Shown: positions 1 through 64,000 of the stretch, in pieces
Layout: each line of letters opens with the position of its first letter
Numbering within the stretch: the first letter of the stretch is position 1
Assembly (NCBI GenBank): GCA_963724465.1
Contig: CAVRUT010000005.1
Span: forward strand, 9,611 to 73,610
Direction: 5' to 3'
From: an uncultured Acidobacteriota bacterium
Lineage (GTDB): Bacteria > Acidobacteriota > Thermoanaerobaculia > UBA5066 > Gp7-AA6
DNA: 64,000 nt
Notes under the pieces: model-generated
The model's database searches: none
What the model was told of the DNA's origin: nothing
Seen by the model: the letters and a program-made list of their open reading frames with translations, nothing else
Program-made: the position numbers and the translations under genes

Positions 1-2549
1 GCCCGTGCAGCCTCGGCGCTGAACCACCCGAACATCCTTACGGTCCATGACATCGGTTCCGCCGATTCGATCGCATACATCGCGATGGAGTTCGTGGATG
101 GCGTGACGCTGGCCGAGCTGCTGGCGAAGGGGCCGCTCCCGATCAAGAAGCTCCTGAACGTCGCCGAGCAAATCGCCGACGGGCTCTCGAGCGCTCATGA
201 AGTGGGGGTGATCCACCGCGACCTGAAGCCGGGGAACATCATGATTTCCCGAGAAGGCTTCGTCAAGATCCTCGACTTTGGCCTTGCGAAGGTGCCGGCT
301 CCACCACAATCGCCCGCAGAGGACACGCACGCGAGGACCTTCAGCGGTCCGAAAACGCTGCCGGGGTATGTCGTCGGGACCACGGCATACATGTCGCCCG
401 AGCAGGCCCGAGGCGAGCCGATCGACTTTCGATCCGACCAGTTTGCCTTGGGGTCCGTTCTCTACGAGATGGCCACCGGGCGACAGGCGTTCCCGGGGCG
501 ATCCGACACGGACACGCTCCTCGCGATCCTCGAGAAGGAGCCGGAGCCGCTTTCGCAGGCTCGGCCCGGCGTGCCCCCTCCGCTCACCTGGATTGTCGAG
601 CGATGTCTCGCTAAGGACTCCGGGGACCGCTTCGTCTCGACGCGCGACCTCGCCCGCGATCTCGCCAGCGTCGGCGCTCACCTTTCCGAAATTGGCAGCT
701 CCGTCGAGAGGGCTGAGCAGCTGCGCGGGGGCCGCTGGAGGCGCCGCGCCTTTCGGGAGCGCGTAGCCTGGCTGGTGGCCGGGCTTTCGGTGCTTGCGGC
801 AGTTCTGCTGCTCCTCAGCCCTCGGCGTGACGCCGCTCCGGGGCGACCGATACGCCTTTCGCTGCTTCCCCCGAGAAGGCCGCGTTCAACTTCAGCAGCT
901 CCTCGCCGGGGCCCATAGCCGTCTCTCCCGACGGGAGTCGCGTGGTCTTCGGCGTCCGGGACGCCTCGGGAAGGGATCTGCTCTGGGTCCGGCCGCTCGA
1001 CGGCGTCACGGCTAAGCCTCTGGCTGGAACCGACGGCGCGACCTACCCCTTCTGGTCGCCCGATGGCCGCTCCATCGGGTTCTTCGCCGACGGAAAGCTG
1101 CGCCGCATCGAGGCTTCCGGCGGTCCTGCCGAGAGCCTGTGCGATGCGCCGAACGGCCGGGGTGGAACCTGGAACCAACAAGGCGTCATTCTGTTTGCGC
1201 CGGACAACGCTGGCCCGCTCTTCCGCGTTTCCGCTTCGGGGGGAAAGCCGGCTCCTGTCACACAGGTGGATGGCTCGCAACCGACCGCGACCCACCGCTG
1301 GCCGCAGTTTCTGCCGGACGGGCAGCACTTCCTCTTTCTCGCCTGGACCCCGAGCCGACCCTCGGACGTCGACGGAGTCTCCGTGGGATCACTCGACTCG
1401 AAGACAGCGAGGCCGCTTGTGCGGGACATTTCGAACGCTCTCTATGCTCCACCCGGATTCCTGCTCTATGTGCGGGAGGGCACCCTCCTCGCTACTGCCT
1501 TCGACGCAGTCTCTCTTCAGTTAAGGGGGCCGCCGGTTCCGCTCGTGGAGCAGGTCAGCTACCACCCCTACCGCCGAATGGGGATCTTCTCGGTTTCGAA
1601 CGCCGGCTTGCTGGCGTATCAGGCGGGCGCAATCCTCGAGCAGTCCGAGCTTTTCTGGCTCGATCGGACCGGGGCTCGCGTGGGGACAGTCGGGAGCCCG
1701 GGCAATTACTCCGGGGTCCGGCTCGACCGAGGCGGACGCCGCTTCGCGGTGGAGATCACGGAACCCCGAAGCGGAGACATCGACATCTGGCTCGGCGATC
1801 TCGCGCGCGGCGTTCTGACGCGCCTGACGTCAGGACAATTCGTCCACGACAGCCCGGTCTGGTCCCCGGACGGAGCCCAGATCGTATTCTCCTCCAACCG
1901 GAACGGGCACTTCGACCTCTTCCGAAAGAGCACGGACGGCGCGGGAGTCGAGGAGCCCCTCTTCACGTCGAGCAACGATAAATCGCCGACCGACTGGTCG
2001 GCCGACGGCCGCTTCATCGCCTTTGACGTCTTCGGCGAACGCGCCCACGAGCAGACCAGCTCCAAGCGCGGGGGAAAACACGAGGTCTGGATCTTTTCGG
2101 TCGCGGGCGGAGGCGCGACGCCGGTTCTCCAGACGGCGTTCAACGAATCGAGCGGTCGCTTCTCGCCCGATGGCCGCTGGCTCGCCTATTGCTCGGACAA
2201 CTCGGGAAGAAGCGAAGTGTACGTACGCTCCTTTCCCTCGCCCGGCGCGGAGTGGCGAGTTTCCGTCGATGGAGGCACGCAGCCGGTATGGCGTCCCGAC
2301 GGCCAAGAGCTCTTCTACGTCGGTGCCGATCGCAAGTTGATGGCGACCAAGACGAAGATCATGTCGGCTGTCACGCACGGCGCGATCGAGAGCCTGTTCG
2401 ACATACATTTGAGGTCTTCCGCCAGCGATATAGGGCTCTTCGACGTTGCGGCCGACGGCCGGCGGTTCCTGGTGAATACCCCGGTCGAGCGACAGACGTC
2501 GTCACCCGTCACCGTCGTGGTCAACTGGTCCGCGCCGCTACGCCGGTAG
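1..2549 (+). CDS. Ser/Thr protein kinase + TM + PD40/TolB-like beta-propeller (5'-truncated by window; frameshift near 870)
   Basis: Frame 1 reads ARAASALNHPNI...HRDLKPGN...DFG...YMSPEQ, then a hydrophobic segment. Adding one C to the C-run near 868-872 joins it to ORF 942..2549, which has WSPDG/FSPDG repeats. Confidence 0.9.
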
Positions 2550-3632
2550 TGCCTTTCGGCGCGTGTGGCCCTCGGGTCGGCCATGACGTGCGATCCCGGC
2601 GCCGCACACGTAGACCGGAAATTCCCGAACGCCATCCAGGCCGAGAAGTTTCTCGATACGGCTCTCCTTCATGGAAGCCGTCGTGAAGGCTCCGAGACGG
2701 CTCGCAGTCGCCAGAAGAGTGAAAGTCTGGGCCAGATGGCCGGCATCCAAGAAAAACAAGCGGTACGAATCGTCGGCGGAGTACTTCCAGAAGAGCCGGT
2801 CAGCGACCACGGTCATGATGCACAGAAAGGCCGCCTGTCGGATCCAGCTCTGTCCGGCGGCGAGGCGGACGGCCTCCTCGCGGAGGTCGCCCCGCCGAAG
2901 GCGCTCGAGACTATTCTCATGCACGTTGTAGTGATAGAGGCCCGCCGGCAGTCCCTCGACGCCCCAGGCCACGACATAACACTCGATCGGATGGCGGGCT
3001 CCCGCTGATGGGCTCGTCTTGGAGATTAGCCTCCCGAGCATTCCGGCATCCACCCACCCCGTCTGACCCCAGGTCCACCGAATGATGCTTGCGAAATCTC
3101 GAAACGGCACGAGACGGCGCGAGAAATCGCGCACGGTTCTGCGTCGCTCGAGCGCGCTTCTCAGGCTCGGACCGTGCTCGGTCGAGGCGTGATCGGGTAG
3201 AGGAAGGCGAGGCCGGCCGGGATAACTTTTGTACAGAGGAGGCTGCGGCTCCTCCGCCAGTCGGCGGCGGAAGTCCCGCGTCAGCTCCCCGGGGTCCGTC
3301 ACGTAGGAGACATCACGAGCGGCGAAATGAGAGTAAGCCGCCGGACAGGAGCCTCTCCACATCGCCGCCACGTCGCGGCGGGCGGTCCGGTCGGTGGCCG
3401 GAACGAGAAACCCCAGGTTTGCGAGCTTGCGAATCTCTCGCTCGACGGAGGCCGGCGTGTAGGTCATGAATGCCTTGGCGACCGAACGGCTCGACCTCGG
3501 CTTGCCGAATTCCGCGAGGAGCTCAACGACCAGCGGCGCCGCTGTGATCCGGCGGCGCCGGACGAACTCTTCGAGACAAAATTGGCTTCCTCGCCAATAG
3601 GCGACGACATTGGGGCTTCTGACGAGGCGCAT
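2538..3632 (-). CDS. SagB/ThcOx-family FMN-dependent peptide dehydrogenase with N-terminal wHTH/RRE-like region
   Basis: Motifs RRRTVRDF, KTSPSAGARHPIE, GLYHYN, FWKY (Lys-Tyr of azoline oxidases) and DAGHLAQ. The N-terminal ~80 aa end in VEREIRKLANLGFLV. Confidence 0.88.
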   Translation of the reverse strand: MRLVRSPNVVAYWRGSQFCLEEFVRRRRITAAPLVVELLAEFGKPRSSRSVAKAFMTYTPASVEREIRKLANLGFLVPATDRTARRDVAAMWRGSCPAAYSHFAARDVSYVTDPGELTRDFRRRLAEEPQPPLYKSYPGRPRLPLPDHASTEHGPSLRSALERRRTVRDFSRRLVPFRDFASIIRWTWGQTGWVDAGMLGRLISKTSPSAGARHPIECYVVAWGVEGLPAGLYHYNVHENSLERLRRGDLREEAVRLAAGQSWIRQAAFLCIMTVVADRLFWKYSADDSYRLFFLDAGHLAQTFTLLATASRLGAFTTASMKESRIEKLLGLDGVREFPVYVCGAGIARHGRPEGHTRRKALPA

Positions 3633-3672
3633 CCCCGTTCGCTTGTGCCCTAACGGCTTGTCACGAGGAGCG

Positions 3673-3846
3673 TTACTTACAGGTTTTCGACGTTTTCCAT
3701 TTGCTTGCCGTATTCACGAGCTTCTTGATCTCGAGGTTGAGCACTTTCATGAGTTCGTTCGTGGCCTTGCGCCTTTTTCTTTCGGCCTTGATCGCGGCCT
3801 TGAGCCTTTCGATTTGGGTCTTCTTCTTCGTCCTCGCTCCTGCCAC
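3673..3846 (-). CDS. 57-aa basic peptide, putative RiPP precursor (MAGARTKKKTQIERLKAAIKAERKRRKATNELMKVLNLEIKKLVNTASKWKTSKTCK)
   Basis: Translated by hand. Strong SD GAGGAGGT 4 nt before GTG, TAA stop 40 nt upstream of the SagB start, same strand. Below the ORF-track length cutoff. Confidence 0.75.
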   Translation of the reverse strand: MAGARTKKKTQIERLKAAIKAERKRRKATNELMKVLNLEIKKLVNTASKWKTSKTCK

Positions 3847-3940
3847 GCTCACCTCCTCGAGTCTCAGACTCGCTTTACCGGAAGACTATCCGATTGCCGA
3901 ATCCCGTGCGAGGAGGCGGGCGATGCCCGCCGAAGGAATG

Positions 3941-3986
3941 TGGTGCGCCCGGCGCGATTCGAACGCGCGACCTTTAGCTCCGGAGG
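3941..3986 (-). repeat. att site: 46-bp exact copy of tRNA-Arg(CCG) 3' half (distal)
   Basis: tggtgcgcccggcgcgattcgaacgcgcgacctttagctccggagg is identical to 11914..11959. Confidence 0.95.
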
Positions 3987-4114
3987 AGAGAAGGGGGAGG
4001 AGTCGACGACACCCGAGGACAGCTCAGAGTAGGTTTCTCAACGATTTAGCTCCGGGCGTCTGTCGAGGACTTTCCGGAGCGTTCGCCAAGACAGGAAGAA
4101 AACACGGAGAATCG
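3987..4114. repeat. Conserved 128-bp att arm (IHF-like box 4036..4048; tandem ACACGGAGAA-type repeats 4091..4114)
   Basis: Ungapped alignment to 9220..9347 with about 26 mismatches by hand count (~80% identity). Confidence 0.85.
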
Positions 4115-4495
4115 AACCGGTTCTGGAGATAGCGGGAGGCGCCCTCGATTCGGGGCGGTTGTCACCGAAGGGTTCGGCCAGGTTTCGAATCTACGACCCT
4201 CCGCCGGGCCGCGGGGTGTCGCCTTTGTACATTTGTCGGGGAGCCGACTTATTGCGATCAGGCTCGGAGTTGGACTTCCCGAGTCTCATTCCGAGTCTTG
4301 ACCCGCGTCTGCCCCGGTCGGAGCCTCCTCACGACACAAGCCGCCGGGAGGGCTTCGGTCGCCGAATCCTCCGCCCGGATAGGGCTGAAGAACCGGCTGG
4401 CCACTGACCTCCCGATCGCCGCCCCTCGGGGCGGCGGTTCTCTCTCGTTCCGTCCGCCCGGCTTCCAGCGTGAATAACCTCGAGGGCAGCAACAT

Positions 4496-7270
4496 CTAGA
4501 GCGGGTTGTCGCGTCTCTCCCGCGGTTCGTCCGAATAGGACTTGACGAAATCGGCGACGGCGAGGATCTTGCCCTCCGGTCCGGCGACGGCCTCGATCGT
4601 GAACGTCCCGTAGGGCAGGTCCTCGGGCAATCGCCACGACGTCGAGAACACGCCGTCCTTGCCGACCGCCAAGCTTTGCTCCGGCAGCTTCATTTCTCGA
4701 ATGCGCAGAGTCACCTTCTCGCCGGCGGGAAAGCCGCGTCCCGAGACCTCGAGCGCGTTGTCCGGGCCCAGCCCGGCGACCCCGCTCGAGGGATAGGCCG
4801 TCGAAAGGAAAAGCTTGGCGAGGCCGGGATAGGCTTCGCCCCGCGGAGTCGGAGGCTCTTCCGGCTTGCGAGCTAGGACGCCGACGGTCCCCTCAGTGTC
4901 CGCGACCGGCGGGCGCCGATCCCAGTAAGGCGGATCGGTCTCGGAGCAACCCGAAGTTCTCTGGAGAAACCACAATCCATGGCCCCAGCTCGCGATGTGG
5001 ACCGCGCCGTTGGGATAGAAATGAAACCCCGTCACGTAGCTGATCCGCGCCGAGTTCTTGATCGTGCGCCAGGTCTTCCCGTCGTCCGTCGTGCAGATCA
5101 CGCCCGCGTCGCGAGTGCCCACGAGGATCCGCCCTTCCCGGTAGGGATCGAACGCGATCTTCGTGACCTGCATGTGGTAGTCGTCCATGTCGCGCATCTT
5201 CAGCCGGCCGCCCTGGAGCACCTGAGCCGTGAGCCGCTGGTCCTTCGCCCACGTCTGGCCGCCGTCGTGGCTCACCTTCACGTCCCCGGCCACGACGTCC
5301 GGCGCGATGAGGAAGCGCCAATCGTAGGGATCGGCGCCGAACACCGCATGCGAATCCCACTGCGCCGCGCGGCGCCCGAGACTGCCGCCGCCCGGAAGAC
5401 GGACGGCATCGCTGTCGTCGATCGTGTCCACGCGATCGGCGTAGAGATTGGATAGGGGGACGAGCCCGATGCCGCCGGTGCCGAGGTACACCGACACCCA
5501 GGCCATCACGCCCTCTCGCGGTAGGCCGCCCGTAACGACGTCGGGGTTCACGTGCGCGGCGACCCCTTCGGTGAGCACGCCGCCCTTCAGGTTCGTGCGT
5601 TGCACCGAGCCGGCCCAGCCGAAGTTGAGGTCGAAGCGCCGTCGCCAGGTGTTTCCGCCGTTCGTGGAAACGTAGACCCCGTTGCTCGGTCCGCCCCCGA
5701 TGCGGAGACGCACCCAACTGGTCGCCGTGCCTCCCGCCGACGGCTCGAGATAGAACGCCTGCTTCATCTGACCGGAATCGAGCGGCTGCCCGTTCTGGTC
5801 GATGTCCGGAACGAGCCGCTGGTTGAGAAAGTTCGCGTCGGCGAACTGTTCGGCCCAGTTGCCCCCGATCTCGACGTATCCCACCGTGATGGGCTCGCCC
5901 GGCCGGGCGTCGGGACGGACCTCCAGGTCGTAGCCTTCCGCCGCATCGCTGCGCGGCCACGTCTTCCCGCCGTCCGCGGAGGCCCAGAGGTTGTTGTCCT
6001 GCGTGCCGAAATAGAGCGACGTCGACAGGACCGCTCCGTCGGGCCTCACCATGTTGGTGCCGGCGAGATCCGTGATCTGAAGCGAGTTCATTCCGCTGCC
6101 GGGAACGGCGGCGCTCACCCAGTCGCCGATCCCTGGCGTCGTCGGCGGGCGCGGCTTGAAGAGACCGCCGTCGCTGCCGAGGAAGGTCGGCTTGAGACCC
6201 GCATTCACACCCAGATCGCTCATGTCGGCATGAATGCCGGCGGTGGCGATGTAGCTTGTCCAGTCCCCCTGGGTCAGCGCTCGGAACTCCTCCACCGTGG
6301 CCCGGGTCACCTGATACCCATCCCAGCCATGGCCGGTCCAGACCTTGATGGGCCACGGCCCAAACTCGGGCCCCGGCTCCTTCGTGACGCGTATGAAAGG
6401 ACCGCGCGATTTGCCCTGGGGTGTCGTGAGCAACGTCTTCGTGTCCGTGTCGAGCTCATAGAACCAGATCGTGCCGAAACGGTCACTCGGCGAGTTGTTG
6501 TGATACTCCCTGAGGATGAAGGCCCACGGCGCGTAAGGCGAGCGGTCCATCTTGTTCGCGCCGTACTGGAAGTTCCCGCTGAAGAAAGAGTCCGCGATCA
6601 CGTTGCGCCACGTGCCGCCCCGATCGTCGCTGCGATAAAGCGCGTTGGACGCGAGGGCGAGCACCTGACCCTTCGGGAACGCCAGGACCGCCTGCACCAT
6701 CGGCGGGAGCGTCGGCTCGAGCGCCTTGTGGGTCCAGGTGTCGCCGTTGTCGGTGCTGATCGCCACGCCGAAGTCCGTGCCGACGTACCAGAGACCGTTC
6801 TGGTCGGGCGACGGCGAAACCCCATACGCGCTCGTGCGCGTGATGGACGGCGTCGGCGGCACGACGCCGGTCGCCGGCCGGGTCCAGCTTCCGCCGCGGT
6901 CATGACTCACGTAGATGCCGCCGCCGTTAGCGACCTGGTTGTCTCGAAAGACCGTGGCGATCACGGTGGTTCCGTCGGCACCGAACTCGACGTCGCCGAC
7001 CATGACCGCGGGCAGCGAAAAGATGCGGAACCAGTTCTCTCCGCCGTTGATCGTCCCCCACAGGCCGCCGAACTCCATCGCCACGAGAGCGCGGTTTCGA
7101 TCGACGGGACTGACCGCGATCGACTGCACGCGGCCCGCGTTGAAGTCGTTTCCGGCGCTGTCGGCGAAGGCCGGCGGAATCGCGGGAGGGTCCTGAATCA
7201 GATGCACGGTCTCGCAGCCTGCGACGACCACGAACGACAGCAGACCGGCGACGGCGCGAAATCGAGACAT
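4496..7270 (-). CDS. Secreted lipoprotein with BNR/Asp-box repeats (sialidase/GH74/VPS10-like beta-propeller)
   Basis: SD GGAGGAGG, then MSRFRAVAGLLSFVVVAG-C lipobox. Many S-x-D-x-G-x-T/S-W repeats. Confidence 0.82.
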   Translation of the reverse strand: MSRFRAVAGLLSFVVVAGCETVHLIQDPPAIPPAFADSAGNDFNAGRVQSIAVSPVDRNRALVAMEFGGLWGTINGGENWFRIFSLPAVMVGDVEFGADGTTVIATVFRDNQVANGGGIYVSHDRGGSWTRPATGVVPPTPSITRTSAYGVSPSPDQNGLWYVGTDFGVAISTDNGDTWTHKALEPTLPPMVQAVLAFPKGQVLALASNALYRSDDRGGTWRNVIADSFFSGNFQYGANKMDRSPYAPWAFILREYHNNSPSDRFGTIWFYELDTDTKTLLTTPQGKSRGPFIRVTKEPGPEFGPWPIKVWTGHGWDGYQVTRATVEEFRALTQGDWTSYIATAGIHADMSDLGVNAGLKPTFLGSDGGLFKPRPPTTPGIGDWVSAAVPGSGMNSLQITDLAGTNMVRPDGAVLSTSLYFGTQDNNLWASADGGKTWPRSDAAEGYDLEVRPDARPGEPITVGYVEIGGNWAEQFADANFLNQRLVPDIDQNGQPLDSGQMKQAFYLEPSAGGTATSWVRLRIGGGPSNGVYVSTNGGNTWRRRFDLNFGWAGSVQRTNLKGGVLTEGVAAHVNPDVVTGGLPREGVMAWVSVYLGTGGIGLVPLSNLYADRVDTIDDSDAVRLPGGGSLGRRAAQWDSHAVFGADPYDWRFLIAPDVVAGDVKVSHDGGQTWAKDQRLTAQVLQGGRLKMRDMDDYHMQVTKIAFDPYREGRILVGTRDAGVICTTDDGKTWRTIKNSARISYVTGFHFYPNGAVHIASWGHGLWFLQRTSGCSETDPPYWDRRPPVADTEGTVGVLARKPEEPPTPRGEAYPGLAKLFLSTAYPSSGVAGLGPDNALEVSGRGFPAGEKVTLRIREMKLPEQSLAVGKDGVFSTSWRLPEDLPYGTFTIEAVAGPEGKILAVADFVKSYSDEPRERRDNPL

Positions 7271-7471
7271 TGGGCCCTCCTCCGGGAATAGAAGCGAATT
7301 TCGATGCCGCGCCCCGACAGTATGGCGCAGATCGCGTGTCGTTTCTCCTATTTCGCTCCTGGTGCTGCCCGTTCGCGGCGCGACCAATCCCCCGGAAGCT
7401 GCTCCGGATCGGCGAGTTGCGGCGGGTCAGCAACCAACCCGACTGGTAGAAGACCGCCACGGGCGTCCCGC

Positions 7472-8695
7472 TCAGCCAACTCGCCTCCCGACCCGCGTGG
7501 ACCTTCGCCGATCGCCACGACGCGGGGCAAGGCGGTCTCTCTTGATGAGGCCTGACTTCTCCAATTTCTTAAGGATCTCGCTGATGTCTTCAGCGGAAGT
7601 CCGTTCCATTGCCGACGCCAACTCATGGCCATAGAAACGTCGCTTACGTGCCATGTATCTCAGCGCTAATGCCCCTTCCAAAGGCAACTCGGTTCGTCTT
7701 GTCGTTTGGCCGACTTTCGTGATCAAGACAATCTTTTTCTCGCCTCGGCGTTCTACCACCCGGGTGTGATACTTGAGCGGAGTTTTTCGCTCGAAGGAAG
7801 CCGTTAGCGATGCGCCCCACTTTGCGAGCAAGCGGTCGGGACTCATCCGATCCGCGGCATTACAGACTTCGTGGACTAACTTCGTAAGCCGTTGTCCCTG
7901 CCAGTCCCGGCCGCCCGTCGACCCAAGGCCAAAGGCTAGTTCTCGAGCGTCATCAACTTTGTTTAGGTGAGCCTTCAATTCATCGACGAGAAGGTCGGCC
8001 CATGAAGGCGGATTGATGGTGTAGAGGAGCGACAAAGACGGCTCGTGATTGGCGGTGGAGTGCCAATAACCCGGATGCAGATACACGAGTGTGCCTTGTC
8101 GCGCTTCAAACCTTCTGGACCCCCTCGGCATCTTCGACGGGAAGGGTTGCCGCGAATAGGCCTTCATTTCGTCGTCCACGTCGGTGCCAACATTCCAGCC
8201 AGCGTGCGGATGTTTGAGATGCTTATTCTCTGCAATTTGCCATTGTTTTGCGCCGATCAACTGAATGTTGATCGTCACGTTCGGATCGAAATGAACTGCC
8301 GATCCGGCTCCCTTTGACGCGAATGCTTCAAAGAACACCTCTTCACCTCTCAGGCCCAAATCGAGTTCCAGACGGCGTGCGAGAGGTTTCAGGGCAGGGA
8401 CGTGTTCTTCGACATGGGACAAATAAAGCGTGTAGCCGCTCTCGAAGAAGTCAGACAGCTGTTCCGCCTCGGCCGTAATCACTGGGTTCTTAGTGTCCCG
8501 CGGTGCCCAGGCCTCCGCGGTGCCACGCCACACTTCCAAGATTGCCTCGATGCTGCGGAGTGCCGGAATCGTTGCGATCTCTTTGAACCGTTCTAGCGAA
8601 CCGTGGCGCACATACGGTCGTTTTTGCCAGTATCTGGACATGAACACATCTGTGGAGAGCGGGTGCAGCAGCTCAGCCAGCCCCAAAGTCTTCAT
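7472..8695 (-). CDS. JmjC/cupin-4 2-oxoglutarate/Fe(II) oxygenase (RoxA/YcfD-like), start uncertain (8695 or 8731)
   Basis: FMSRYWQKRP, HFD...QLIGAKQW and YLHPGYWH give the HxD...H triad. C-terminal wHTH-like end. Visibly lower GC than the flanks. Confidence 0.82.
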   Translation of the reverse strand: MKTLGLAELLHPLSTDVFMSRYWQKRPYVRHGSLERFKEIATIPALRSIEAILEVWRGTAEAWAPRDTKNPVITAEAEQLSDFFESGYTLYLSHVEEHVPALKPLARRLELDLGLRGEEVFFEAFASKGAGSAVHFDPNVTINIQLIGAKQWQIAENKHLKHPHAGWNVGTDVDDEMKAYSRQPFPSKMPRGSRRFEARQGTLVYLHPGYWHSTANHEPSLSLLYTINPPSWADLLVDELKAHLNKVDDARELAFGLGSTGGRDWQGQRLTKLVHEVCNAADRMSPDRLLAKWGASLTASFERKTPLKYHTRVVERRGEKKIVLITKVGQTTRRTELPLEGALALRYMARKRRFYGHELASAMERTSAEDISEILKKLEKSGLIKRDRLAPRRGDRRRSTRVGRRVG

Positions 8696-8788
8696 CCCAA
8701 ATCTCGGAGCGCTAGAGTCATCAGAACTCAACTAAGCTCGTGTTCCTCATGACACCGTGGAGACCTTCACGAGAGTATAGGCCGACCG

Positions 8789-9110
8789 TTACAGCCTTTT
8801 TCCCTGCTGTTCTGCGCCGACGCCGCAGATCCTCGATTTTCGTCCGAAGTCTCTCCTCAGGCTCCGCCAGACGGCTCATGAAGGTTCGTAGCTCTTTGAG
8901 TGCGAAGTAGCGACGTTGAGTCGATAGAGCCTCGGCCGACCGGCCATCCTCGAGGCAACGAGACCGTCTTTCTCGAGTCCCGAGAGCGCTTTCTGAACTC
9001 CGGAAAGGGCCTGCTCGAGGACCCGAAGTAGCTCGCGCGGGTAGCCCTCCTCGAGCAGGTTCAAGGCGATGAGCGCGCGAGTTTTGGTGCAGGGGTCCGA
9101 GGCGAAGGCG
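8789..9110 (-). pseudogene. Degraded winged-helix DNA-binding protein
   Basis: TKTRALIALNLLEEGYPREL...KALSGLEKDGLV...RLYRLN, frameshift, then RYFALKELRTFMSRLAEPEE...GKRL*. No clear start codon. Confidence 0.6.
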
Positions 9111-9173
9111 AAGGTGGCCGGGGCGAAGCGCCCAGCCCTGCCTCAGGATGACGACTTAGGTCCTTGGAAAGAT

Positions 9174-9219
9174 TGGTGCGCCCGGCGCGATTCGAACGCG
9201 CGACCTTTAGCTCCGGAGG
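9174..9219 (-). repeat. att site: 46-bp exact copy of tRNA-Arg(CCG) 3' half (middle)
   Basis: Identical to 11914..11959 and 3941..3986. Confidence 0.95.
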
Positions 9220-9347
9220 GGAGAACGGTGAGGAGCCGACGACACCCGACGATAGCTCAGAGTAGAAAGATCAACGAGTTGGCTCCAGGCGCCTGTCATG
9301 GACTTTCCTCGACTTTCCCCAACACACGGAGAAAACACGGAGAATCG
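9220..9347. repeat. Conserved 128-bp att arm (IHF-like GATCAACGAGTTG 9269..9281; ACACGGAGAA x2 at 9324..9347)
   Basis: Homologous to 3987..4114 at identical spacing from the att core. Confidence 0.85.
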
Positions 9348-9406
9348 GGCGAGTCAACGCCTGTCGCTCTTGCCGGCTGGTTTTCGAGCGGAGTGGGTAA
9401 GGCATC

Positions 9407-11618
9407 TCAGGTCCCTTCCTTCGGCGCTGGGTAGAGCCTCTCGAATTCCGGGTCCCCGTGAAGGCTCGCAAGGTCCGGGTCGCGGCGCGTCCAGTCGGCG
9501 TCCTTGAAGCCGGCCTCCCAGGCCTTCCGCAGGGCGTCGAGCGCTTCGGCGCGCTTGCCGAGATTGGCGAAGGTGCAGGCGGCGTTGTAGAGCACGGTGG
9601 CCTCGTCCGGTCTCAGCACCATCGCCAGGTTCGCCTCGCGGACCGCAGTCCTCGGAGCGCCCCTCCTGGGCGTACACCCCGGCGAGGAGGATCCGCGCCC
9701 GCGCGTCCTCCGGAACCTCACGCAGGTGGCTCTCGAGCGCCTGAAGCTGGCGCCGCCGGACGTCGCGGTTGGCGTCTTCCCTTCCCAGTGCGCCGAGCGC
9801 GTTCCTGATCGGCACATAGACGTTGTAGTCGCTGCCCGCCGCCTCGATCGCTTCCTCCTTCAGCGCGGCCACCTCTTCGTACTTGCCGGCGGAGAAGAGC
9901 CCCCGCAGCAGGAGGTAATACGCCCCCTCGCAGTCCCGCTTGCGCGCGATGGCGGCCCGGGTCAGCCGCTCGGCGTCCTCGTACCGTCCGCCGGCGTAGA
10001 GGATCCAGCCCTGGGAGACGAGAACTTCGGGAATGTCGGGCGCGAGCGCGACCGCCCGCAGCGAAGCCGACTGGGCGCGCTCCATGTACGTCCCGCCGGG
10101 CCCGGACCAGTACTGGGCGTGCGCGCAGCCGTTCGCGATCGCCGCCCAGGCGAGGGCGAAGCTGGGATCGAGCGTGACCGCGTTCTCGAACATCTGAAGG
10201 GCGAACTCCATGTCCCGAGTCGTCCGCCGGCGGGCGTAGCTGCGGCCCCGCAGGTAGAGGTCGTAGGCCTGGAGGTTCTCCGTCGGCTTGGCCGCGAGCT
10301 CCGCCTGCTCCTGCGGAGTGAGCTTGATTCGCAGCGCCTCTGCGATCTTGTGCGCGATCTCGTCCTGCACCTCGAAGATGTCGGACATCTCGCGGTCGTA
10401 TCGCTCCGACCAGACCGGGAAGCCGGTGGCCGCGTCCACGAGCTGGGCATTGATCCGCAGCCGGTTGCCGGCGCGGCGCAGGCTCCCCTCGAGCGCGTAG
10501 TCGGCCCGCAGCTGGCGGCTGACGTCCGACGCGGTCGTCTTCTGGTCGCGGAAGGCGAGCACCGTGGTGCGCGGGAAGACGTTCAAGCCCTTGATCTTCG
10601 AGAGGTCGGTCAGGATGTCCTCGGTGATGCCGTCCCGCAGGTACTCGTCTTCCTTCACCCCCGAGAGGTTTTCGAAGTAGAGGACGGCGATCGAGCGCTC
10701 CGCGCGCCGGGCCGGCGCCTTCGAGTCGGAGGCTGCGGCCGGGCCGGACCGGCTCCCTTCGAGCTTCCTCCGCAGTCGAAGGAGGTCGGTCTTCAGCTCC
10801 GTCGCGGTCTGGTAGCGGAGGCTGCGGTCCTTCTCGAGCGCCTTCTCGAGGATCGGCGCGAGCGCCTCGGGCATCGCCGGGTTCACCTCCGCGAGCGGCC
10901 GGGGGTCGCGGTTCAGGATCGCGTCGAAGACGACCGCCTGGGTGTCGCCCTCGAAGGCCCGATCGCCGGTGGCCATCTGGTAGAGGATCGCGCCGAGCGA
11001 GAAGAGGTCGGTGCGGGCGTCGGTCGGCAGCCCGCGCGCCTGCTCCGGCGACATGTAGTGGACCGTGCCGAACACGGTCCCGGCCGCGGTCAGGTCCGCC
11101 CGCGGGGGCGCCGTGGGAGAGGTCGTCTCGGCGCTCGCCGCGCCGGGGCCCTCGAACTTCGCCAGGCCGAAATCGAGGATCTTCACCTGGCCGCGGGAGG
11201 TCACCATCATGTTCATCGGCTTCAAGTCGCGGTGGACGATGCCCTTCGCGTGCGCCGACTCGAGCGCGTCGGCCATCTGGATCCCGAGATCGAGGAGCTG
11301 CCCGATCTCCATCGGCTGTCCGGCGAGCCGCGTCGAGAGGGGTTCGCCGTCGACGAGCTCCATCACGATGAACGACTGGCCCTCGTGCTGTTCGATGGCG
11401 TGCACGGTGCAGATGCCGGGGTGGTTCAAGGCCGAAGCCGCGCGCGCCTCGCGCTCGAACCGCTCCAGCATGGGCGCGTCCTGCGCGAGCTCCGACGAGA
11501 GAAACTTCAACGCAACGTTTCGCCGGAGCCGTGTGTCCTCCGCCTCGTACACCACGCCCATGCCGCCGGCACCGAGCTCGCGAACGATCCGGTAGTGAGA
11601 AACCGTTGTTCCGAGCAA
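9407..11618 (-). CDS. Ser/Thr kinase + TolB-N-like domain + TPR repeats (frameshift near 9650)
   Basis: SHYRIVRELGAGGMG, HRDLKP, DFG, SIAVLYFENLS, AYDLYLRG. The C-terminus (YNAAC...DPDLASLHGDPEF) is in ORF 9407..9817. Confidence 0.9.
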
Positions 11619-11713
11619 GTCTGCTCCTCGAGCGAGGCTGGACTTTACCGCACTATGGTCTTGGCGCGGCGGGCCCGTCGTGTCAAAGTTGGTCTCCCAT
11701 CGACGGGATCCGG

Positions 11714-11895
11714 GGGCATCGGCGATCTCGACGTTCTTGCGCTACGACATCGCTTCGGAGGAGGGCAAGCGGGAGACGCTCCGGAAGGTCGAGGCGCGAA
11801 TCGCTGCGGAGGCCGGAGAGCCCTCCAACGCAGTCCCGCTTCGCAAACACGGACAAGACACGGAGAATCGGGGCTTCGGGGCGGGGGAGGGGTAG
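11714..11895 (+). pseudogene. C-terminal remnant of a tyrosine recombinase/integrase
   Basis: GHR-[1-nt frameshift]-ISTFLRYDIASEEGKRETLRK resembles box II (GH...xxRY with the catalytic Tyr). It ends 18 nt from the tRNA att. Confidence 0.65.
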
Positions 11896-11913
11896 GCCAA
11901 ATCCTTGAAAGTT

Positions 11914-11991
11914 TGGTGCGCCCGGCGCGATTCGAACGCGCGACCTTTAGCTCCGGAGGCTAACGCTCTATCCGGACTGAGCTACGGGCGC
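11914..11991 (-). tRNA. tRNA-Arg(CCG)
   Basis: Acceptor stem GCGCCCG/CGGGCGC, anticodon arm TTAGC-CTCCGGA-GCTAA, TTCGAAT T-loop, encoded CCA. Confidence 0.97.
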
Positions 11992-12013
11992 AAGCAACGA
12001 CGCGAGAACCCTT

Positions 12014-12091
12014 TGGGGTGAGTGGAGGGATTCGAACCCTCGACATCCAGATCCACAGTCTGGCGCTCTAACCGGCTGAGCTACACCCACC
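12014..12091 (-). tRNA. tRNA-His(GTG)
   Basis: G-1, anticodon arm CCAGA-CTGTGGA-TCTGG, GTTCGAATC, C73 discriminator and CCA. Confidence 0.97.
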
Positions 12092-12290
12092 GTGGGCCGG
12101 GCAGTCTAGCACGTCGCCTCCGCTTGCGAGGGATCTGCGCGCTTCGCGCGCACCGGCGCTCGGCTCGCCCGGATGCGGGCTCGACCGAGCGCCTGATCCC
12201 TCGCAGCGCTCCGGCTCCCGCGGCGCGAGCCTCCTCCCTTCCTTCGGTCGGGAGACTCCTCGCGCCGCGAGCTTTAGCGACTTCCCGGCA

Positions 12291-12785
12291 TTACCTTTTC
12301 TCGGCCCGTGTGTTTTCGGCCAGGACCTTGAGCTCGATGCGGGCGAGGGCGTAGGCCGAGCGGACGACGTCGCCGTAGACGATCAAGCGCACGGGGCCCT
12401 CGTTTTCCGGCAGGGGCCCGGCCGAGGTCTCGGCGACGAGGAAGACTCTCGGGTTGGCCCGGGCCATTCGCAGCTCCCCGACGGAGAAGACGACGGTGTA
12501 GCCGTCGCGCGCCGTCGCGAGGACGACTTCGGCTGCCGTCTTGCGGTCGCCGGCCATCGTCTTCAAGTCGAGGCCGTTCTTCTCGAGCACCTCGAGCAGC
12601 GGCATGCCGTGGTAGACCTTGACGTTGCCGTCCGTGTCCTCGAGGCGGACATCCCGGGAGTCGCGGCCGAGCAGCGCCTCGGGGGTGACCGCCTTGTCGG
12701 CCGCGCCCGGCAGGCGCAGGACCGGCGGCGCCTCGGCCGCAAAGAGCGGCGCGGCCAGCAACAGCGCGGCGGCGAGCGATTTCAT
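12291..12785 (-). CDS. Secreted protein, molybdopterin-oxidoreductase-like fold
   Basis: Signal peptide; YHGMPLLEVL, ARDGYTVVFSVGEL and GPVRLIV motifs. Confidence 0.65.
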   Translation of the reverse strand: MKSLAAALLLAAPLFAAEAPPVLRLPGAADKAVTPEALLGRDSRDVRLEDTDGNVKVYHGMPLLEVLEKNGLDLKTMAGDRKTAAEVVLATARDGYTVVFSVGELRMARANPRVFLVAETSAGPLPENEGPVRLIVYGDVVRSAYALARIELKVLAENTRAEKR

Positions 12786-12812
12786 TCTCGATGACCTCGC
12801 AGTCCTGTGATT

Positions 12813-14051
12813 CTACGCGCGCTCGAGCCGGACGACGTCTTCGTAGGTCTCCCGTTGCCGGACGAGCCTCGCCGCGCCGTTCTCGACGAGGACCTCGGCG
12901 GGCCGGCGTCGGAAGTTGTAATTGGATGCCATGACGAACCCGTACGCGCCGGTGTCGCGGATCGCGAGCAGGTCACCTTCCTGCGGCCGCACGATCCGGG
13001 CGCCCCGCAGGAAGCTGTCGGCGGTTTCACAGACGGGCCCGACGACGTCGGCGGTGACGAACCGATCGTCCGAAGCGGGCTTGACCCTCTCGATCGAATG
13101 CATGGCCTGGTAGAGCGCAGGCCGCAGCAGGTCGTTCATCCCCGCGTCGGCCACGACGAAGGTCCGTCCGCGTTCCTCCTTGACATACTGGACGCGCGTC
13201 AAGAGCACTCCCGCCCTTCCGGTGATCGCGCGCCCGGGCTCGATCAGGACGCGAAAGCGTCGGCCGGTCAGAAAGGGCAGGACGGCGGCCGCGTAGGTCT
13301 CCGGCGAGAGGCTCGACTCGCCGATGCCGATTCCCCCGCCGACGTCGAGGCTCTCGATCGGGAATCCGGACCCGGCCAGCGTCGCGGCCAGTTCCGAGAG
13401 CTCACGGGCTGTCTCGGCCAGAGGCTCGGCGGCGAGGATCTGGCTGCCGATGTGAGCCTGGACGCCGACCATGCGCAGGTTCGGAAGCCGGCGCGCCATC
13501 TCGAAGACCTCGGGGGCGCGGGCGATGTCCACGCCGAACTTGTTCTCTTTGAGCCCCGTCGAGATGTAGGGGTGCGAACGCGCGTCGATGTCCGGGTTCA
13601 CCCGCAGGGCGACACGGGCGAGAGCTCCGTGCTGCCGCGCGATTGCGTCGATCTTTTCGATCTCACGCTCGGACTCGGCGTTGAAGGCGAGGATGCGTGC
13701 GTCCACGCCAGATGCGATCTCCTCGTCGGTCTTGCCGACTCCCGAGAAGACGATCCGGTCGGCCGGGATGCCGCATTGGAGTGCCGCCCTGAGCTCCCCG
13801 CCCGAGACCACGTCGGCACCGGACCCGAGCCGGGCGAGGCGCGTCAGGATCGCGAGGCTCGAGTTCGCCTTGGCGGCGTAGCAGACCAGGTGCGGCACCG
13901 CCGCGAAGGCGGCTTCAAAGCGCCGGAAATTCTCCTCGATGGAGGCCCAGCTGTAGACGTAGAGCGGTGTCCCGAACTCGCGGGCGAGCTCCTCGAGCGA
14001 CACCCCGTCGCAGGTCAGCTCGCCGTCTTGCCTACCGAAGCCCGCCGACAT
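12813..14051 (-). CDS. lysA: Diaminopimelate decarboxylase
   Basis: FGTPLYVYS, YAAKANS (PLP Lys), DVVSGGE, KFG, HIGSQI, EPGR, VVGPVCETAD, GAYGFVMASNYN. Confidence 0.96.
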   Translation of the reverse strand: MSAGFGRQDGELTCDGVSLEELAREFGTPLYVYSWASIEENFRRFEAAFAAVPHLVCYAAKANSSLAILTRLARLGSGADVVSGGELRAALQCGIPADRIVFSGVGKTDEEIASGVDARILAFNAESEREIEKIDAIARQHGALARVALRVNPDIDARSHPYISTGLKENKFGVDIARAPEVFEMARRLPNLRMVGVQAHIGSQILAAEPLAETARELSELAATLAGSGFPIESLDVGGGIGIGESSLSPETYAAAVLPFLTGRRFRVLIEPGRAITGRAGVLLTRVQYVKEERGRTFVVADAGMNDLLRPALYQAMHSIERVKPASDDRFVTADVVGPVCETADSFLRGARIVRPQEGDLLAIRDTGAYGFVMASNYNFRRRPAEVLVENGAARLVRQRETYEDVVRLERA

Positions 14052-14077
14052 TTTGGGCGGGACGATAGCAGAGGTGG

Positions 14078-15937
14078 CTAACGGCCGCCGAGCAGAACCC
14101 GCCGCTCGCCGGTCAGGGGGTCGAAGCGGACGAGGGATCGCTGGTCCGGGCCGTAAAAGAGCTTCGTGGCGTCGCTGCCGAGGCCGGGCGCGGTCCCGAA
14201 CGCCCGGACGGGCTGCAGTCCGTCCGCGACATTGCTCAACGAACCGTTCTCGAGATCGACGAGCCAGGTCGCGTAGTGAAAGTTTTCGTCCGCGATTCCG
14301 ATGCAGAGCCGGCCCGGCGCGGCTTCGCCGCCCAGAGCGACGTGCGCTGTCGGAGGCAGGGGAACGCTCGCCGTCTCCAGGCCGTCGGGCCCGAACACGC
14401 GCAGTCGGCGCTTCGTGGACGAGCGCTCCGACAGGACGATGCGACCGTCCGGCAGGAGCGCCGGCCAGCGGCTGTCCACCGGCTCCTGCGCGAGTGTGGC
14501 GAGAAGAGCGCCCGTTGTGCCGTCGAAGAGGCGCACGCGGTGATCCGGACCGTCCAGAGTGAGGAGTCGGGCGCCCCTCTCGTCGGTGACGAAGTAGCGG
14601 CCGCCCGACCCCTCGATTTTCCCCAGGCGCTTGAGAGCCCGCGAGCCGAGGTCGAGCTGCAGGATCTCGATCGCCCTGTCGCCGACCCGATAGAGGCGAA
14701 AGGCGTCGGCCCCGACGAAAAGCCCCCGTACCTCCTCCCGCTCGCCGATTGGGACGCGGGCTGAGACGAGCGTGCGCTCTTTGGCGAGATCGTGGACCGA
14801 GAACACGCCGAGCTCCCAGGTCGCGAGAAGCGATCCGTTCGCCGACAACTCCAGAAGCGACGGGTAGCCGCGCAGAAGCAGCTTCGTCGGCGCGGGTCTG
14901 GCACTGACGGCGTCGAGGCGCCACGTCCAGATGGGAAACGGTCCGCCCCGATCACGGCCCTCGATCCATGCGGCGCGGTTGCCGTCGCGGGACAGCGCCG
15001 GGCCGCACCAATCCACCGTCTTGGCGCGCGCAAAGCGGCCGGTTCCCGTGTCGTAGAGGAACCGGGCGTCGGCGCCGCGAGCCCGTCCGGAGACCTCGAT
15101 CCAGGGACCCGTGTCCGCGGGCCTGACCCAGAGTTCCCTGGCGAGCAGGTCGGCGGGCTTGGCCGCCAGGACCCAGGACGAATACGCGTTGGCGAGAACG
15201 ACCGCGGCGCCGACCGCGATCCAGAGCCACAGCGAAGCCGCGCGGTGGGCAGCTCGGATGTCCGTGCGGCCGCGGGCGAGGGACTCGTAGCCCGCGACGA
15301 CGAGGGCGGTGGCCGCCACCAGGGCGAAACCAAGAGCGGCGATCAAGAACGGAAAAGGTGCCATGAACGCCGGCAGGCGCGAAAGCGCGGCCGAGAGTCC
15401 AAGCCATGCCGCGGCCGCGAGCGCCGCATCAAGCGCCAGCAGGGCAGAGCGGGAGCGAAACGCCAGGGTGAGGAAATGGACGAGCCCGAACAGCGGAAAG
15501 AGGGCGACTAGCACGAGGATGGGCCACAGACGCGTCAGGACCGGCCCGGGAAAGAGCTCCGTCAGGACCGGTTTCGCGCCGGCGAGCCAGGTGGGAGCCC
15601 AGACGATCGCGGCCGTCGCGGTCGCCAGCGCGACGGCTGCAGCCAGGGCTGCGCTCCAGATGGCGACGGCCGATACCGACCGGGAGAGGTCGAACCCGAT
15701 GCGCCGGCTCGCGATCCGGGGGACGAGCATCGAGGCGCCGAGGGCGATCGTGAGCCCCACCGCAAAGGCCGCCGCGATCAGAAGGGCCGTCCAGGAGCGG
15801 GCTTCGGCCGCGTCGGTTCCCGAGAGCCCGCGGGCCACCGGTATGACGAGCGGAACGAGGCTGGCCACGGCGGCGGCCGCCAGGACCCGCCTGCGTTCGA
15901 GGATCTCTCGTCGAAGGATCGCGACGAAGCCGCTCAT
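14078..15937 (-). CDS. ABC-permease-like multi-TM protein with C-terminal beta-propeller
   Basis: FVAILRREILE N-terminus, about 7 TM segments, then a soluble repeat domain. Translationally coupled to the ATPase. Confidence 0.7.
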   Translation of the reverse strand: MSGFVAILRREILERRRVLAAAAVASLVPLVIPVARGLSGTDAAEARSWTALLIAAAFAVGLTIALGASMLVPRIASRRIGFDLSRSVSAVAIWSAALAAAVALATATAAIVWAPTWLAGAKPVLTELFPGPVLTRLWPILVLVALFPLFGLVHFLTLAFRSRSALLALDAALAAAAWLGLSAALSRLPAFMAPFPFLIAALGFALVAATALVVAGYESLARGRTDIRAAHRAASLWLWIAVGAAVVLANAYSSWVLAAKPADLLARELWVRPADTGPWIEVSGRARGADARFLYDTGTGRFARAKTVDWCGPALSRDGNRAAWIEGRDRGGPFPIWTWRLDAVSARPAPTKLLLRGYPSLLELSANGSLLATWELGVFSVHDLAKERTLVSARVPIGEREEVRGLFVGADAFRLYRVGDRAIEILQLDLGSRALKRLGKIEGSGGRYFVTDERGARLLTLDGPDHRVRLFDGTTGALLATLAQEPVDSRWPALLPDGRIVLSERSSTKRRLRVFGPDGLETASVPLPPTAHVALGGEAAPGRLCIGIADENFHYATWLVDLENGSLSNVADGLQPVRAFGTAPGLGSDATKLFYGPDQRSLVRFDPLTGERRVLLGGR

Positions 15938-16848
15938 GGGGTGCTCCCTTTCTCTTCTCCCGCGACGGCGAGGAAGATCTCCTCCAGCGGCAACGCCTCG
16001 GCGGAGGCGCCCTCGACGCCGTCGATCTCGCGGAAACGTTCGAAGACGGCGTCGTCGAAGTTCGAGACGACGGCGTCGATGCCCCAGCCCCGAACCTGAA
16101 CCCGCACGGCCTCGAAGGCGTCGAGCTCGGTGCCGAAGACCGTGCGCGTGTCGGTGAGGCGATTGGAGTACCGGATCCGGCGAAACCGTCCACGCAGCGT
16201 TTCCATGTCCTCGTCGAGGACGAGCCGGCCTTCCTTGAGAACGCCGGCCCGCGTCACGATGCCCTCGAATCCGGCCAGGTCGTGCGTCGTCAGGAACACC
16301 GTCGTGCCACGGTCGGCGAGCTCGCCGACGATCTCGTCGTACAGCGCGCGGCGGGCGACGACGTCGAGACCGAGGGTCGGATCGTCGAGGACGAGCAGTT
16401 CCGGCGCGTGACCGAGAGCGAGCGCCAGCATCACTTCGCTCTTCTGTCCCTTAGAGAGGCCGCCGAAGGGAGTCCCCTCCGGCACCCCGAATCGGGCAAG
16501 GCGCGAGGAGACGGCGGCCGTGTCCCAGCGTTCGGAGATGCGGCGGCAGAACCTCGAGAGCTCTTGCGCCGTCATCGAGGGCGGAGCGTCCGGCTCCTCG
16601 GGCACGACGCCGATTCGCGCCATGGCGGACGCGCGTGCCGTCCAGGAGTCCGCTCCGAAGAGCAGGGTTCGTCCGGAATGAGGCCTCTGCTGCCCGAGAA
16701 GGCACCGCACCAGAGAGGACTTGCCGGCGCCGTTCCTTCCGAGCAGGGCGTAGACGATCCCGGGCGCGACCGAGAGCGTCACGCCCGCACAGGCCACGGC
16801 GCGCCCGTACCGGACGGTCAGGTCCTCGATGCGAATCGGGTCCGTCAC
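15934..16848 (-). CDS. ABC transporter ATP-binding protein (YtrB-like)
   Basis: GRNGAGKS, LSKGQ, LVLDDPT, TTH. Confidence 0.92.
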   Translation of the reverse strand: MTDPIRIEDLTVRYGRAVACAGVTLSVAPGIVYALLGRNGAGKSSLVRCLLGQQRPHSGRTLLFGADSWTARASAMARIGVVPEEPDAPPSMTAQELSRFCRRISERWDTAAVSSRLARFGVPEGTPFGGLSKGQKSEVMLALALGHAPELLVLDDPTLGLDVVARRALYDEIVGELADRGTTVFLTTHDLAGFEGIVTRAGVLKEGRLVLDEDMETLRGRFRRIRYSNRLTDTRTVFGTELDAFEAVRVQVRGWGIDAVVSNFDDAVFERFREIDGVEGASAEALPLEEIFLAVAGEEKGSTP

Positions 16849-17225
16849 GGTCTGGCCCCCTTCCTCCATGCGGCCGCGAGGGCCTCGGCCGCCTCCTCCT
16901 TCGCAACGCCGAGCGTCGAGGCCAGGCTGGCGTAGCGGGTCGCCGCCTCGCGCAGAAGACGCGCTCGCTCGGTCCGGCTCATGGCGGGCGGCGCATCCGC
17001 GACGTACGTGCCGTCCCCGCGCCGGACCGTGAGCACCCCGGCCTCCGCCAGGCGCTGGTAGGCCTTCGCGACGGTCGCCGGGTTGACGCGAAGCTCCCTC
17101 GCCAGATCGCGCACGGAGGGCACGACCGCGCCGGGCGCGAGCGCCCCGGAGGCCACGAGCCGCCGCAGCCCCTCCTCGATCTGGCTCCAGATCGGCGCGG
17201 CGTCGGAGGGGTCGATGCGCAGCAC
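16845..17225 (-). CDS. GntR-family regulator, YtrA subfamily
   Basis: PIWSQIEE...PSVRDLA...VNPATVAKAY...RRGDGTYV. 126 aa, upstream of ABC genes. Confidence 0.93.
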   Translation of the reverse strand: MLRIDPSDAAPIWSQIEEGLRRLVASGALAPGAVVPSVRDLARELRVNPATVAKAYQRLAEAGVLTVRRGDGTYVADAPPAMSRTERARLLREAATRYASLASTLGVAKEEAAEALAAAWRKGARP

Positions 17226-17255
17226 AGTATTAGTGTACTACTACACTAATACTGT
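17224..17255. promoter_or_regulatory. YtrA-type operator, perfect 14-bp inverted repeat ACAGTATTAGTGTA-ctac-TACACTAATACTGT
   Basis: AT-rich palindrome abutting the GntR start codon. Confidence 0.85.
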
Positions 17256-17257
17256 CG

Positions 17258-18556
17258 TCAATTGTCCGACGGCACGGGCGCCTCGGGCGGCCCCGTCTTC
17301 CAGAAGTCGTAGCGCCGCACGGCGGGCGACGCGGCGGCGACGGCTGCCGTGATCGCGATCGTCGCGACGCCGCCCGAGACGACGGAAACCGTGACGCCGA
17401 GGACGGCCGAGGCGAAGAGCGAGGCGACGAACCCGGCCTCGAGCTCTCCGAGCTGAGGACCCCCCATGAAAAAAATCATGTTGACGGACGTCATGCGCCC
17501 GCGGAGCCGGTCCGGCGTGATGAACTGCCGCAGCGTCTGCCGGATCACGGTCGAGATCGCGTCCGAGAGGCCCACGGCGCCGAGCGCGGCGAGCGTGAGC
17601 CAGAAACTGCGGGACAGGCCGAAGACGATCGTCGTCGCTCCGTACGCCGCCACGGACCAGAGGAAGATCCGGCCCTGGCGCGCGGGCAGCGGTCGAAGCG
17701 AGAGAAAGAGCGAGCCCGCAAGCGCGCCAACCGCGGGCGCCGCGGCGAGGATGCCGTAGCCCCGCGCGCCGACCTTCAGGACCTGGTCGGCGAAGATGGG
17801 CAAAAGCGACGTCGCCCCGGAGAAGAACGTGGCCAGGAAATCGAGCCCCATCGTCCACACCATGAGCGGCGTCGTGAAGACGAAGCGGAGGCCCTCGTGC
17901 AGGGCGGACCAGCCTTCGGTCTGCCCGCTCTCGGAGGTCGGAGCGCCCGAGGTGTGCATCGTCGCCAGTGCGTAGATCACGGCGAGAAAAGACGCGGCGT
18001 TCAGGAGGTAGATGAGGGAGAGGCCCCGCGTGCCCTCCCCGGCGTGCGCGATGAGAAGACCCGCCAGCGCCGGCCCCCCGATCAGCGAGGCCTGGAAGAC
18101 GGAGAGATTGAGCGACAGCGCGCCCGGAAGGTCCACCGCCGGGACGAGGCGCGGGATCAAGGCCTGACGCGACGGGCCGTCGAAGGCGACGGCCGAGGCC
18201 GAAAGCGCGTTCAGGGCATAGAGGAGCCACAGGGTTTCACGGTTGGTGAGGGTCGTCCCCCACAGGGCGAGCGCGACGGCCGTCATCGCCAGCTGGGTCG
18301 CGATCATCACGCGACGCCGGTCGTGGCGGTCCGCCACCACGCCGCCCCAGAGCGAGAAGGCGACGATCGGGACGACCCGGGTCAGGCCCACGAAGCCGAG
18401 GGCGAGCGGCGACTTCGTCAGGAGGTACACGTGCCAGTTGATCGCCACGACCTGCATCTGAGAGCCCGTGAGGGACAGCAGCTGCGAGGCAATCAGGCGC
18501 CGGTAGTCCCGGTGGACGAGTGCGAGGTAGGGCGCCCTGGGGCCGGAGGGCGTCAC
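17258..18556 (-). CDS. MFS transporter (EntS/MefA-like)
   Basis: GGVVADRHDRRR motif A, about 12 TM segments, PDRLRGR. Confidence 0.9.
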   Translation of the reverse strand: MTPSGPRAPYLALVHRDYRRLIASQLLSLTGSQMQVVAINWHVYLLTKSPLALGFVGLTRVVPIVAFSLWGGVVADRHDRRRVMIATQLAMTAVALALWGTTLTNRETLWLLYALNALSASAVAFDGPSRQALIPRLVPAVDLPGALSLNLSVFQASLIGGPALAGLLIAHAGEGTRGLSLIYLLNAASFLAVIYALATMHTSGAPTSESGQTEGWSALHEGLRFVFTTPLMVWTMGLDFLATFFSGATSLLPIFADQVLKVGARGYGILAAAPAVGALAGSLFLSLRPLPARQGRIFLWSVAAYGATTIVFGLSRSFWLTLAALGAVGLSDAISTVIRQTLRQFITPDRLRGRMTSVNMIFFMGGPQLGELEAGFVASLFASAVLGVTVSVVSGGVATIAITAAVAAASPAVRRYDFWKTGPPEAPVPSDN

Positions 18557-18559
18557 GCG

Positions 18560-19213
18560 CTACGGGCGGCTCGCGGCGAGAGGCTCCTGCATGACCGCCC
18601 GAACGATGTAGCGCTGCGGAGCGTGACCGACGAAGTAGAACGGGTAGCAGGCGACCAGCGTGATCGCGGCCTCGGGCGTCGGGTCGAGGACCTGTATGTC
18701 CTCGGGCTTGACGATCCAGATGTCGGCGACGCGGTAGCTCTGCCTGCCCGCCGCCGTCTCGAGCTCCATCGTGTCGCCCTTCACGACGTCCTTCAAGCCG
18801 CGAAAGAAGCCGTCGCGGTGCCCGGCGATGCCGACGTTGCCCCGTTCCCCCGGCTTCGCGGTGTCCTCGATGTGGCCGACGGCGCGGTTGAGCGTGAAAT
18901 CGTCTGTGCCTTCGAGAACCGCCACCTCGAGGCCGATCCCCGGGATGCGCAGGACTCCGAGCGGGTCGGAGGTCTTCTGCTTGAGGCTCTCCTCGTAGGC
19001 CTGGACGCGCTCCTTCGACCACAGGGTGTAGTCGGGGGGGCCGGAGGGCTCGCCGGGCAGAACGCGGGCAGCCGGCGCGCGTCGGACTTCGGCGAAGCGC
19101 TCGAGGTCCCTGCGCGACCCGACGCGCGAGTGGATCCGCGCCGCGGCCCAGAAGGCGACGAGCAGAATGCCCGCCGCCCAGGCGAGGCGCTCGAGTCGGC
19201 GCAGCCAGTTCAC
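18560..19213 (-). CDS. Class D sortase
   Basis: N-terminal TM, GNVGIAGHRDGFF (His), TLVACYPF (Cys), APQRYIV (Arg). Confidence 0.9.
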   Translation of the reverse strand: MNWLRRLERLAWAAGILLVAFWAAARIHSRVGSRRDLERFAEVRRAPAARVLPGEPSGPPDYTLWSKERVQAYEESLKQKTSDPLGVLRIPGIGLEVAVLEGTDDFTLNRAVGHIEDTAKPGERGNVGIAGHRDGFFRGLKDVVKGDTMELETAAGRQSYRVADIWIVKPEDIQVLDPTPEAAITLVACYPFYFVGHAPQRYIVRAVMQEPLAASRP

Positions 19214-19256
19214 CCGCGGATGGTAACGCGGACGCGGCCGCGCGCGGCCGGCCTCC

Positions 19257-20828
19257 TCACGCCGTCTTTGCAGCGCTCTTCAAGCGCGCTCGCTCGTGCC
19301 ACCAGCCCTGCGCGGCGCCTTCGTCCCACGGCGGCACGTCCTGGCAGGCCGCCAGGGCCCGCGCCAGGGCCTTTGCGCTCTCGGGCCTCTGGTCGGCGTC
19401 CTTGGAGAGGCACCGGAGGATGAGGGCCTCGAGCTCTGAAGGCACCGGGCGTCCGAGTCGACGGGACAGGGGCTCGGGCTCCGTCTGCAAATGGTGGTGG
19501 ATCGTCTCGAGGGGGCTCCTTCCCGCGAAGACGGGCGTCCCCGTCAGGAGAAAGTAGCCGACCGCGGCGACCGCATAGAGGTCACTGCGAGGGTCCGCGC
19601 TCTTCGAATCGCGGATCGCCTCGGGAGCCATGTACTGGGGAGTGCCGAAGAGCACGTTCTCCTCGGTCAGTCCGGCTTTGGACGTGTCCGAGACGTCCTT
19701 GACGAGACCGAAGTCGAGGACCTTGGCGATGTCGGGAATGCCGCCGCGCTCGCAGAGCAGAATGTTCGCGGGCTTGATGTCCCGGTGGATCAGCCCGATG
19801 CCGTGGGCCTCCGCCAGCGCCGCGCAGACCTGGCGCAATATCCGGACGGCCCGCCCGGGCGCGAGCGGTCCTGCCTCGCGGACGAGGGTTTCCAGGTCCA
19901 CGCCGTCGAGGTATTCCATGACGTAGTAGAAGACGCCGTCGGGCGTGCGGCCGAAGTCGTAGACGGAAACAGTGTGCGGGTTGGTCAGGCGGGCGGTGAG
20001 CTGGACCTCCCGCTCGAATCGCTTGAGGTTGTCCTCGCCCGCGCGGCCTGGAGGCAGAAGCTTGATCGCCGTGGGACGGCGCAACATCTCGTGCTCGGCG
20101 CGATAGACGATGCCCATTCCGCCCTCTCCGATCTTCTCGGTTAGCGTGTACTGACCCAGACGCCGGTTGCGCACGACGCTCGAGCGCAGGCGGAAGGTCA
20201 CGAACGAGACCAGCGTCGAGAGGACGATGCCGAGCACGGCCCAGAGGAGGGACCACGCGACGGCCGCGCCCTGCGAGGTTTCCCGTGGCGAGCCCCCAGC
20301 GTAGAGGACGTAGGCGAGCAGCGGGATGGGCAGCGAGGCGAGTGTCGAGACCACGGCGGTCCGGCGCGGCTGGCTCGGAACCATCGCCGCGCGGTAGAGC
20401 AGGATCGAGTTGGCGACGAGCAGAGCGAGCATCTCCGGCCGCCACGCCGCCGGCATGTTGCCGGCCATTCCGATGCAGAGGCCGATCGCGAGGACCGTGC
20501 CGAAGCCGTCCACCCGGCGCAGCGCCTTTTCGGAGAGCTCGGGCTGGCGCGCGGCCAGCCACATCGCGAGCAGGACGGCAATCGAGGCCAGGTGAAACAG
20601 CATCTCGGGCCGCCAGAGCGACAGCGCCGGTTCCCCGGCGGCCGGCCAGAGCCCGTGGATGAGAAATCCGGCCAGAAAGAAGCCAGACGAAGCCAGAAAC
20701 GTCGCCAGCGCGAAATGCGCCAGCCGCTCGCCGAGAAAATCACGGTCTCCCGCGGAGTCGGACGGTGCGAGCTGCCCCCCGCAATCCGCTCCCCGGCACT
20801 GGACCCTCTTGACCTTGTCGTGCGCCAC
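19257..20828 (-). CDS. Membrane Ser/Thr kinase (about 6-7 TM then kinase)
   Basis: TM bundle followed by LGQYTLTEKIGEGGMG, HRDIKPAN, DFG, GTPQYMAPE. Confidence 0.9.
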   Translation of the reverse strand: MAHDKVKRVQCRGADCGGQLAPSDSAGDRDFLGERLAHFALATFLASSGFFLAGFLIHGLWPAAGEPALSLWRPEMLFHLASIAVLLAMWLAARQPELSEKALRRVDGFGTVLAIGLCIGMAGNMPAAWRPEMLALLVANSILLYRAAMVPSQPRRTAVVSTLASLPIPLLAYVLYAGGSPRETSQGAAVAWSLLWAVLGIVLSTLVSFVTFRLRSSVVRNRRLGQYTLTEKIGEGGMGIVYRAEHEMLRRPTAIKLLPPGRAGEDNLKRFEREVQLTARLTNPHTVSVYDFGRTPDGVFYYVMEYLDGVDLETLVREAGPLAPGRAVRILRQVCAALAEAHGIGLIHRDIKPANILLCERGGIPDIAKVLDFGLVKDVSDTSKAGLTEENVLFGTPQYMAPEAIRDSKSADPRSDLYAVAAVGYFLLTGTPVFAGRSPLETIHHHLQTEPEPLSRRLGRPVPSELEALILRCLSKDADQRPESAKALARALAACQDVPPWDEGAAQGWWHERARLKSAAKTA

Positions 20829-20839
20829 GTTGCCTCCCG

Positions 20840-21730
20840 TCAGGGTTTTTCGATCCGGATCTCCACGCGCTGGCCGAGCTTCAGGGGAGTGGGTTCGAGC
20901 AGGGCGACTTTCACGAGGAGAACGCGCGTGTCCTCGGGCTTTCCCGGGTCCTGCGGCTTCAGGCGCCGGCCGACGACCGTGTCCGGGATTTCCTCGACCC
21001 TGCCCCTCCAGGCGGTAGCGTCGTATCCCTCGGCGGTGATGCGGACGTCGTCGTTCAGACGCACGCGGCCGGCGTCGAACTCGTCGAGCTCGGCTTCGAC
21101 CCGCGTCTTCGAGAGGTCGGCGACCGTCAGGATTTTCTTGCCCGCCTCGAGCGTCTCGCCCGGCTCCGCGTGGCGGGCGATTACGACGCCGTCGATGGGC
21201 GAAAGGATCCGGGTCTTCGCGAGGACTGCTTCGAGGCGGTCGGCCGTCGCGGCGGCCGTGGCCCGGCGTGCGCGGGCGGCCTCGACGTCCCGCTCGGCCT
21301 TGTCCAGCGCCTGGCGCGAGCCGACCGCCTTCTCCCAGAGCGTGCGAGCGCGCTCGACCTCGGACTCGGCGAGGCGGATGTCCGCATCCGCCTCCGTCAC
21401 CCGGGCGCGCGCCTCGGCGAGGGAGGCCCGGTGGTCGTCCGACCGCAGCTCCGCGAGCAGCTGCCCCTTGCGGACCCTCTCTTTCTCCTGCACTTTAAGC
21501 AATACGATCGTCCCGGCCAGGTCGGTTCCGACCACGACCTCGGCGCCGGGATAGGCGACGACCCGCCCCTCGGCCGCGACGTGGCTCGGAGCCACCGGCT
21601 GAACCCCCGGCGCCGCCGGGGAGGTCTTGCGGGAGGGTCCGACGGAGGCCCGGGCCTGCAGGGCGACGACGGCCAGAAGGCCGAGGCCCAGGACGGGCCA
21701 GAGGGCGCGGTTCCAGAGATTCTTGTTCAC
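20840..21730 (-). CDS. Periplasmic adaptor (HlyD/MFP) of an ABC exporter
   Basis: TM anchor, lipoyl-like VRKGQLLA, coiled coil, ILSPIDGVV. Confidence 0.88.
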   Translation of the reverse strand: MNKNLWNRALWPVLGLGLLAVVALQARASVGPSRKTSPAAPGVQPVAPSHVAAEGRVVAYPGAEVVVGTDLAGTIVLLKVQEKERVRKGQLLAELRSDDHRASLAEARARVTEADADIRLAESEVERARTLWEKAVGSRQALDKAERDVEAARARRATAAATADRLEAVLAKTRILSPIDGVVIARHAEPGETLEAGKKILTVADLSKTRVEAELDEFDAGRVRLNDDVRITAEGYDATAWRGRVEEIPDTVVGRRLKPQDPGKPEDTRVLLVKVALLEPTPLKLGQRVEIRIEKP

Positions 21731-21753
21731 GGAAAGACCTCCTGTTGCCCGGG

Positions 21754-22440
21754 CTACGCGGCCAGCCCGTCGGCGGCGACCAGGCCGTCGCGGATCTGCA
21801 GGACCCGGTCGCAGATCGCTCGGACCTTCGGGTCGTGGGTGACGATGAGGAGCGCGCGGTCCTCCTTCTTCGCGAGCGCGCGGAACATCTCGAGGATCTG
21901 GCTCCCGATGTGCGAGTCGAGATTGGCGGTCGGTTCGTCGGCGAGCAGGATCGGCGAACTGCCCGCCAGCGCCCGGGCGATGGCGATGCGCTGCTTCTGG
22001 CCGCCCGAGAGATCGCGCGGGAGAAAGGCCTTTCGGTCGGAGAGGCCGACCGCGTCGAGGACGCGCTCGGCTTCCGTACGGGCACAGGCGCCCTTCGAGC
22101 CCTTGACGTTCAGGGCGTACTCGACGTTCTCGAGGGCGGTCAGCGACGGAAAGAGGTTGAACTGCTGGAAGACGAACCCGATGAACCTGCGGCGGATCTC
22201 GGGCAGCCGCCGGGGGTTTCCCGGATCGGCCTCTACGCCGTTGACCACGACCCGGCCCGAGGACGCCGTGAGGATGCAGCCGAGGATCGAGAGCAGCGTC
22301 GTCTTCCCGGAGCCGGAGGGCCCCTCGAGCGTCACGATTTCGCCGCGGGCGAGCTCGAGCGAGACCCCGTGGAGAACGGTCACGCTCTCCCGTCCCTCGC
22401 TGAACTCCTTCGTGACGCTTTCGGCTTCGAGCACATTCAT
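21754..22440 (-). CDS. ABC ATP-binding protein (LolD/DevA-like)
   Basis: GPSGSGKTT, LSGGQKQR, LADEPT, VTHD. Confidence 0.93.
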   Translation of the reverse strand: MNVLEAESVTKEFSEGRESVTVLHGVSLELARGEIVTLEGPSGSGKTTLLSILGCILTASSGRVVVNGVEADPGNPRRLPEIRRRFIGFVFQQFNLFPSLTALENVEYALNVKGSKGACARTEAERVLDAVGLSDRKAFLPRDLSGGQKQRIAIARALAGSSPILLADEPTANLDSHIGSQILEMFRALAKKEDRALLIVTHDPKVRAICDRVLQIRDGLVAADGLAA

Positions 22441-22489
22441 CGCACCTCTCCTCAAATCCGACATCCGAAATCCGAAATCCTCAATCTCC

Positions 22490-23617
22490 TCAACCCCGAA
22501 ACACCATCGCCGGATCGATCGACGCGACCTTCCTGAACGAGATCATCGCGGCCCCCAGGCACATGGCGATCGATCCGACGAACACGATCGCGGCGAAGCT
22601 CGGCGGAATGATCAGCTTCAGGTCGATCTTCGCGATCGCCGGCCGCATCGCGAAGGCCATCAGGGCGCCCAGCACGAATCCGGCGATCGCGGCGATCGAG
22701 GCCTGCTTGCCCAGGATCCGGTAGATGTCGAGGTTGCCGCCGCCGATGGCCTTGACCGTCCCGAACTCCTTGATGTGCTCCATCGTGGACGTGTAGAGCG
22801 TCTGGGCGACGACGACGATCCCGACTAGGCAGCCGAGGAAGACCGTGATGTACATGTTCAGGCCGATCCCGGTCGACTGGACCCAGTAGCGCCTCGAGCG
22901 CGCGGCCCACTCTTTCCTGGTGTAGACGTCGTTGTAGGGCAGGCGCCGCGCGATCTTCGCCCTGACGGCCGCCACGTCTGCCCCCGGAGCCAGTTTGACG
23001 AGAATGTAGGTCGTGCGATTCGACAGCTGCTGGGACGACAGTTTCTGCGCCCGCTCGAAGTCCATGAAGGAAATGGGCGTCGTCGTGAAGGAGAGAGCGT
23101 CGCGCGTGCGGCCGATGATCTTCATGCGCTGTCCGAGGATTTCGCGGTATTCGCCCGGCGCGAACGCACCGTAGCGTTTCACCGCGGAACCGTCGAGGAA
23201 GAAGTACTGGCCGCGCTTAAGGTCGTCGAGCTCGCCCGACTCCACGTTCCAGGGGATGTTCCAGCGGTGAAAGTCGTCGAGGGCGTAGACGAGCGTGCCC
23301 TCCTGGGCGCCCGAGGGCAGGTTGACGGTCATGAACCAGACGATCAGGTTGTCCGCGCGCTCGACACCCGGCACCGATCGAACCCGCTGGACCGAGGTTT
23401 CGGGAAACGTATGGGCGAAGTCCACGTTCGGCGTGTTGCGAGAGGTGACCCAGAGGTCGGCGGAAATGTGGTCGATCGTCACGGAGGCGTTGTCGAGCAG
23501 GCCGAGAAAGAGGCCCACCTGCACGAAGACGAGCGTGACGGCGAAGGCCACGCCCGACACGGTGATGACGAACCGCAGCTTGTCGTGAAGCAGGCTCTTC
23601 GTGGCGAGATCGACCAC
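22490..23617 (-). CDS. ABC permease (FtsX/DevC-like)
   Basis: LHDKLRF...GVAFAV, EFGTVKAIG, IDPAMVFRG. Confidence 0.9.
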   Translation of the reverse strand: MVDLATKSLLHDKLRFVITVSGVAFAVTLVFVQVGLFLGLLDNASVTIDHISADLWVTSRNTPNVDFAHTFPETSVQRVRSVPGVERADNLIVWFMTVNLPSGAQEGTLVYALDDFHRWNIPWNVESGELDDLKRGQYFFLDGSAVKRYGAFAPGEYREILGQRMKIIGRTRDALSFTTTPISFMDFERAQKLSSQQLSNRTTYILVKLAPGADVAAVRAKIARRLPYNDVYTRKEWAARSRRYWVQSTGIGLNMYITVFLGCLVGIVVVAQTLYTSTMEHIKEFGTVKAIGGGNLDIYRILGKQASIAAIAGFVLGALMAFAMRPAIAKIDLKLIIPPSFAAIVFVGSIAMCLGAAMISFRKVASIDPAMVFRG

Positions 23618-23618
23618 G

Positions 23619-24254
23619 TCACTTCTCCTCTCGGGCGAGGCCGCGGATCATGACTTCGATCAGCGTGTGGGCGGTCTCGCGGCGGTCGCGCCACTCCACC
23701 CAGTCGTCGTTGCACTTGGCGATGTGGAGGGATACGACGCCGTGCGTGCCGGCCCACACCATCTGCGACACGAGGTCGGCGTCCTCGAAGGCGGGCCGCA
23801 GGCGCCCGGCCTCGATGGCCTCCTCCGCCGTCGCCCGCAGGAACGCGTAGGCGTCCTCCTCGGGGTTGCCCTTGCGGATCCGGCTATCCTCGGCGCACCG
23901 GGCGGCCGGATGGGGCGTCATGAACATGAGCCGGTAGTGGTTGGGGTACTCGATGGCGAAGCCCACGTACGCTCGGCCGATCTGGCGAAGCCGCTCGACC
24001 GGGTCGGCGACGCGGGCGATCTTCTGGAACTCCCGGGCCAGCGCGGCGAAGTCCGTGTCGCAGAGCTCCTGGAGCAGGGCCTCCTTGTCCCTGAAGTGGA
24101 AGTAGATGGCCGTGGGCGAATACTCGATCCTCTCGGCGATCTTGCGCATCGTCACGGCCTCGAAGCCCTGCTCGGCGAAGAGCTCGCGGGCGGCATCGAG
24201 AATCCGCGTCCGGAGTTCCTGACGCTCGCGCTCCCGTCTTTCGGTCGTGCCCAA
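23619..24254 (-). CDS. TetR-family regulator
   Basis: ILDAARELFAEQGFEAVTMRKIAERIEYSPTAIYFHF. Confidence 0.93.
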   Translation of the reverse strand: MGTTERRERERQELRTRILDAARELFAEQGFEAVTMRKIAERIEYSPTAIYFHFRDKEALLQELCDTDFAALAREFQKIARVADPVERLRQIGRAYVGFAIEYPNHYRLMFMTPHPAARCAEDSRIRKGNPEEDAYAFLRATAEEAIEAGRLRPAFEDADLVSQMVWAGTHGVVSLHIAKCNDDWVEWRDRRETAHTLIEVMIRGLAREEK

Positions 24255-24268
24255 AACGCACCTCCTAA

Positions 24269-24285
24269 ACTTAACTACGTTAAGT
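24269..24285. promoter_or_regulatory. Putative TetR operator ACTTAAC-tac-GTTAAGT
   Basis: Inverted repeat just upstream of the left TetR SD. Confidence 0.65.
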
Positions 24286-24370
24286 AATCTATTATAGTTT
24301 CGTCATAGCTCAAGCTCTTTTTTGGTCGCCCCTGGAAACCCTCGCCGGATCGTGCCCGTAATCGTGTAGA

Positions 24371-24384
24371 ACTGACCGGTCAGT
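24371..24384. promoter_or_regulatory. Putative TetR operator ACTGACCGGTCAGT
   Basis: Perfect 14-bp palindrome 12 nt before the right TetR ATG. Confidence 0.7.
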
Positions 24385-24396
24385 ACCGGAATACGA

Positions 24397-24975
24397 ATGG
24401 CACGAGTAAAAACGGCAAGCAAGGAACTTGCAATTCTCAATGCGGCCTCCCGCGTCTTCGCGGCGCGGCCGTTCCACGAAGTATTGATCGACGCGATCGC
24501 CTCGGACGCCGGGATCGGCAAGGGAACGATCTACCGCTACTTCGAGACCAAGGAGGACCTCTACTTCGCGACGGTCCTCCACGTCGTGGAAAACCTGGCA
24601 GCGGAACTCGAGAAGCGGATACGCGACGAGCCCTCCGCGAGGCGGAGCCTCGAGCACATCGCTACCGCGATCCTCGACCAGTTCTGGGGACGCCGCTATC
24701 TGCTCCCGTTCTTCCAGCGCGACGAGCGCTTTCCCGCGCTCGAGGAAGAGCTCGTCAAGCGGCGCGAACCGATTCTGCGCGTCGTGCAGGGAGCGATTCT
24801 CGCCGGCATCGAGCGGCGCGAGTTCCGCGGCATCGACGCGCGCATCGGCGCGGACCTCTTTCTCGGGATGGTCCGTTCCATGAACCTCTTTCACCGAAGC
24901 GACGACCGGCTCGAGGAGGTCGTCCGACAGCTGGTGGACGTCTTCCTGAACGGCGTCGCGATGAGGGAAGCATGA
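24397..24975 (+). CDS. TetR-family regulator
   Basis: ILNAASRVFA...IASDAGIGKGTIYRYFETKEDL. Confidence 0.93.
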   Translation: MARVKTASKELAILNAASRVFAARPFHEVLIDAIASDAGIGKGTIYRYFETKEDLYFATVLHVVENLAAELEKRIRDEPSARRSLEHIATAILDQFWGRRYLLPFFQRDERFPALEEELVKRREPILRVVQGAILAGIERREFRGIDARIGADLFLGMVRSMNLFHRSDDRLEEVVRQLVDVFLNGVAMREA

Positions 24976-26432
24976 TCCGCCGCGCGGGCGCGATCCTTCT
25001 GCTCGCCTGCGCCGGTTGCACCGCGATCACGGAGAAGACCGTGCGCGAAGCCGTCTCGCCACAGCCGGCGCAGCCCTGGACTCCGCCGGCGCAGGCCGCG
25101 ATGCCGCCGCCCCCGGCCGACAGGGCCGCGCCGCAGGTCCCCGAGGAGTATCTCAGGCCGGGCACGACCCTCTCGCTCGTGCAGCTCGTGGACATCGGAC
25201 TGCGCGCCAATCCCGCCACGCGCGAGGCCTGGGCCTTTGCCCGCGCCGCGGCGGCCGACGTCGGTGCGAAGCGGTCGCTGTACTTCCCCATCTTCGAGGT
25301 GGACGGCCAGCTCGAGCGGCAGAAGCAGGCGGCCGTCGGCGGCCAGTTCACTTACCTCCAGACCACGTACGGGCCGTCGGTCGCCGCCTCGTGGCTGCTC
25401 TTCGATTTCGGGGGGCGCCAGGCGGACGTCGAAGAAGCCACGCGCGCTCTCTACGCCGCCGACTGGAGCCACAACGCGGCCATCCAGGACGTCGTCCTGG
25501 CGATCGCGCAGTCCTACTACGGATACCTGAACTCGAAGGCGCTCGTCCTGGCGCGCAGGGCGAACCTCGACGAAGCCAGGCGAAGCCTCGACGCCGCCGA
25601 GGAGCGCCACCGCGCGGGTGTCGCGACGATCGCCGACGTCCTGCAGGCGAGGACCTCGGTTTCGCAGGCGGAGCTCGAGCTGCAGGACACCGAGGGTCAG
25701 GTGCAGATCATCCGGGGGGCGCTGGCGACCGCCGTCGGCGTTCCCGCGACCGTGCCCGTGGACGTCGGAGAGCTGCCGCAGGAACTCCCCGTCGACATAG
25801 TCAAGAAAAACGTGGACGAGCTGATCGCAAAGGCCGTCGCCGAGCGGCCGGACCTCGCGGCCAGCCGCTTCGCGGCGCTCGCGGCCCAGAGCAAGATCCG
25901 CTCCGTCGAGGCCGAGGGCCTTCCCAAGCTTTCGCTGGCCGCCGGCGGCAACCGGACCTTCTACTCGCTGCCGGGCAACGATCCGTTCTCGACGAACTAC
26001 TCGGGCCTGCTTCTGCTCCGCATCCCCGTGTTCACGGGCTTCGACGTCGCTTACCGGACGCAGAAGGCGAAGGAGGAAGCCGAGGCAGCGAAGGCGAGCG
26101 CCGAGCTCGTCGAGGATCGGGTCATCCTCGACGTGTGGGCGAGCTACTACGCGGTGCAGACGGCGACCCAGCGGATCCGGACGACCCGCGACCTGCTTGC
26201 GAGCGCTCTCCAGTCGGCCGAGGTGGCCGACGGGCGCTATAAGGCCGGGGTGGGCTCGATCCTCGATCTGCTCACGACACAGGCCTCGCTCGCGCAGGCC
26301 CGGGCCGAGGAAGTGCAGGCGCGGTCGCTCTGGTTTCTCGCCATGGCCCAACTCGCCCACGCGACCGGCGCCCTCGTTCCGAAGGCGGCGGAGATCACCG
26401 GGGTCACGGCGACGAAGCAGGAGATTCCATGA
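24972..26432 (+). CDS. TolC-family outer-membrane efflux lipoprotein
   Basis: Lipobox AGC, two OEP repeats, YKAGVGSILDLL. Confidence 0.9.
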   Translation: MIRRAGAILLLACAGCTAITEKTVREAVSPQPAQPWTPPAQAAMPPPPADRAAPQVPEEYLRPGTTLSLVQLVDIGLRANPATREAWAFARAAAADVGAKRSLYFPIFEVDGQLERQKQAAVGGQFTYLQTTYGPSVAASWLLFDFGGRQADVEEATRALYAADWSHNAAIQDVVLAIAQSYYGYLNSKALVLARRANLDEARRSLDAAEERHRAGVATIADVLQARTSVSQAELELQDTEGQVQIIRGALATAVGVPATVPVDVGELPQELPVDIVKKNVDELIAKAVAERPDLAASRFAALAAQSKIRSVEAEGLPKLSLAAGGNRTFYSLPGNDPFSTNYSGLLLLRIPVFTGFDVAYRTQKAKEEAEAAKASAELVEDRVILDVWASYYAVQTATQRIRTTRDLLASALQSAEVADGRYKAGVGSILDLLTTQASLAQARAEEVQARSLWFLAMAQLAHATGALVPKAAEITGVTATKQEIP

Positions 26433-27550
26433 GGACACCCCGCGCCGGGCGCGCCTTCGCCGTGACCTTCCTGGCCTGCGGTATGGCCTGCTCCCGGGCG
26501 CAGAAAGCCCCGGCCCCGGAGCTCGTGCCCGTCCGCGTGGGCACGGTCGTGGCGAAGTCGGTGCCGGTCCAGATCCGCAACGTCGGTTCCGTGCAGCCGT
26601 ACAACACCGTCGCGGTGCGCGCCCTCGTCAACGGGGAGATCCTGCAGGTTCATTTTCGCGAGGGCCAGGACGTCCGCAAGGGCGAGCTTCTCTTCACCAT
26701 CGACCCCCGCCCCTACGAGGCCGCGCTCGCCCAGGCCCAGGGTGCGCTCGCTCGCGACCGCGCCCAGCTCGAGAACGCCGAGGCCGACGTCAAGCGCTAC
26801 GCCGACCTCGTGAAAAAGGACTACGTGACGCAGCAGCAGTACGACAGCGTACGGGCGAACTCTCAGGCCTATGCCGCGACCGTTCGGGCCGACGAAGCCT
26901 CCGTGGACAGGGCCAGGCTCGATCTTGGCTACTGCTCGATCCGTTCGCCGCTCGATGGCCGGACGGGCGTCGTGATGGTCCAGGCCGGCAACGTCGTCAA
27001 GGCCAACGACGCGACACTCGTGACGATCAACCAGGTGGCGCCGGTGTACGTTGCCGTAGCCGTTCCCGAGCGCGACCTTCCCGAGATCCGCCGCCGTCAG
27101 GCGGAGGGGCGGCTTCCGGTGGACGCCGAGGATCCCTCGACCGGCAGGCTGCTCTCCCGTGGAGAGCTGACGTTCATCGACAACGCGGTGGATCGGACGA
27201 CGGGAACGATCACTCTGAAGGCCACCTTCCTGAACGCCGACCGGGTGCTCTGGCCCGGCGAGTTCGTCAACGCCCTGATCACGCTCTCGACGCTGACCGG
27301 CGCCGTCGTCGCGCCCCAGGGAGCCGTGCAGACCGGACAGCAGGGCACCTACGTCTACGTCCTCAAGGCGGATCAGACCGTCGAGCCGAGGCCCGTGGCG
27401 GTCGGCCGCACCCTCGCGGACGGGGCGGTGATCGACAAGGGACTCGCCGCCGGCGAGCGGGTCGTCACCGACGGGCAGCTGCGCCTGCGCCCCGGCAGCA
27501 AGGTCGAGATCCTCGAGGCCGAGAAGGCCGCGGAGGCCAGGCGACCGTGA
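26429..27550 (+). CDS. RND periplasmic adaptor (MdtA-like)
   Basis: FREGQDVRKGELLFTIDPRPY, IDNAVDRTTGTI, LWPGEFV. Confidence 0.92.
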   Translation: MRTPRAGRAFAVTFLACGMACSRAQKAPAPELVPVRVGTVVAKSVPVQIRNVGSVQPYNTVAVRALVNGEILQVHFREGQDVRKGELLFTIDPRPYEAALAQAQGALARDRAQLENAEADVKRYADLVKKDYVTQQQYDSVRANSQAYAATVRADEASVDRARLDLGYCSIRSPLDGRTGVVMVQAGNVVKANDATLVTINQVAPVYVAVAVPERDLPEIRRRQAEGRLPVDAEDPSTGRLLSRGELTFIDNAVDRTTGTITLKATFLNADRVLWPGEFVNALITLSTLTGAVVAPQGAVQTGQQGTYVYVLKADQTVEPRPVAVGRTLADGAVIDKGLAAGERVVTDGQLRLRPGSKVEILEAEKAAEARRP

Positions 27551-30500
27551 ACATCTCCGAGCTCTTCATCCGCCGTCCGGTCACGACCACCCTGGTCATG
27601 GCCGGCATTCTCATCTTTGGGATCATGGGCTACCGCCTCTTGCCCGTGTCCGACCTGCCGAACGTGGACTTCCCGACGATCCAGGTCTCGGCGGCCCTGC
27701 CGGGAGCCTCTCCCGAGACGATGGCCTCTTCGGTCGCGACCCCGCTCGAGCGGCAGTTCTCGACGATCGCGGGCCTGGACAACATGAGCTCCTCGAGCAC
27801 GCAGGGCTCGACGCAGATCATTCTCCAGTTCAACCTTTCGCGGAACCTCGACGGCGCGGCGCTCGACGTGCAGTCCGCCATCTCGGCGGCCGGGCGGCAG
27901 CTGCCGCCCAACATGCCCGCCCCGCCGTCCTTCCAGAAGGTCAACCCGGCCGACCAGCCGGTCCTCTACTTGACGCTGACCTCCGCAATGCTGCCGCTGT
28001 CGCAGCTCGACGACTACGGCGAGACGATGATGGCCCAGCGCATCTCGACGGTCTCGGGCGTCGCGCAGGTGCAGGTCTACGGCCCGCAGAAGTACGCCGT
28101 CCGCGTCCAGCTCGACCCCCGGCAGCTCGCCAGCCGCGGCATCGGCATCGACGAGGCGGCCGCCGCCGTCCAGAACGCGAACGTCAACCTGCCGACCGGG
28201 ATTCTCTACGGCCCCCTGACCTCCTTCACCGTACAGGCGAGCGGGCAGCTGCTGGACGCCGCCGGCTACCGGCCGGTCATCGTGACCTACCGCAACGGGT
28301 CGCCGGTGCGGATCTCGGACCTCGGCGACGTCAAGGACGGCGTGGAGAACGACAAGAACGCGGCCTGGTACAACGACGAGCGCTCGATCTCGCTCGCGAT
28401 CTTCAAGCAGCCGGGCGAGAACACCGTCGCGGTGGCCGAGGCCGTGCGGCGCCTGCTGCCGACGTTCCAGAAGCAGCTCCCCGCCTCCGCCTCCCTGCAC
28501 GTTCTCTACGATCGGTCGGTCTCGATTCGCAACTCGGTCGACGACGTCAAGTTCACGCTCCTGCTCACGCTCGGCCTCGTGGTGCTCGTGATCTTCCTCT
28601 TCCTGCGCAACCTCTCGGCCACGGTGATCCCGAGCCTCGCCCTGCCATTCTCGATCGTCGGCACGTTCGCCGTGATGTACGTGCTCGGATACAGCCTCGA
28701 CAACCTCTCGCTCATGGCCCTGACGCTCTCGGTCGGCTTCGTCGTGGACGATGCGATCGTCATGCTCGAGAACATCCACCGGCACATCGAGCGCGGGGAG
28801 GCACCGTTCGAGGCCGCCCTCCGGGGGTCGAAGGAGATCGGGTTCACGATCCTGTCCATGACGATTTCGCTCGCGGCGGTTTTCATCCCGGTCCTGTTCA
28901 TGGGGGGCGTCATCGGGCGGCTCTTCCGCGAATTCGCCGTGACGATCGGCGTCGCGATCCTCGTGTCCGGCTTCGTGTCGCTGTCGTTGACGCCGATGCT
29001 CTGCAGCCGGTTCCTGAGGCCGGAGCGAGAGGAAAAACATGGTGCGCTCTACCGGTGGACCGAGCGCGGATTCGACGTCATGCTCGGCATGTACGCCCGT
29101 ACGCTCGGGCCGGCGCTGAGGCACCCGGGCAAGGTTCTGGCGGGATCGGCGGCGGTGCTCGCGGCCACCGGGTGGCTGTTCGTGGCCATTCCCAAGGGCT
29201 TCCTCCCGACCGAGGACCAGGGCCTCGTGTTCGGCTTCACCGAGGGCGCTCAGGGAATCGGCTTTCCCGCGATGAAGGAAAAACAGCAGCAGGTGGCCGC
29301 CATCGTGCGATCGGATCCAGACGTCGCGAACCTGCTGTCGAGCTGCGGGCCGCGCGGGAGCATCAGCGTCGGAAACTCGGGCATCGTGCTCGCCCAGCTG
29401 AAGCCGAGGTCGGAGCGCAGGCGGTCGGCGGACCAGATCATCGAGGACCTGCGCCCGAAGCTCGCGAAGCTTCCGGGCATCCGGACCTATCTTCAGGTGC
29501 CGCCGCCGATCCGGCTGGGCGGCAGTCTCTCGAAGAGCCAGTACCAATACACGTTGCAGGACTCGGACACTGGCGAGCTCTACAAGTACGCCCCGCTGCT
29601 CGAACAGAAGATGCGCGCGGTGCCGGGCCTCCAGGACGTGACGAGCGACCTGCAGCTCTCCAACCCGCAGATCGCGATCGCCATCAATCGCGATCGCGCC
29701 GCGGCCCTGGGCATCTCGAGCCGCACGATCGAGGACGCGCTGTACACGGCCTACGGCACGCGCCAGATCTCGACGATCTACGCCCCGAACAACCAGTACC
29801 AGGTCATCATGGAGCTCGCCCCCGAGTTCCAGGGGAACGCGTCCGCGATCTCGCTGCTCTACGTCCGGTCCAAGGACGGGCAGCTCGTTCCGCTGTCCTC
29901 GCTCGCGACGATCACCCAGAACACGGGACCGCTCGCGGTGACGCACCAGGGCCAGCTGCCCGCGGTTTCGATCTCCTTCAACCTGAAGCCCGGCGTCGCT
30001 CTCGGCGAGGCCGTGGCGGCCGTCGACCGGATCGCTCGCCAGACGCTTCCGGCAACGATCCAGACGAGCTTCCAGGGCACCGCCCAGGCGTTTCAGAGCT
30101 CGGTCCAGGGCCTGGGATGGCTTCTCATCGTGGCGATCGTCGTCATCTACATGGTTCTCGGGATCCTGTACGAGAGCTTCATCCACCCCATCACGATCCT
30201 GACGGCGCTGCCGTTCGCAGGATTCGGGGCGCTCGTGACGCTGCTCGCTTTCCGGATGGAGCTGTCGATCTACGCGTTCGTCGGCATCATCATGCTCGTC
30301 GGCCTCGTCAAGAAGAACGGCATCATGATGGTGGACTTCGCGATCGAGGCGCAGCGCGCCGAGGGCGTGGGCCCGCAGAAGGCGATCTACGAGGCATGCC
30401 TCGTGCGCTTCCGCCCGATCATGATGACGACGATGGCCGCCCTGATGGGGACCATCCCGATCGCGCTCGGCGCGGGCGCCGGCGCCGAGTCGCGCCGGCC

Positions 30501-30714
30501 ACTCGGCCTGGCGGTGGTGGGAGGACTCCTCTTCTCGCAGACGCTGACGCTCTACGTGACGCCGGTCTTCTACATCGTCATGGACGCCTTGAGCCGCAAG
30601 CTCGGCCGCCGCAAGGGCACCAGAGTCAAGCCGCCGTCAGGCGAGGAGGCCGCCGCTTCCGCCCCGGTCGAGGAGGTGCCCGCCGCCGTCTCGCTGCGCC
30701 TTCGCGACGTCTAG
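27547..30714 (+). CDS. RND efflux transporter (MdtB/MdtC-like)
   Basis: GTG start NISELFIRRPV, GFVVDDAIVMLENI, KKNGIMMVDFA, RFRPIMMTT. Confidence 0.94.
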   Translation: MNISELFIRRPVTTTLVMAGILIFGIMGYRLLPVSDLPNVDFPTIQVSAALPGASPETMASSVATPLERQFSTIAGLDNMSSSSTQGSTQIILQFNLSRNLDGAALDVQSAISAAGRQLPPNMPAPPSFQKVNPADQPVLYLTLTSAMLPLSQLDDYGETMMAQRISTVSGVAQVQVYGPQKYAVRVQLDPRQLASRGIGIDEAAAAVQNANVNLPTGILYGPLTSFTVQASGQLLDAAGYRPVIVTYRNGSPVRISDLGDVKDGVENDKNAAWYNDERSISLAIFKQPGENTVAVAEAVRRLLPTFQKQLPASASLHVLYDRSVSIRNSVDDVKFTLLLTLGLVVLVIFLFLRNLSATVIPSLALPFSIVGTFAVMYVLGYSLDNLSLMALTLSVGFVVDDAIVMLENIHRHIERGEAPFEAALRGSKEIGFTILSMTISLAAVFIPVLFMGGVIGRLFREFAVTIGVAILVSGFVSLSLTPMLCSRFLRPEREEKHGALYRWTERGFDVMLGMYARTLGPALRHPGKVLAGSAAVLAATGWLFVAIPKGFLPTEDQGLVFGFTEGAQGIGFPAMKEKQQQVAAIVRSDPDVANLLSSCGPRGSISVGNSGIVLAQLKPRSERRRSADQIIEDLRPKLAKLPGIRTYLQVPPPIRLGGSLSKSQYQYTLQDSDTGELYKYAPLLEQKMRAVPGLQDVTSDLQLSNPQIAIAINRDRAAALGISSRTIEDALYTAYGTRQISTIYAPNNQYQVIMELAPEFQGNASAISLLYVRSKDGQLVPLSSLATITQNTGPLAVTHQGQLPAVSISFNLKPGVALGEAVAAVDRIARQTLPATIQTSFQGTAQAFQSSVQGLGWLLIVAIVVIYMVLGILYESFIHPITILTALPFAGFGALVTLLAFRMELSIYAFVGIIMLVGLVKKNGIMMVDFAIEAQRAEGVGPQKAIYEACLVRFRPIMMTTMAALMGTIPIALGAGAGAESRRPLGLAVVGGLLFSQTLTLYVTPVFYIVMDALSRKLGRRKGTRVKPPSGEEAAASAPVEEVPAAVSLRLRDV

Positions 30715-30748
30715 CGGGCCGCCGAAGGCAGCCAGGGGCGCTCCGGGC

Positions 30749-32095
30749 CTAGGCGCGGACGGCTCGGCCGTTGACCTGGTACGCGGGACGCCCCAGCAGG
30801 AAACCCTGGCCGAACTCGATTCCGAGGTCCACGAGGGTCTTTCTCTCGGGCTCGACCTCGATGCCCTCGGCGACGAGGGTCGCGCCGATGCGCTTGCCGA
30901 TGGTGTCGAGGCTCGCGATGATCTCCCGCTTGATGGGATCGGCGTGGATGCTGCGCACGAGCGTGTCGGCGACCTTGATGTAGTCGGGCTTCAGGTGCAG
31001 GATCGTCTCGAGACCCGAGTAGCCCGAGCCCGCGTCGTCGATCGCGATCTTCATCTTCGCCCTCCGCACGAGCGTGAGGACTTCCTGGAACGAGTCGTAG
31101 TCGCGAACCATCTCCTTCTCGGAGATCTCGACGACCACGTCCCCGTGGCTGCGGTTGATGGCCGCGAGGTTACGCTCGTCGAGGAAGACCGGGTGCCGCA
31201 GCAACATCGCCGAGGCGTTGACGAAGAGGCGGCGCTCGCCGACGGCCCGCGGCAGGTTCGCGAAGATGGTCTCGAGACAGAGCGTCTCGAGCTCCACGTC
31301 CATCTCGTTCTCGTGAGCAACTGCAAAGAGGACGGTCGGCGGCTCGAGGGAGGACCCCTGGGGACCCCGGATCAGGGCCTCGTAGCCCATGATCGTCCCG
31401 TCGGGCAGGTGCCTGACCGGTTGGAAGGCGGGCCGCAGCTGCTTCTGGCCGATGACCGTCTTGAGCCCGGCGAAGAGCTCGAGCTTCTCGCTCGTCTGCC
31501 GCTGCGCGACGATCTTGACGGCTTCCTGCAGCGTTCGGATGACGTGGCGCGAGGGGCGCACGCGCGGGTTGTCCGAGGCGGTCAGACTCGAGGCGAGGAT
31601 GTTCAGGAAGTCGGAGGCCGTGCCCTCGAGGGTCTGGCGGAGCCTCCGCACGACGCTCGCGCGAAGGCGCGCGGCCTCCTCCTCGAGGCTGGTCGGCGCG
31701 CGGCCCTTGCCGGCGGGCGGCAGGTCGTAGAGGACGAAAAAACCGTCCGCGCCGGAGTAGCGGATCGAGTGGACGAGCGGGGCCAGGCGCGAGCTCCGAA
31801 CGTCGTCCTGCAGACTTTCGGAGACGGCGGCGAGAACGCGATCGTACTGCTCCCACCCGAACAGCTCCTCGAAGCCGAAGAACTTGCCGATCTGAAGGTA
31901 GATGACGCCGAGGTGCTCGACCCGCTCGTCGGCCTTCGAGGGATGGTCGAAGGGATGGATCGGAAGGCGCGTGACCGCGTCGAAGACGAGGCGGTCGCGG
32001 CGCAGCTCCTCGAGGGTTTCGGGCGTGGCGTCGCCGATCCCCGCGAAGGCCTCCGCGGGCGTTTCCGGCGCGGGGGTGAGGCGTCTCGCCTTCAT
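30749..32095 (-). CDS. EAL phosphodiesterase with degenerate GGDEF-like domain
   Basis: YEALIRG, FVN, VEISE, DDAGSGYSGL, IKV, AEGIE. Upstream YSGADGF sits at the GGDEF position. Confidence 0.88.
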   Translation of the reverse strand: MKARRLTPAPETPAEAFAGIGDATPETLEELRRDRLVFDAVTRLPIHPFDHPSKADERVEHLGVIYLQIGKFFGFEELFGWEQYDRVLAAVSESLQDDVRSSRLAPLVHSIRYSGADGFFVLYDLPPAGKGRAPTSLEEEAARLRASVVRRLRQTLEGTASDFLNILASSLTASDNPRVRPSRHVIRTLQEAVKIVAQRQTSEKLELFAGLKTVIGQKQLRPAFQPVRHLPDGTIMGYEALIRGPQGSSLEPPTVLFAVAHENEMDVELETLCLETIFANLPRAVGERRLFVNASAMLLRHPVFLDERNLAAINRSHGDVVVEISEKEMVRDYDSFQEVLTLVRRAKMKIAIDDAGSGYSGLETILHLKPDYIKVADTLVRSIHADPIKREIIASLDTIGKRIGATLVAEGIEVEPERKTLVDLGIEFGQGFLLGRPAYQVNGRAVRA

Positions 32096-32479
32096 CCTTC
32101 CTCCATGGCGTGGGATTCGTGAACGAGCGAGCGCACCTTGCGGCGGAGCTCGTCGGCGCCGAAGGGCTTGGCCAGGAAATCCGAGCCGCCGAGCTGCATC
32201 GCGGTGATCCGGTCCTTGACCTCGGAACGCCCGGTCAGGAACAGCACCGGGACCTCGCGCGTGGCGGACTGGCGCCGGAGGATCGCGCAGAACTCCCAGC
32301 CGGTCATGCCCGGCATGTTGACGTCGAGGATCGACGAGGTCCGGCGCGTCGCGGATCGCCCCGACGAGCGCCGCCCGGGGATCCGTCGGGCAATCGACGG
32401 CGAAGCCCTCGGGCAGGAGGATCTCGCGCACCGCGTCGGCGATCGTGCGGTCGTCGTCCACCACGAGGATCCGCTTCAC
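32092..32479 (-). CDS. Single-domain response regulator (frameshift near 32335)
   Basis: KRILVVDDD...PDL[fs]ILDVNMPGMTG...FLTG...KPF. Confidence 0.85.
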
Positions 32480-33746
32480 CGGCCGCCCCGCTGGAACGGC
32501 AGCATGATCGTGACCTCGGAGCCGTAGCCGGCCTCGCTCGAGAGCGAGATCTTGCCGCCGTTGGATTCGAGGATCTCCTTGGTCACGGCGAGGCCGAGCC
32601 CCTTGCCGCGCGTGCCCGAGGCGAGGGCGCCCGCGCCGCGGAAGGCGTAGTCGAACGCACGGGCTCTTTCCTCGGGGCTCATTCCCATTCCGGTGTCCTT
32701 GACGACGACGAAGGCCTGGGGCCCGGCCGCGCCGGCGCGAATGCGCACCTCGCCCCCGTCCGGAGTGTACTTGATGGCGTTGTCGAGCACGTTGCGGAAG
32801 GCGCGCTGCAGCGCGACCGGGTCGGCGGCGATCGGCAGCTGCGGGCGCTCGGCGATGAACTCGATGCGGATGCGCCCGCCGTGCGCGAGCCGGTAGGCCG
32901 TCGCGAGCGAGCCCAGGATCTCGACGAGGTCGGCGTTCTGCGGCGGCGGCGCCGCGGGCTCGGGCACCGGGGCGGGCGCGCCGACGAGGCGCTCGGCCAG
33001 CTCGATCTCGCGCGCGAGGTTGGCGAGGTAGTCCGGGTTCGGCAGCTCGCCGCGGCGGGCGGCCTCCTGGATGAGGTCCGTGTAGACGCGGATGACCGAG
33101 AGCGGCGAGCGCAGGTCGTGGAGGATCTCGGCCTCGCGGTCGCGCTCGGGCTCTCCCGGACGCCGGTGCCGGCGCAGGTGCGGGCCGCTCGGACCGGCGC
33201 GACCGTGGCCGTGGGACGGCGGTCAGCCGGAGCGGCCTCGGACGGCGCCTCGACACCGGAAGCCGCCGGCGCCGCTCCCGCGATCTCCAGAGCGACCAGC
33301 AGGGCGGGCGCCGCGAGGGCGACGCCCACGATCGGGAAGAGGTGCACGGCGCCCGAGGTCGGCAGGTGGCCGAGCGTCACGAGCGCGGCGCAGCCGAAGA
33401 GCGAGGCGACGGCGAAGAACCGCGCGGCGGTCTTGCCCTCGCAGTGCCACGAGAGGGCGACTCCCGTCGGAAGCAGCAGCGCGTACGGCGAGAGAACGCC
33501 TCCCGTCAGGGACATGGAGCAGAAGAGCAGCGCCAGGTCCGCGACGACCGCGAGCGGGGCCGCGAAGACACCGAGCGACTCGAGCACGTTTTGCCGCGTC
33601 AGCAGCAGGAGCGACGCCAGGGCCCCTCCCATCGCCAGCGCCAGCAGCCGCGGCTCGCCCAGCCCCAGCACGATCGCGATGAGGGTGAAGAGGGTGAAGA
33701 GACCGGAGGCGGCGGCGCGGTGGGCGGCGAAGGCCGCGCTTTTCAC
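32476..33746 (-). CDS. Membrane sensor histidine kinase (frameshifted)
   Basis: About 6 TM segments, FHDLRSPLSVI H-box, NVLDNAIKY, DTGMGM, GKGLGL spread across frames. Confidence 0.82.
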
Positions 33747-33797
33747 CCGCCCGCCTCGCGGTCGCCAGGCCTGGAACCAGGAGCCCGGAACCCGGAA

Positions 33798-34900
33798 CTA
33801 CGCATACGCGCAGCCTACGCGCACGCCCCCGCCCGGCAGCGGCGCAAAGTGCATCGGTTTCAGGCGGATCGGATGCCGCTCGGGATCGTGTTTCTGGATG
33901 ATCTCGGCCTTCCACCGGGGGGGCCAGCGGTCGCGCCTCTTCGCGCGGAAGGCGAGGCCGCCGTAGGACAGGTCCACGACCGGAGCGATCCAGGCTTCGC
34001 CCCGCCGCCTCTCCTCCACGCGGACGCTCATGTCCTCGGGGGCAAAGCGCGGATGGAGCCGGTGCGCCGAGGCCGCGAACGTCGATTGCGAGCGGCACTG
34101 GTAGAGCCGCAGGTCGGCGACCTTCAGGAAGAAGTCCGTGCTCTTGCCGTCGTGCGGATAGGAGGCCACCCCGTAGTGCAGGTCGAGCGCGAGCCCCGCC
34201 GCGGGCGGGCAGCGCCATCGCGCCGATCTTCTCCCTCACGCGCTCGGCCACGGCGAGCGCCGAGAACATGTCCGTGTTCGGCAGGACGAGGACGAACTCG
34301 TCGCCGCCCCAGCGGCACCCGGCGTCCACGGCGCGCAGCGATTCGCGGATCACGCGCGCCGTGCGCACGAGCACGCTGTCGCCGACCGGATGGCCGAGGC
34401 GGTCGTTGATGGACTTGAAGCCCTTCAGATCCATCAGCACGATCGAGAGAAGGGCCTCCGAGCGCTCGGCCCGCGAGATCTCGCGCGAGAGGTGATCCAC
34501 GAGGAAGCGCCGGTTGTAGAGGCCCGTCAGCGGGTCGGTGATGGCGTTGACGCGCAGGACGGCGAGGTCCGCCTCGGAGACCAGGCGCGGCTCCTTGATC
34601 ATCCCCTTCTGGCTGTGGAGGTGATGGAGCAGCACCGTCTGCAGGCCGAGCGGGGAGCCGAGCTTCTCGCGCAGGCCCGACACGAGCCGCTCGATTTCGC
34701 CCCAGCGCTCGAGCGCCTCGCTCGGCGTCGAACGGGATGCCGGTCCAGTCGGCGAGCAGTTGCCGGAGGACCTCGCCGCGCTGGCCGTTTCGGGCGATTG
34801 CGTCGAGGGACTTCTGGAAGCGGGAGAGAGAGAAGTCGCGCTGGCGGCCGAGCCGCGCGAGTCGGCCGATCCGTGCGCCCAGGTCTTCGGTTTCCCGCAT
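33798..34900 (-). CDS. Diguanylate cyclase (GGDEF) with C-terminal PilZ domain (frameshifted)
   Basis: TDPLTGLYNRR, FKSINDRLGHPVGD, RWGGDEF, then HRLHPRF and DLSYGG (PilZ-like motifs). Confidence 0.85.
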
Positions 34901-34935
34901 TCGCCTCCCGTCCCTGCCCGGCGGCCGGGCCCTCT

Positions 34936-35414
34936 TCAGCGGCTCGACGTGCTCTTCTTGCCGCGGTGCCGCGCCGGGAGATCTGTTCGCTCGGCTTCGC
35001 GGGAGAGCCGGGCGACGGCGCCGGCCGCCTCGGCCACGGCGTCTCCGAGTGAGCAGACCAGGACGAGCTGTCCGTCTTTCAAGCAGATCCACGACCTCGC
35101 GATCCGACCGCGCCCAGAGCACGGTCGAGCCGACGACCAGGAGGCGCGCTCGCCCGAGGTCGGCCGTCGGATCGAGGCGCGCCAGGGCCTCCGCGCAGCG
35201 GCGGATCCGGGCGAGCCCGACGCCGTTCGAGCGCAGGCGCGCCGCCACCCGGAGGCGCACGACGTCGGCGAACGAGTAGCGCCGGCTCGAGCCGTAGCCG
35301 CTCGCCCGTTCGAGCGAGGGGCGAAGGAATCCCTTCCGGTCCCAATGGTCGAGCTGCCTGGCCGTCAGGCCAGTCAGGCGGGCCGCCTCGGCGGTCGAGA
35401 AGCTGCGCGCAACA
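34936..35414 (-). CDS. MerR-family regulator, Rv1830-like (start uncertain, frameshift near 35080)
   Basis: FSTAEAARLTGLTARQLDHWDR...GYGSSRRYSFADVVRL...EVVDLL[fs]KDGQLV. Confidence 0.8.
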
Positions 35415-35490
35415 CACTCGTGAATTTCATCGCTGTAATTCAAAAATGTTAGCACAGACGGGCGAAAAACGCCTTCGGACGGGCCCGAAG

Positions 35491-35877
35491 TCAGGCGATC
35501 GAGACGTCGGTTTTCGCGAAATCGGAGCCCGTGCAGAGGAGCGGCTGGCCCGCCAACTTCGCGACGGCGTAGCTCAAGCAGTCACCGAAGTTCAGGGCCG
35601 CGCGGTGCAGGCCTTTGCCGTATCGCCGGTGGGCGTCCGCGGCCGCCTTCCAGTGGGCATCTCCGAAGGGTACGACGGCGATCTCGGATTCCATGACGAA
35701 AAGTGCCAGGAGGCGCTTTCCCTCGACGCCAAGGCGGGTGGTCAAGACAAGACTTGCCTCGGCGAGGGTGGGGGCCCCAACCCCCACGGCCGGTGACGCA
35801 GTCAAGCGGTCGAAGAGATCTTCCCAGCCCGGCTCTCGGATCAGGATGGCGATCAGCGCCGACGTGTCGAGGATCAG
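35491..35877 (-). CDS. vapC: VapC PIN-domain toxin
   Basis: ILDTSALIAIL...E...LNFGDCLSYAVAK...GSDFAKTD. Confidence 0.9.
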   Translation of the reverse strand: MILDTSALIAILIREPGWEDLFDRLTASPAVGVGAPTLAEASLVLTTRLGVEGKRLLALFVMESEIAVVPFGDAHWKAAADAHRRYGKGLHRAALNFGDCLSYAVAKLAGQPLLCTGSDFAKTDVSIA

Positions 35878-36147
35878 AACCCCTCCGGACCGTAGCCGAG
35901 AATCTTTTCCTGCTCTCTCTTCGAGATCCTCTTGCCGATCACGGACCGGGGAATGGATGGCCAGATCTCCTCTTCGAGGATCCGAAGCAGCTCCTTGCGC
36001 TTGTCCCTCCGTCCGAGGCGGTAGGCCAGGCGCTCCTTGCGGTCGGCGAGGCGCAGATCGGATGGCGCCCGTCTTAGAATCTCCTGTCATCTTCGCAACC
36101 TCGGCCGCGAGCCGCTCCGTCTCGGGATCCTTGATGTTCAGGCCCAT
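35874..36147 (-). CDS. vapB: VapB antitoxin (frameshift near 36050)
   Basis: MGLNIKDPETERLAAEVAKMTGDSKTGAIR...EQEKILGYGPEGF*. Confidence 0.85.
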
Positions 36148-36149
36148 GG

Positions 36150-36175
36150 TGGTAGAATTCTACCATTATGGTAGA
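36150..36175. promoter_or_regulatory. VapBC operator: overlapping palindromes TGGTAGAATTCTACCA and TCTACCA-tta-TGGTAGA
   Basis: Located directly upstream of the vapB ATG. Confidence 0.7.
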
Positions 36176-36178
36176 AAG

Positions 36179-36912
36179 ATGCTAGCCGCTGTTCTCATGC
36201 TTTCGCTGCGGTCCGCCACGCCGCCCGCCCCGGCGGCTGCCGCTGGATACCTCTATCGCACGACCTCGTTCCAGGCGGCCCCGGGCAAGCTCCTCGAGGT
36301 CGTGGACCTCTACAAGGCGGGCTGGCCGGGCTCGAAGGACAGCGGCGACGAGCCGCCGATCGCGATGCGGCACAGCCAGGGCGACCGCTGGGACCTGATG
36401 CTGCTGTTTCCGATGGGAAGCTACGCCGAGTACTACGCGCCGGAGCGCATCGCGAAGCGGGAAGGGGCGCGCGCCGCGGCGGCAGCGGCCCTGGCGAAAC
36501 TCCAGGAGGACGTCGCGTGGCAGGAGGACGTCTTCGTCCTCGGGTTGCCTCTTTCCGGAGGTTCGGAGAGAGCTCGGCGGGGCCGGCTTCTTCCACGTCG
36601 AGATGTTCGAGGCCCTTCCGGGAAGACAGCGCGACCTCTACCGGCAGCGCGAGATGGAGAACGACTACTCGAGGCGGCTGGGACTGCCGCAGAATCTGAT
36701 CTTCGTGCGCGATGCGGGCGCGCCCTGGGATCTCTTCACGATCGGCGCTTACCGGGATCTGAGGCACTACGCCGAGGGCGCGGACATTGCACCGGCGAAG
36801 ACAGGACGAGGCCGCCAGAGCCGCGGGCTTCGACGGTGCGAAGGCGATCGGGCCGTACCTGAGGACCCTGATCGCCCTCCACCATGACACGCTCGCGGTC
36901 GCGATCAGGTGA
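36179..36912 (+). CDS. Secreted hypothetical protein with two NIPSNAP-like repeats (frameshifted)
   Basis: Signal peptide, QAAPGKL...RHSQGDRWD and FEALPGRQ...GAPWDLFTI, ending HHDTLAVAIR*. Confidence 0.6.
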
Positions 36913-37086
36913 CCGCCCAGCGCTCGACCACGCCGAGCGCACTGCACGGTCCTCCGAGCGAGCCGACCATCGAAGGGAAGCCCTCAGCAGTAGGCAGCGC
37001 CGGCCAACGGCCGGCGATTACCGAGGGATCCCTTACTCGACCAACGGCAGTGACGATCGGTCCCCGTGTCGGACGCCCTCATCCAT

Positions 37087-39631
37087 TCACTCGAAGCCTT
37101 CCATCATCCAGATGTCAGAGCCCTGCGGGCGGAAGCGGTCGAAGAGGACCCAGTGTCCGTCGGGCGACCAGACCGGGTAATCGATCCTCGCGTCGGCATC
37201 GTCGAACTCGAACACTCTCTCCGGGGTGACGGCGAAGAGCGGCGAGACCCAGAGCTCCTTGTGAGCGACCACGTCCATGATGCGCGAGCCATCCGGGGAA
37301 AACGACATGTGCGCGCCGCCGGCGATCTCCCCCATCGGCTCGGGCGGTCCTCCGGCCAGCGCGGCCTTCATCATGCGGGCGCTGCTTCCCGGCGTGCGGT
37401 AGAGGACGGCTTTCGCATCCCTCGTCCAGAGGAGGAAGTGCCCCGCGGTGCCGGTGTCCGAAAGAGGCCTCGGATCCGAGCCATCCGGCCGCATGACCCA
37501 GACTTCGAGCCGTCCGCTGCGGTCGGATTGAAAGGCGACGAAGCGCGCATCGGGCGAGAAGGACGGATTCATGTCGAGGGACAAGGTTTCGGTCAGCAGC
37601 CGCAGCGCGCCCGAGGCCGGCTCGACGGTCCAGATGTCCGGGGTTCCCGCGCGGGAGGAGAAGAAGGCGATCGTCTTGCCGTCCGGGGACCAATTCGACT
37701 GGTAATCGCCCCCGGGGCCGCTGGTGAGCTGCCGGCTCGACCCGGCGGCTCGGTCGTAGAGCCAGATGTTCATCTCTCCGGCGCGGTCCGAGTTGAACGC
37801 GATCGAACGGCCGTCCGGCGACCAGGCGCCGCGACTATTCTCCCGATTGGTTGCGATCGTCTCGCGGGGAGGCCCGGTCGGTTGGCCGGTCGCCGGATCC
37901 ACAGGGAGCGATCCACAGCTCGGCGTTCTGGCGGCGGATGGCGAAGGCCAGCCGCGCCCCATCCGAAGAAAGCGCGGGCTCGAGGTCCTGTCCCGCCCCG
38001 GTCGTCACCTGCTGGGGAGCGCCGCGCGGCTTGCCACCGGCAGACACGGCGATCCGCCAGAGGTTCATGCCGCCGCTGCGATACGAGGAGAAATAGATGA
38101 AGCGGCCGGAGGGAGACCAGACGGGTTGGAGATCCTGGAAGAGGTCGTTGGTCACCCACCAAACCTTCTGGGTCTCGAGGTCCACCACCCGCACGTCGAA
38201 CTTGGTGCTCTCCCGGCTCTGGAAGACGATCCGGCGTCCGTCCGGCGACCACCGGGGTCTCCCGTGGGCGATGGCTTCGGACGTATCGCTCGTCAGCTGC
38301 TTGGGGTTGTGCCCCAGCGCATCCACCACCCAGATGCGCCGCTGTCCGGCCCACGGCGCGTCGAAGGCGATACGGCTTCCGTCGGGCGAGAAGGCCGGGT
38401 TGTAAGCGTCCTGGACGAGCTTCGTCTCGCGGCCCGTGGCGCGATCGATCGCCCAGATGTCGCCGTCCCAGTAGTCGCCGAAGACGACCGACGGCTCGAG
38501 CTTCCGGTGGCTCCGGCGAGCGCGCACGAACGCGATCGTCTTCCCTTCGGCCGACCAGGACGGCTGGGTGTCGTCGAACGGGCCATCGGTCAGGCGGGTC
38601 TCGCCGCCGCCCGCGGCGAGGCGTGTGAAGATCTTCCGCACGCCCTCGAAGTCCGCGGCGTACGCGAGCTCGTCGCCGGCAAGGGAGAAAGCGGGCGATT
38701 CCTCGAGGCCTCGCGAGAGCGTCAGCTGCGTCAGCCTCGGGCTCGCGCGGGGACTCGACGCGGAAGTCCGGCGGCCGCGGCCCGGTTTTTCGAGCGCCAT
38801 TCGGATCTCCGCTCGGATTTCCTTCGCGCTCTTGATCCTCCGCTCGGGATCCTTCTCGAGGCATCGACGCAGAAGGCGGCGAACCGATGCCGGGGTCGAG
38901 CGGGGCAGGTGCCCCCACTCGGGCTCGTCGTGAAGGATGGCGGCGAGGCAGTCGGGAACGGTCGCGGCGGCGAAGGCGCGCCGGCCCGTCAGCATTTCGT
39001 AGACGAGGCAGCCGAACGACCAGAGATCCGTCCGGTGGTCGACGGCCTGGGCCCGTGCCTGCTCGGGGCTCATGTAGGCGGGCGTTCCCAGGATCGTGCC
39101 GGCGGCCGTCATCGAGACCGGCGAGGTCGCGACGGCGGAGCCCGCCGGGGCGTCTACGGGTTTGGCGAGGCCGAAGTCGAGGACCTTCGCCCGGCCCTCG
39201 GGCGTCACGCGAACGTTCGAGGGTTTGAGGTCGCGATGAATCACGCCCTTTTCGTGGGCGGCAGCGAGGGCGTCGGCGATCTGTGCCGCGAGGTCGAGGG
39301 CCTCCGGGACCTTGAGCGAGCCGCCAGCGAGCCGAATGTCCAGCGATTCGCCCTCGACGAGCTCCAGAACCAGGAAGCGGATGCCGTCGCGCTCCTCGAG
39401 GCCGTAGATCTGAGCGATGTTGGGATGGTTGAGGGCCGCGAGCATCCGCGCTTCGCGCTCGAAGCGAGCCAGGTGGTCGGGATCGCTTGCCAGGGCGTCG
39501 GAGATGAGCTTCAGCGCGACGTCGCGCTGAAGCCGCGTGTCCCGGGCTCGATGCACCTCTCCCATCCCGCCCGCGCCGAGCGGCACGAGGATCTCGTAGG
39601 GACCGAGACGGGTACCCGGGAGGAGGCTCAT
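37087..39631 (-). CDS. Ser/Thr kinase + PD40 beta-propeller (frameshift near 37900)
   Basis: Kinase motifs in 37835..39631; WSPDG repeats continue in 37087..37962. Confidence 0.9.
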
Positions 39632-39666
39632 GACCCTCCGAATCTCCCGCGGATTCTATCGCCCGG

Positions 39667-41077
39667 TCAGGCGGCCGCGGCGCTTTCGGAGCGGCGCCGG
39701 CGGCGCTCGGCGAGGGCGTAGAGGACGAAACCTGCGCCGAGGAAGCCGAATGAGCCGACGAAGACCTCGACGAAGAAACCGGCCTTGTTCGGGCTGTCGG
39801 CGGGCGGGATCAGGGCGAGGACGATCGCCACGACCGTCGTCAGGAATCCGAGGCCGTTCCAGAAGAGGCTGCCGGCGTTGCCGCCCGGCACCGGAATCGC
39901 TCCGGGCTGCCGGCCGATCTCGGCGCGCAGCTTGATGGCCGACGCGAACATGTACATGTACGGGATGAAGTAGACGATGAGCGTCGCGTTGACGAGCTTC
40001 AGGTACGCGCCCTTGACCGTGTCCCCCTGAGTGGCCGCGACGATGAAGATCGCCGAGAACGCGGCCTGGAACGCCATCGCGAACCACGGCGTCTTCCACT
40101 TCGGATGGGTCTTCGCGAAGATCGGCGGCAGGTACCGGTCGAGGCCTCCGACGAAAAGCAGGCGCGCCGTCGCGATCAGCCAGGCGCCGACGCCGCCGAG
40201 GCCCGCGAGAGTCATCAGTAGCGCCACCGGCGGGCCCAGCCACGACATTCCGTGCTGCGCTCCGGCTTTGGTGATGGCCTGATTGACGCCCGAGATGATC
40301 GAGATCTGGCCGGGCGGCAGCGCCCACATCAGGGAGATCGTGCCCGTGAGGTAGCACCGCCGCGATCGAGAGTCCCGAGATCACGATCGCGCGAGGAAAG
40401 GTCCTCTTGGGGTCGACGACCTCGTCGGCCATGCACGGCGCGAGCTCCAGTCCCGCGAACCCGAAACAGAGGTTGGCGAAAAAGAGGACCATCGGCAGTT
40501 GGCCGAAGTCGGGAATGAGGGAGCTCGCCGTGATCGCCGTCGCCGAGCCCGAGTGGACGAGGGCGATGATGCCGACCACGAGCAGCGCCCCGGACGGCAG
40601 CCACTGAGCAAGGCCCCCGATGTTTTGGACCCACTTCCCCGTCTTCACCCCGACGATGTTGAAGACGAGAGCGATCGCCAGCAGCAGGAGCGACGCTCCC
40701 GCAGCGTAGATCGGGCTCTGCTCGAGGTTGGCGAAGCGCGTTCCGAAGACATACAGAGCGAAGACGACGGTCGAAAGAGTCAGCGTCGGAAAGTAAGTGA
40801 TGTTCGAGGCCCAGTAGAGCCAGCCCGCGAGAAAGCCCTGTCGGTGCCCGAAGGCCTTCGAGGTCCAGACGTAAAGCCCGCCTTCCTCGGGGATCGCCGT
40901 CGTGAGCGCCGTCACGGCGAACCCCTGAGGAATGAAGAAAACGACGGCCGCCAGCACCCAGAGAAATAGCGACGAAGGCCCGTTCGCCGCCGCGAGCGCG
41001 ATCCAGCGCATGCCGACGATCGCGGCGACGTTGAAGAGAACGAGGTCTTTGGTCTTGAGCGCGCGCTCTAAAGGCAT
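39667..41077 (-). CDS. APC-family amino acid permease (frameshift near 40350)
   Basis: IPEEGGLYVWT, FAGLELA, DPKRTFPRA, HPKWKTP; multi-TM. Confidence 0.88.
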
Positions 41078-41097
41078 GCGGGAGATCCCTTTCGATG

Positions 41098-41167
41098 CAT
41101 CCCCCCGGCGCCGATCTGGCCGAGGACCTCGTAGGGTCCGAGCTTCGAGGCCGGCGGCAAGCGTCAT
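41098..41167 (-). pseudogene. 5' stub (~23 codons) of a deleted kinase gene
   Basis: MTLAAG[fs][17 protein letters not shown], nearly identical to the starts at 43824 and 46274, with ATGA overlap on the upstream stop. Confidence 0.8.
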
Positions 41168-43824
41168 GGCTTCTTGAAGGCCGCGGCCCAGTTGACGAGC
41201 ACGTTGATCGGCTCTTCCTTCGACGAGATCTGCTGGTTGACGAGAAAGCGCTGGCCGTCGGCGAAGACGTCGTACTGAGGATCGATATATTCGGGCACGG
41301 CGACCTTGAAGAGCGGCGCCGCGGCTTCGGTCTGAAAGGGCGCGGCGCCTGTCACCCGTGCGGCCATCAGCATGCCGTCGGGCGCCAGGTAGTAGATCTC
41401 GCGGCCGTCGCCTCTCCAGGCTGGCGTCTGGCCGCCGCGGTTCGAGACCCTCCAGGTGGCGCCGGTTTCGCGGAACGGCCGGACGTAGACCTCCGAGGCG
41501 CCCGAGACATCCGATGTGTATGCCACCCACCGGCCGTCGGGAGAGAAACGGGAATTACTTTCGTTGAAGGGTGTCGCCAGAAATGGAACTGGCTTTCGAT
41601 CCCCCTCGAGAGGAAGCAGCCAGAGGTCCCGCCGGGTTTGAGGGGTGGTGACGTTGAAGATCAGCGAGCGGCCGTCCGGCGCCCACGATTCGGGGGTCTT
41701 CGAGCCTTCGCTCGCCAGAAGAAGCTCCTCGCTGCCCGGCTGGTCGGCCCGCATGATGTAGAGGTCTCCCGAGGCTCCCTTGCGGGTGGAGTCGAAGACC
41801 AGTCGCGTTCCGTCCGGAGACCAGATCGGGTTCGTGTCGTCCGCCGGGTCGAGCGTCATGCGCGTGGCGACGTTTCGCGCGATGTCGATCATCCAGATGT
41901 CCCGGACGTTGCTCTCGGTCACCGCCCGCGCGATCGCCAGCCGCTGCCCGTCCGGGGAGAGGCGAGGACTGTCCCAGGCGCCGGCCTCCGCGAGCCTGCC
42001 GATCTCGTGTCCCTGGCGATCGAACAGGACCGGCTGGCTCGTCGAGCTCGGTTGCGTGCGCCAGGAAAGCGTGCCGTCCAGGGACGCCGAAAGGGCTCGC
42101 TGGCCGCTTGCCTGCGCATTCGAAGGGAGATCCACGCCGAGAGGGGCGGCGTCTCCGTGAACCTCCAGACGGTCGGCGTCGAATGCCTGTGCGACCAGAG
42201 TGCCGCCGCGGACGAACAGGAGATATCCGGGGGACGCGTAGACGGCGAGCGAGCTCGACTGAGTGATGTGCTTCACGTTGCCCGAACCGAGGTCTCCCAC
42301 GAAGATCTCGCCGGGCTCCTGCTCCGCCGCCTTCGGCTGCGTAGTAGAGGAAATGCCGTCCGTCCGGGAGAAACCACGGCCAGCGATGCGTGCCCTCGTT
42401 TCGCCCCTTGTCCAGGGTCGTGGCCGGCGTGGGCTTTCCTCCCGAGGCGGAAACCAGCATCAGGGGCCCGGTGAAAGTGGGGGCGAAGACGATTCGGCCG
42501 TCTGCGCCCCAGGATGCGCCGCGGACGTCCGGCGTCGCGGGCGCGACCGTCTGGGGCGGCCCACCGGAGATCGCGATTCGCTTGAGCTCTCCGCCGGCGA
42601 AGAACCCCACCGACTTGCCGTCGGGCGACCAGAAAGGAAGCTCGGCGCCTTCGGTTCCGCGCAACATTTCCGCCCTGGGATCCCCGAGCGCGCGAATCCA
42701 GAGCATCGTCGCGCCGCCCGGCTCCCTTGCGGTGAAGGCCAGACGGCTGCCGTCTTGCGCGAGCGCGATGGTCCCCACGACCCGCTGGTTCTGCGGCGCA
42801 GCGACTTCGAAACGAATCGGCCGGCCCGGGGAGATCTCGAGCGGATCGGTGCCCGATCGTGAGCAGGCTCGCCGCGATCGCTCCGGCGAGAAGTCCCGCA
42901 ATGCCCCAGAGCAAGCCGCGGGGAATTCGGCGGCTCGGGGGCCAGCGCGCCGGCAACGACGCTCGCCGGAGCCTTCCGAGAGGGATTGAAGGGCGAACGC
43001 GATGTCGCTCGAGGACTGGAACCTTCGCTCGGGGTTCTTCTCGAGGCAGTGGCGGACGATGCGCTCGAGGCCGGGGGAGATGTTCTGGTTGGTGACGGAA
43101 AGGTCCGGCGGGTCCTCCTTGAGGATCGCCGCCATCGTCTCGCCGGCCGAGTCGCCGTGGAAGGCGCGCTTGCCCGAGAGCATCTCGTAGAGGATGGCGC
43201 CGAACGCGAAGATGTCCGACGCGCGTCGGCCGGCTTGCCCTTGACCTGCTCGGGAGACATGTAGCCGAGCGTGCCCATGACGACGCCGGGCTCGGTGGCC
43301 GGCCGCGGCGGTCGGGAGGTTCGTCGCCTGGCGCCCGGCTCGACCTCGGTCAGCTTGGCCAGGCCGAAGTCGAGGATCTTGACGCGGCCGTCTTTCGTGA
43401 CGAAGAGGTTCTCGGGCTTCAGGTCCCGGTGGACGATCCCCTTCTCGTGCGCCGCGGCGAGGCCCTGCGCGATCTGGAGGGCGTAGTCGATCGCCTTGCG
43501 CGGCGAGAAGCGGCCGGCCGCGAGCTCCGCCCGCAGGGTCTCGCCCTCGAGCAGCTCCTGGACGACGTACGGCGCGCCGTCGTGCGAGCCGATGTCGTAG
43601 ACCGCGGTGATGTTCGGGTGGTTGAGGACGCCGGCGGCCTTCGCCTCCTGCTCGAAGCGGCGCAGCCGATCGGCGTCTGCCGAGAAGGAGGCCGGCAGGA
43701 CCTTGATCGCGACCTCGCGCCCGAGCCGCGGGTCCTTCGCGCGGTAGACCTCTCCCATCCCGCCGGCGCCGATCGGCGCGAGGATCTCGTAGGGGCCGAG
43801 CTTCGAGCCGGCGGCGAGCGTCAT
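41164..43824 (-). CDS. Ser/Thr kinase + TM + PD40 beta-propeller (several frameshifts)
   Basis: Kinase motifs, [36 protein letters not shown] repeats. Confidence 0.88.
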
Positions 43825-46274
43825 CCGATCCCGCCGAGTATCCCCGGGGGCATCGGGCCCGGGGCTCTCGCGAGTTTCGGAGCCCTCCCGTCGCGGCCGG
43901 TTCGCCGCAGAAGGTCGGCGAATCGCGGATCCGAGCGCAGGGGCTCGAGCCTCGGATCGAGGGGCAGGTAGGCGAGAACGGTCGAGCGCTCCTGATAGGC
44001 CCTCTCCAGAAACTCGAAGGCTCGGTCCTTCTCTCCCAGCCCCGCGTGGATGAGCGCGGAGTAGTAGGAGGGTACATAGGCCTTGCGCGATTGCTCCTGG
44101 AGCTCTTCGAGGACCTTTCGAGCTTCCGCGGACTTACCGGCGAGGGCATAGGCGTGCGCCAGGGACGCCTTGAAGTTCTTGCTCGGCGAAAGACTGGCGG
44201 CCTTCTGGATCGAAGAGATCGCCTCGGGAAACCTTCGCTTCTGCTCGTGGACGAGGCCGATTCCCCAGTGCACGATCGGGTCGTTGGGGTCCAGCTTCTG
44301 GATTTCCAGGAGCTTCTGAAGGGCCACTTCGTACTGGCCTCGAAAGTAGGAGAGCAGGGCCGTGTTCGCCCTGAGCGAGAGGGACCGAGGATCCAGCTCC
44401 TCGGCGCGCCGGATCTCGCCGAGAGCCTCATCCGGCCGGCCGGCCGCTGCGAGGAACCGGCTGTAGGAGAAGTGAACGTCGGCGTGACTCGGCCTGAGCT
44501 CGAGGGCCCTCCGGAACTCTCGATCGGCCAGCGCCCAGTCCCACTCGAAGTAGGCGTGGATGTAGGCGAGAGAGGCGTGGGCTTCCGCGAGGTTCGGGTC
44601 GAGCTCCAGGGATTTCTGGGCCGCGGAGCGGGCCTTCGGGAAGACTTCGGCCGGCGAAAGCGCGCTGTAAAACGGAAGGATCGAGTAGTAGCTGGCAATG
44701 CCGGCGTAGGGGGCGGCGTAGTCCTTGTCGATCGAGAGGGCCAGGTTGAATTGCTCCAGCGCCTTCTCGAGGTCCTCCTCCGTTCCCCGGTCGAGGAACG
44801 AACGGCCGAGCAGGTAGGCTTCGTAGGCTCGCGGGTCGATGCGGCGTTCCGCGCTCAGCCGAGCCGTTTCCGCGGTCGTCAGGTTCGCCTCGACCTGTCG
44901 GGCCACCTCGCGTGCCACCTCGCCCTGCAGCGTCAAGACGTCCTGCATGTTGCTCTCGAAGGTCTTCGCCCAGAGGTGCGTGTCGCTGCGCGCATTGATC
45001 AGCTCGGATGTGATCCGGACCCGATCCCCGACGCGCGCCACCGTGCCCTCCAGCACCGCATCGACACCGAGCTCGCGGGCGATGTCCGGCAACGGCTTCT
45101 TCGTCCCCTTGTACTGCATGGCGGAGGTTCCCGAGATGACCTTGAGCGCGCCGATCTGGGCCAGGCTCGCCGTCAGGGCGTCGGTCATTCCGTCGGCGAA
45201 GTATTCCTGCCGCGGCTCGGGAGACAGATCCCTCAGCGGGAGCACGGCCACCGACGAGACCCGGCCGGGTCGGAGCCTTGCCAGGAGCTCGCGTCGCAGT
45301 CCCCCGTTAGTGGCCAGGACGATGAGCAGCACGGCCAGGACGAGAGCGGCCATCGCAGCCGGGCGGAGGGCGCGGGCCGTCGGGCGGACGGCGGATCCCG
45401 GTGGCCGAGCACCGGACGCGCTCTCTTCGATGCCGAAGGCGAGATCCCCGGCGGACTGGAACCTCTGCTCCGGGTTTTTCTCGAGGCAGTGCCTCAGGAC
45501 GCGCTCGACGCCGGGCGAGATGGTCGGGTCGGCGATCGAGAGATCCGGCGGATCGTCTCGGAGGATCGCCATCATCGTGTCGGCGGCGGACTCGCCCGCG
45601 AACGCTCGGCTGCCCGAGAGCATCTCGTAGAGCACCGCCCCGAAGGAAAAGATGTCCGAGCGGGCGTCGGCGGGCTTGCCGCGCACCTGTTCGGGGGCCA
45701 TGTAGCCCAGGGTCCCGAGGACGACGCCGGGCTCGGTCTCGGGTGCCGCCGTCGGGACCGCGGTCTGTTGCAGCGTCTGGGTCTCGGGCTGGAGGAGTTT
45801 GGCCAGCCCGAAGTCCAGGATCTTGACGCGGCCGTCCCGGGTGACGAAGAGGTTGTCGGGCTTCAGGTCGCGGTGGATGATGCCCTTGTCGTGAGCGGCC
45901 GCAAGGCCCTGGGCCGTCTGCAGCGCGTAGTCGATCGCCTGGCGCGGAGGGAGGCGCCCACGCGCGAGGATCGAGCGCAGCGTCTCGCCCTCGAGCAGCT
46001 CCTGGACGACGTAGGGCGCGCCGTCCGTCGGGTTCGTCCCGATGTCGTAGACGGTGGTGACGTTGGGATGATTCAAGAGCCCGGCCGCCTTGGCTTCCTG
46101 CTCGAAACGGCGCAGACGATCCGGTTCCTGCGCGAAGGACGAGGGCAGCACCTTGATCGCCACTTCGCGCGAGAGGCGCGGATCTCTCGCCCGGTACACC
46201 TCCCCCATCCCCCCGGCGCCGATCTGGCCGAGGATCTCGTAGGGTCCGAGCTTGGAGCCGGCCGCGAGGGTCAC
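43821..46274 (-). CDS. Ser/Thr kinase + TM + TolB-N + TPR
   Basis: Intact 817-aa ORF; [22 protein letters not shown] repeats, LRSDPRF. Confidence 0.92.
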
Positions 46275-46300
46275 GTGGCCGGGATTCTATCCGCGGCGCA

Positions 46301-46630
46301 TCAACCGTCGCAGCCCGCCGCGACGGCGAGCGCGCGGCAGACCTCCGACATCTTGCGGGGGCCAACGCTGCCCACGAAACCGGTGAGGCGGTTCTTCTCC
46401 ACGGTCTGGACGTGATCGAGGTTCACGGCCGAGGGGTGTTTCAGACCCTCGTCGATGCCGACGAGAACTTCGCTCGGCGCTCCCCGGATCGTGGACGTGA
46501 CAGGGGCGACCATGACCGTGTGCAGGAGCCCGATGACCTCCTGCCGCGACAGGACGAGCACGGGCCGGCGCTTGTCGGGCGACGAGAGGCGATAGGACCA
46601 GATCTCTCCGCGGTTTACTTCTCGGGCCAC
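46301..46630 (-). CDS. mazF: MazF/PemK-family toxin
   Basis: RGEIW...DKRRPVLVLSR...VAPVTST...SAVNLDHVQTV. Confidence 0.88.
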   Translation of the reverse strand: MAREVNRGEIWSYRLSSPDKRRPVLVLSRQEVIGLLHTVMVAPVTSTIRGAPSEVLVGIDEGLKHPSAVNLDHVQTVEKNRLTGFVGSVGPRKMSEVCRALAVAAGCDG

Positions 46631-46848
46631 GTGCCTTGGTTCTCCCAGCCGGCGAACTCGTCGCCGAGGCCTCCCGACGGAGAGTAAGCCCTCCGGTATT
46701 GCTCGGAGACGCGCTTTGCGCGGCGCCTGCGCAGATACTCGGCCGCGGCGCGGCGCAGCACAGCGGAGCGTCCGAGCTCCCGCACTTCTTCGTCGGCGTC
46801 GAGGCGCCGCAGAAGCGGCTCGTCGAAGAGGACCTGTACAGCTTTCAT
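46615..46848 (-). CDS. RHH antitoxin
   Basis: MKAVQVLFDEPLLRRLD...RSAVLRRAAAEYL, acidic C-terminus, overlaps the toxin start. Confidence 0.82.
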   Translation of the reverse strand: MKAVQVLFDEPLLRRLDADEEVRELGRSAVLRRAAAEYLRRRRAKRVSEQYRRAYSPSGGLGDEFAGWENQGTWPEK

Positions 46849-46928
46849 GTGGATAGAATACCACCATACATCGGCGGGCACGGCCACTGACCGGTGCGCA
46901 AGAAGGCCTGATTTCGGGCCTCGATCGG

Positions 46929-48983
46929 TTAGGGATGGCCCGGGCTCGGGCGGGTGGCGCGCTCGATTTCCTCGGTCGAGTAGGGCAGCCCCGGCGTCAG
47001 GATCTCGTGGCCGTTCGGCGTGACGAGGATCATGTCCTCGAGGTAGAAGCCCTGGCCGTCGACCGAGAAGATCGGCTCGAAATCGACCGTCATCCCGGTG
47101 CGCAGGACCTCCGGAGCGCCCTCGGCGCTGTCGAGGCCGACGCCGTGGATCTCCCACCAGTGGAGGCCGTCCGTGGCCAGCAGCGTTTCGGCGGCCTTCT
47201 TGCCGAGCGGCGTGCCGAGGGCCGGCTGTCGGCGGCGAACCTCCGCCAGGCTGGCCGCGAAGACGTCGTCCCGTCGGGCCCCGTCGCGAAAGACCGCGAG
47301 CCCCGCACGATAGGCCGCGACGAGGAGGTCCCAGGTCTCGCGCTGGCCAGCGTCGAATCGGCCGGACACCGGGGCGGTGCGGCCGACGTCGCCCTTGTAG
47401 TGATCGAGGTCGCAGCCCACGTCGACGCGGACGACCTCGCCCGCCTTCATCGTGCGGTTCGAGTGCCGATAGTCGCCGAGCGACTCGAAAGGCGCCGGGA
47501 AGGCGCTGGAGGGGCCGGTCATCACCCAGGGCCAGAAGGATGGCCCCTCGCCGCCGGCGGCGATGCAGGCCGACACGACCCTCGCCTCCGCCTCCCGCTG
47601 CGCACGGCCGGGCTCGAGCGCCTCGAGTCCCGCGCGCAGGGCGTCGGCGCTGGCCCTGCCGACGCGGCGCAGGACCTCGATCTCGGCCGGGCTCTTCACG
47701 AGGCGCATCTCGGCGAGCAGCGCGTTCGCATTCCGGATTCGCGAGTGGGGCCAGATCTCGCCGAGGGCGTGGCTCCACGCCATCCCGGGGTCGTCGAGAG
47801 CCGCCTCGAGCGGCGGCGCGGCATGCTCGCCTCCGGCGCCCGGCGCATAGAGAATGAGGGGAGGCTTCGCTTGCTCACGGCGCACCAGGAAGGCCGCGAG
47901 GTCCTTGCGGTCGACGACGTGGTCGAGGCCGAGCCGCTTCGCGCCGGCGTCGCCCTGCTCGACGAGGAGATTCTCGAGAAGGCCCGCCGCGCCGCGGAGC
48001 CTCGCCGGCGCGAAGAGCCACGTCTCCTTCGCGGCGCCGTCGATCGCGAGAACGGCGCCGGCGGCGCTCGGAAGTCCGGTGAGGTAGAAGAAGTTCGGAT
48101 CCTGCTGGAAAGCGGCAAGGTAGTCCTGATCGGAGTGGAAGGTGAACCCGCGCGAGCGCACGAGAAGGATCCCGTCGGGAACGCGGCGCATCGCTTCTGT
48201 GCGCCGGGCGCGGAACTCGGAGACGGGCAGCTCCCGGTTTGTGGCGCCGTCGACCACGAACGTCTGGTTCTGCTGCGGGACGAGTCGGTCCTGGAAGGCC
48301 TGCACCTTCTCGTCGGAAGTCTGGTGGTAACAGACGACGCGCCTGGCGTCGACGCGTCCCTGCTTCTCGAGGACTGCATCCAGCAACCAGGGAGAGACGA
48401 AGGCGACGTCGAGATCCCGCATGGCCAGAAGCTGGTCGGGGCTGTCGGTGTCGCCGGTGAAGTAGAGGCGGCGGCCGTGCCAGGTCACAAGATACGAGTA
48501 GTGCTCGATTGGGCCGTGCGGCGTGCGGAAGGCTTCGATCTCGATGTCGCGATACGACATTTTCGTGGCGAACGGGATCACCCGGGTCACCCCGATTTTC
48601 GCCTCGACCGAGGGCGGGGCGATGAGCATCGCGTCCATCTTTGCGAAGAGCGGCGCGTCAAAATGGTCGCGGTGCCCGTGCGTGATCAGACACAGCGCTC
48701 CCGGCGCCTTCGGCACGGCGCCGAAGTCGTAGGTCATGTAGCCCGAGTACCCCGACTCGTAGGGGAAGTCCGTATAGAGCGTCGTCTTCCCGTCGCTGAT
48801 CGCGAAGGCCATGTTCCCGATAAAGCGCGCCTGGAGCGGGGCGGGCTCCGCGGCACTGAGGGAGGGGACGAGGATCGCGAGGATTGCCATCCCGAGGGCA
48901 ACGAGGGATCCGTGGCTCGATGAGTGCGGGATCCCTCGTTGCCGCGCTCCTCGGGATGACGTCGTGGAGGCTTGCGCCCTCAC
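46929..48983 (-). CDS. Secreted MBL-fold + Xaa-Pro aminopeptidase (M24B) fusion (start 48983 or 48890)
   Basis: THGHRDH and FTGDT in the N-half; QDPNFFYLTG, VKSPAE, DVG..D..GD, HGVGL, EP and LED in the C-half. Confidence 0.82.
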   Translation of the reverse strand: MRAQASTTSSRGARQRGIPHSSSHGSLVALGMAILAILVPSLSAAEPAPLQARFIGNMAFAISDGKTTLYTDFPYESGYSGYMTYDFGAVPKAPGALCLITHGHRDHFDAPLFAKMDAMLIAPPSVEAKIGVTRVIPFATKMSYRDIEIEAFRTPHGPIEHYSYLVTWHGRRLYFTGDTDSPDQLLAMRDLDVAFVSPWLLDAVLEKQGRVDARRVVCYHQTSDEKVQAFQDRLVPQQNQTFVVDGATNRELPVSEFRARRTEAMRRVPDGILLVRSRGFTFHSDQDYLAAFQQDPNFFYLTGLPSAAGAVLAIDGAAKETWLFAPARLRGAAGLLENLLVEQGDAGAKRLGLDHVVDRKDLAAFLVRREQAKPPLILYAPGAGGEHAAPPLEAALDDPGMAWSHALGEIWPHSRIRNANALLAEMRLVKSPAEIEVLRRVGRASADALRAGLEALEPGRAQREAEARVVSACIAAGGEGPSFWPWVMTGPSSAFPAPFESLGDYRHSNRTMKAGEVVRVDVGCDLDHYKGDVGRTAPVSGRFDAGQRETWDLLVAAYRAGLAVFRDGARRDDVFAASLAEVRRRQPALGTPLGKKAAETLLATDGLHWWEIHGVGLDSAEGAPEVLRTGMTVDFEPIFSVDGQGFYLEDMILVTPNGHEILTPGLPYSTEEIERATRPSPGHP

Positions 48984-48987
48984 GACG

Positions 48988-51100
48988 TCACTTCTCGATC
49001 CCCACTTCCTTGAGGATGAACGCGTAGTCGAACGCGATCTCCTTCAGGCGGTCGTAGCGGCCCGACGAGCCGCCGTGGCCGCCGGCCATGTTGATCTTGA
49101 AGATGAGCGGGTTCTGGTCCGTCTTGAGCGTCCGGAGCTTCGCGACGTACTTGGCCGGCTCCCAGTACATGACCTGGCTGTCGTCGAAGGACGTCTTGAC
49201 CAGCATCGCCGGATACGCCTTGGCCTCGAGGTTGTCGTAGGGGCTGTACGACTTCATGTACGCGTACTGCTCCTTGATCTTCGGGTTGCCCCATTCCTCG
49301 AATTCGCCGACCGTCAGGGGCAGGGACTCGTCGAGCATCGAGTTGATGACGTCGACGAAGGGCACGCGCGCGACGACCGCCTTGAAGAGGTCCGGCCGCA
49401 TGTTCGTCACGGCGCCCATGAGGAGGCCGCCGGCCGAGACGCCCTCGATGACGAGGCGGTCCTTTGAGGTGTACTTGTCGGCGATGAGCGCTTCGGCCAC
49501 GGCGATGAAATCGGTGAAGGTGTTCTTCTTGGACATCATCCGCCCCTGGTCGTGCCAGGCCTTGCCGAGGTCGCCGCCCCCGCGGATGTGGCCGACGGCG
49601 AAGACGACGCCGCGGTCGAGCAGGCTCACGCGATTCGAGTTGAACTCGGCGTCCCAGGGCGCGCCGTAGGAACCGTAGGCCGTCAGGAGCATGGGCGCCT
49701 TTCCGTCGGCGACCAGGCCCTTCTTGTAGACGACCGAGATCGGGACTGCGCGCTCCGTCGGGGGCCGTGGCGTAGCGGCGCTCGGACGTGTAGCGTGACG
49801 CATCGTAGCCGCCGAGGACCTCGTACTGCTTCCGGAGCTTTCGCTCTCTCGTCGCCATGTCGAAGTCGTAGACCGAAGGCGGCGTCGTGAAGGACTCATA
49901 GTTGAAGCGCAGGGTCGTAGCGCCGAACTCGACGTTGTTCGTGAGATAGGCCGCGTAGATCGCCTCCGGGAACTCGACGCTGTAGGAGGCGGCGGTCTTG
50001 AACGGCGTGACCCGGAGGCGCGGCAGGCCGTCCTCGCGTTCGGAGAAGACGGCGTAGTCGGCGAAGATGTCGATGTCCTCGACCATGACGTCGCCGCGGC
50101 AGGGCAGCATCTCTTTCCAGTTCGGCTGGCCGGGGTCGGCGACCGGCGTCGTGACGACGCGGAAATTGCGGCAGCCCTTATTCGTGCGGATGTAGAAGGA
50201 GTCGCCGCGGTGGTCCACGTAGTACTCGTGGTCCTTTTCGCGCGGGGAGATCAGGCGCAGCGCCGCCGTCGGCTGATCGGCCGGAAGAAACCGCCACTCG
50301 CTGGCCGTATGAGAGCCCGCGCCGACCAGGACGAAGGCCTTGCTGCGGGAGAGAAAGGTGAAGACGCGGAACATCTCGTCCTTCTCTTCATAGAGCAGGG
50401 CGTCGGCCGAGGGATCGGTTCCGAGCGTGTGGCGGTAGAGCCGATACGGCCGCTTGGCTGGGTCGGTCGTCGTGTAGAAGAGCGTCTTGTTGTCCGTCGC
50501 CCACGCGACCGACGAGACGCGGGCGACCTTCTCGGGGAAGAGCTTGCCCGTCGCGAGGTTCTTGATCCAGAGCGTGTAGTCTCGAAACCCGGTGTTGTCC
50601 GTCGTGTAGGCGAGGAGGGTGCCGTCGCCGCTGACCTCTCGGGCGCCGATCGACATGAACTTCTCGCCCTCGGCCAGGGCGTTGACGTCGAGGTAGACCT
50701 CCTCGGGCGCCTCGACGCTGCCCTTCTTGCGGCAGTAGATCGGGTACTGCTTGCCCTTCTCGGTGCGCGAGTAGTAGTACCAGCCGCCGTCGCGGTAGGG
50801 CACCGAAAGGTCGGTTTCCTTGATGCGCCCGAGCATCTCGTCGTAGAGAGTCTTTCGGAAGGCCTCGGTCGGCTTCATGAAGGCGTCGGCATACGCGTTC
50901 TCGGCCTCGAGGAACGCGCGGACCTTCGGGTTGTCCCTCTCGCGCATCCAGAAGTAGTCGTCCTTGAGAGTCTCGTCGTGCAGGGTTTGCATGTGGGGCA
51001 CCTTCGGGGCCGCCGGGGGCGCCGTGTCGTCGGCGAGCGCGAGGCCCGCCGCCGGTCCGGCCGACAGGACGACGACCAGAATCAGGGCGCGCCGGTCCAC
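48988..51100 (-). CDS. ptrB: Oligopeptidase B (S9A) with signal peptide (frameshift near 49750)
   Basis: [41 protein letters not shown]. Confidence 0.92.
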
Positions 51101-51104
51101 GGTA

Positions 51105-53934
51105 TCAGTTCTTGGGGGCCTGGCCCTGCGCCGGCGCGGCAGCGCCCTTGGCGAAGTCGCCGGCCTTTACGATCGTCATCTTCGACAGGTCCAGGTACTT
51201 GCGCATCGCCGCCAGGATCTGCTCGCCCGTCAGCGCCTCGACCTTCTTCTCGAGGACGGCGTCCCAGGCGAGCGTGCGCTTGATGTAGAGGTCGGCAGCG
51301 AGTGTCCGCGCGAGGGCCGGGTCCTGCGCTCGAGAGACCTGCCGCGACTGCAGCCACCCGGACTTCGCCTCGGCGATCTCCTTGGCTTCGAAGCCGTCCT
51401 TGAGGACCCGGGCCACCTCCTCCTTGAAGGCGGCCTCGAGCCTGGCCTCGTTCTGGGGGGCGTAGATCGCAAAGGTCGTGAAGGAGCCGGCCTGGTCGAG
51501 CGGCGAGGCCTGGAGCTGCGACGCGACGCCGTAGGAAAGCCCGTCCTTCTGGCGAATGCGAACCGCCAGGCGCGAGTTCAGGAACCCGCCGCCGAGCATG
51601 TAGTTGCCGAGCACGAGGGCGGGGTAGTCCGGGTCCTCGTCCTTGAGAGGGAGGTTCTGGCCGGCGATGAAGAAGGCGTTGGCCTTGTCGGGCGTTTCGA
51701 GCGCCTTGTTCTCGGCGGCGACGTCCTTGTAGAGCTGGGGCACGCGCTCGAATCGCGCCGGGCTCTTCCAGGCGCCGAAGAGCTCGGCTGCGAGCTTGCC
51801 CACGGTCGCTTCGTCGAAGTCGCCCACGACGGCGAGCTCGCCGTCGGAGGCGCCGTAGAAGTCGCCGTAGAACTTCTTCGCCTCGTCGAGGGTCGCCGTC
51901 TTGTAGGCCTCGAGCGATTCGTCGAAGCTCTCGACGTAGCGCACGTCTCCCTTCGGGTAGGGGTTCATGTGGCGCTGGAAGACGTTGGGGGCAAGGGCGT
52001 TGGGCTCGCTCTTCTGCTGCTCGATCGCAGCGAGGTTTTCCTGCTGCAGCTCGGCGAACTCCTTGGCGGGGAAGGCGGGTTCGCGCAGCACTTCGGCCAC
52101 GAGCTTCAACACCTCGGGGAAGTTCTCGCGAATGGTTTCGATCGAGACGTTCGCCTGGTTGGGGCGGCCGGAAACCGACACGCGCGCCTTCAACCGGTCG
52201 AGCTCGTCCTGGATCTGCTGGCGTGTGTGCTTCGTCGTACCCCGCAGGAGCATGTCGGCCGCGAGGTCGGAGGAAGTCGCCTTGCCCACGAGGGTCTTTT
52301 CGTCGCCGAAACGCAGCGTCATCGAGGCGACGACCGTGCCGCCCCGCGTCTTCTTCGAGAGGAGGGCGACCTTGAGGCCGCTCGGCAGCTCCGAGCGCTT
52401 CGTGCGCGACTCGATGTTCGCGGGGGAGGGATCGAAGGCTTCTCCGGCCGCGATCGCGGCGTCGCCCTTGTAGTCCTTGACGACCTCGGCCGCGGCGACG
52501 GGCGGGGGAACCTCGGCGCGGTCGGGCTTTGCGGTCGGCAGGAAGACACCGAGCGTGCGGTTGGAGGGCTTGAGATAGGCCGTCGCGACCTTCTGGACGT
52601 CCTCGACCGTGGCCTTGCGGATGCGGTCGCGGTTCAGGAAGAAGAGTCTCCAGTCGCCCTGGCCGATGTACTCGGAGAGGTTCAGGCCGACCCGGTCGGC
52701 GTTGTTCAGCATCAGGTCGATGTTCTTGAGGATTGAGGCCCGGGCGCGCTCGACTTCCTCCTTCGTGATCGGCGCGGACCCGGCCGCGGCGTCGAGCGTC
52801 TTGACGAAGGCGGCCTTCGCCTCCTCGACGCTCTGGTCCTGGCGGACCTCCGCGTTGAAGATCACGAACCCGGGATCGTGGAGCTCCATGAAGTAGCCGC
52901 CCACGGACGTCGCCTTCTTCGTTTCGACGAGCGCCTTGTAGAGCCGCCCCGACGGCGTGTCGGTCAGGATCTGCTCGAGCAGGTTGACCGCTCCCGACGA
53001 CGGGTCCGTGCCCGACGGCACGTGGTACGCCGCCGCGATCGCCTGCACGTCGCCCACGCGCTGGAGAGTGATCACGCGCTCGCCGTCCTGCGTCGGGTCG
53101 AGCGTGTAGAAGGCCGGTAGCGGCCGCCTCGGCTTCGGGATCTTCCCGAAGATCTGGTTGACGAGCTCGAGCGTCTTTCGCCTCGTCGAACTTTCCGGCG
53201 ACGAGCAGGACGGCGTTGTCCGGCTGGTAGAACGTCCGGTAGAAGTTCTGGAGGCGGTCGATCGGCACGTTCTCGAGGTCGGACCTTGCGCCGATCGTGG
53301 AATGGCCGTAGTTGTGCCAGAGGAAGGCCGTCGAGAGGACGCGCTCCTCGAGGATCGAGGCCGGGTCGTTCTCGCCGAGCTCGAACTCGTTGCGGACCAC
53401 CGTCATCTCGCTGTCGAGGTCCTTCCTGGCGATGTAGGAGTTGATCATCCGGTCGGCTTCGAGGTCGAGCGCCCACTTGAGGTTCTCGTCGGTCGCCTGG
53501 AAGGTCTCGAAGTAGTTCGTACGGTCGAACCACGTCGAGCCGTTCGGCCGCGCGCCGTGCGCGGTCAGCTCCTGAGGGATGTTGGGGTGGTTGGGCGTGC
53601 CCTTGAAGACGAGGTGCTCGAGCAGGTGCGCCATCCCGGTCTCGCCGTAGCTCTCGTTTCGGGAGCCGACCATGTAGGTGATGTTGACCGTGATCGTGGC
53701 CTTGGTGGGATCGGGGAAGAGCAGCACGCGCAGGCCGTTTCCGAGCCGGTACTCGGTGATGCCCTCGACCGAGGTCACCTTCTCGGGCCTGGCCGGCGCA
53801 GCAGCGGGGGCCGCCGCTTTCGCCGGCGGCTTCCTGGAGGCGGGTTTTGTCGCCGCCTGGGTCGCCGCGAGGTCGGTGCTCGCGGTCAGGATCGCCACGA
53901 GCAGGCCGAACCCGCTCTTCTTGTAGAGACTCAT
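51105..53934 (-). CDS. M16 (pitrilysin/PqqL-like) zinc protease (frameshift near 53170)
   Basis: [11 protein letters not shown] (HxxEH), [21 protein letters not shown]. Confidence 0.92.
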
Positions 53935-54132
53935 CGGGGGACCTCCAACGAAAGCGCCGGCCGCGTCTGTCGGGCCGGGCGAAGTAGGAACGAATACCAC
54001 AGCCCGGCGATTCCAGGAACGCGCGGGCTCGCCGTCCCATGAGTTCGAACGCAGAACTCGCTCAGAAACAAGGCGTTACTTCCGGCCGCGCACCCGGGCC
54101 TTAGAATCAGCCCGTTTCCATTGGAGGCTCGC

Positions 54133-55774
54133 ATGCGCCGGATCGTTCTCGCCATTGCGTTCGCCTGTCTCTGCGCGATCACGAGAGCGCAGACGCCGCC
54201 CGCGCCGGCTCCGAAATCCGCGGAGCTGCTGCCCGGAATGGGCTCCCACCGGCACCCGATCCGGACCTCGAGCGCAGAGGCCCAGAGGTACTTCGACCAG
54301 GGCGTCGTGCTCCTCTTCGGCTTCAACCACGAGGAGGCGTACCGCTCCTTTGCGCGCGCTTCCGAGCTCGATCCGAAGTCTCCGATGCCGTACTGGGGCA
54401 TGGCGCTCGCGCTCGGCGCCAACTACAACGACCCCGAGCCGGAGGCGGACCGGTTGAAGAAGGCGCGCGCCGAGGTCGAAAAGGCCCTTGCGCTTTCGGC
54501 GGGAGCGCCCGACGACGAGCGGGCGTACGTCGAGGCCCTGTCGGTGCGCTACGTCGCGGATCCGGCCGCCGCCGACAGGGCGAAGCTCGGCCGCGACTAT
54601 GCCGCGGCCATGAAGGAGCTCTCCGCGCGCTATCCCGACGATCTCGACGCGGCCACGCTCTATGCCGAGAGCCTGATGAACCTGAACCCGTGGAAGCTCT
54701 GGACGCCCGACGGAAAGCCGGGAGAAAACACCGTCGAGATCGTCGCGGTCCTCGAGTCGGTCCTGAAGAGGGACCCGCAGCACCCCGGAGCGAACCATTA
54801 CTACATCCACGCCGTCGAGGCGTCCCGCGAGCCGGAGAAGGCGCTGCCCTCGGCGGCGCGCCTCGAGACCCTCGTGCCCTCCGCGGGCCACCTCGTCCAC
54901 ATGCCCGCCCACATCTACATGCGGACCGGCAGCTACGTTGCGGCCGAGAAAGCGAACGCGATCGCCGCCGACGTGGACCGCGCCTACATCCGCGCGACGG
55001 GCGCGCAGGGCATGTACCCCATGATGTACTACAACCACAACGTCCACTTCGAGTCCTCGGCGGCGTGCATGGCCGGCCGCTACGCCGCGGCGAAGAAGGC
55101 GGCGGACGTGCTCTTCGCGGACGTCCTGCCCGGCGTGCCCGAGATGGCGATGCTCGAAGGGTTCCTGCTGCAGCCGACGTTCGTCGCGCTGCGCTTCCAC
55201 AAGTGGGACGAGATCCGCCAGATGCCGGATCCCGGGCCCGAGGCTGCCGCTCCTGCGGGCGACCTGGCTCTACGCGCGCGCGATGGCGGCCGCGGCGGCG
55301 GGGGACGTCAAGAAGGCGGAGGCTCTGCGCGAGGCGTACGCGGTCGCGCGCGATGCCCTCGGGTCGGGCGTGATGGCGGGCCCGCAAAACACGGCGGCGG
55401 CTCTCTTCGCCGTCGCCTCGAACGTCCTCGACGCGCGCATCGCAGAGGCGAAGGGCGACCGGAAGGCCGCGATCGCGAGCTGGGTCAAGGCCGTTGCCGC
55501 CGAGGACGCGCTCGCCTACGACGAGCCGCCGGCCTGGTACTACCCCGTGCGGGAATCGCTCGGCGCGGCGCTGCTCGCCGACGGGCAGGCCGCCGAGGCC
55601 GAAAAGGTCTTTCGCGCCGACCTCGAGAGGAATCCGCGAAACGGCCGGTCGCTGTACGGGCTGGCCGAGGTCCTCAAGGCGCAGAAGCGAATGGCCGACG
55701 CCGCGTGGGCCCAGGCGCAGTTCGAATCCGCCTGGAAGGACGCCGACACGAAGGTGCGGCTGGAGGACCTGTAA
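54133..55774 (+). CDS. Secreted TPR-repeat protein (frameshift near 55240)
   Basis: AQRYFDQG..FGFNHEEA, HPGANHYYIHAVE, HLVHMPAHIY, YDEPPAWYYPVR. Confidence 0.82.
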
Positions 55775-55806
55775 GGCGCGTCGCCATCGAGAGATAGATC
55801 GGCTCT

Positions 55807-56869
55807 CTAGACCCCCAGCTCCTTCGACGCCATCGCGTTGCCCTCGACACGTGCGCGGATCTTGGCGAAGGCCGTGTCGCGCGACGTGGACGTGTCGTCG
55901 CCGAAGGGCGAGAACCCGCAGTCGTCCGTCGAGCCCAGGTGGGCGGGGTCGATGAACTTCGCGGCCTCGAGGATCCGGTCGCGCACCTCGGCCGCCGTCT
56001 CGACGCGGGGGTCGATCGGGTCCGTCACGCCGACGAAGACGCGGCGGCCGTCCTTCGCGTGCGCCCCGAGGATCTTCAGCACCCTCGGCCGGTCCGCTTC
56101 GCTCGCGAGCTGGACGAAGAAGTTCCCGACGTTCAGGCGAAAGAGGGCCGGCAGAAGCTCCGCATAGTCCACGTCGGCGCTGTGCGTCGAGTCCCGGTCG
56201 CCGCCCGGGCAGGTGTGCACGCCGATGTGCCGGCGCTCCTCGGCGGTGAACCGCTCGAGCACGCGGTTGTTCAGGTCGACGAACGAATTCAGGAGCCCCT
56301 TCGAGGGGTCGAGCTTGATACAGAGCCGCCCCTCCGTGAAGTCGATCTGGACGCTCGCCCCGCCGGCCAGGCAGCGCCGGATGTCCGTCTCCGCCTCGCG
56401 CACGAGGTCCTCGAGGAAGGCCTCGCGCGGGATAGCCGGGGATGCCGCGCCTGCGGATAGAGGAGCGAAAGGGCCGACGCGGAGATCACGGCTTCCTTGA
56501 GCCGGACGCGTGCGTATTTCTTCGCGCCCTCGAGATACGTCGCCGCGTACGCGGCGTAGCGGAAGGGGCCGGAGGTCAGGACCGGCAGCTGCCGGGTGTG
56601 GCCGTCCTTGAAGGGAATCGTCACGCCGCCCGGCGCTAGGTTTTCGCGCCGTGGACCGGATAGGTCGCGAAACTCGGCTTTCTCTGCTCGCCGTCGGTGA
56701 TGACGGGGGAGCCGGTCTCCTCGAAGCGGCGGATGGTGTCGCGCACCGCCGCGTCGAAGAGCGCCTCGAGCGCGTCGGCCCCGATCCGTCCCTCGCCGAA
56801 GGCCTTCATTCCCTCGACGAGCTCGAAGGGCCGGGGAATGCTGCCGATGGGTTCGGTGGGTAGCGTCAT
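55807..56869 (-). CDS. Cobalamin-independent methionine synthase II family protein (short MetE-like; frameshifted)
   Basis: TEPIGSIPRP, ITDGEQ, HTCPGG, DDCGFSPF. Confidence 0.85.
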
Positions 56870-56913
56870 GGGTGCATCTATACGACAATCCCGCGCCAGG
56901 AAGGAAGGTGTCG

Positions 56914-59900
56914 ATGCGTCGAATGAGTGCGGTGCTCCTGGGAGGTCTGTCGCTTCTGCCCTTCGCGGCGGCGGCCGCGCCGGATCAGCCCGCCGACGCC
57001 TCGCTCTATTCCGACATGCGCTGGCGCCTCGTCGGACCGTTCCGCGGCGGCTGGGCGACGTGTGCGGCCGGAGTGCCCGACGATCCCGCGGTCTACTACT
57101 TCGGTGCCGCCGCCGGAGGGGTGTGGAAGACGGAAGACGCCGGGCAGACCTGGGCGCCGATCTTCGACCGCGCGGGCTCGGCGTCGGTCGGGGCCCTCGC
57201 GGTCGCGCCCTCGGACCCGAAGGTCCTTTACGTCGGGACCGGTCAGATCCAGACGCGCTACGACATCGCCTCGGGAGACGGCGTCTACCGCTCGGACGAC
57301 GGGGGCGCGAGCTGGAGGCATCTCGGCCTCTCCGCGACGCGGGCCATCGGGAGCATCCTCGTGGATCCGCGCCATGCCGACGTCGTCGTCGTGGCCGCTC
57401 TCGGCCACATCTTCGGCCCCAATCGCGAGCGCGGGATCTACCGGACCGAAGACGGCGGCAGGAACTGGAGCCAGGTCCTCTTCGTGGACGACGGTACCGG
57501 CGGCGCGGACCTCGCCGCGGATCCCGACAACCCCGAGATCGTCTACGCCTCGCTGTGGCAGGCGCGCAATTTCCCGTGGCTGTCGTACTTCACTCCGGAC
57601 GTGGGTCCGGCGAGCGCCGTCTACAAGTCCCTCGACGGTGGGCGGACGTGGAAGAAGCTCGCGGGCGGAGGGTGGCCGGCGGCCCCTCTCGGGCGGATCG
57701 GCCTCGCGGCGGGCAAAGGGGGCCGGGTGTACGCACTCGTGGACGCCGCTCCCGCCATTCCGGCGGCGCCGGGTTCGCCGTCGGTCGCGGGCCTTTATCG
57801 CTCCGACGACGCCGGCGCGACGTGGAGCCGGGTCAACGAGACTCCGGGCCTCGCCTCGAGCTACATGAACCGCGTCGCGCTGGATCCGCGCGATTCCAGC
57901 GTCGTGTACCTCACGGGTCAGTCGCTTCGGCGGTCGGAGGACGGAGGCAAGACCCTGCGCTTCTTCAAGGGTGCTCCGGGAGGCGACGACTACCATTTCC
58001 TCTGGATCAACCCGAAGCATCCCGAACGCATGGTGACCGCCGCGGATCAGGGGACCGTCGTGACACTCAATGGTGGCAAGAGCTGGAGCAACTGGTACAA
58101 CCAGCCGACCGGACAGTTCTACCACGTCGAGACCGACGACCGGTTCCCCTACTGGATCTACAGCGGACAGCAGGACAGCGGGACCGCGGGCGCCGCGACG
58201 CGCAGCGACTACGGGAGCCTGACCTATCGCGACTGGCATCCGGTCGGCGGAGAGGAGCGCGGCTGGGACGTGCCGGATCCGGAAGATCCGCTCGTCGTCT
58301 ACGGGTCGGGGCTCGGCGGCACGATCACGCGCTTCGACACGCGCACGGGTGAGGTGCAACACGTTTCTCCCGCCGTCGAAAGCACGTACGGACGACGGCC
58401 CGTGCCGGAGGCCTACCGCTGGGCGTGGTGCTTTCCGATCGCCGTGTCGCCGAAGACGCCGCACGCGCTCTACGCGGGCTCCCAGTTTCTCCTGCGCTCG
58501 CTCGACCGGGGCAAGACCTGGGAAAAGGCGAGCCCCGACCTGACGGGCGCGGAGCCCGGAGCGAAGGGCTGCACGGGAGACGTTGCGATCTCCGCCGCGC
58601 GGGCGTGCGGTTTCGGCACGATCTTCGCGCTCGAGCTCTCGCCGCTCGACGCGCAGGAGATCTGGGTCGGGACGGATAGCGGCCTCGTCCAGTTGACGCG
58701 CGACGGAGGAAAGACCTGGCAGAACGTCACGCCGAAGGGCCTTCCGGCCTGGAGCAAGGTCGCCGCCCTCGACGCGTCGCCCATCGAGCCCGGCACGGCC
58801 TACGCTGCCGTGGACGCTCACCGCCTCGACGATTTCTCCCCGCACGTCTACCGCACGCGCGACTACGGAGCCGCGTGGCAGGAGATCACGGCCGGTCTTC
58901 CCGCGGGATGCTTCACGACGGTCGTCCGCTCGGACACCGTGCGCAGGGGCCTGATCTACGCGGGCACCGACGCCGGGGTCTTCGTCTCCTTCGACGACGG
59001 AAACCGGTGGCAGCCGCTGCAGCTCAACCTCCCGACGGCATGGGTGGGGGATCTCGCGGTTCACGGCAACGACCTCGTCGCGGCGACGCAGGGGCGCGCC
59101 CTTTGGGTCCTCGACGACGTGTCGCCGCTGCGCCAGCTTACGGCGGAAGCCGCGGCATCGCCGTCCCACCTCTTCGCTCCGGCGGCCGCCGTGCGGGTGC
59201 GCGCGAACGAGAATCGCGACACGCCGCTGCCCCCCGAAACACCGATCGCGAAGAACCCGCCCGCGGGCGCCGTGATCGACTACCTCCTGCGGTCTCCGGC
59301 GGACGTCGTGTCCCTCGAGATCCTGGACGCGCAAGGCGAGACGGTGCGAGCCTTCTCGAGCAACGAGCCGCCGGAGAAGCTCGACGCCCGCCTCTATTTC
59401 ACGGACAGGTGGCTCAATCCCGCCGCGCCTCCCGCAACGACGCCTGGCCACCACCGCTTCGTCTGGGACCTGCGATACGCGCGGCCGAAAGCCGCCGAAC
59501 ACGAGTACATGATCGCCGCGGTGGATGGCGAACAGACGCCGATCGAGCCGCGCGGGCCCCTCGTCGCGCCAGGGCGCTACACCGTGCGTCTGACGGCCGG
59601 CGGAAAACGCTCCGAGCAGGCCCTGGTCGTGACGCCGGATCCGCGAACGGCGGTGCCGGCGGAGGTGTTCGCCGAGAAGCTCGGGGTCGAGAAACGGATC
59701 GTCGCCGCGATGGCGACCTCTTTCGAGGCGCTCGAAGGCGTACGCGCCCTTCGCAAGCAGCGCAAGGGGTCGAAGGGGCCGGCGGGCGAGCGCGACGCCG
59801 GCGCGGCGGCGCTCGAGACCGATCTTTCCCGGACGAACAAAACGCTCGCGACGATCCTGAACCAGCTCGACGCCGCGGACGCGCCGGCAACCGCTGCCCA

Positions 59901-59979
59901 GACGCAAACCCTGAAGGAGACGCTGGCGGCCCTCGACGGGGATCTTGCTCGGTGGAAGACACTGCGGCAGGGTGGATAA
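56914..59979 (+). CDS. Secreted BNR/VPS10-repeat glycosyl-hydrolase-like protein
   Basis: WRLVGPFRGG, many SxDGGxxW repeats, GQQDSG, ATQGRALWVLDD. Confidence 0.88.
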   Translation: MRRMSAVLLGGLSLLPFAAAAAPDQPADASLYSDMRWRLVGPFRGGWATCAAGVPDDPAVYYFGAAAGGVWKTEDAGQTWAPIFDRAGSASVGALAVAPSDPKVLYVGTGQIQTRYDIASGDGVYRSDDGGASWRHLGLSATRAIGSILVDPRHADVVVVAALGHIFGPNRERGIYRTEDGGRNWSQVLFVDDGTGGADLAADPDNPEIVYASLWQARNFPWLSYFTPDVGPASAVYKSLDGGRTWKKLAGGGWPAAPLGRIGLAAGKGGRVYALVDAAPAIPAAPGSPSVAGLYRSDDAGATWSRVNETPGLASSYMNRVALDPRDSSVVYLTGQSLRRSEDGGKTLRFFKGAPGGDDYHFLWINPKHPERMVTAADQGTVVTLNGGKSWSNWYNQPTGQFYHVETDDRFPYWIYSGQQDSGTAGAATRSDYGSLTYRDWHPVGGEERGWDVPDPEDPLVVYGSGLGGTITRFDTRTGEVQHVSPAVESTYGRRPVPEAYRWAWCFPIAVSPKTPHALYAGSQFLLRSLDRGKTWEKASPDLTGAEPGAKGCTGDVAISAARACGFGTIFALELSPLDAQEIWVGTDSGLVQLTRDGGKTWQNVTPKGLPAWSKVAALDASPIEPGTAYAAVDAHRLDDFSPHVYRTRDYGAAWQEITAGLPAGCFTTVVRSDTVRRGLIYAGTDAGVFVSFDDGNRWQPLQLNLPTAWVGDLAVHGNDLVAATQGRALWVLDDVSPLRQLTAEAAASPSHLFAPAAAVRVRANENRDTPLPPETPIAKNPPAGAVIDYLLRSPADVVSLEILDAQGETVRAFSSNEPPEKLDARLYFTDRWLNPAAPPATTPGHHRFVWDLRYARPKAAEHEYMIAAVDGEQTPIEPRGPLVAPGRYTVRLTAGGKRSEQALVVTPDPRTAVPAEVFAEKLGVEKRIVAAMATSFEALEGVRALRKQRKGSKGPAGERDAGAAALETDLSRTNKTLATILNQLDAADAPATAAQTQTLKETLAALDGDLARWKTLRQGG

Positions 59980-60027
59980 ATGGGGTGGATAAATGGGACC
60001 CACCTGTCTGGCGGATAATCCTCATAC

Positions 60028-60105
60028 CTGCCCGTAGCTCAGCCCGGACAGAGCATCGGCCTTCTAAGCCGAGGGTCGGCGGTTCGAATCCGCCCGGGCA
60101 GGCCA
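60028..60105 (+). tRNA. tRNA-Arg(TCT)
   Basis: Acceptor stem CTGCCCG/CGGGCAG, anticodon arm TCGGC-CTTCTAA-GCCGA, GGTTCGAATCC, CCA. Confidence 0.96.
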
Positions 60106-60399
60106 ATTTGAGAAGGAGGCTCATCAGACGGACGAAGTCTGCGCAGGTTCGAGCCGACCACCAGAGGCAGACCCCCGACAGTAGGCAACGCCGCGCTTTG
60201 CGCGGCGTTGATCCTGCCGGGCAGGCTCTCTGCCCTTGACCCCCCCTGGCGCGAGGCGTAAAAGCAATTCGAAGGCGAAGCGACCCGGCCACTGTTTCCG
60301 TCGGAGGTGAGCCAGAGCGCCGTGCGGCGGCGTGCCCGGCCAGTCGTTGGCCTCTTCCTGTTCGTCGAGGCCCGATGGGCACGTACGCGAAGTGATGGC

Positions 60400-60614
60400 G
60401 CACACCGCTGACGAGCGTTCGCTTCCTGCGGCGCGACGTTGCCATTGCCGACGGCGCATTCGAGATCAGCGGCATGAAGGACGTCCGCCGGGAAGCTGCT
60501 GGCGTCGCGCAGCGGCCTCTCTACGGTCATCGCCGTCAAGAAGGGCGACCGCTGGTACGTCGCCGCCTTGCGCGGCATGGTGCCGTCGGTCCCGCCGGGC
60601 GCTCCGGGCAAGTA
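60400..60614 (+). pseudogene. C-terminal fragment of an NTF2-like (SgcJ/EcaC/DUF4440) protein
   Basis: SVRFLRRDVAIADGAFEISG[fs]...TVIAVKKGDRWYVAALR...*; no intact 5' part. Confidence 0.5.
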
Positions 60615-60630
60615 GGGCCTCGGAGCGCCT

Positions 60631-60939
60631 GTGCTCCGCAAGGCGGAACGTCAGCGGCCGGGACGAGCCCGAGCGCTGCCTCTTCCGGATCCTCGAGGGC
60701 GAGGACCCGGCGTCGGTGCCGAGTCTCGAGCGGGTCGCCCGGATCGCGGGCGTGCTTCTTGCGGAGAACAGGCTCGACGGGGCCTTCCGCGTGGCCGGGG
60801 CCGGCCTGCTCGCCCTCGATCTCACCAGGTCCGAGCGCAGCTTCTTTCACACCGGGATCGTCTTCGCCGCGCTCGACGCCGTGAACGATCCGGTCAGGAA
60901 CCCGACCCTGACGCTTTCGGCCGACGACACGTCCCCCTG
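60631..60939 (+). CDS. Hypothetical protein, possibly frameshifted
   Basis: Coding-like frame RCLFRILEGED...LTLSADDTSP*; no recognised family. Confidence 0.3.
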
Positions 60940-60971
60940 AGTCCCCGGCCGGCCAACGTATCATCGCGGGC

Positions 60972-62937
60972 GTGGCAGGCTCGCGCGCGCCGACGGGGAT
61001 CGTTCTCGTCGGCAATCCGAACGTCGGCAAGAGCGTCCTCTTCGGCGCGCTGACGGGAACGTACGTCACGGTCTCGAACTATCCGGGGACGACCGTGGAG
61101 GTCTCGGAGGGCGCGGCGGTCGTCGCCGGACGGCGCGTCACCGTGCGCGACACCCCCGGGGCCGCCTCGCTCATCCCTTACTCCGAGGACGAGCGCGTGA
61201 CGCGCGACATCCTGCTCTCGGCCGACGGCGCGGCGGTCGTCCTCGTCGGCGACGCGAAGAACCTCGAGCGCGCCCTCACCCTCGCCCTCGAGGTCGCAGA
61301 GACGGGCCTGCCGTTCGTCTTCTGCGTCAACATGACGGACGAGGCGCGGGCCCGGGGAATCGCCGTCGACGTCGGGGAGGCTCGCGGCCTGGCTCGGCGT
61401 GGACGTCGTCGAGACCGTCGCCGTCCGACACGAGGGCGTTGCGCGACTGGCCGCGGCCGTCGAGAACGCCCGGCCGGCCTCCGCGGGGGTCGCCTATCCG
61501 GACGTTGTCGAGCGTGCCCTCGACGCCGCGGTCCCGCTGATGCCGGCGGGCTCCTTCTCGCCGAGAGCGCTCGCCCTGGCGGCGCTTGCCGGCGACCAGA
61601 CCCTGACACCATGGCTGCGGGCTCACATGGCCGACGACGCGCTCGCAAAGCTCGAGGGAATCCGGGCGCGACTTTCCCGCCTGTACCGCGAGGACCTCGG
61701 CTACGTCATCCAGGAGGCGCGCCTGCGCTCCGCGGGACAGATCGTCCGCGAGGTCGTCTCGCGAAGGGCGCCCGCCGCCGCGCCGACGCGCGCCCTGGTG
61801 GCCCGCTTCGACCGCGCCACGACCCACCCCGTCTGGGGCGTGCCCGTGCTCCTGGCGGCGCTTTACCTCTCCTATCTCTTCGTCGGCGTCTTCGGCGCGA
61901 GGACGCTCGTGGACCTGCTGGAGAACGGGTTCTTCGGGAAGATCGTCAGCCCGGCGGCCACGCGGCTCGCCGACGCCGCCATCCCGTGGCCGATCGTGCG
62001 CGACTTCTTCGTCGGGCCGTACGGGTTCGTGACGATGGCCCTGGCGTACTCGCTCGCGCTCGTGCTGCCGATCGTCGGCACCTTCTTCATCGCCTTCGGC
62101 GTCCTCGAGGACTCGGGCTACCTGCCGCGCCTGGCGGTCATGGTCAACCGCCTCTTCAAGTCCATGGGCCTGAACGGCAAGGCGGTCCTGCCGATGGTGC
62201 TCGGGCTGGGCTGCGACACGATGGCGACCCTGACGACGCGCATCCTCGAGACCCCGAAGGAGCGGCTGATCGTGATCCTGCTGCTCGCTCTCGGCGTGCC
62301 GTGCTCGGCGCAGCTGACCGTGATCCTCGCCATGCTCGGCGGCCTTTCGCCGCTGGCGCTGGCAATCTGGGCGTTCATCGTGCTCGCCGTTCTCTTTGCG
62401 GTCGGGAAGCTCGCGGCCCGGGTCCTGCCGGGCCGCACCGGCGACTTCGTCCTCGAGCTGCCGCCCCTGCGCCTGCCGCGGCCGGGAAACCTCCTGGTCA
62501 AGACGCTGGCGCGCATCGAGTGGTACCTGCGCGAAGCCGTTCCGCTCTTCGTGCTGGGCACGGCGATCCTCTTCGTGGCCGACCGGCTGAAGCTCGTCGG
62601 CCTCGTCGAGCGCGCGACGAAGCCCCTCCTGACGGGAGTCCTCGGGCTTCCCTCGGAGACGGCGCCCGCCTTCGTCGTCGGCTTTCTGCGGCGCGACTTC
62701 GGCGCGGCCGGGCTCTTCGACATGGCCCGGCACGGCCGCATCGACGCCGTTCAGTCGCTGGTGGCGATGGTCACGATCACGCTGTTCATTCCGTGCATCG
62801 CGAACTTCTTCATGATCGTCAAGGAGAGGGGCTGGAAGACGGCCACGGCGATCGCCGCGTTCGTGTTTCCGTTCGCGATCGGAGTCGGGGCGGCGCTCAA
62901 CGCCTTCCTGCGGGCCTTGCCGCTGCCGCTGCGATGA
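60972..62937 (+). CDS. feoB: Ferrous iron transporter FeoB (frameshift near 61380)
   Basis: GNPNVGKS, NYPGTT, DTPG, NMTDE, LEDSGYLPR, LGLGC, PCSA, FVLELPP, FIPCIA. Confidence 0.94.
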
Positions 62938-63173
62938 AACCCGAGGAAGTCCCGTTCGTCCCCCTGCCCGCTCACCCCACGGAGGCGAGCGCCTTCACCT
63001 GCGGGCTTTGCGGCAACCGCTTCACGCACGGCGGGCTCGTGTGCGGGACGTGCCCGATGCAGACCGGGTGTGAGCTCGTGCGCTGCCCGAATTGCGGCTT
63101 TCAGTTTCCGCGGTCCTCGCGGATCGCGGACGCGCTCGGGCGCCTCTACCGGCGCCTGCGGAGGAAGTCCTGA
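62934..63173 (+). CDS. Small Cys-rich metal-binding protein (79 aa, FeoC-analogue candidate)
   Basis: CGLC...CGTCPMQTGC...CPNC; translationally coupled to both neighbours. Confidence 0.75.
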   Translation: MKPEEVPFVPLPAHPTEASAFTCGLCGNRFTHGGLVCGTCPMQTGCELVRCPNCGFQFPRSSRIADALGRLYRRLRRKS

Positions 63174-63838
63174 TGCTGCACCCCGATCTGGCCGACCAGG
63201 ACATCGAGGAGGTCGCCGAGGAGCTCTGGACCCTCGGCGAGCAGGGGCTCGACCGCATCGAGGACCTGCGCGCGTCGAGCGAGGTCACCGTGCTCGACGC
63301 TGTGCTCGCCGAGCTCTCGCGCCGCGGCCTCGCCCGCGTCGCCGCGGGCCGCGTCGCGCTGACATCCGAGGGGCGCGAGCTCGCCAAGCGCCAGGTGCGC
63401 CGCCACCGACTGGCGGAGGTCCTCTTCACGACGGTTCTCGAGGTGCGCGACGAGAGCGCCGTCAACCGCACGGCCTGCGTCATGGAGCACGTCCTCGGCG
63501 CCGGGCTGGCCGACGCGATCTGCTCGTTTCTCGGGCACCCCCGCGCCTGCCCGCACGGAAAGCCGATTCCGCCGGGTCCCTGCTGCCACGAGCTTGCGCA
63601 GACGATCGAGCCGCTCGTCCAGCCGCTCGATCGGCTGCCCGCCGGCACCGAGGGACGGATCGTCTACATCGTCCCGCGCGAGCGCGAACGCCTCGCGCGC
63701 CTGACGAACCTCGGCATCGTCCCGGGCGCGCGCGTTCGCGTCCAGCAGAAGGTGCCCGCCTTCGTCCTCGCCCTCGGCGAGACGACCCTCGCGGTCGATC
63801 CCGCCATCGCCGGCGAGATCTACGTCAAGAGGGTATGA
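63173..63838 (+). CDS. DtxR/MntR-family metalloregulator with C-terminal FeoA domain
   Basis: LTSEG...RRHRLAE, ACVMEH, CPHGKPIP, LTNLGIVPGARV. Confidence 0.92.
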   Translation: MLHPDLADQDIEEVAEELWTLGEQGLDRIEDLRASSEVTVLDAVLAELSRRGLARVAAGRVALTSEGRELAKRQVRRHRLAEVLFTTVLEVRDESAVNRTACVMEHVLGAGLADAICSFLGHPRACPHGKPIPPGPCCHELAQTIEPLVQPLDRLPAGTEGRIVYIVPRERERLARLTNLGIVPGARVRVQQKVPAFVLALGETTLAVDPAIAGEIYVKRV

Positions 63839-64000
63839 ATCGGCCCGCGTCCTAGGACTTCGGAGTTCTCCTGGTCGATTCTTCCGTAAGGATTCCGGCT
63901 CGCGGGAGGACCGAGCCTCCACCTCCCAGGGGTTCGACTCCCGAGAAGCCCCGGCCCCAGTGCACGCCGCCCGCTTCCTTGCTGAGTGGGTAGCCGCGAT

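Follow-up and report, generated by a model that had tools for sequence, protein, structure and literature searches.

A conserved gene trio encoding a basic peptide, a SagB dehydrogenase with a predicted RRE-like domain and a receptor kinase in Acidobacteriota

The 64-kb stretch of DNA analyzed here, referred to as the window, carries a small peptide gene followed by the gene of a SagB/ThcOx-family FMN dehydrogenase, and this pair belongs to a trio of peptide, RRE-SagB enzyme and receptor kinase that is conserved in Acidobacteriota. The module comprises (i) a peptide or mini-protein that is small and polybasic and nearly always has a conserved cysteine, (ii) an FMN dehydrogenase of the SagB/ThcOx type with a fused RRE-like domain at its N-terminus, and (iii) a receptor Ser/Thr kinase that spans the membrane once and has an ectodomain of the propeller or TPR type. 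Probably, the peptide is modified by this enzyme without help from the usual ring-forming partner. With moderate confidence, the whole is read as a YcaO-independent, RRE-guided flavoenzyme that acts on a polybasic single-Cys peptide and is coupled to receptor-kinase signalling. This gene trio in soil Acidobacteria is undescribed. No kinase-peptide-SagB module was found in the literature searched, and the family might be among the stand-alone SagB proteins that the tiarin preprint (bioRxiv 10.64898/2025.12.02.691738) places in its TfxC similarity network.

The peptide gene and its conservation

The candidate substrate or precursor, a Lys-rich peptide of 57 aa with a single Cys, is encoded on the minus strand at 3673..3846 (stop included). 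Its frame has an in-frame stop at 3886-3888 and GTG starts at 3852 and 3846. The original prediction had placed a hidden ORF with a strong Shine-Dalgarno sequence 40 nt upstream of a SagB-type oxidase, and this was borne out: GAGGAGG is located at 3852..3858 (minus strand), 5 nt before the GTG at 3846, and the gap between the stop of the peptide ORF and the ATG of the enzyme gene at 3632 is 40 nt. The peptide is also as basic as had been claimed. Counted on the ORF translation, it contains 14 K, 5 R and 4 E besides one W and one C, and its tail reads NTASKWKTSKTCK. Because of the Lys codons, the GC content drops to 50% in this ORF as compared to 68% in the window.

The peptide gene is bounded by a copy of the 3' half of tRNA-Arg(CCG) (3934..3986, minus strand), which is 89-98% identical to copies at 9167-9219 and 11907-11959; the full tRNA-Arg(CCG) is found at 11914-11991. 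The att site expected on the side of the gene pair facing away from the kinase corresponds to this att-like repeat. A canonical integrative island was considered for this site and rejected, since no integrase was seen among the ORFs of at least 100 aa between the tRNA-half copies, and only the repeats are described here.

The conservation of a short ORF upstream of homologous dehydrogenases had been proposed as a check, and such an ORF was recovered. Among the 62 homologous loci having enough upstream sequence, 43 carried, directly upstream and on the same strand, an ORF whose product has a basic N-terminus and a Cys close to the C-terminus, as compared to 430 of 6363 control positions (6.8%). 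With a Lys-specific criterion, an upstream ORF was found in 31 of the 62 loci and at 3 of the 6363 control positions; since the relatives have common ancestry, counts of loci, here and below, exaggerate how many observations are independent. The 19 loci failing the strict criterion of basic N-terminus and C-proximal Cys are counted against the favoured reading. The view of the small ORF as a genuine and conserved companion of the enzyme is supported.

It is accordingly hard to credit that the ORF is spurious and the enzyme a stand-alone nitroreductase. For a spurious ORF speak the database results: Pfam and NCBIfam gave no credible family for peptides from seven clades, and a search of a 5.8-billion-protein collection with the window peptide returned only the window's own record, an identical 57-aa product recorded as a protein on the same contig. 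Against it stand the frequency of the ORF, which exceeds that at control positions 10-fold to about 1000-fold, the conserved clade motifs of the peptides, and the strong Shine-Dalgarno sequence together with the Lys codon-driven drop in GC content. ESM Atlas look-ups with the window peptide and with one Vicinamibacterales peptide yielded scores of 0.82 or lower and were uninformative. DNA contigs of runs X1-X4 span 3577-3869 without a gap; they may share the source sample of the window and, hence, are not independent.

The window peptide aligns with the upstream ORFs of four loci (L002, L003, L004 and L007), with T10, L36, L38 and C56 being invariant. Across clades, Cys is the single residue most widely common to the peptides; it occurs once in the window peptide and in most relatives, and clade-specific motifs flank it. 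Trp is kept only in the nearest clade (4/5 sequences), and the suggested Trp/Lys cross-linking was not supported. The peptides diverge fast, while the enzyme stays conserved. Given their unusual basicity and lengths between about 31 and about 150 aa, some of them are proteins rather than classical precursors, a point against the favoured reading. Some carry twin-arginine export-type signals (e.g., those of the L008 type). Exceptions, likewise counted against that reading, were locus L013, with an upstream ORF devoid of Cys, and loci L035 and L037, in which the interval between kinase and SagB genes is too short for a peptide ORF. Scanning metagenome contigs with the enzyme yielded one partial locus (L083), the upstream region of which is missing.

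The RRE-fused flavoenzyme

The enzyme gene (2538..3632, minus strand) codes for 364 aa, with a predicted RRE-like domain preceding the Nitroreductase/SagB FMN domain (residues 162-346; 2595..3149, minus strand). The enzyme scored 69.6 bits against Pfam Nitroreductase PF00881 (cut-off 23.5) and 113.9 bits against NCBIfam TIGR03605 SagB (cut-off 78.4). Its best fold match in the PDB was ThcOx (E 3.6e-19, 369 columns, TMq 0.64). In a profile alignment, the RRTVR, PSAGARHP and RLFWKY motifs of the enzyme align with ThcOx, and they are near-invariant in 179 family members. In agreement with the description of the enzyme as a stand-alone SagB-type oxidase keeping W-K-Y, residues W282-K283-Y284 (2781..2789, minus strand) align with RLFWKY of ThcOx; among the 179 members, W is present in 176, K in 156 (R in 20) and Y in 177. 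The Lys-Tyr pair has a catalytic role in azoline oxidases. Judged from the model cut-offs passed, the FMN-binding motifs and the Lys-Tyr pair, the sequence assigns the enzyme to the SagB/ThcOx family.

An extra N-terminus resembling wHTH or RRE domains had been noted, and structure prediction agrees with it. The added domain (residues 1 to about 95; 3348..3632, minus strand) was modelled as four strands followed by three helices and one strand (pLDDT 89.4). Its top Foldseek matches in the PDB were TigE (TM 0.72), TbiB1 with leader, LynD, MccB, ThcOx, MibB, CteB, TbtB and PbtF, with E-values of 1e-3 to 1e-1, and among the matches listed all are RRE-bearing RiPP proteins. In its predicted fold, the domain thus matches solved RREs. 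Matches at the sequence level were weak, with MarR-type wHTH found for 4 of 34 members and PqqD (PF05402) for 1 of 34 (E 0.15); the N-terminal domain of the window enzyme itself matched none of the PqqD/RRE and wHTH sequence models. As stated in the accessible part of the RRE-Finder preprint, RREs fused to dehydrogenases may be vestigial; this remark and the weak sequence matches are counted against the favoured reading. Prediction of the peptide-enzyme complex gave a score of 0.20 (mark 0.32), which was counted neither for nor against docking.

YcaO and comparison with known pathways

In textbooks, SagB-type dehydrogenases work together with YcaO cyclodehydratases. The original prediction had seen no YcaO in the 64 kb, and indeed 0 matches were obtained in the window as well as in the rest of its own MAG (64% complete), a search that had been recommended. 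Of 9 other genomes with a family member, 8 also lacked YcaO, five of these being 98-100% complete: none was found in 4/5 genomes of a first set and in 5/5 genomes of a second set (98-100% complete), G003 and G362 apparently being the same assembly so that nine distinct genomes remain. The sole YcaO found is encoded about 386 kb from the SagB gene of its genome. Therefore, a canonical azoline-oxidase role is very unlikely. Of the two options raised originally, YcaO-independent chemistry is strongly favoured, while a cyclodehydratase acting in trans is argued against by the absence of YcaO from these genomes.

A canonical TOMM/LAP azoline oxidase with its YcaO cyclodehydratase encoded in trans is, hence, largely refuted and retains a minimal probability. 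The best structural and sequence relatives of the enzyme, the azoline oxidases ThcOx, McbC and BmdC, would fit it, as would the low completeness of the window's own MAG. However, besides the YcaO results for the other genomes and the distance of the single YcaO gene, the peptides with their one Cys do not offer the Cys/Ser/Thr-rich precursor core of TOMM/LAP pathways. As regards the genetic side of a RiPP pathway, a ribosomal precursor candidate is encoded beside a putative modifying enzyme.

The azoline oxidase ThcOx/CyaGox (PDB 5LQ4, 8PZ5) is the best full-length fold match and has the motifs RRSxR, PSxGxxxxxE.Y and RLFWKY in common with the family. Both show an N-terminal RRE-like domain followed by the nitroreductase domain, and ThcOx is among the fold matches of the N-terminal domain alone. 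Unlike the present family, ThcOx oxidizes thiazolines made by a YcaO enzyme. ThcOx carries two N-terminal domains, whereas the present family possesses one, together with the family-specific Cys218 and Cys271, at which positions ThcOx has Ile, and the linkage to a kinase. McbC, BcerB/SagB and the NRPS oxidase BmdC share the FMN fold and the Lys-Tyr pair, but they work in YcaO complexes or on NRPS-made thiazolines and are not known to be linked to a kinase.

Tiarins are closer with respect to gene organization. In the accessible part of the tiarin preprint (bioRxiv 10.64898/2025.12.02.691738), TfxB and TfxC are RRE-bearing SagB-type FMN dehydrogenases with proposed non-azoline chemistry, the precursor gene is located directly upstream with a strong Shine-Dalgarno sequence, and YcaO is accessory or optional. 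According to the same part, tiarin clusters are defined by an adjacent TfxB-TfxC pair and need a conserved Gln, and their leader motif is given as aliphatic and acidic. A tiarin/trifolitoxin-type pathway, i.e., a TfxB/TfxC-like pair making a Gln-derived chromophore, would match the domain architecture of the enzyme, the upstream precursor and the dispensable YcaO. It is nevertheless highly improbable for the module, which has one SagB-family enzyme in each of the loci examined, with one SagB-family gene in the window's own genome, instead of two adjacent RRE-SagB enzymes. Moreover, its peptides are polybasic and carry the conserved Cys, no aaRS or immunity genes were seen, and a receptor kinase is linked to the pair, which the accessible part of the preprint does not describe for tiarins.

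The best-scoring named model for the enzyme was TIGR04511 (SagB_rel_DH_2) with 181 bits. Membership was rejected, since this score is below the 240-bit cut-off and the match is limited to model positions 136-369, i.e., the N-terminal domain differs; the cut-off was reached in 0 of 401 Acidobacteriota genomes. The NCBIfam trio TIGR04509/TIGR04510/TIGR04511, which we take to be a small peptide, a large signalling-type protein and a SagB-related dehydrogenase, would parallel the three-part logic of the module. However, the module peptides did not match TIGR04509 (mod_pep_NH_fam), TIGR04510 (mod_pep_cyc) gave only weak repeat-type matches well below its 400-bit cut-off, and the partner here is a Hanks kinase rather than TIGR04510. 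The TOMM system kinase/cyclase fusion TIGR03903 is a named precedent for a protein with a Ser/Thr kinase domain in a SagB/TOMM-type system. The module kinase matched it with the kinase domain only (155 bits, far below the 705.75-bit cut-off); unlike TIGR03903, it has no cyclase domain and is a transmembrane receptor with a propeller or TPR ectodomain.

The receptor kinase and the proposed function of the module

The convergent kinase gene of the window (1..2549, plus strand) encodes, as judged from profile matches, a Hanks-type kinase domain, one transmembrane segment and a PD40/TolB-type propeller. The gene begins some 180 nt ahead of the window, and a frameshift near 868-872 splits it into two frames, which is counted against the favoured reading; the kinases of loci L003 and L008 are intact orthologues. 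The kinase had been thought to close a two-gene unit; its presence and convergent orientation were confirmed, but it is a conserved third partner rather than a boundary, since, of 64 judgeable loci, 59 have a gene for a Hanks-type receptor Ser/Thr kinase directly next to the peptide-enzyme pair, with two arrangements occurring. The module kinases matched Pkinase with E-values of about 1e-44 and, in addition, PD40 propeller or TPR models (window copy, PD40 1.2e-24), and 5 of the 6 module kinases inspected for it have one transmembrane or hydrophobic segment after the kinase domain. By these sequence features (Pkinase, one transmembrane segment, sensor ectodomain), the module kinase is classified as a Hanks-type receptor Ser/Thr kinase. 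Genome-wide, the kinase density is only 33-78 kinase-domain matches per 3-5 Mb. Among paralogous modules within a genome, the best SagB match and the best kinase match share one foreign locus for 2/3 modules.

An intracellular signalling or regulatory module, instead of a natural-product pathway, is clearly less probable than the favoured reading. The basic protein would then be a kinase substrate or a regulator binding nucleic acids or membranes, and the flavoenzyme would set the redox or modification state of its Cys downstream of the kinase and, in one lineage, of an ECF sigma factor. In its favour are the near-universal adjacency of the kinase, the ECF sigma gene directly before the kinase in Vicinamibacterales-type loci, the 1-3 module copies per genome, as for signalling paralogues, the invariant Thr after the basic stretch in the near clade, and the peptides of up to about 150 aa. 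In addition, no conserved protease or exporter gene was found in the neighbourhoods of the loci, which is also counted against the favoured reading. By contrast, an RRE-like fold and SagB active-site motifs typically mark enzymes that tailor RiPPs, the twin-arginine export-type signals of some peptides point outside the cytoplasm, and fast peptide diversification beside a conserved enzyme is as in RiPP cores.

In the favoured reading of a YcaO-independent, RRE-guided flavoenzyme, the peptide and enzyme genes would be co-transcribed, as the 40-nt gap and the conserved gene order suggest. The RRE-like domain may dock the peptide, judging from its fold. The FMN domain, in which the FMN-binding motifs and the azoline-oxidase Lys-Tyr pair are kept, would then, independently of YcaO, oxidize or dehydrogenate the peptide at the conserved Cys or beside it. 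Candidate reactions are oxidation of the thiol to a thioaldehyde or of the formylglycine type, alpha,beta-dehydrogenation, and thiol-disulfide chemistry in which C218 and C271, two cysteines specific to this enzyme family, take part. The adjacent kinase might control the module or sense the exported product.

A more elaborate version, a complete peptide-signal circuit, is considered unlikely. It would involve YcaO-free conversion of the conserved Cys to a reactive or recognizable group, Tat exit in the twin-arginine lineages, sensing by the kinase ectodomain (propeller or TPR), and, in Vicinamibacterales, signalling to the neighbouring ECF sigma factor. If true, a RiPP would serve as the autoinducer of a eukaryote-like receptor kinase, and signalling of this design has, to our knowledge, not been described in bacteria.

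Acidobacteriota are abundant in soil and hard to culture, and the phylum is extraordinarily rich in kinases, with 33-78 kinase-domain matches per genome. Since the system is small, with about 1.3 kb for the two genes and the kinase gene in addition, a mass change caused by the enzyme is directly testable by heterologous co-expression. A widespread family that keeps its catalytic motifs and a predicted leader-docking domain in genomes free of YcaO points to undescribed peptide chemistry on cysteine. Its near-obligatory pairing with a receptor Ser/Thr kinase, and in one lineage with an ECF sigma factor, ties ribosomal peptide modification to eukaryote-like kinase signalling.

A conserved Lys-rich gene upstream of the SagB-type enzyme

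A small ORF on the minus strand of the window starts with GTG at position 3846 (or 3852) and stops at the TAA codon 3673-3675, and the Shine-Dalgarno sequence GAGGAGG is located at 3852-3858 on the same strand. Since GAGGAGG lies 5 nt ahead of the GTG at 3846 and overlaps the GTG at 3852, the 57-aa reading (3673-3846) is favoured. The original prediction had announced a hidden ORF with a strong ribosome binding site upstream of a SagB gene, and this was borne out: record P0121 of the protein collection, derived from the 90,191-bp contig to which the window belongs, is the identical 57-aa product, and the enzyme gene starts 40 nt downstream of the ORF. Besides 14 Lys and 5 Arg, the peptide contains 4 Glu and a single Trp and Cys each; its C-terminal sequence is NTASKWKTSKTCK. 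The GC content of the ORF is 50% as compared to 68% for the window, which is the appearance expected of a selected Lys-rich coding sequence in a 68% GC genome.

Conserved short ORFs upstream of the enzyme, proposed as a check of the prediction, were sought in homologous loci. The enzyme had 1246 database matches at E ≤ 0.001, the best 120 of which were 303-405 aa long. Scanning species-representative genomes yielded 80 loci, nearly all from Acidobacteriota MAGs (Thermoanaerobaculia, Vicinamibacterales and Holophagales); 18 were dropped because they matched the enzyme only in part or had fewer than 350 nt upstream of it. The remaining 62 loci were searched for an ORF of 30-170 aa on the strand of the enzyme gene that terminates -40 to +160 nt from the start of the enzyme, contains five or more Lys/Arg among residues 1-14 and has a Cys among the 25 C-terminal residues. 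Such an ORF was present in 43 of these loci, as compared to 430 of 6363 control positions (6.8%), which were taken from both of their strands. With a stricter version (at least 4 Lys), 31 of 62 loci were positive versus 3 of 6363 control positions. Short ORFs of a different type that contain Cys were still present in most of the other 19 loci, e.g., the EWCDGF peptides of loci L046-L049. The peptides of L027, L028 and L036 show 'GP(D/G)CD' near the start and a C-terminal Lys tract. True exceptions were L013, with an upstream ORF devoid of Cys, and L035 and L037, where the gap between kinase and enzyme genes is too small for any ORF. Judged by sequence, the small ORF is a real and conserved partner of the enzyme.

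Peptide motifs differed by clade. Peptides of the window's clade show K-K-T, then an amphipathic helix and finally W-[KR]-x-x-K-x-C; all five of its sequences share Thr10, Leu36, Leu38 and Cys56, and four of them have the Trp. In one Thermoanaerobaculia clade, a Lys tail comes after MPAKKMKARAKRK...PPACDP..., and the Vicinamibacterales peptides (about 100 aa) start with VAKKRK and end with ...C-x-P-[ST]-M.... The conserved Cys often occurs in a C-x-P context. Four peptides (L005, 1980-2294; L008, 7645-7986; L009, 238-699; L012, 7564-8004) carry behind their basic start a twin-arginine, Tat-like signal (SRRALLAGLGAGA...), read by eye with a single weak model match, suggesting that a folded or modified product is exported. 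Since G291, a genome of the same genus as the window's MAG, encodes a 57%-identical enzyme beside a 113-aa Tat-type peptide, the peptide diversifies much faster than the enzyme.

The SagB/ThcOx-type dehydrogenase and its N-terminal domain

The gene at 2538-3632 (minus strand) encodes a 364-aa SagB/ThcOx-type dehydrogenase according to Pfam and NCBIfam models. Pfam Nitroreductase covers residues 162-346 (69.6 bits), and TIGR03605 (SagB) scored 113.9 bits, above its cut-off of 78.4. The closest named model, TIGR04511 (SagB_rel_DH_2), remained below its cut-off (181 versus 240 bits), and TIGR04509 and TIGR04510, the partner models that form a cassette with TIGR04511, matched neither peptide nor kinase. 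The stored gene call P0002 begins at an internal Met, yielding 309 aa, and loses most of the conserved RRE-like N-terminal domain. Conservation among homologues begins at residue 1, so the start that yields 364 aa is the correct one.

The AlphaFold2 model of the enzyme (27 homologues, pLDDT 83.9) matched best in the PDB to the cyanobactin oxidase ThcOx (E 3.6e-19, TMq 0.64, 369 columns), its closest solved relative, followed by BmdC and McbC. In a profile search of PDB sequences, the family motifs RRtvRef, PsaGarhPiE.Y and RvfwkY aligned with those of ThcOx. Among 179 family members, R164 is found in all, W282 in 176 and Y284 in 177; position 283 is Lys in 156 and Arg in 20. The FMN and Lys-Tyr motifs are intact. 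C218 (170 members) and C271 (156 members) are cysteines specific to this family, with Ile at both positions in ThcOx.

An RRE-like N-terminus had also been suggested, and by fold the model agrees. In a separate model of residues 1 to about 95 (34 sequences, pLDDT 89.4), four strands are followed by three helices and a strand. All top Foldseek matches were RRE-bearing RiPP proteins, namely TigE (TM 0.72), TbiB1 with leader, LynD/TruD, MccB, ThcOx, MibB, CteB, TbtB and PbtF, at modest E-values of 1e-3 to 1e-1. Since matches at the sequence level were limited to weak wHTH similarity (MarR in 4 and PqqD in 1 of 34 members), the assignment as a predicted RRE-like domain rests on the predicted fold.

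The receptor kinase and the surroundings of the module

Clustering of neighbouring ORFs revealed one family that adjoins the enzyme almost everywhere, a Hanks-type kinase of about 850-910 aa. Besides the Pkinase domain (about 1e-44), these proteins have either TPR repeats (Vicinamibacterales type) or a PD40/TolB-type propeller (Thermoanaerobaculia type); in five of six kinases checked, a single hydrophobic segment was located behind the kinase domain. When the 80 loci were scored by tblastn with kinase domains, the kinase was directly upstream on the same strand (kinase, peptide, enzyme) in 46, convergent and directly downstream, as in the window, in 12, and downstream on the same strand in 1. 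Flanks shorter than 3.3 kb prevented a judgement for 16 loci, and the five kinase-free loci were distant ones from Nannocystaceae, Sphaerisporangium and Acidobacteriaceae plus one fragment. The genomes are kinase-rich, with 33-78 Pkinase matches per 3-5 Mb (74 in the window's own 3.0-Mb, 64%-complete MAG and 78 in a 4.2-Mb genome of the same genus); even so, chance adjacency would be expected in just a few percent. Identities of SagB and adjacent kinase correlated with a Spearman coefficient of 0.79 over 1078 locus pairs, a value confounded by shared ancestry. For two of the three modules of one genome (L002, L023, L033), one and the same foreign locus provided both the best SagB and the best kinase match. 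The kinase is part of the module, and the notion of a closed two-gene unit was replaced by a conserved trio of peptide, enzyme and kinase.

The window's kinase copy (1-2549, plus strand) is interrupted by a frameshift near the C5 run at 868-872, which leaves two frames (1-918 and 942-2549). Its orthologue in L003 is a single 909-aa ORF, and an additional G after position 872 is seen in one short-read contig of low depth (depth 2). The split may be an assembly error rather than the mark of a pseudogene.

The att site assumed on the other side of the unit proved to be a real repeat of the 3' half of tRNA-Arg(CCG), with copies at 3934-3986, 9167-9219 and 11907-11959 and the full tRNA gene at 11914-11991. 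A 174-nt repeat (85% identical) occupies 3941-4114 and 9174-9347. Between the tRNA-half copies lie genes for a BNR/sortilin-like protein (4496-7387), a JmjC-like protein (7472-8731) and a second Ser/Thr kinase (9354-11618). Since no integrase was seen among ORFs of 100 aa or more between these copies, the segments are described as repeats and not claimed as integrative elements.

In Vicinamibacterales loci, the kinase gene is immediately preceded by an ECF sigma gene, and small conserved ORFs follow the enzyme gene. Eleven of them (L051-L055, L057, L060-L062, L064 and L067) encode, in this order, an ECF sigma factor, a TPR-ectodomain kinase, a basic peptide of about 100 aa ending with C-x-P-[ST]-M and the SagB enzyme; behind these comes a conserved coiled-coil ORF (about 100 aa), an ORF of about 160 aa, or both, and neither ORF belongs to a Pfam family. 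Kinase-(peptide)-SagB modules are duplicated in tandem in L058 (3300-3800; 7624-7950), with the peptide in both copies, and in L035 (8001-9128; 12217-13642), with the peptide in the second copy only. In about a dozen Thermoanaerobaculia-type loci (L004, L010, L030, L035, L037, L040, L043, L044, L045, L069 and L073), genes for a PLP-dependent (PALP) enzyme and a radical-SAM/SPASM protein of about 470 aa are located beside the module, which could represent a further maturase or mere synteny; both genes are absent near the window's copy.

Predicted peptide modification in genomes lacking YcaO

The original prediction had seen no YcaO in the 64-kb window, and PF02624 was likewise not found in the rest of the window's MAG, which is 64% complete. 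PF02624 was also not found in four of five other module-bearing genomes, the only match (G004) being about 386 kb from its SagB gene, nor in five of five family-bearing genomes of 98-100% completeness; control genomes gave the expected result. The family survey from which these five were chosen also counts G029, a genome flagged as unpublished, on which none of the conclusions rest. As G003 and G362 are apparently one assembly with identical coordinates, nine distinct genomes remain, and YcaO is missing from eight. Thus, a cyclodehydratase acting in trans, one of the routes first considered, is very unlikely.

It is somewhat favoured that the enzyme modifies the adjacent peptide independently of YcaO. 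The RRE-like domain would dock the peptide, and the FMN domain would oxidise at or near the conserved Cys; candidate chemistries are oxidation of the thiol to a thioaldehyde, formylglycine-type oxidation, alpha,beta-dehydrogenation, or thiol-disulfide chemistry involving C218 and C271. The kinase would regulate the module or sense its product. That the small protein acts solely as an intracellular regulator appears unlikely, though clearly less so than any of the remaining explanations, each of which is very improbable.

The closest functional precedent is TfxB/TfxC of the tiarins, RRE-bearing SagB-type dehydrogenases with a proposed Gln-derived fluorophore and an optional YcaO (bioRxiv 10.64898/2025.12.02.691738). 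Tiarins require an enzyme pair, whereas the window's genome has one SagB gene. Tandem SagB-type gene pairs without a kinase, recalling the TfxB/TfxC arrangement, are present in distant relatives from Sphaerisporangium and an Acidobacteriaceae MAG (L077, L079).

The peptide-enzyme-kinase module is real and conserved, and literature searches found no published description of the trio. This RRE-guided flavoenzyme peptide modification, itself predicted from sequence, would be distinguished by its independence of YcaO, its polybasic single-Cys substrates and its near-obligatory receptor kinase.

What the first reader, a model, noticed from the sequence alone, without database searches (positions are those of the whole stretch)
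3941..11991. Tandem array of integrase-less cassettes at tRNA-Arg(CCG) with conserved att arms
Seen: the tRNA 3' 46 bp (anticodon loop to CCA) occur three times exactly (3941, 9174, 11914), defining two small units of about 5.2 and 2.7 kb. Each displaced copy is followed by a colinear, ungapped 128-bp arm (~80% identical by hand count). Neither unit encodes an intact recombinase, replication or transfer gene, and their cargos are unrelated. Established: tyrosine integrases targeting tRNAs regenerate the tRNA and leave such fragments, and tandem islands are known. Inference: the retained arms with complete loss of machinery suggest non-autonomous cassettes mobilised in trans, an integron-like accretion platform. 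Plain decay of two related islands is the alternative.
Basis: partly seen in the sequence, partly recalled or inferred. Interest (0 to 1): 0.78.

Follow-up and report, generated by a model that had tools for sequence, protein, structure and literature searches.

The report
Integrase-less island array at tRNA-Arg
Downstream of a tRNA-Arg gene in an Acidobacteriota genome lie three small gene blocks left by related integrating elements that have lost their integrase but partly kept their attachment sites, a known kind of relic whose sister blocks are swapped between related species.

Summary
The 46-bp 3' part of tRNA-Arg(CCG) occurs three times exactly, at 3941, 9174 and 11914. Each displaced copy is followed by a 128-bp arm; the two arms are 80% alike and ungapped. 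A fourth, decayed copy lies 458 bp before the window and closes a third unit.

No unit has a recombinase, replication or transfer gene. Unit A keeps the last ~60 codons of a tyrosine integrase (11713-11895, +). Intact relatives of it, 77-80% identical, turned up only in metagenome contigs. None of the 105 genomes searched in this family has one; the two best matches are broken.

Core-plus-arm copies occur in 17 of 44 genomes of the genus and in three genera of one family. The arm ends sharply at a repeated ACACGGA motif, which recurs in the integrase tail on the other side of the core, as arm-type binding sites would.

Units shared between species are about 91% identical, against about 74% for the adjacent chromosome, so integrase-less units have moved between species. 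How they moved is open: a rare helper integrase, or homologous recombination through the conserved tRNA and att sequences.

In this window only unit A has both arms. No circles or empty sites could be tested. This matches known cis-mobilizable elements and tandem accretion, not an integron. Interest is moderate.

The parts
11914..11991 (-). Intact tRNA-Arg(CCG). Its 3' 46 nt (11914-11959) are the recombination core, i.e. the attL side of the array.
   Evidence: ARAGORN; Rfam tRNA 68.8 bits. It is the only tRNA-Arg(CCG) in the assembly.
12014..12090 (-). tRNA-His(GTG), the chromosomal neighbour of tRNA-Arg. Beyond it lies the conserved flank (molybdopterin-oxidoreductase-like ORF, arginine/ornithine decarboxylase).
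   Evidence: The flank is syntenic in relatives at about 71-76% identity.
11713..11895 (+). Unit A, P' side: C-terminal remnant (about 60 codons, including the catalytic-Tyr region ...ISTFLRYDIASEE...) of a tyrosine integrase that reads towards the tRNA.
   Evidence: Six-frame translation. Aligned to intact metagenome integrases. tblastn with P0003 matches residues 297-362 at 71% identity.
11847..11872 (+). P' copy of the 26-nt ACACGGA-repeat motif, 41 nt from the core and inside the integrase tail. Candidate arm-type integrase binding site.
   Evidence: the repeat finder family D4. With up to 2 mismatches, the motif core occurs only 3 times on the + strand within the first 30 kb of contig C5 and not at all in the 30 kb scanned on the - strand, each time at an att position.
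9354..11618 (-). Unit A cargo: Ser/Thr protein kinase with TPR repeats, 754 aa.
   Evidence: Pfam Pkinase 3.8e-42 plus TPR. 84-90% DNA identity in many genus members.
9220..9349 (+). Unit A, P arm (128 bp), ending in the ACACGGAGAAAACACGGAGAATCG motif at 9324-9349. It starts 6 nt after the kinase stop codon.
   Evidence: Conservation profile over 25 copies.
9174..9219 (+). Displaced core copy 1: an exact 46-nt copy of the tRNA 3' part, forming the junction between units A and B.
8879..9142 (-). Unit B, tRNA-proximal end: open frame with weak winged-helix similarity. There is no integrase tail and no ACACGGA motif. Only about 13 nt next to the core resemble other P' sides.
   Evidence: Pfam TrmB/MarR_2 E about 0.01, below the cut-offs.
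7472..8731 (-). Unit B cargo: JmjC (cupin) domain protein with a C-terminal HTH-like stretch. GC is low (0.54-0.57, against about 0.68 around it).
   Evidence: Pfam JmjC_2 6.7e-8. Composition. No homologous DNA in the relatives' fetched loci, and depth 0 in the four runs laid.
4496..7387 (-). Unit B cargo: BNR/Asp-box, sortilin-Vps10-type beta-propeller protein, 963 aa.
   Evidence: Pfam. 79-83% DNA identity to genes at loci without att sites in G007, G022 and G023.
3987..4116 (+). Unit B, P arm (128 bp), with the motif at 4091-4116. The first half-site is degenerate (ACAGGAA).
   Evidence: 93% identical over 87 nt to the arm that follows the kinase in G019.
3941..3986 (+). Displaced core copy 2: an exact 46-nt copy, forming the junction between units B and C.
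2538..3632 (-). Unit C cargo: nitroreductase-family protein, 364 aa.
   Evidence: Pfam 4.6e-19. The unit C block is 84-86% identical to blocks in G023 and G057 arrays.
942..2549 (+). Unit C cargo: PD40/WD40-like beta-propeller protein, 535 aa.
   Evidence: Pfam PD40 1.2e-24.
1..663 (+). Unit C cargo: kinase-domain paralogue, 48% identical to the unit A kinase. Its 5' end and the terminal degenerate core (G000:C5:9117-9152, i.e. 458-493 nt before window base 1) lie outside the window.
   Evidence: tblastn; core. The chromosome left of that core is syntenic with G008 and G006.

Best explanation
The locus is an integration hot spot at the 3' end of the single tRNA-Arg(CCG) gene. It has taken up, one after another, at least three small elements of one family.

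The family's tyrosine integrase is about 375 aa. Its gene reads towards the tRNA and ends about 20-60 bp from the core. It recombines a 46-50 bp core identical to the tRNA's 3' part, which regenerates the tRNA and leaves a displaced core copy at the far end of each element. The attP is about 240 bp. It is bounded on both sides by direct ACACGGA-repeat motifs (41 nt and 105 nt from the core) that are probably arm-type integrase sites.

After integration the integrase genes were deleted. Unit A keeps about 60 codons; units B and C keep nothing. What remains are att-flanked, non-autonomous blocks, i.e. cis-mobilizable-element-like relics. Units that kept a working integrase can leave again, so arrays become enriched in locked units.

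The repeated att relics then act as portable homology and as potential recombination sites. Comparison across the genus shows that such integrase-less blocks are exchanged between species and are reshuffled, fused and truncated at the att repeats.

Shown: the anatomy, the integrase remnant, the family-wide distribution, the absence of an intact cognate integrase in the genomes searched, and the excess identity of shared units.

Inferred: the order of events, the binding role of the motif, the survivorship bias, and the way units travel (together with, or by means of, a rare helper element, or by homologous recombination).
For: Anatomy in the window:
- Exact cores and ungapped arms.
- Fourth, decayed core at the conserved chromosomal boundary.
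- Integrase remnant in unit A aligned to intact integrases, including the RY catalytic region.

Intact relatives of the integrase:
- They exist in metagenomes. P0003 (379 aa) matches the G006 fragment at 77%. Its contig L074 carries integrase, then motif, then a 50-nt core that is not part of a tRNA.
- In-genus paralogues (about 56%) sit convergent on tRNA-Pro and tRNA-Ser genes, the same architecture.

Arm conservation:
- The alignment of 25 core+arm copies from 17 fetched loci shows a near-invariant core, a conserved 68-nt block, a variable stretch of about 40 nt, the conserved motif, and then an abrupt loss of similarity.
- Core+arm matches of 100 nt or more occur in 17 of 44 genus genomes.
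- The arm occurs in 20 of 151 order genomes, all in one family and three genera.

Integrase tails and loss of the integrase:
- tblastn finds integrase tails beside many tRNA and displaced cores.
- No intact cognate integrase was found in any of the 105 family genomes searched. The best matches are G006 (68%, 4 stops) and G057 (66%, 2 stops, cut by a contig end). Intact ones are at most 51% identical.

Exchange between species:
- 77 genome pairs share at least 2 kb within the first 8 kb of the array. Median identity is 90.9%, against 73.7% for the adjacent 3-kb chromosomal flank.
- One unit (PadR, MacB/FtsX permease, DUF6326) is 86-98% identical in at least 13 genomes, with the same integrase-tail breakpoint.
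- Arms are 100% identical between G023 and G057.
Against: No excision product, circle or empty site was seen. Only assembled contigs of four runs could be laid, and they held at most 0.28 of the sampled words.

The P' motif is kept beside only 10 of 25 tRNA cores and 9 of 39 displaced cores. The P arms of the widely shared unit are truncated differently in different genomes. Many units therefore cannot now be substrates for site-specific recombination.

The kinase gene also occurs without any att site at other loci in G006, G017, G021 and G023. Its arm in G019 belongs to a different arm lineage than in this window. So unit A has a mosaic history rather than behaving as a fixed cassette.

The 85-90% identity of the kinase could reflect selection in a high-GC genome rather than transfer.

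Pseudogene calls in G006 and G057 rest on MAG assemblies, where indel errors are possible.
Confidence: 0.62

Rival explanations
1. Active cassette platform. The units are non-autonomous cassettes that a cognate integrase supplied in trans still excises and integrates, singly or in blocks, at any core copy. The integrase would come from a rare, transient autonomous element. The array would then work as an integron-like accretion and exchange site.
For: Unit A has exact cores plus both motif-bearing arms. The arm has a sharp functional-looking boundary across 25 copies. 10 of 24 displaced cores are still exact while arms differ by 15-30%, which argues for recent integrations. Integrase-less units are shared between species at about 91%, against 74% for flanks, and with an identical integrase-tail breakpoint, so the integrase-less form itself spread. 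The same units sit at different positions in different arrays: the kinase unit is first in G000 and G044, second in G012, third in G019 and G058. Intact cognate integrases exist in metagenomes.
Against: No cognate integrase was found in this assembly (which is only 64% complete) or in any of the 105 family genomes searched. Most units lack one arm motif. The distal arms of the most widespread unit are truncated in several different ways. No circle or empty-site joint was seen. Position differences are also explained by later integrations at the tRNA.
Confidence: 0.22
2. Exchange by homologous recombination only. The units are dead relics. Their spread between species happens by uptake of DNA and RecA-dependent double crossover in the conserved tRNA-His/tRNA-Arg genes on one side and in the core, arm or integrase-tail repeats on the other. 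No integrase is involved.
For: No cognate integrase was found in any of the 105 genomes searched. Junctions are heterogeneous: arms truncated at different points, and deletions that join an integrase tail directly to cargo at the shared motif in G006, G021 and G058 and in contigs of three runs. The arm lineage is swapped relative to the kinase between G000 and G019. The high-identity tract stops at the tRNA genes, and the intergenic DNA beyond tRNA-His is unalignable.
Against: The anchors are short (46 nt exact; arms 70-90% alike). The original build-up of tandem units, each with an exact core and an integrase tail, needs site-specific integration. Sharp motif-bounded arm conservation is not expected of mere homology anchors.
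Confidence: 0.13
3. Plain vertical decay. Two or three related islands integrated long ago and have simply eroded in place, with no later movement.
For: Integrase remnant in unit A. The cores get worse with distance from the tRNA: the fourth copy carries a 10-nt deletion. There are no mobility genes.
Against: Two displaced cores are still 46/46 exact. Units B and C are not shared with most relatives that share the kinase unit. Across the genus, shared units are far more alike than the flanks.
Confidence: 0.03

Closest known systems
Cis-mobilizable elements (CIMEs) and tandem accretion, defined on ICESt1/ICESt3 of Streptococcus thermophilus (passages read in the review PMC5704250; the primary papers by Pavlovic 2004 and Bellanger 2011 were seen only as references there)
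   Same: These are elements that have lost their integration and transfer genes but keep attL and attR. They lie in tandem with related elements at the 3' end of a target gene, and arise by integration, decay, then integration of another element into the att site. Mobilisation as a composite with a functional neighbour has been reported.
   Different: Here no functional neighbour is present in any genome examined. The units are very small (about 1-8 kb, one to three genes). No conjugation module is known for the family. Many units keep only one arm. The host is Acidobacteriota. Mobilisation has not been shown.
Dehalococcoides ssrA-specific genomic islands (PMC3146451, passages read)
   Same: Multiple tandem islands lie downstream of a single-copy small RNA gene, each bounded by a direct repeat of its 3' end, with extra conservation next to the repeat. 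The authors report 15 islands without an integration module and suggest they may be cis-mobilizable. There is evidence of recent horizontal transfer of the islands.
   Different: There the recombinase is a serine recombinase in a six-gene integration module that is present in 16 islands, and the repeat is 20 bp. Here the recombinase is a tyrosine integrase, the core is 46 bp, and every unit examined lacks an intact integrase.
Integron gene cassettes (recalled knowledge, no paper read)
   Same: An ordered array of small promoter-poor gene units without their own recombinase, each ending in a recombination site, accreted at one chromosomal site.
   Different: There is no intI gene, attI site or Pc promoter beside the array. 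The sites are split attP arms plus a tRNA-derived core, not folded attC hairpins. Units carry integrase remnants, up to three genes, and mixed orientations.
Xer-dependent modules (IMEX elements and pdif modules; recalled knowledge, no paper read)
   Same: Recombinase-less modules bounded by recombination sites, found in varying contexts and sometimes in tandem, moved by a recombinase encoded elsewhere.
   Different: Those use the host's XerC/XerD and 28-bp dif-like sites. Here the sites derive from a tRNA-targeting phage-type integrase, and no trans-acting enzyme has been identified.

Membership tests
tRNA-targeting tyrosine-integrase integrative element (genomic island) | Direct repeats of the tRNA 3' end bound the element, and the tRNA gene is regenerated intact. 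| tested here: met
   Three exact 46-nt copies plus one decayed copy. Intact tRNA by ARAGORN and Rfam.
tRNA-targeting tyrosine-integrase integrative element (genomic island) | An intact integrase gene lies next to one att site. | tested here: not met
   The PF00589 search of the whole assembly finds nothing on contig C5. Only a remnant of about 60 codons lies at 11713-11895.
Cis-mobilizable element (CIME) | Lacks integration and transfer genes. | tested here: met
   Pfam and PHROGs scans of all sizeable ORFs of units A-C.
Cis-mobilizable element (CIME) | Retains both attL and attR. | tested here: inconclusive
   By sequence, unit A has exact cores and both motif-bearing arms. Unit B has the P arm only. 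Unit C has neither arm and a decayed outer core. Function of the sites was not tested.
Cis-mobilizable element (CIME) | Derived by deletion from an integrase-bearing element of the same family. | tested here: met
   This holds for unit A only: its integrase C-terminal remnant is 71-80% identical to intact P0003. tblastn found no remnant in units B or C.
Cis-mobilizable element (CIME) | Can be excised or transferred together with, or by, a related functional element. | not testable with these tools
   Only contigs of public runs could be laid, and no core-to-core joint was listed. No helper element was found in the 105 genomes searched.
Integron | An intI integrase gene with adjacent attI and a cassette promoter at the head of the array. 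| tested here: not met
   There is no PF00589 match on the contig apart from the remnant. The head of the array is a tRNA gene.
Integron | Cassettes end in attC sites, which are imperfect inverted repeats that fold as single strands. | tested here: not met
   None of the 25 longest inverted repeats listed for 3000-14000 lies within an arm. The arms align colinearly as direct repeats. Single-strand folding of the arms was not run.

The most novel reading that the evidence does not exclude
In this acidobacterial family the tRNA-Arg(CCG) gene is the head of an integron-like exchange platform. Small integrase-less gene cassettes each carry a split attP of about 240 bp, bounded by ACACGGA arm sites. 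A tyrosine integrase encoded elsewhere, on rare and transient helper elements, inserts, excises and swaps them between species. The array would then be a shared, reshufflable gene pool rather than a graveyard.
Probability: 0.2. Interest if true: 0.7.

Novelty: new member of a known kind. Interest (0 to 1): 0.45.

Why it matters
Mobile elements of Acidobacteriota are little described. This locus and its relatives show a family-wide hot spot, with arms found in 20 of 151 order genomes, all in one family. There, one- to three-gene blocks (Ser/Thr kinases, PadR-regulated MacB/FtsX permeases, beta-propeller proteins) sit between recognisable att sites and are exchanged between species without carrying an integrase.

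If a helper integrase moves them, this would be a natural example of a tRNA-based cassette platform run by a phage-type tyrosine integrase. It would also give a defined attP (46-bp core plus two motif-bounded arms) for genetic tools in a phylum that is hard to manipulate.

If they move by homologous recombination, it would show how att relics serve as portable homology for gene exchange.

Either way, the concept (cis-mobilizable relics and tandem accretion) is already in print, so the finding extends a known kind to a new lineage.

Tried and rejected
- Excision, circle or empty-site evidence. The look-up of sequencing runs found 24 runs, none holding more than 0.28 of the sampled words and all kept as contigs. 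Laying four of them listed no core-to-core joint. The 9346->11907 joint has only 23 nt on one side plus 38 foreign letters; I read it as another strain's ordinary integrase-tail-to-core stretch, not an excision. Of the joints, 112 more were not shown. This says nothing for or against excision.
- The arm as a known RNA. An Rfam scan of 3600-12300 at E up to 1 found only the two tRNAs and sub-threshold noise.
- The arm as a decayed 5' half of a tRNA duplicate. I rejected this by eye from the alignment, where the 32 nt before the core do not resemble the tRNA 5' half.
- Hidden mobility genes. PHROGs gave only a kinase family for the kinase. Relaxed Pfam on small open frames gave only sub-threshold winged-helix hits.
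- A universal sharp P' boundary. Remnant starts cluster about 70-210 nt from the core. Closer alignment shows that some remnants continue upstream in decayed form, and short remnants escape BLAST, so I make no claim.
- Telling site-specific from homologous exchange by where high identity ends. It ends at the tRNA genes, which fits both.
- The earlier-findings tool was not open.
- The genome-contig scan with the integrase alignment returned only 5 loci: the two broken copies and distant relatives.

Full report
**1. The observation**

ARAGORN finds tRNA-Arg(CCG) at 11914-11991 and tRNA-His(GTG) at 12014-12090, both on the minus strand. Rfam confirms both. The 46 nt that run from the last base of the 5' strand of the anticodon stem to CCA are exact at 3941, 9174 and 11914.

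The repeat finder reports a 174-nt pair, 3941-4114 and 9174-9347, at 85% without gaps. The arms alone are 80.3% identical over 127 nt.

A BLAST of the core against the whole assembly adds a fourth copy just outside the window, at G000:C5:9117-9152. The assembly is 3.0 Mb in 16 contigs and 64% complete; the window is C5:9611-73610. The fourth copy has 28 nt exact, a 10-nt deletion, then 8 nt.

DNA to the left of that copy is syntenic with relatives: G008 at 72% over 4.6 kb, G006 at 79% over 3.4 kb. So the array has three units, and the decayed fourth core is its outer end.

**2. Content of the units**

- Unit A (11913 down to 9220) holds one gene, a Ser/Thr kinase with TPR repeats.
- Unit B (9173 to 3987) holds a JmjC-domain protein of low GC (0.54-0.57) and a 963-aa BNR/sortilin-type propeller.
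- Unit C (3940 to 458 nt before the window) holds a nitroreductase-family protein, a PD40 propeller protein and a second kinase paralogue.

Pfam and PHROGs find no recombinase, replication or transfer protein, even at relaxed thresholds on the small open frames.

**3. The integrase remnant and the att anatomy**

The 295 bp between the tRNA and the kinase start encode, on the plus strand...ISTFLRYDIASEEGKRETLRKVEARIAAEAGEPSNAVPLRKHGQDTENRG. This aligns with the C-terminus of tyrosine integrases, including the catalytic RY.

A longer broken copy in relative G006 served as a query and retrieved full-length metagenome proteins. P0003 (379 aa) is 77% identical, P0005 72%, and P0007-P0012 67-71%. 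P0003's own contig (L074, 3477 nt) carries the intact gene, then an ACACGGA repeat, then a 50-nt core that is not part of a tRNA.

Paralogues in the genus, about 56% identical in that stretch, lie convergent on tRNA-Pro or tRNA-Ser genes. This is a family of tRNA-targeting integrases whose gene ends just before the core.

The motif ACACGGAnAAnACACGGAGAATCG lies inside the integrase tail, 41 nt from the tRNA core (11847-11872). It also closes both 128-bp arms (9324-9349 and 4091-4116), all in direct orientation. With up to two mismatches, its core occurs only at these three places on the + strand within the first 30 kb of the contig, and not at all in the 30 kb scanned on the - strand.

Joined through one core, the two sides give an attP of about 240 bp bounded by the motif on both sides. 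This is the layout expected of arm-type binding sites. That reading is an inference.

**4. The same structure in relatives**

Record titles name two relatives as uncultured Acidobacteriota.

- A 174-nt core+arm query finds matches of 100 nt or more, covering core and arm, in 17 of 44 genomes of the genus.
- The arm alone is found in 20 of 151 genomes sampled from the order. All are in one family and three genera; the other two families give 0 of 63 and 0 of 7.

I fetched 40 regions, built an nhmmer profile, and aligned 25 full core+arm copies from 17 fetched loci. The alignment shows:

- a nearly invariant core;
- a strongly conserved 68-nt block next to it;
- a variable stretch of about 40 nt;
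- the conserved motif;
- an abrupt end of similarity.

Ten of 24 displaced cores are still 46/46 exact, while arms differ widely (pairwise median 70.5%). Because attP must match the tRNA, the arm differences mostly reflect different element lineages. The near-perfect cores point to fairly recent integrations.

**5. Integrase loss is general**

tblastn with P0003 finds integrase tails beside many cores, both tRNA and displaced, usually only the last 20-85 codons. The few longer pieces are all broken:

- G006: residues 81-352, with 3 TGA and 1 TAG inside.
- G057: residues 109-379, with 2 TGA, several frame changes, and cut by a contig end.
- Fragments in G016 and G045.

In 105 genomes of the family, no intact protein exceeds 51% identity to P0003. 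That count includes the unpublished genomes G060 and G161. In this assembly the only intact relative (31%) sits beside tRNA-Pro(TGG) on contig C9.

The units therefore descend from integrase-bearing elements, and no cognate enzyme is seen in any genome that holds an array. Two caveats apply. This MAG is 64% complete, and frameshifts in MAGs can be assembly errors.

**6. Units move between species**

An all-against-all comparison of inter-core segments shows blocks shared by many species.

The clearest is a 3.1-3.7 kb unit encoding a PadR regulator, a MacB/FtsX-type permease and a DUF6326 protein. It is present in at least 13 genomes at 86-98% identity. It usually lies next to the tRNA, but is second in G021, G023 and G024 and third in G001. 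Its integrase-tail breakpoint is the same in the copies aligned.

Over the 77 genome pairs that share at least 2 kb in the first 8 kb of the array, median identity is 90.9%. The 3-kb chromosomal flank just beyond the tRNAs gives 73.7%. The intergenic DNA beyond tRNA-His cannot even be aligned. An arm is 122/122 identical between G023 and G057.

The kinase unit of this window is first in G000 and G044, second in G012 and third in G019 and G058 (95.7% between those two). So the integrase-less form of at least some units has spread horizontally.

**7. Evidence against a tidy cassette model**

- Only 10 of 25 tRNA-side and 9 of 39 displaced-core P' sides keep even one motif half-site (background 3%).
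- In this window unit B has no P' motif and unit C has no arms.
- The distal arm of the PadR-permease unit is full in G014, internally deleted in G012, cut to a few nucleotides in G047, and replaced in G006, G021 and G058 by a direct fusion of the neighbour's integrase tail to the cargo at the shared motif.
- The same kind of fusion appears for this window's BNR block in contigs from three of the four public runs laid: 4097-7426 at about 98.5%, joined to integrase-tail-like sequence. The JmjC gene has no cover there.
- The kinase occurs without att sites at other loci in G006, G017, G021 and G023.
- The arm behind the G019 kinase is 93% like this window's unit B arm but only 74% like the unit A arm.

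These mosaics fit frequent homologous recombination and deletion among the repeated att relics.

**8. Mechanism**

The best-supported account is serial site-specific integration of small elements at the tRNA, followed by loss of each integrase by deletion. Elements with a working integrase can leave again, which biases arrays towards locked units. The att-flanked blocks that persist are then reshuffled and exchanged.

How integrase-less blocks cross species is open. They may travel together with, or by means of, a rare helper element (accretion and cis- or trans-mobilisation). Or they may move by homologous recombination anchored in the tRNA genes and att repeats. I put these at about 0.22 and 0.13 as stand-alone explanations. 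The combined relic-plus-exchange account gets 0.62.

No read-level test of excision was possible. The runs found hold at most 0.28 of the words and are kept as contigs.

**9. Comparison with what is known**

The review PMC5704250 (passages read) defines CIMEs as elements that lost their integration and transfer genes but kept attL and attR. It describes the three-step path of integration, decay and accretion, and notes that transfers of CIME-ICE tandems have been observed.

PMC3146451 (passages read) describes tandem islands at ssrA in Dehalococcoides, bounded by 20-bp repeats. Fifteen of them lack an integration module, and the authors suggest these may be cis-mobilizable.

The present array fits this kind. 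By sequence, unit A meets the CIME criteria, unit B partly, and unit C not. It is not an integron: there is no intI, attI or Pc, the sites are not attC-like inverted repeats, and the units carry integrase remnants.

I searched the literature once (terms cis-mobilizable element, accretion, integrase). I did not search for acidobacterial reports specifically, so I make no claim that this family is unreported. Supplements of the two papers were not opened.

**10. Verdict**

This is a new member of a known kind (cis-mobilizable relics in tandem at a tRNA gene) in a little-studied phylum, with good comparative evidence that integrase-less units are exchanged. There is no evidence yet that this window's units are mobile now.

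Noticed in passing
window 7472-8731 (-): A JmjC/cupin-domain ORF with a C-terminal HTH-like stretch. Its GC is 0.54-0.57 in a genome of 0.68. It has no DNA homologue in the fetched arrays of relatives and no cover in the four runs laid. It looks like a recent foreign gene.
   Followed up: partly
L021 6102-9870 (G012) and counterparts in at least 13 genomes: A 3.1-3.7 kb unit (PadR regulator, MacB/FtsX-type permease, DUF6326 protein) lies next to tRNA-Arg. It is 86-98% identical between species whose flanks are about 74% identical. It is absent from this window.
   Followed up: partly
G000:C9:11434-12177 and C9:12304-12378; G000:C1:41180-41458 and C1:39849-39925: In the window's own genome, a distant intact integrase of the same broad family (31% to P0007) lies beside tRNA-Pro(TGG). 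An integrase remnant lies near tRNA-Pro(CGG). Other tRNA genes may carry similar islands.
   Followed up: no
L037 4166-7298 (G023:C7): In G023 about 3 kb, including a kinase paralogue, separate tRNA-Arg from tRNA-His. The two tRNAs are only 22 nt apart in this window.
   Followed up: no
L064 6657-6806 (G019:C1:1220655-1220805): An arm copy lacking the first 23 nt of the core lies on a different contig from the tRNA-Arg array of G019, next to a kinase paralogue. It may be a relocated piece of an array.
   Followed up: no
G028:C1:2536709-2545673 and similar rows: Relatives from other families of the order carry runs of up to five tandem paralogues of the kinase-TPR gene (71-74% DNA identity to 9429-11600).
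   Followed up: no
window 9354-11618 versus relatives: In the tblastn table, nearly every relative's match to the kinase breaks at query residue about 658-660 and resumes in another piece. The C-terminal ~95 residues of this window's copy therefore differ in frame or by an indel from the others.
   Followed up: no
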